A DNA stretch of 20,292 nucleotides, the filler included, from Phyllosticta citribraziliensis (lineage: Eukaryota): NCBI RefSeq assembly GCF_038025025.1. It is 3 parts of 3 records of this genome, joined end to end, with 100 filler letters (N's around TTAATTAATTAA, not from the genome) between each part and the next. Parts side by side here need not be neighbours in the genome. Positions count along the whole stretch, not along the records: positions 14,073 to 17,620 come from NW_027117358.1; 2 more parts are not named here. One strand, 5' to 3'. Position numbers and translations under genes: made by a program. The notes under the pieces were generated by a model, which was given only the letters and a program-made list of their open reading frames with translations, was not told where the DNA came from and ran no database searches. Of this stretch, positions 1 through 20,292 are shown one piece after another (the stretch's first letter is position 1; each line of letters starts with the position of its first letter).

Positions 1-1130
1 ATTACTATAACTAAGAAGTAGATTATATATCCTAAGAGAAAGGCCCTACCTGCTCTATTTAAGTATACTAGAAATACTACTAATTTAAAATCCTAATACT
101 AGAACTAGAAGGGTAAGGGCTCTATTAAGGCCTAGCCTAATTACTATACTAGTAGTAAGGATAGTAGTAATAGTAAAGAAGAAGTTAGGGATATATCTAA
201 TAGTAACCTAGATAGAGAGGATAAGGTATTAGTAGATAAGGATACTATAGAGGAAGATATAGCTTATTACTATTATAAGGGATTTTATACTTTTTATTAA
301 CCTTACCCTATTAGGCCCTTTAGCTAGTACTAGTAATAAGACTCTAGATAATACTTAACTAGTCTTATTATATAGATACTAGTTCTGTCTAATATATTTT
401 ATATTATATAATAAGCTATTTATATATTTAAAGGACTATCCTACTAGAGTATAGGATAGATCTAAGAGTAATAAAAACTAAGTAGTCTAAGTAGTATTAG
501 CCTAATAGGGTACCCTAAGTACTTAATACTATTTTTACTATAAGTATATAGGATCTGTAGGTAATTAGTTTATTAGTAAATATAGTAGATATCTAGGTAC
601 CTCCTTATTTCCCTATATACTAATTAGTAGAAATAAGTTTCTAGCTTATACCTAAGGGATTCCTTAATATAGCCTGCTTAGATATAGGAGTATCCTTATC
701 CTTAGTAGTAAGAAGCTTCCTATATAATAAACTACCTAATATTAAGATCTAGACCTTACTAATAGTAGGTACTATTTATAGAGTAGTAGGTAAACCTATA
801 GTATCTAATAAGTATGTCCTTTTACTACTCTACTTACTAGGGGTGCTGCCTAATAGATTATAAGCTATAGGGATAGTGTAATACTATATAAGGGTAGTTT
901 AATAATATGCTAATCCTACTACTTATTAGTATAAATATTATCTAACCTTAAGGGGTCCTAATTAATAGCTTATAAAGTATAGTAATATAGCCTTTCTACT
1001 ATAACCTATAGACTAAGGTGGTCCTATAGAAGTATACTATACTAGTATATAGGGTTATTAAGGCTATATAGTAGATAATTGTTAAGCTATATTTATTAGT
1101 GCTAATTAGTATAATAGTAGGTAAGGATCT
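1..1130 (+). pseudogene. RIP-degraded multi-exon gene relic of unknown function (5' end outside window, 3' end approximate)
   Basis: Three successive stop-poor frames: 1-332 (acidic SKEEVRDISNSNLDREDKVLVDKDTIEEDIA...PYPIRPF), 376-575 (FCLIYFILYNKLFIYLKDYPTRV) and 631-~1130 (IPKGFLNIACLDIG...GVLPN...GGPIEV). The frame changes are exactly explained by intron-like segments 333-375 (GTAATA..TAG, weak donor) and 576-630 (GTAAAT..ACTAAT..TAG). Stops are TAA/TAG, as expected from RIP. Confidence 0.45.
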
Positions 1131-1326
1131 CCTTAACTAGCTATATAAATTTTAACCTAATTAGTAAACTAGCTAGATTCTATTCCTGGTTTAAGGTGGT
1201 ATCCTATATTATATAGTATATAATTTAGATTTTAGTTAGCTATTTACTTATAATAATATAGATAAGCTACTTATAATCCTATAATAAGTAAGGCTTAGAT
1301 ACTTAGTAGCTATAGAAATTAATAGC

Positions 1327-1452
1327 TAACCCTAACCCTAACCCTAACCCTAACCCTAACCCTAACCCTAACCCTAACCCTAACCCTAACCCTAACCCTA
1401 ACCCTAACCCTAACCCTAACCCTAACCCTAACCCTAACCCTAACCCTAACCC
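1327..1452 (+). repeat. Telomeric repeat tract (TAACCC)21, interstitial in this assembly
   Basis: 21 perfect TAACCC units (126 bp), the complement of the canonical filamentous-fungal TTAGGG repeat, with contiguous non-gap sequence on both sides. Confidence 0.98.
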
Positions 1453-1501
1453 TAGCTATTAATTAAGTACTAAGTAGCCTTAATAATTACCTAATTAGAA
1501 T

Positions 1502-2310
1502 TATCTAAAGTATATAATTATAATATACTACTAATAATTAATAAAAAGTAAAAGTAGTTACTATTTAATCTATATAAAATAACTATCTATATCTTAACTA
1601 GCTATAAATAGCTAGTATATATATATATAATAAATACTAAATACTATAAAATATAACTATATATACTATATAGTATACTAGTATATAATAATATATTTTA
1701 GACTCTTTCTAGATCTAGTCTACTATCTCTTAGAGCTTACTACTTAGTAAGTCTATTAATCTATTTAAATATAATTTATTAGTATAATATATATATACTA
1801 GCTATTTATAGCTAGTTAAATAGTAGATAGTTATTTTATATAGACTATATAATAACTACTCTTACTTCTTATCTATTAATTATTAGTAGTCTATATTAAT
1901 TTACTCTACTAGATACTATAATAATAGATAGTTATTTTATTTAGACTATATAATAACTATTCTTACTTCTTACTAATTAATTCTTAGTAGTTTATATTTA
2001 TTATTTTATTAGATACTATAATAATTATAAACTTAATAAAATTTAGATTTTTTAATATATTTAATAACTAGATATTTTATTCTAATATCTTCTAAGATAT
2101 AATAAAAGTAAAAAAACTTATTAATAAAAAATAAAAAATAAATTATATTCTCTATAAGTTAAGTTAAACTATTAATAGTATTATAGTATTTAGTAAAGTA
2201 GGTTATATAGACTACTAATAATTAATAGAGAAGAAGTAGAGTAGTTATTATATAGTCTTTATAGAATAACTATCTACTTCTAAGCTAATTTAGTATAGCT
2301 AGTATATATA
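1502..2310. repeat. Four degenerate copies of a ~100-140 bp unit in mixed orientation
   Basis: Core ACTACTAATAATTAATAGA.AAGAAGTA.GAGTAGTTATTATATAGTCT.TATA.AATAACTATCTA occurs forward at ~1502-1635 and ~2182-2310, and as reverse complement at ~1774-1920 and ~1925-2020 (the last two tandem, period ~100). Confidence 0.85.
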
Positions 2311-2379
2311 AGTAGTAAATATAAATTACTAAATACTAGGAAATACTAAAGACGCGTAAGCGCGCGTAATACTATAGAC

Positions 2380-3893
2380 CTAAAGAAGAACTTTTTCCCA
2401 CCACGGGTATAAGATAGATGTCGACCAAGTCGCGACTACCCGTAGCGACTTAAGAAGCTTATAGATATCAATGAGGTTTTCCGTGCCTCCTATAAGCTTC
2501 GGACCGTACATCTTGAACGTGTTTGTCTCGGGTTCATTAGTGACGAAGTAGAGATTCCATCTCGTCCCAGCAACGACGATGGCGGGAAGCGTTGGTACGG
2601 GCGCTCTGCCTTGGGCAAGCTGGCGGAAGCGCGCAATCTGAAGCGCTGTACAGCTAAATACTTGCGCATCTGCCCTTGATTTCTCAGTAACGGTGCCGGA
2701 CTTGGTCTCTATGCTGACAGCGATCGGGCGTCTGCACATGTACTCGAGGGCAGTTGCGTTGAAAGTCTACGGCAGCTGTCAGTTGCGCTATTCTCTTCTG
2801 CTAGTCCGAGATTTGTAAACCGACCGGTCTGACGTTTGGTTGGCCTTGAGCAAGCACTGCGTTCCATAGCCGCGGAAATTGTTGCTGACTTGGCAGATCG
2901 AGAACGATGGCGTAGTCAACCATGCTGGACGGGTGCAGGGGATTGATGGAGAGTGTCGAAGCCAAGTCTCTAGGGTAAACAGCTGCTCGTGTCCTGTGAA
3001 ACAATGTCATCAGAGCGGCACAAGAAGAGGAAAAAGTCCCGGATGTGTACGCACACATTGCGCCAGCCCACCCCGTCGAGACCGCGGAGCGCAGTTTGTA
3101 ACACCGGATAGTGGACCATTTCGTTCCAACACGCTTCGGTTCCCTCTTCCTGGACCAAATCCTTTGAAGCCTCGTAAACGTCGAGAACGTGGTCGAACTC
3201 GCGCTCGATTTGACGGTCGTCGCGGTCGTCGACCGCGTAGATGTCGTCGCCGACACCCAAATACTCAAAATGCTGAGTTGCGGCACTTTCGTTCTGTCGG
3301 CTTAATCAGCCTCGGTCGCGAAGACCATCCCAACCCCAGAAGCAACTTGCCTTGAGCTGGACAGGAACGAGCCTTTGGGTACTCAGAGACTTTGGTATCT
3401 GTGAGAGGAGCCCAAATGCATCCCGACCAAGAACATCAACCTCTTTGCCAGCAATCGTCTCAAGCCCAATGGCCTTCTCGCCCGCCGATATAGACAATTC
3501 GATCATGGATTTGACAGGGCTTCGAGTCGAACTGGCCGTCGTCGTCGTGGTTGATTTAGACGAGCGCGATGGCAGCGATGGCGTGCCGCGGGTTCTCTTA
3601 GATTGTGGCGGCCTGGGCGTCTCTTCCTCGTCCTGCCTTCCTTGTGATGCATGCCTCTTTGAGGGTGTGCTGGTCGACATGTCAGGTGTGGGCAGGCGGA
3701 GACGGCAGCGCTTGGATGGCGGCGGCGGCGACGGCGATTGCGATTGATGGCGGCGCTTGCGTGAGGATGAGGATGAGGATGAAGACTGCTGGTGCGGACG
3801 TGGAGATTCGCGATCGTCGTCGACGACTTGGTGGAGCCAGTTGAAGACGTGTTGCTGTTGCTGATGCTGTTCCTGCTGCTCGTACACCGGCAT
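2380..3893 (-). CDS. Fungal PD-(D/E)XK nuclease-like domain protein, ~445 aa, 4 exons (3893-3351, 3293-3055, 2993-2825, 2766-2380)
   Basis: Four ORF-track fragments join in frame across introns 3350-3294 (GC-AG), 3054-2994 (GTGCGT..CAG) and 2824-2767 (GTCGGT..ACTGAC..TAG; an alternative donor 9 nt upstream is possible). Disordered S/P/R-rich N-terminus ending RSPVK, then EACWNEMVHYPVL, MVDYAIVL, RPIAVSIETK (D...ExK core), LPAIVVAGTRWNLYF and GGTENLIDIYKLLKSL..W. These match my recollection of the fungal PDDEXK-like family. Confidence 0.85.
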
Positions 3894-4490
3894 CGGAAAT
3901 TGAAGGCAAGAGAGTGGATGCAGAGATATTGATTTGGTGAAGCTGCTATATAGCGATGGCAATGTTATATGGTTGGTGGTTGTATGGTTGGTGGTTGGTG
4001 GTTGGGTGTTGGTTGTTTACGGTATGATGGGGTGGCGGTGTTGTGCCTGCAGGAGACTGACTGCGGCACCTAGGCGAGTGTCGGGTGACCATTTACCCGC
4101 GCGTTTAATCGCTGTGCTCCATTAGCTCGCGAGCCTCACTCGTTAGCCAGATGGCGCCTCATGAGAAAAGTCCTGACCAATGGTTTAGAGTAGTTAGTTC
4201 TAGTTTATTCGATGAGCATTCGTCGTTGCCAAGATAAAACAGGTGGTCGCCTAGGCAGCGCTTAGTAATATACGCGGTCCGAGGTCTCAGCAGAGGTCGC
4301 CGACGACCTGCTTCAAGTTCTAGTATCTAATTCGATGCCTCTTCCTACTCGACTACCTTCTACTCGTAGCAAAATCGGATGATTGCCATGGATATGACCT
4401 GACCTGACCGCGACCACGACTTACGCCTCGACTCATCCATCCTATAGAGTCAAAGCACTGCAACCCTGCCAGCCGGTTTCGACGCAGACC

Positions 4491-5033
4491 ATGGCGCCAA
4501 AAGTCGCGACCACAACGCGCAGCGCAAACACCACACTCCGTGGGCTCAAGACGCGACTGAAGACAACGCAGGCCATCCTCGGCGAGGCTCGCGCAAAGCT
4601 AGCCAAAATGGAGCTCGGCATCACCCAACTGCAGGACCTCGGGCGCAAGCGGTCCAGTGTCGTTGACGCAGAGCGCGAGCGGCTGCAGCAGCGGAGCGGC
4701 GAGCTCAAGGGCCTCGCGCACGAAGCGCACGAGGTGGCCGGCGACGTTGCGGCGAAGAAGCAGCCGGAGTTGAAGAGACTTCCACGGACGCCGCCGGGCA
4801 AGCAGACGTTCCAGTATGTTGCACACGAAGCGGGCGGAAACGTCAAGGCTCTTCCACAGCGCGCCACTCTCGACAAACACCCAAACAGCGTTTCCAGCGG
4901 CGGCACTTTCGTTGACGCCCACCAGGACCGCATCGACTCGCCCATGAGGGAGGAGAAGCACAAGAGCTGGGGCTCGGATGACAAGGGATTTGTGTCCGCT
5001 CGGCAGTCTCTGGAGGATCCGTTCATCGACTGA
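4491..5033 (+). CDS. Hypothetical protein, 180 aa, N-terminal coiled-coil
   Basis: ATG in good context (GACCATGG), GC3-rich codons, heptad-like stretch LRGLKTRLKTTQAILGEARAKLAKMELGITQLQDL...ERERLQQRSGELKGLAHE. No recognisable domain. Confidence 0.6.
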   Translation: MAPKVATTTRSANTTLRGLKTRLKTTQAILGEARAKLAKMELGITQLQDLGRKRSSVVDAERERLQQRSGELKGLAHEAHEVAGDVAAKKQPELKRLPRTPPGKQTFQYVAHEAGGNVKALPQRATLDKHPNSVSSGGTFVDAHQDRIDSPMREEKHKSWGSDDKGFVSARQSLEDPFID

Positions 5034-6638
5034 TTCCCGCTCGCATGTCTTTACCGCTCGGCTAGTGGCGCACGGGGATTGTTTCTGCGTTGTGGTCAGC
5101 ATAGGGGCAAGATACCCGACTCGGAAGGAAATGGTCAGCATCCAAAGGCGTTTTCAAGGTTCGGTATACCCACGGATGAAAGTTGAATGGAGTTTTGCGA
5201 AAGTCATACATCTCGCCGGCGCAATTCGATACAGCGGGCAATCAGGCGAACAAACTCAGCCAAGAATGAAGTTCTTTTCGCTTGAATTGCGACTCATAGT
5301 GACGGTGATCTGTGAATTTGACAAACAACAACGATTCGAAGCGCACGCCCACAGAGACCTCGCCATAGGCAGACCAAGAATCCGCAAGACGGTGTGCGTA
5401 TTGAAGGCCGAGTAGCAAGAAATCCAGGAGATGGGGGCGGTAAAGATCCTGCGCATGGTCGTCGGAGCAGAGCGCAAGCAAAATATCGGCAGCGGTCTGA
5501 GCCTTCGACGACAGCCGCGGGAAAGCTTGCACATCGTATGTGGAAATTCGTAAAGATCGGAATGCATCTCTGAGGCTTGTCAAGCAGGCATTGCTTTGAG
5601 CGGGCTGCTTGGCCACCCGAAGTGATCATGATTAGCCGAGTGGCCTGGCTTCTGGAACCGTAATCCTGAAGGATGCGCAATGCACAAACAAACTGATTGC
5701 ATGGAAAGGAGATGCGCAAGCAAGCGGCAAGAGGGCTTCAAGGTGGGAGTAATCCACGACAGTCAACTTTGATCTCGTTGAGAATTTGTGACTGTTGAAG
5801 AACTTGAGTTGGACGTGAAGGAAACCGACAGCGAAACTCCTCTGGTTCCAAGGAGCAGAAATCAGACAGAAGTACATGTGGAAAAAAGAATCAGAAGCAA
5901 AAAGATCGTACGGATGCAAAGGAAACGTTCGGCGCCGGAGCGAGGAGCAAGTACTGCTCCTAATGGCTCGTGGGAATGGAAGTGCGCTGCAGATCAGCTA
6001 TGCAGCGCGGTTCGATGTAGAGGCATGCTCCAGTGGTTTGGTCAGGATGATTACCATAGACAAATGGACATGATTGATCCAAGACAATGTGATGAAGTCG
6101 CTGCCGTCCCCGGCCAAGGTACCCTGTCTGATCAATTCTTCAAAGTCGATGGCAATTCCGTCTTGGGAGCAGCGGTGAAGGTCCTGTAGCGGAAGCGGAG
6201 AGGATTCCCGATGGCCAGATTCTCGTGTTGCAAAGAGAAGCGGGAAAAACGTCCATCGTCGCTCGGGAAGCTTTGGAAAGCGATTTCTCTTGAACCTCAG
6301 GCACGGCGGACGGGGGAGAAGGAAAAGTGGCTGAGCAGCGGCATATTGAGATGCTCAATACGCTATGCCTTGGCAAGGCCGGGCAGAATAGACCGAGTTG
6401 AATAAAGGAGAGTAATGAGAGGAAAGTCAGGGGAATGGTTTGAGACACCGCAAGAGCAAGGCCCTTCGTCCGAGTAGAATCGAGGATCAAGAAAGACCAT
6501 ACCGACCAGCTGACGCTGTGACGACATCGACAAGAACGAAACCAACTGAAACGATTATGGCGCTGGGAGATGTCCGTTCCTCATGAGGGTATTGTGCAAT
6601 TCAATTGCTTCGTCATCGAGAAATCCACACGCACCTCC

Positions 6639-7089
6639 TCATTTCCTGCCCTCGACCATGACGATGTGGTAGCCCTCGCTGGTCTTGACCTCTGCGTACT
6701 TTGGGTTGCCCGTTGTGCTAGGCTCCAGCTCATACGCAACCTTTTCGAAGTCAGCGAGCAAGCTTCCGCGCGTCTTCCAGCCCAAAGAGCCGCCTAAAGG
6801 ATACCTATCAGCACAATTCTTCAAACACCGGCTCGCCGCTCCAGCTACCAGGCTCCATGGAAGAAATGAACACACCTTGTCGCGCCTTGTCCTCCGACAT
6901 CTCCCTCGCTACTTCGTCAAACTTTGCGCCGTTGCGCAGCTTCTCCAAGGCCTCCTCCTTCTTGCTGTGCTTTTCGCATAGGATGTGGCGCACGTTGATG
7001 CTGGTTGCAGGCTTGAGCTTGCCGCTGCCCTTGTCGCCGCCGGCGTCTTTTCCGCCCTTGCCGCCAGCCTGCTTGCCTTTGGGCGCCAT
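6639..7089 (-). CDS. PIN4: Parvulin-type peptidyl-prolyl cis-trans isomerase (Par14/PIN4), 122 aa, exons 7089-6876 and 6793-6639
   Basis: K/G-rich N-terminus [48 protein letters not shown]-terminal [11 protein letters not shown]. An 82 bp intron 6875-6794 (GTGTGT..GCTGAT..TAG) restores QGGSLGW. Confidence 0.96.
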
Positions 7090-7410
7090 GATGTTTCGTG
7101 TGCTGGTGAGAGGGCGAGGTTGTGGAGTTGTTGGAGGAGCGAGAATCTGTTTGAGACGGTGGGGCTGACGTCGTGGGAATCCGGATTGGCGGCGGGTGGT
7201 CATAGCTTCAAGCTCAACACCAGCTACTCGCAGGGCATTTCCAGGCTTCCTGTCAAGATCACTTCTTGCTTCCAGGTTTGCGCTTCCAACATGTATCGGA
7301 CGGGCTGCGGCGCCCAGATCTTTGTTTGCTGTGGATTGATTGCAGCTCGATAACCGGGCCTTGAGACTTTCCCATCTCCCGACACGAAATCTACAACCAC
7401 CACCATCGAC
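7090..7410. promoter_or_regulatory. Probable bidirectional promoter between PIN4 and the AlkB-like gene
   Basis: Only 321 bp separate the two divergent start codons. Inferred from arrangement; no specific motif identified. Confidence 0.55.
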
Positions 7411-8238
7411 ATGGCCGACAACTTCAGAGGCAAGCTTCTGGAAGCGGCGCGCATTCCACATCTACCGGATGCCATGTACTACATTCCAGACTTCATCACT
7501 GAATACGAAGAGGAACAAATCCTGGCCAAGGTATTCCTCCACGGTGTTTCGACCCAGCGCTGCTAACACCAACAGCTGCCGCCAAACCGCTGGACGGTCC
7601 TCTCGCACCGCCGACTCCAAGCCCATCCGTCCACACTGACGGCGTCCAACACGCTGCTCGCCGCGCCGCTTCCCAACTATCTGACCACCAGCCCGGCGCC
7701 GCTACTCGCGCGCTTCGAGCAGCTCAGCATCTTTTCGCATACGCCGCACCGAGCCCCGAACCACTGCCTTGTCAACGAATATCGGCGCGGCGAAGGAATC
7801 ATGCCACACGAAGACGGAGCCGCCTACGCCCCCGTTGTTGCAACCGTTAGTCTCGGCGGCACAGTGGTGTTGGAAGTGACGCCGAAGCGGCGCGACGAAG
7901 TAGACAAGGACAGCGAGAAAGAGGCAGTCGAGGCATTGGGCCCTGAGGAGCAGCAGCGTACACAGAGAATCGTGTGCGCGCCTCGGTCATTGTTGGTGAC
8001 TGTGCGGACGGCGTACACAACAACGCTACATGGAATACCCGACGTCTCAGTGGACGAGTTTCTAGGGCCAGGGACGGTTGCGAACTGGGATTTACTGGGA
8101 CACGAAGCTCGGGAAAAATACCTGGTGGCTGGAGGGCGCAATGAGCGAGGAACAAGAGTCAGTCTGACGTTTCGGGATGTACTCAAGGTGGCAAAGGCGG
8201 GGGGACTGGGCAAGCTTTTGGGCGGTGGGAGGAAGTAG
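7411..8238 (+). CDS. ALKBH6: Fe(II)/2-oxoglutarate-dependent dioxygenase, ALKBH6-like, 260 aa, exons 7411-7530 and 7576-8238
   Basis: [19 protein letters not shown] | [15 protein letters not shown]...[19 protein letters not shown] (HxD), VATVSLG, PRSLLV, LHGI (distal His), [10 protein letters not shown] (2OG-binding Arg). 45 bp intron 7531-7575 (GTATTC..GCTAAC..CAG). Confidence 0.92.
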
Positions 8239-9495
8239 CTGTAGACTTGGGGCAGTGTTTTCTCTCCCGACCAGTCAGAAGTGCATGCTTGGTGTTTGGG
8301 AGGGCTGGGACATGGAAAATTTCGCTTTGCCAGTAAGGTAGGATGCATGGTGGCCGTCATGCGCACGGTCTAGAGACATGATTGGCTGAGGGATTCTTTG
8401 TTCAGGGTCTTATCTACAAGAATAGCCACATGGACTTGATGTTCCCCGACGCAGCTGACGGGTAGGGTACGCTGAAACAGATGGTCGTATGCGAGAACAA
8501 GATTCAGGGCGGTAGATAGAGTTCACTGAGCACATGAGTAAGGCGAGTTGAGTTGGGGCAGCGTGTGTTGCGGAGCACATGGACAGACAGCAGGGCAGAG
8601 ATCTGATGGGGACAGGCACGATAAGGATTGCGCAACATGGCGACATGGCATGCATGTTTCCTTGGACGGATAAAGCCGACGCTGTGAGGCAGCATGATGC
8701 GGTGCAGCATGTGCAAAATAAAGAGATGTCAAAAAGGCAGAGCAGAGGGACCCTGCATGGCGGCTCGAGGGCGGGATGCAACCAACGGAACCCAAAACGG
8801 CACGGCCAGAGGCGCCACGACGGGTGCGCGGCGCGAGCCTTTGGAGCGTTCGTTTTTCGATTCCTGAGCAGAGGGAGGGCGGGCGACGATGACGATTGGA
8901 GTGGATTGTTGGAGCAAACATGACCTCGAGCGTGACGGTGCAGCTCACCTCATGATCCACCAGGGCGAGGGGCACGTGGCTGCGAGAGAGCCGGGCGGCG
9001 TGTGGGATGGATTCCTGGAGAAGATAGCGATAAGGGCTTCCTCTGAAGTCGAACAGAAGATGTTATTTACTCTTCTTCCTCTCTCTCTCTCTCCTGACGT
9101 GCCCAGTGTCTCACACAAACTGAACTCATTGCTAGCAGAGCAGGGCATCCAGTGGGCAGCTGCACTTGGGCCTTGGGCTGACCTGACCTGTCTCTGAATC
9201 CCAACACCCCGCTTCGCTGCATCACATCGCATCCCCATCTCCATCCCTCATCCCCGGCTTCTCCTCTCCAAGCCTCGCTACCGCTGATTCATGCCTCTGC
9301 GGCTCCCTCTCCAACCTCCGCTGCCTGGTTGTTCTACTCCTCTGTACTCCACGCTGTCTTACCAACCAGTCAGCTCAGCTCATCTCGTCGCATCTGTCCG
9401 CACTTGTCCCCGAACGTCTCTCGCTTCATAACCCGCCTGCCGCTTGCAGCTCCTCAAACCACACCACCCGTCACCCGCACGCCATCTAGCCGCCA

Positions 9496-11628
9496 ATGGA
9501 CCAGCCCACGTCCATCGACGCCGTCGTCCAAACCGCTGGCGAAATCGCTCCCGTGTCCCCCGCAAACTCCCCGACCGATGCCATACCCATCGACCGCCCC
9601 AAGCTAAAGGGCCGTCACAGGATCCTACAAGGCTTGCAGCGCATGGGCTCGTCGCCCTCTCTGGCGAGAATGGGCAGAACACCTTCGTCAGGATACCGCG
9701 GTGGAAAGGCCTCCATGTCTTGCGTTTCTCTGTCCTCCGCGGGCTCATACGGTCATTCCTACGGCAGCTCGTGGTCCTCTGAGCTGTCCAACGGCTATTC
9801 GACCGCACCAACCTCTGCTTCGAGCACTCCTAGCCCCGATGTCCAAGCCTTTGACAACGTCCGCATACGCTTCGTCGATGCTCCAAACAGTCCTTCGTCA
9901 GTCCCTCTGCCCTCTGATCTCCGGCCAAACTCGAGGGCGGGCGCCTTGCCGGGAGTCGACGAGGATTATTTTTCCAGGCCAGCCAAGCAGATGAAAGCCC
10001 ACCAAAGGCGCCCCAACTTCAACTTTTGGGCCGACATGCCCCACGAGCTCCGTATAGAAATTCTCAGCCATCTCAAGCCCAAGGAAATCGTTTGCGCTTC
10101 TTCCGTCTCTAAAAAATGGCTCGAAATGTGCTTCGATGGGCAGCTTTGGGCCCGACTGGACACTTCTGAATTCTATCGCGACATTCCTGCCGACGCCCTC
10201 GTAAATATTATTACCACTGCTGGACCCTTTGTCCGAGACCTCAACCTCCGCGGATGCGTACAATTACGGGACCGGTGGACACAAAAAGGACTGTCGGAAG
10301 CTTGCCGCAACTTGGAGAACTTCTCGCTCGAGGGTTGCCGCATCGATCGGAGTTCCATCCATTGCTTTTTGCTACAAAACAACCGCCTTGTTCATATCAA
10401 TCTTTCCGGGCTCGCAGGCGCCACGAATGCCGCCATGAAAATCATCGCCTCGCACTGTTCCAAGCTCGAGCACCTCAACGTATCCTGGTGTAACAATATT
10501 GACACGCGCGGACTGCGCAAGGTTGTCGAAGGTTGTCCCAACCTGAAAGATCTTCGCGCTGGAGAGGTGCGAGGCTGGGACGACGTCGAGTTCATGAACG
10601 AACTGTTTACAAGAAATACGCTGGAGCGACTGATTCTCATGAATTGCGACAGCATCAATGACGACTCGCTGGCCGCTCTCGTCGAGGGTATCGACACCGA
10701 AGTGGATGTTTTGACTGGCCGCGCCATGGTGCCTCCCCGGAAGCTCAAGCATCTCGACCTCACACGATGCCGTGGCCTGACGGATGGCGGTATCAAGAAG
10801 CTGGCCTACAATATCCCATATCTCGAGGGCCTTCAGCTTTCCAAATGCGCCGTCCTGACTGACGCCTCGCTGCAAGCTCTTCTCCCGACACTTCCCAATC
10901 TGACGCATTTGGACCTTGAAGAGCTCGACGAGCTGACCAACGTCACACTGCAAACTCTCTCCACATCGCCTTGCAAAGCGCAACTGTCACATCTCAGCAT
11001 TTCCTACTGCGAGCTCCTCGGCGACGCTGGCATGCTCCCTGTCCTCAAATCCTGCACCAAGCTCGAGACACTCGACATGGACAACACGCGCATCTCGGAT
11101 CTTGTGCTCGCCGAAGCCGCCGCCATGATGCGCGCTAGGAACCGCGTTGCACGACCGCTGAGTGGGACTGAAAGGCCCTGCACCGGCCTCCGCATCGTCG
11201 CATACGACTGCGCCAACGTGACATGGACTGGAATTCGCGAAGTGTTGTCGCGAAACGCCGAAATCACGACTCCACCGCGGTCCACGACTACCGACTCCAC
11301 GACTGTGGCGGCCCCTGCCTATCCCCGCGAAATCATCCAACTCAAGTGCTTCTACAACTGGCAGCCGACGGTCGACGAACACACGAAGCGCGTGCTGCGC
11401 GGCGAATTCGCGTCGGCGGCGCGCCTGGAACGCAAGTGGGCCGACTGGATGATGATGAACGAGGAGGCAGGCGTCGGCGGAGCGGGAAACCGCCGACGCA
11501 GAAGGCGCGCACGCGAAGCCCAGGCACTACATGCTGACGAGGAAGAGGGCGGCGGCCTGCTCGTTGGCGTGGGCCAGGGGCGCAGGAGGAGAGCGCGTAG
11601 CGGCCCCGGTGGCTGCGTTGTCATGTGA
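9496..11628 (+). CDS. F-box and leucine-rich-repeat protein (FBXL2/20-like SCF adaptor), 710 aa, single exon, C-terminal CAAX
   Basis: F-box MPHELRIEILSHLKPKEIVCASSVSKKW...DGQLW, followed by Cys-containing LRRs (VRDLNLRGC, LENFSLEGC, LEHLNVSWC, LKHLDLTRC, LEGLQLSKC, LSHLSISYC). Ends RRRRARSGPGGCVVM*. Confidence 0.93.
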   Translation: MDQPTSIDAVVQTAGEIAPVSPANSPTDAIPIDRPKLKGRHRILQGLQRMGSSPSLARMGRTPSSGYRGGKASMSCVSLSSAGSYGHSYGSSWSSELSNGYSTAPTSASSTPSPDVQAFDNVRIRFVDAPNSPSSVPLPSDLRPNSRAGALPGVDEDYFSRPAKQMKAHQRRPNFNFWADMPHELRIEILSHLKPKEIVCASSVSKKWLEMCFDGQLWARLDTSEFYRDIPADALVNIITTAGPFVRDLNLRGCVQLRDRWTQKGLSEACRNLENFSLEGCRIDRSSIHCFLLQNNRLVHINLSGLAGATNAAMKIIASHCSKLEHLNVSWCNNIDTRGLRKVVEGCPNLKDLRAGEVRGWDDVEFMNELFTRNTLERLILMNCDSINDDSLAALVEGIDTEVDVLTGRAMVPPRKLKHLDLTRCRGLTDGGIKKLAYNIPYLEGLQLSKCAVLTDASLQALLPTLPNLTHLDLEELDELTNVTLQTLSTSPCKAQLSHLSISYCELLGDAGMLPVLKSCTKLETLDMDNTRISDLVLAEAAAMMRARNRVARPLSGTERPCTGLRIVAYDCANVTWTGIREVLSRNAEITTPPRSTTTDSTTVAAPAYPREIIQLKCFYNWQPTVDEHTKRVLRGEFASAARLERKWADWMMMNEEAGVGGAGNRRRRRRAREAQALHADEEEGGGLLVGVGQGRRRRARSGPGGCVVM

Positions 11629-13321
11629 ATTGACTCGTGTCCTGTGAATAACGAGCATTCGGACTGATTGGATTCGAAATGAACCCACTGGCATTTTGGG
11701 GCGGATTGGCATGGGCGTGCTCAGCATTGCTCGCGACGCACGAACGGCACAAGCGTTTGAACGTCTGTATGTACGACATCAAAGCAGGCAAGCATCACAG
11801 GCCCGGAGGATATTCCTGGCGGACAGACGGATGATGGACATGGAGATGGATACGTTTCGAACATATCGCGGCTTTTACGGCGCAAACGCTACACGGCAAT
11901 ATCTATCGGTATGCCGCACGATTGACAGCGGGCAGGTAGGAGTTGTTCCTTTCTCTGCATTGGACATGTTGTCTTCCCCCATTTACACTGGACGCGTGCG
12001 ACGCAGGCAGGCAGCCGGGGAGCATTCATTGGGTTTTCTTTTTCCTCCTCACTACTATCAACAACGGCGAAATGACAAGATGGTACGGATTGGGCTGGGT
12101 TTTGTTTCGTTCACTTTTGCCTCGGTCGGTCGGTCTGGTTTGGACGAACGGACGGACGGCTGTTTTCTCCCCTGTGCTTGGTCTCCTATTTTCTTGCGAC
12201 CTGTTGTTCCTCGATGGAATGACGGGCTGGGCTGGGACGCGGTGCAGGGCTGGCTGGGTGGCTGGGTGACTCTATTCATAGAAATTCCCATTCTTTCTGC
12301 ACACTCCCGCGCTTCGCTCGATGATTGATTTCGCGTTCACTCTGCTGGGTATGGTTCATTGTTCTATTCGAAGAGGGCAAGGTTTTCGTGGCACATGAGA
12401 GTAGTCTGCGCGAAACGAGTGCCCCTGGTTTGCTCTCTCCCTCCCCTCCCCTTCAGTCCTCTCCGCAGCCCCGGTCATACTCTACGAATATCCTCGGGCT
12501 AACAGAATAATCAGGTACAGAGCCTCTGCGGATAATCCAACCGCCGTAGTGACAAGTAGCTTATTCCCGCAGGTAGCGTATTATGCACCCGTCACGCCAC
12601 TCCCTCGCGGCCTACCTGTCACTATCTTAAATCTGTGCGGAGCCTACGTCCGTATGTACATACAAAACTATGAATGTCCGCGCATGTACGTCACGCTGTC
12701 AACGCGAGCCTAGAGCGACCTACTGCACGCGTGCTTCGTAGAGCTAGCGGCGCGCATACGCTACCTTCTTTGGCAGCACGCGACAGATGCGGCGCTTCGA
12801 GCGCCGGCGCGCTGGCGGGTGACGTCACTAGCCGTGCATGGTGGGAAAATGTCTGGAAGACTAACGCGGTTTGGGGCTAAGGGTGTGGGAGTAGGTAAAT
12901 AACCCGAGTGGTGCGCTAGAGAATCGCATGGCGTGCGGCGGAGAGGTTAAGATGCTTCTGCATGAACCGAACAGCTTGAGGGTGGTAGAGTTGGGGGGTT
13001 TTGGCCAGTTAGCGTGCCTGCAAAGGGCGGAAATATGGGAGAGGGAGGGAGAAAGTGAGGGTCGCTGATCTGGAGGCCTGAAGTGATTGCTCGCTGCTTC
13101 CGTCTGGCGGACACGATCGTAAGGTGTCCCGCATGGATGGGTCAGTTGCCAAAGATTTTGGGCTGCTAGGCTTTCCAGTCTAAAGAAGCGGGTCAGGACC
13201 AGCAACGTGATAGGGCTGGTTAGAGAAATTCTTTAAAGGCTGAAATTGACATTCTTATAGTAAAGGACTACTATAGGAAACCTTTATATTAAGTATAGGA
13301 GAGGAATAATCTAGGAGCAAG

Positions 13322-13972
13322 TAGTATAGTTAATAACTTAATAAGTTATATAAGTTATATAATTAAATTATATAATATAATATAATATAATTAATTAGGT
13401 ACCTTCTAGTTTAGGTAATTAATTAATTCTATACCTCTAATTAATTAAATTATATTACTAAGTTACTCTAATTAATTAAAGCTATAGTATTAAGTTTTTT
13501 ACTCTTAGACTAGGCTAAATTTACTTATTTATAGCCTTTATACTACCTCCTTATATATATACTAATTTATCTATATACCTAATTAATATATCCTATAAAT
13601 AAGATAATAAGTCTATTTCTTCTTATTATTCTAATCCTTACCTTACTCCTCTACTAATAGCTACTATAATATAGTATCTACTATATTTATAGTATCTATT
13701 AATACCTCTACTTACTTAATAGCTACTAGTAGTAGATAATAATAATAATTATATTTTAAATATATTCCCTAACCCTTTAATAAATACTACTAAGGAAGGA
13801 TATAATATAATACTAGATAAATAGAAGTACTTCTCTTAGATAATAGAATTTAGAGGCTATATTAAGATAGCTATAATATAACTATATACTAATTAAACTT
13901 AGGAATATAGGTTTAATATAAAGGATAAGACTAATATAAGAAAATAGATATATAAGATCTATTATAACTTAT
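13322..13972 (+). mobile_element. Probable hAT-family DNA transposon, 5' end, RIP-inactivated and truncated by the gap
   Basis: The frame at 13741-13971 gives *EYRFNIKDKTNIRK*IYKIY, which de-RIPs to W-E-H-G-F...W-V-C-K-I-C, the start of a BED-type zinc finger of fungal hAT transposases. TAGTATAG at 13322 can be a RIP-ed CAGTG terminus, followed by repeated TAATTAATT subterminal motifs. Confidence 0.5.
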
Positions 13973-14072
13973 NNNNNNNNNNNNNNNNNNNNNNNNNNNN
14001 NNNNNNNNNNNNNNNNTTAATTAATTAANNNNNNNNNNNNNNNNNNNNNNNNNNNNNNNNNNNNNNNNNNNN
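13973..14072. other. Artificial assembly spacer (N44-TTAATTAATTAA-N44)
   Basis: Exactly 100 bp, with a palindromic six-frame stop linker at 14017-14028; identical design to the second gap. Confidence 0.97.
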
Positions 14073-16570
14073 TAACATACTTATTATCTCTAAAAACCCT
14101 ATAGAGCACGAGGAATAAGTAAAAAAAGTACTAGTAAGACTATAAAAAGTAGGACTATAGGTAGATTTAAAGAAGAGCAAGTTTTTAGTTACTTATATAA
14201 AGTTTCTTAGATATATCATTTCTATAGAAGGCATTTAAATAGACCTAGATAAGGTAGAACCTATATAAAACTAGCTAATACTAAAAACCCTTAAAGCTCT
14301 TTAATCCTTCCTAGGTTTCTATAATTTCTACTAATAATTTCTCCCTAACTATAGACGAATTAGCTAACTATTAGAGAAACTATACTCTAAGGCAAAATAG
14401 TAATAACTAGGACCCCTAGAAGAAGAGGCAATTTAGTAACTTAAGAAGCTAATATATAGTAATATACTCCTAGCTAACTATAACCCTACTCTTAACACTT
14501 ATATAGAGACTAATATAAGTAATAGAGTTACTATAGGCATTTTAATACAGCTCTAATAACCTTTATATAATTAGAAACTAGTAGCCTTCTACTCTAAGAT
14601 AATAGTAGATGTAGAACTTTATTATAGAATTTTAAATAAAGAACTACTAGCTATTAAGAATAGACTAGAAGAATAGAGACTAATACTTATTAGCCTTAAA
14701 AAACCTTTTCTTATAATTATAGACTATTAGGCATTAGAGTACTACTCTACTAAATAACAACTTAATTAATAATAAGCTAGATAGTCTAAGTTTTTTATAG
14801 AATTCTATATATAATTCTCCTATTAACTAGGAAAGGAAAATATTATTACTAATTACCTTACTTAAAAATAAGAAGACCTAAAGACTTAAAAAGAAAAAGT
14901 AAGGGCTATATAAGAGATGTGCCTTATCCTACTAGAGACTATTATCCCTCTTTCTATTTTAGAATAAGAACTTCCTCTTCTAGTATTATTTTTAGATAAA
15001 CTCTTCTATATAAACTAGAAAGATTCTAAATTAGAACTCTAAAGATAGAAAGCCCTCTTAAAAGACCTTAAATAAAGAAATAGTTAGGAACTAAAAGATA
15101 GTCTTTTACTATAATATAGCACCCTCTTTATACTAGATTATAATAACCTCTGTATAAGAATACTTAATACTTTATATACTACCTATATAACTACCTATCC
15201 TAGTATTATAAAGATGTAAAAACTCCTTAAGCAATATTACTACTAGCTAGCTATAAATCATATAATTAATATTTATAGGTGAGGATGCTATATTTACTAC
15301 TAAATAAAAGAGTTTTATAATAAAGACCTAGGCCTTCTATAACCCCTAGAGATTCCTACTCAACCCTAGTAATACTTAGCTATAGATTTTAAAGAGATGC
15401 CTAAAGACTAAAAGGGCTATAATATAATTCTAGTTATTATAAACTAGTTAAGTTAAAGAACCTTTAGCTTGCCTTATATAAAGAAGATTAATACTAAAGG
15501 AGTCTCTAGACTCTTTTATAAATATATCTACTATATTTATAGAAACCCTAAGTCTATCCTATCTAACTAAGGCCCTTAGTTTATCTTAGCGTTTATAAAT
15601 AAACTATATAAGCTGACTAGTATAGAGTAGCATTTTAACTTATCCTACTACTCTTAAACTAATAGTATTATAGAGATTATTAATTAGCATCTTATATAAA
15701 GATTAAGACCTTTTATTAATTACTTTTAGAATAATTAGTCTAATCTTCTACTATTAATAGACCTTATATAAGTAACACTTCCCTATAAAGCTACTAGACT
15801 TTTACCTTTTAAGATTAAGTTAGGATATTCCCCTTAATTATACTATAACTAGTAATAAAGAACTAAAACCCCCTAGTAACTAGAGAAAATAGCTTATATA
15901 GTAGTATAAATACTATAAAAGAGAAGATAAGAAGCTTTTAAATTTATAAAGAATCTTATTCTTAAATCCTAAGAGTATATATACTAATAAGCCAATAAAT
16001 ACCATCGCGCGCTAGACTTTATAGTTAGAGATTATATCTATATTAAGAAAACAGGATGGTCTACTAATTAGCTAAACCTTAAATTAGACTTTCCTAATAC
16101 TAGACCTTTTAAGATTATAGAAATAGAAGGACCCTTCTATATCCTTAATCTTCCCTTATATATAAAGATAGTCAACCTTTTCTATACTAATAGGCTATAT
16201 AAGGCTAAAATAGAATAGCTTCCTAGTTAGGAATATACTAAATCTAAACCTAAGATTATTTAAGATGAGCCTAAGTAGGAAGTAGACTATATTTAAGCTA
16301 GTTAAGTCTTATATAGGAAGCTTTAATACTAAGTTAAATAGACTAGATATAACTAAGATAACTAGTAGTATAATATAAGTTCTTTTAGTAGTATACTATA
16401 GAAAATTAAAGAATTCTACTTATTACACCCTACTATAGTAGGACTACTAAAAAATCTAGAAAAATAGAAAACTACCTTCCTTTAAGAAGAACCCTAGATT
16501 AAAAGAGAAAGTAATAATAAAATAAGTTACTTAGGCCTATAGTAAATATTATAAAGATATAGAAAGTAGA
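14073..16570 (+). mobile_element. Ty3/Gypsy chromovirus LTR retrotransposon pol (RT end, RNase H, integrase, chromodomain), RIP-inactivated
   Basis: One frame from 14074: NILIIS...EHEE*VKKVL (after YxDD), SFLGFYNFY, ETNISN (ETDASD, 14506), VAFYSK, KELLAI, GLL*PLEIPTQP**YLAIDF (~15385), SN*GP*F (SDRGPQF), TNSIIEIIN (TDG..E..N), RPFKII (GPF), chromodomain *EVDYI...Y*VK*TRY...EFYLLHP (16261-16450). The order RT-RH-INT-CHD is Gypsy. Confidence 0.96.
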
Positions 16571-16599
16571 CTAATTAGTTTACTATCTATTCTTATATA

Positions 16600-17620
16600 A
16601 ATACTATTAATCTTAACTCCTACTCTCTAGTCTCTTTTTTTTATTACTTATTCCCTATTATCTCTTCCTTTACTTCCTTCCTTTTCCCTTCTTCTTATTA
16701 TAACTATTATTATATAAGACAGTCTCTTCTAGATCTTCTAGCTTATTAGGCAGGATGTCCTACTTAGCTAAAGCCTAATTAGTTTAATCCTCTACCCTAG
16801 CTTAATAGTATAAGTTCTAGAACTCCTCTATATAAATTTTATCTTTATACCTCTTATAATAAGCAGGCAGCTTGGCACCTTTTAAGTTACTAATAGTACA
16901 GTCTAAGTTACCTATACTTTAAAGGCAGTTGGCGCAGCAGCCCTATAAGAAACTAGGCAGGTAGTAATAACTAATAAACGCGCGAGTATTAGTATTATTA
17001 TAATACTTAGTATAGCTAATAGGGTTATTAATTCTAGTATACTAGATAAGAAAAGCATCGCGCGAGCTGGCTTAAGTTTTAACTAATAAGTAGTTAAATT
17101 ATTAAGTAGAAACTATAATATATAAGTAAGGTATACTATTACCTAAGGCCAAGATGTATTTAGCGCGCTCTTATACTTTAGAACTACTAAGGTGCGCCTA
17201 TATAGTTAGTTAGATAAGAATCCCTTATATTAGTAAGATAAACTTACTTATATAATACTCTCTATATTCTTATAAGGAATATAAAGTATTAACTTAAAGT
17301 CCTACTTAATAGGCACCTTATTAGAGCTAACTAGTAATGCTATAATATAAATCTTACTGTTACTACTATTATATAAAGTAGTAGGTAGTAAGTACTTAGC
17401 TACTAGAACCTAATAAGCTGTAGGATTATAATAATAGTATATATAAGTAGGCTCTTTACCTTCTTCCTCTAAAACAGGCTGCGCGACAGTGAACTAGTAG
17501 TAATGCAGTGTAATATGCTAGTTAGTAGTAGGCTGCGCAGCTATAGACGACGAACCTTATATGATAACTAATAATGCTAATTAAGTAGAACCTAATACTG
17601 TAGTATGCTATAGGTAAAGT
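16600..17620 (-). pseudogene. RIP-inactivated spliced gene encoding a Cys-rich DUF3716-like domain, antisense and immediately 3' of the Gypsy pol
   Basis: Exon frame ...AQPVLEEEGKEPT...NKVPIK*DFKLILYIPYKNIESII* to 17248, 50 bp phase-0 intron 17247-17198 (GTAAGT..ACTAAC..TAG), then AHLSSSKV*ERAKYILALG...DAFLI*YTR...SYTKY...RAFISYYYLPSFL*GCCANCL*SIGNLDCT and a basic tail KKKGKGRK*RKR. The 5' end is lost in the gap. Confidence 0.7.
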
Positions 17621-17720
17621 NNNNNNNNNNNNNNNNNNNNNNNNNNNNNNNNNNNNNNNNNNNNTTAATTAATTAANNNNNNNNNNNNNNNNNNNNNNNN
17701 NNNNNNNNNNNNNNNNNNNN
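17621..17720. other. Artificial assembly spacer (N44-TTAATTAATTAA-N44)
   Basis: Exactly 100 bp, linker at 17665-17676. Confidence 0.97.
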
Positions 17721-20030
17721 CGTCTTAAGAGCACTAAATTTAATATAAGAGTAGAGAAAGAATAGTTTATTAGCTATAACTATAAGTATATCTTCTAGGT
17801 ATATCTCCCTTAAATAAACTAGGTTATCTATACTTAGAATATATATTTTAGACCTCCTTAGTAGCTAGACTTAATAGCTACTATAAATAATATAGAAGAT
17901 AGAAAAGTTAAGAATAGTAATAATAAGATGCTTATTATATATCTTATATTAAAAATAGTTTAAGATGCTCTTAAAGGTAATACTAAAGTAATCTATAATA
18001 TAGCAGAATAAGTAATTAAAGTAGTAGAGAGGTCTAATATAGGTAGTATAGATATTAGTAGTAGAGGTAAGGAGGATGTATTTATAGATATTATACTATT
18101 AGTAGATAAAATAGATTAGATTAATATCTCTCTAGCTAATAAATATACTAGATCTAATAATTTAGTACTTACTAACCTAACTTTAACCCTACTACTACCC
18201 TTACTATCTCTATTACCTATATCTACTCTACTACTAATAGTACTATTATAATACCCTTAGTAGATTTGCACTAAGATATAATTCTTTAATAAGAAATATA
18301 GTTTAGATAATACTTAACCTCCTTAACTATCTACTTACTATATACGCACCTTTACTACTATAGAAAATACTACTTATTACTAATAAGATACTATCCCTAC
18401 TAATAAGGTTCTACCTTACTTATAGTATAAGGCCCTTATAGGGCTAAAATCTATCTATTAGAGACCCTCTATAGATAAGTAGATATAGGAGTTAACTAAT
18501 ACTAGTACCTTTAAAGAGACTAACTACCTATTAGATAGCTCTTAGGTACTGCTACTATAATAGGTCTAGGTCTATAAGCTTAATAAGCTAGGTAAGAAGG
18601 TTGTCTATAAGAGCTATATTATAGTTTTAGGTAATCTTTAATATAAGGGATTTAATATATCTAAAGTATTATTACTAGTTATTATATTTCCTACTTTTAT
18701 ACTATTTTTAGTAATCAACATCTATTATTACCTATTTTATAAGTAAGGGGATATTAAGACAGCCTTCCTTAATATACTACTAAAAGACCTAGTCTATACC
18801 TATATACCTCCTAGATACTAGGTCCTATAATAAGTTTAGCGTCTCTAAAGAGCCTTATATAGCTTATACTAGTTACTACTTACTTAGTTTTAGTGCCTCT
18901 ATAATTTCTTATACTACCTAGGTTTCTACTCTCTCCCTTTAGAACCCTATATTATAAGATACTAGGATAAGCTTATATTTATCCTTATCTATATTAATAA
19001 TCTCTATATTACTACTAAAACTAAGTCTAAAGTTAATAAAATTATCTTACTACTTAATACTAAGATCTACTTTAAAGATATAGGCTGACTATATTACTTC
19101 CTTAGTCTTTATATTAATTAATATATAAACGGCATAATTATACTATCCTAAGGTAGATATATTTAAAATATTCTTATATAGTTTAGTATAAGTAATGCTA
19201 TACGCGTCCTTATACTAATAGATTCCTATAAATTACGCGTGTATAATAGTAAGAATAACCTAGACTATTAATAGCTTTATAATAAGATTATTAGCTTACT
19301 TATATAGTATATAATAAGATGCTATCTAGCTATTCTTTTCCCTACTACTCATCTCTTATAATATACCTATAACCTATTAAATAAACACCTTACTGCTACT
19401 TACTAAGTCCTTTAATACTTATAGGGTATATATAATTATAGAATCATTCTATACCCTAGTAATAATGGCACTCTTAGCTTATAAATCTATATAGATACTA
19501 CTTTTACTAATAATCTAGATACTTATTAGTCCTTATTAGGCTATATTATTATAGCTTTAGGTAGTTTACTATATATAAAGAGTAGGAGATAGAAGCTTAT
19601 TAGTATATCTATAATAGAAGCTAAGTTTATTAACCTTACTCCTACTATTAAATAAGCCATCTAGATGACTTAAGTTCTTACTAAAATAGGTTATAAGGGC
19701 CCTAATACTTAACTAATCTAGCTCTATAATAATAATAAGAATACCATCTAATTTACTAATAGTATAGAGTTTAATACTACTATAAAACATATTAATCTAT
19801 ACTACTAGTATATTAAGTAGGTAGTTATAGATAGAACTATAACCATCTCTTATATCTCTACTAATAAGATGATTATAGATAGGCTTACTAAAGTATTAAT
19901 AATAGTTAAGTACCACTACTTTTATAACCTTATTAGGTATAGACTAATATAGTAAGTTTTCTATTTAGTTAATATAACTACTTATATATCTACTCTACTA
20001 TAACTATCTCTTTTCTCATCCTAGGGGGTA
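17721..20030 (+). mobile_element. Ty1/Copia LTR retrotransposon pol 3' half (post-integrase SH3-like region, RT, RNase H) with polypurine tract, RIP-inactivated
   Basis: One frame from 17721: KFNIRVEKE*FISY (K.D.R...FVGY), YKSYIIVLGNL (KARLVARG), DIKTAFLN (18750), RALYSL (KALYGL), YINN (YVDD, 18990), ISIIEAKF (STTEAEY), KHINLYY (KHID, 19785), IIDRLTK (ADGLTK). AGGGGG polypurine tract at 20023-20028. Confidence 0.96.
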
Positions 20031-20292
20031 TATTAGTAGTCCTATATAATAATACTAAGCAGTCTCCCATCGCATCATCTTAGCTACAGTTCACCTAGAT
20101 AACTACAGCTTATCCAGACAACAACTTACTACTTTAGTCAAGATACACTTATCTATTAGCTTTATATATCTCAACAAGTTCAGGACTCATCAGCAGTTAG
20201 TACCAGCTACTACTCCCCCTGGCAGTTTCAGCAGTATATAGATAGCTCTCAGAGTAGCCTCAAATAGAGTCTTCAGTTCTCTCATCTTACTT
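20031..20292 (+). repeat. Probable 3' LTR of the Copia element (right end not identified)
   Basis: Starts TATT (RIP-ed TGTT) two bases after the polypurine tract. The partner LTR is not in the window, so this is positional inference. Confidence 0.65.

Follow-up and report, generated by a model that had tools for sequence, protein, structure and literature searches.

A probable RIP-destroyed relic of a DUF3716-family gene lying tail-to-tail with a Ty3/Gypsy chromovirus pol in Phyllosticta citribraziliensis

Past the end of a chromovirus pol in Phyllosticta citribraziliensis, where a 3' LTR might be expected, contig NW_027117358.1 presents a Cys-rich motif on the opposite strand. We asked what this motif derives from, and whether it once belonged to the same element as the pol. 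The window examined here (the whole stretch of DNA analysed, 20,292 nucleotides with filler) joins three parts of the genome, and the contig in question occupies positions 14073-17620. A preliminary description of the locus had proposed a Gypsy chromovirus that carries an antisense, intron-containing accessory gene of about 1 kb resembling DUF3716. It overlooked that 14073-17620 is a contig of its own, enclosed by artificial linkers, so that the expectation of a 3' LTR can be judged up to 17620 alone.

The first part of that description, the Gypsy pol, stands. By its domain content, the plus-strand stretch that ends near 16530 is the relic of a Ty3/Gypsy chromovirus pol: PF17919 (4e-11) and PF17917 (1.3e-10) both exceed their Pfam cut-offs, and RVT_1 (18.4 bits, 0.0019) lies below its cut-off of 29.6 bits. 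A protein database search with the pol relic returned 24 polyprotein matches with chromodomain polyproteins on top, the best of which (26% identity over 89% of the pol query) has PF00665 and PF00385. The order of reverse transcriptase (RT), RNase H and integrase agrees with that in aligned polyproteins bearing PF00078, PF17917 and PF00665. Pfam did not report PF00385 on the window translation, whereas the top database matches do carry it, and a chromodomain-like stretch can be recognized by eye at ~16270-16430. The pol homologues P0003-P0007, 65-73% alike and N/K-rich, were judged to be composition-driven and were left out as a source of loci. No LTR, target duplication or gag was found in contig 14073-17620, and no repeat pair in the window. 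Searches of viral contigs for related loci, one with the pol and one with the Cys-rich relic, confirmed no match; their seeds were RIP-laden 8-mers. The features of the contig and its surroundings are collected in Table 1.

Table 1. Features of contig 14073-17620 and its flanks, in window coordinates.
Feature	Positions	Strand	Remarks
Artificial linker	13973..14072	.	44 N + TTAATTAATTAA + 44 N; left edge of 3548-base contig
Ty3/Gypsy pol relic, RIP-degraded	14074..16530	+	RT end, RNase H, integrase, chromodomain-like tail
Purine-rich run, possible polypurine tract	16500..16527	+	At pol end; judged from the sequence
K/R-rich run	16619..16696	-	Codons 168-193 of the GCCANC frame; polypurine tract on minus strand
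Probable DUF3716-core relic	16895..16978	-	FISYYYLPSFL*GCCANCL*SIGNLDCT; sole part with statistical support
GCCANC codons, intact	16925..16942	-	GGCTGCTGCGCCAACTGC; read in the sequence
Candidate upstream domain part (AFLI..)	16979..17071	-	Not significant; z ~1 in masked-column test
Candidate intron (intron-like signals)	17198..17247	-	50 bases; GTAAGT 17247-17242, ACTAAC 17210-17205, TAG 17200-17198
Putative exon 1	17248..17620	-	No Pfam match in any frame
Artificial linker	17621..17720	.	Right edge of contig 14073-17620
Ty1/Copia relic, RIP-degraded	17721..20291	+	Next contig, context only; PF07727 RVT_2 4.9e-12

The Cys-rich core lies some 365 bases past the pol end. The GCCANC codons reported earlier are indeed undamaged, and four Cys within 15 codons occur this once in the six-frame translation of the AT-rich parts (18570 codons), in which Cys makes up 0.55% overall. 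Scored against the family profile, the core relic reaches 27.9 bits raw, compared with maxima of 16.3 bits in 140 genomic windows and 17.6-18.0 bits in 200-300 shuffles; RIP-aware scoring gives 36.8 bits against corresponding maxima of 17.3 and 19.1. Because its null was inflated (target 57.5-77.5 bits, null maxima 60.9-105), a penalty-free variant of the RIP-aware scoring was dropped. Masking the eight ascertainment columns leaves a score of 11.7 bits, where the null has means of 10.0-10.8 and reaches 16.3-19.0 at most (z ~1). The masked score is thus at null level, and all of the profile significance lies in columns that were picked from the window itself. In the candidate upstream part of the domain, the expected Cys pair is present only as TAT codons (17014-17012 and 17005-17003), which the ancestor sets allow as possible former Cys codons.

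We therefore turn to kinship as it can be read from the pattern of residues. The fishing pattern C-x3-P-[GSR]-F-x2-G-x-C-x-N-C, derived from the window motif, was searched in metagenome contigs; seven of its eight positions are present in the window as is, and the eighth, the first Cys, is a TAT codon one RIP-type transition away. This search found 55 metagenome loci, and the full set of 55 non-duplicate pieces was scanned with Pfam. PF12511 was matched by 16 of the 55, including 10 at or above its gathering cut-off of 22 bits, and the remaining 39 match no family. A Cys nine residues past the N-C together with F/W at position -3 of the first Cys was seen in 15 of the 16 DUF3716 pieces and in 0/39 of the others. 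The window has both of these additional features, as intact TGT and TTT codons, and so agrees with the core signature C-x3-P-[GS]-F-x2-G-x-C-x-N-C-x8-C with F/W at -3 in everything except the first Cys (TAT). That this signature may serve as a marker of the DUF3716 family is something we infer from the pattern matches; it is not a statement of Pfam.

The window translation, with stops as X, gave no Pfam match, whether E was allowed up to 10 or up to 1, whereas hAT-linked relics with comparable stops still reach 17-28 bits. Such a miss is to be expected even of a true descendant, because RIP turned the candidate Cys codons into TAT/TAC. Of the 27 candidates listed in a search for homologous proteins with the Cys-rich relic, none had an E-value of 10 or lower. 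HMMER over 1.84 billion representative proteins gave two matches only, neither of them a DUF3716 relative: P0001 is a TPR-repeat protein matched via a repeated short motif, and P0002 is a 224-aa repeat protein (30 bits in pairwise BLASTP) with nothing above a Pfam cut-off, and both were put aside as uninformative. The peptide pattern found no match in viral contigs, nor did a RIP-tolerant 74-base pattern of 16685-16758 in metagenome contigs. An AlphaFold2 model of the homologue P0027 (pLDDT 66, pTM 0.70) allowed no fold to be assigned: Foldseek found no PDB match with an E-value of 0.001 or lower, and the highest Z from VIA-align wide was 2.0. The DUF3716 resemblance proposed earlier is thus upheld by the signature and its two additional features and not by Pfam, and we regard the motif as being of the DUF3716 kind on this indirect support. 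We read the region around 16895-16978 on the minus strand as a real, RIP-destroyed relic of a DUF3716-family gene of the ordinary kind. Its product was presumably a small, Cys-rich protein that bound zinc and DNA; one DUF3716 protein, NCU05718, is a telomeric-sequence-binding protein according to the available text of PMC10776026.

How far did such a gene extend? The preliminary description had called about 1 kb of coding relic in two stop-poor frames joined by an intron, and here our results are largely unfavorable. Homology searches of Pfam, proteins and profiles found nothing significant in the 1 kb outside ~28 codons, and the best profile score in putative exon 1 (9.3-11.7 bits) is inside the null. 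In the GCCANC frame, 21 of 212 codons are stops, and the five remaining frames of that stretch contain 13 to 40. Even the true pol frame contains 86 stops over its 819 codons (72-118 in the alternative frames), and stop density therefore carries no information in this mutated DNA, in which TGA is nearly missing from every frame. The intron signals are present as described. Across both strands of the AT-rich parts (9293 bases) the strict pattern has one match, with a chance expectation, estimated from motif counts, of ~0.1. Homology lends the intron no support, since the homologues P0027-P0030, L020 and L033 are uninterrupted open reading frames at this point. A frame 2 match of 11.6 bits within the putative intron (17243-17193) was dismissed as noise. 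Because the translation has no Pfam match and nothing beyond ~28 codons is significant, the 1 kb gene model, including exon 1 and the intron, is unproven. The basic tail noted earlier, by contrast, is there to be read (Table 1), and the homologues L020 and P0029 likewise end in basic C-terminal tails. In other copies, this tail has 14 additional bases around 16657-16666, which is not a multiple of three.

Public runs from several organisms contain multiple copies of both the pol side and the Cys-rich side of the junction. Contig pieces matching the stretch numbered 1778 in run X1 and 360 in run X5 (at least 80% likeness), with 30 of 30 bins covered in both. Variant contigs in X1 number 7-15 per listed site across 16426-16918, compared with 6-17 at the listed pol sites, and X1 and X5 have 3-15 at the listed sites of 16572-17620, where contig identities are spread across the 99+, 95-99 and 90-95% classes. 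The earlier claim that the stretch was RIP-mutated to a degree similar to pol, and multicopy or embedded in a repeat, is borne out by these copies and by a GC content of 0.29-0.30 in the minus-strand Cys-rich stretch versus 0.24-0.28 in pol. Contigs from three additional runs cover 16440-16906 between them, each with 7-18 differences, and none of the bridging contigs listed extends to the left of 16440. In X5, one contig departs after 16475 and another joins at 16440, both with unlike sequence beyond, so that in some copies the break falls right where pol ends. Cover is absent to the right of ~16690 in run X8 and of ~17285 in run X9; we did not count this as evidence. At the junction itself the two relics converge tail-to-tail, as had been described: the minus-frame basic tail ends near 16619, and there is no LTR-sized gap between it and the end of pol. 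The DUF3716 genes in metagenome contigs have no fixed relation to nearby Gypsy pols.

The reading that we tentatively prefer, and that in our judgment falls just short of probable, is that a RIP-destroyed DUF3716 gene was carried antisense between the chromovirus pol and its 3' LTR. That the gene and the pol were linked in a single element, how far the gene extended, its intron and any function are things we infer. A repeat family would have carried the Cys-rich gene in this position, like brtn in Boty, and the gene would have been transcribed from a promoter of its own on the 3' side. Given the antisense orientation, the candidate intron could survive retrotransposition. By means of its basic tail the product might have entered the nucleus, where it would have bound DNA or chromatin to the benefit of the element. 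Amplification would have been followed by RIP of all copies, leaving no function here now.

Because DUF3716 genes also ride on DNA transposons, nesting of a foreign element has to be taken seriously as a rival. The Cys-rich relic could have come from another mobile element, a DUF3716 carrier of the hAT or IS3EU type, that was inserted at the pol end or truncated against it; we consider this possible, if somewhat improbable. In that case the two relics would adjoin through accidental nesting in a transposon graveyard, and segmental duplication or carriage as a passenger may have multiplied the arrangement afterwards. Suitable carriers exist. REP9, an IS3EU element of Zymoseptoria, has two DUF3716 genes according to the available text of PMC8232023, and nine of our metagenome loci (L005, L022, L025, L031, L032, L037, L045, L047 and L053) appear to form a RIP-mutated, multicopy, hAT-linked DUF3716 family. 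Four of them (L005, L025, L047 and L053) have ~3.1-3.4 kb upstream of the motif in common, a unit that contains a hAT dimerisation domain (23.8 bits in L047, 17.7 bits in L005), and a little-mutated relative, L036, has Dimer_Tnp_hAT (59.7 bits) and DUF3716 (25.8 bits) on one strand. The window shares an unusual G-C-C with the RIP-mutated hAT-linked copies, yet all minus frames of 16531-17620 are free of any transposase signal. The hAT domain of L036, however, is found ~800 bases upstream of its core, and an equivalent in the window would be past the contig end. The loose ends in X5 speak for nesting, as does the mosaic make-up of the window, in which truncated elements follow one another and a Copia relic adjoins the contig; the mere ~90 bases from basic tail to pol end, which leave little space for a transposon terminus, and the X1 variant contigs, which are similar in number per site on both sides, speak against it.

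We also weighed whether the motif arose by chance, or through capture of a short fragment, within the non-coding 3' part of the Gypsy element (a UTR or a long LTR), with no 1 kb gene ever having existed there. The limitation of scoring to ~28 codons, the null outcome of the masked test, the uninformative stop density, the ~0.1 expectation of the intron signals and tail indels that are not multiples of three would all agree with this. A pure chance origin is nonetheless unlikely given the unique cluster of four intact Cys and the two family-specific features, which no chance match to the pattern possessed; a captured fragment is less plainly so, and we regard this explanation as a whole as quite improbable. 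Finally, host-type DUF3716 genes exist (L015 beside a NAD-binding epimerase-like gene, and L046 without a transposon domain), but a single-copy host gene mutated by RIP leakage from the adjacent repeat is very hard to credit, because the many diverged contig variants over 16572-17620 in X1 and X5 make the stretch multicopy.

Should the linkage to pol hold, fungal chromoviruses would have a second lineage that bears an accessory gene in antisense, and the gene would gain a family name, DUF3716, in common with DNA-transposon cargo, and with it a handle on the role of the accessory gene. A broader notion, which we think unlikely, is that DUF3716 is a Cys-rich DNA-binding module carried as an accessory gene by IS3EU, hAT and Ty3/Gypsy elements, in the last of these antisense and with an intron of its own. 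Were it true, a general pro-transposon function might be considered, such as telomeric or heterochromatic targeting or anti-silencing, and the brtn-like antisense genes of fungal chromoviruses would join a wider family. The copy in the window is dead, and the assembly cuts it short; we offer it as a lead rather than a result. Firmer, as a by-product, is the presence of DUF3716 genes on hAT elements besides IS3EU. The passages on DUF3716 available from PMC8232023 and PMC10776026 mention neither hAT elements nor LTR retrotransposons.

The preliminary description could not say whether an antisense gene in this position had been described before; it has, in Boty with brtn, and in the plant elements Retand and Grande as well. 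The Boty gene reportedly goes back to a study by Zhao et al. in 2011 (Virology 417:248). In Boty-like chromoviruses of Botrytis and Sclerotinia, brtn lies antisense between pol and the 3' LTR (available text of PMC7264820, PMC8365987 and PMC4227169). Boty of Botrytis cinerea and Sclerotinia sclerotiorum resembles our locus in its fungal gag-pol, its chromodomain and the extra antisense gene between pol and 3' LTR. It differs in that all parts here are RIP-destroyed and the LTR would be outside the contig, and the likeness considered here is one of arrangement; the supplements of PMC8365987 contained nothing on brtn or DUF domains. The plant elements Retand, Grande and RIRE2 have antisense ORFs between pol and 3' LTR (PMC11963269 and PMC7264820, available text). 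These are likewise accessory ORFs past pol, conserved within lineages and predicted to bind DNA, with a nuclear protein in Grande; unlike our locus, they belong to non-chromovirus plant lineages, have the domain TRP28 and occupy a POL-3'LTR region of 2.9-6.6 kb.

On the side of the DNA transposons, REP9 is an IS3EU class II element of Zymoseptoria tritici with the genes REP9-1 and REP9-2 (PMC8232023, available text). It shares with our locus transposon-borne DUF3716 genes in a Dothideomycete, REP9-1 being without a signal peptide. It differs in being a DNA transposon, whose transposase is integrase-like, rather than a retroelement, and its genes are not described as antisense in the available text of that source. 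The hAT elements with a downstream DUF3716 ORF (L036, L005, L047 and relatives) have the same Cys-rich core, and their RIP-mutated copies resemble the window further in G-C-C-x-N-C followed by an aromatic residue, in being multicopy and in RIP-like mutation; in these loci, however, the core is on the strand of the hAT transposase, whereas the window contig has no visible transposase.

Along the window, GC content is 0.50-0.64 in a gene-bearing block at about 2500-13300 and 0.17-0.36 in the AT-rich blocks on either side (1-2500 and 13300-20292). In these AT-rich blocks TGA is nearly missing and TAA and TAG make up 6-19% of codons in all frames, a pattern that we take to be the signature expected when repeat-induced point mutation (RIP) acts in a filamentous fungus. 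The left AT-rich block contains a perfect tandem repeat (1326-1454; self-matches of 100% identity at offsets of 54-102 bases, in steps of 6), and the GC-rich block carries, about 1.7 kb from the AT-rich border, an intact 710-codon ORF (9496-11625, plus strand) with an F-box (1.1e-12) and leucine-rich repeats (1.4e-13). Because artificial linkers stand at both of its ends, 14073-17620 is a separate contig of 3548 bases that was artificially joined to its neighbors; the window strings together contigs that were assembled separately, and adjacency across the linkers therefore carries no sequence evidence.

Features located in the window and in L036, a metagenome locus matched by the Cys-rich motif
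Feature	Position	Strand	Basis
Artificial linker, 44 N + TTAATTAATTAA + 44 N	13973-14072	.	read from sequence
Artificial linker, 44 N + TTAATTAATTAA + 44 N, identical to that at 13973-14072	17621-17720	.	
RIP-degraded Ty1/Copia relic on the next contig	17721-20291	+	RVT_2 4.9e-12 (Pfam)
hAT transposon with DUF3716 ORF downstream of the transposase, same strand	L036:1-2841	-	Pfam

On the plus strand of the contig, the frame from 14074 runs through the end of reverse transcriptase, RNase H and integrase, in that order, with a 3' limit of pol near 16530. PF17919 (4e-11) and PF17917 (1.3e-10) both score above their Pfam cut-offs in this frame, and RVT_1, at 18.4 bits, falls below its own. A database search with pol returned 24 polyproteins, the top one of which aligns over 89% of the query (26% identity) and belongs to both the integrase and the chromodomain families. 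The best matches are N/K-rich and mutually 65-73% alike, and we took them to be favored by composition rather than to be close kin.

The minus strand beyond pol had been described as carrying a Cys-rich gene resembling DUF3716. GCCANC is indeed intact at 16942-16925, and no other site has four Cys in 15 codons when the AT-rich parts are read in six frames (18570 codons, 0.55% of them Cys). The raw translation of the relic matched no Pfam family, a word-indexed protein search gave no match, and an exhaustive HMMER search gave no DUF3716 relative, only a weak repeat protein and a TPR protein, rejected as a homolog in that its match runs through a repeated short motif. Among the metagenome contigs, nothing matched a RIP-tolerant DNA pattern that covers 16685-16758.

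The back-translated window motif (C-x3-P-[GSR]-F-x2-G-x-C-x-N-C) matched 55 loci in those contigs; the window itself fits seven of the eight positions unaltered, its first Cys being TAT, one transition off. When the 55 non-duplicate match pieces, each of 85 residues with X in place of stops, were scanned against Pfam together with the window's piece, 16 matched PF12511 (DUF3716), 10 of these at or above the 22-bit cut-off, and neither the remaining 39 nor the window's own piece matched any family. The pattern thus marks DUF3716 in natural sequences, which supports the kinship proposed earlier. Because the pattern was derived from the window, we turned to residues that it does not specify: Cys at the ninth position past N-C, combined with F/W at -3 of the first Cys, is found in 15 of the 16 DUF3716 pieces and 0 of the 39 others, and in the window both residues still stand as intact codons (TGT and TTT). 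Since a single family accounts for nine of the 16 pieces, they represent about seven independent lineages.

A family profile built from seven relatives (the homologous proteins P0027-P0030 and loci L020, L033 and L015) aligns solely to FISYYYLPSFL*GCCANCL*SIGNLDCT (16978-16895, minus strand). The raw score is 27.9 bits; 140 control windows taken from this same mutated DNA reach at most 16.3, and 200-300 shuffles of the codons at most 17.6-18.0. When each reverted RIP change costs 2 bits, the values are 36.8 versus 17.3 and 19.1 bits. Masking the eight columns used for fishing lowers the score to 11.7 bits, within the null (z about 1). Exon 1 does not rise above noise, nor does the stretch from the "intron" to the core, and local tblastn found nothing outside the core. 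The supposed coding relic of about 1 kb is thereby reduced to similarity over some 28 codons, within which a DUF3716-type Cys-rich gene relic is very probably real.

The intron and the 1 kb gene extent are unproven. GTAAGT..ACTAAC..TAG lies where it had been placed. The homologs, whose ORFs of 261-509 codons are unbroken, lack an intron at the corresponding position. The strict motif occurs once in 9293 bases on two strands, against about 0.1 by chance as estimated from motif counts, so that these intron-like signals may be read as suggestive, not strong, support for a real intron. The argument from stop-poor frames does not hold: of the 212 codons in the GCCANC frame 21 are stops, two others of the six frames across this stretch contain 13 and 14, and the true pol frame is no poorer in stops than its antisense frames. 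The C-terminal basic tails of L020 and P0029 lie about as far from the core as the window's K/R stretch, in agreement with it; other copies of the window's repeat in public runs, however, carry 14 extra bases there. In a structural model of P0027 of moderate quality (pLDDT 66, pTM 0.70), residues 40-135 are mostly above pLDDT 70; no fold among solved structures matched it, and the predicted N-terminal domain may be an undescribed fold.

The repeat nature of the region was borne out, in that the whole 3548 bases are multicopy in public sequencing runs, with all 30 bins covered. Contig pieces of at least 80% likeness number 1778 in run X1 and 360 in X5, with identities from above 99% to below 90% and differences that are nearly all transitions. 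Variant contigs per listed variable site in X1 number 6-17 in pol, 7-15 at 16426-16918 and 3-11 further right, and contigs with 7-18 differences apiece, from X5, X8 and X9, tile 16440-16906. This tiling is no proof of one element, because the listed bridging contigs begin at 16440, 16475 and 16506, none inside pol proper; because in X5 one contig departs after 16475 and one enters at 16440, both continuing into unlike sequence; and because the copies may be orthologous loci rather than paralogous ones. Neither an LTR nor a target duplication was found in the contig or the window. We suggest tentatively that the Cys-rich relic could once have served the Gypsy family as an antisense accessory gene.

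Alternatively, the relic could be part of another nested element, such as a DNA transposon beside the pol relic. L005, L025, L047 and L053, RIP-like mutated copies of one hAT/DUF3716 family, have about 3.1-3.4 kb in common upstream of the motif, encoding on its strand a hAT transposase (Dimer_Tnp_hAT scores 23.8 bits in L047, 17.7 in L005). The little-mutated L036, from another sample set, has a hAT domain (59.7 bits) and, some 270 codons away with stops in between, DUF3716 (25.8 bits) in the same orientation. The IS3EU element REP9 of Zymoseptoria has two DUF3716 genes, according to excerpts of PMC8232023; a limited search on the word DUF3716 found no mention of the hAT link in the literature excerpts it returned. 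DUF3716 genes are thus recurrent transposon cargo (hAT, IS3EU), which makes a nested DNA transposon a real alternative, if a somewhat less likely one.

Nine RIP-like mutated loci, L005, L025, L047 and L053 among them, read ..PFTKCRSLPGFxGGCCGNCKW.. and have Gypsy pols nearby in no fixed relation (same strand at 2.4-5.4 kb in three, divergent in two). A Gypsy element of about 7.1 kb is common to L022:1877-8938 and the motif-oriented copy of L032:1844-8877 (84% identity), inserted in opposite orientations beside truncated hAT/DUF3716 unit copies, as is typical of nested elements in repeat DNA mutated by RIP. L015 and L046 resemble ordinary host genes. In L049, the tandem intact DUF3716 paralogs P0027 and P0028 (9452-10288 and 11852-12727, plus strand; 57% identity) adjoin two further ORFs, one of 880 codons that weakly matches Ulp1 protease (20.4 bits, cut-off 20.7) and one of 1397 codons that matches no known family; the region may be another large mobile element.

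As an antisense gene of a Gypsy element, the relic would resemble in its placement brtn, the antisense gene that Zhao et al. reportedly described in Boty-like chromoviruses in 2011. Excerpts of PMC7264820, PMC8365987, PMC4227169 and PMC5987419 cite brtn as a fungal case, and according to excerpts of PMC11963269 and PMC7264820 the plant elements Retand, Grande and RIRE2 have antisense ORFs in the region from pol to the 3' LTR. A Neurospora DUF3716 protein is termed a telomeric-sequence-binding protein in an excerpt of PMC10776026. An antisense gene between pol and the 3' LTR is a kind of arrangement already known, and Boty-like chromoviruses have theirs in the position proposed for the window's Cys-rich relic.
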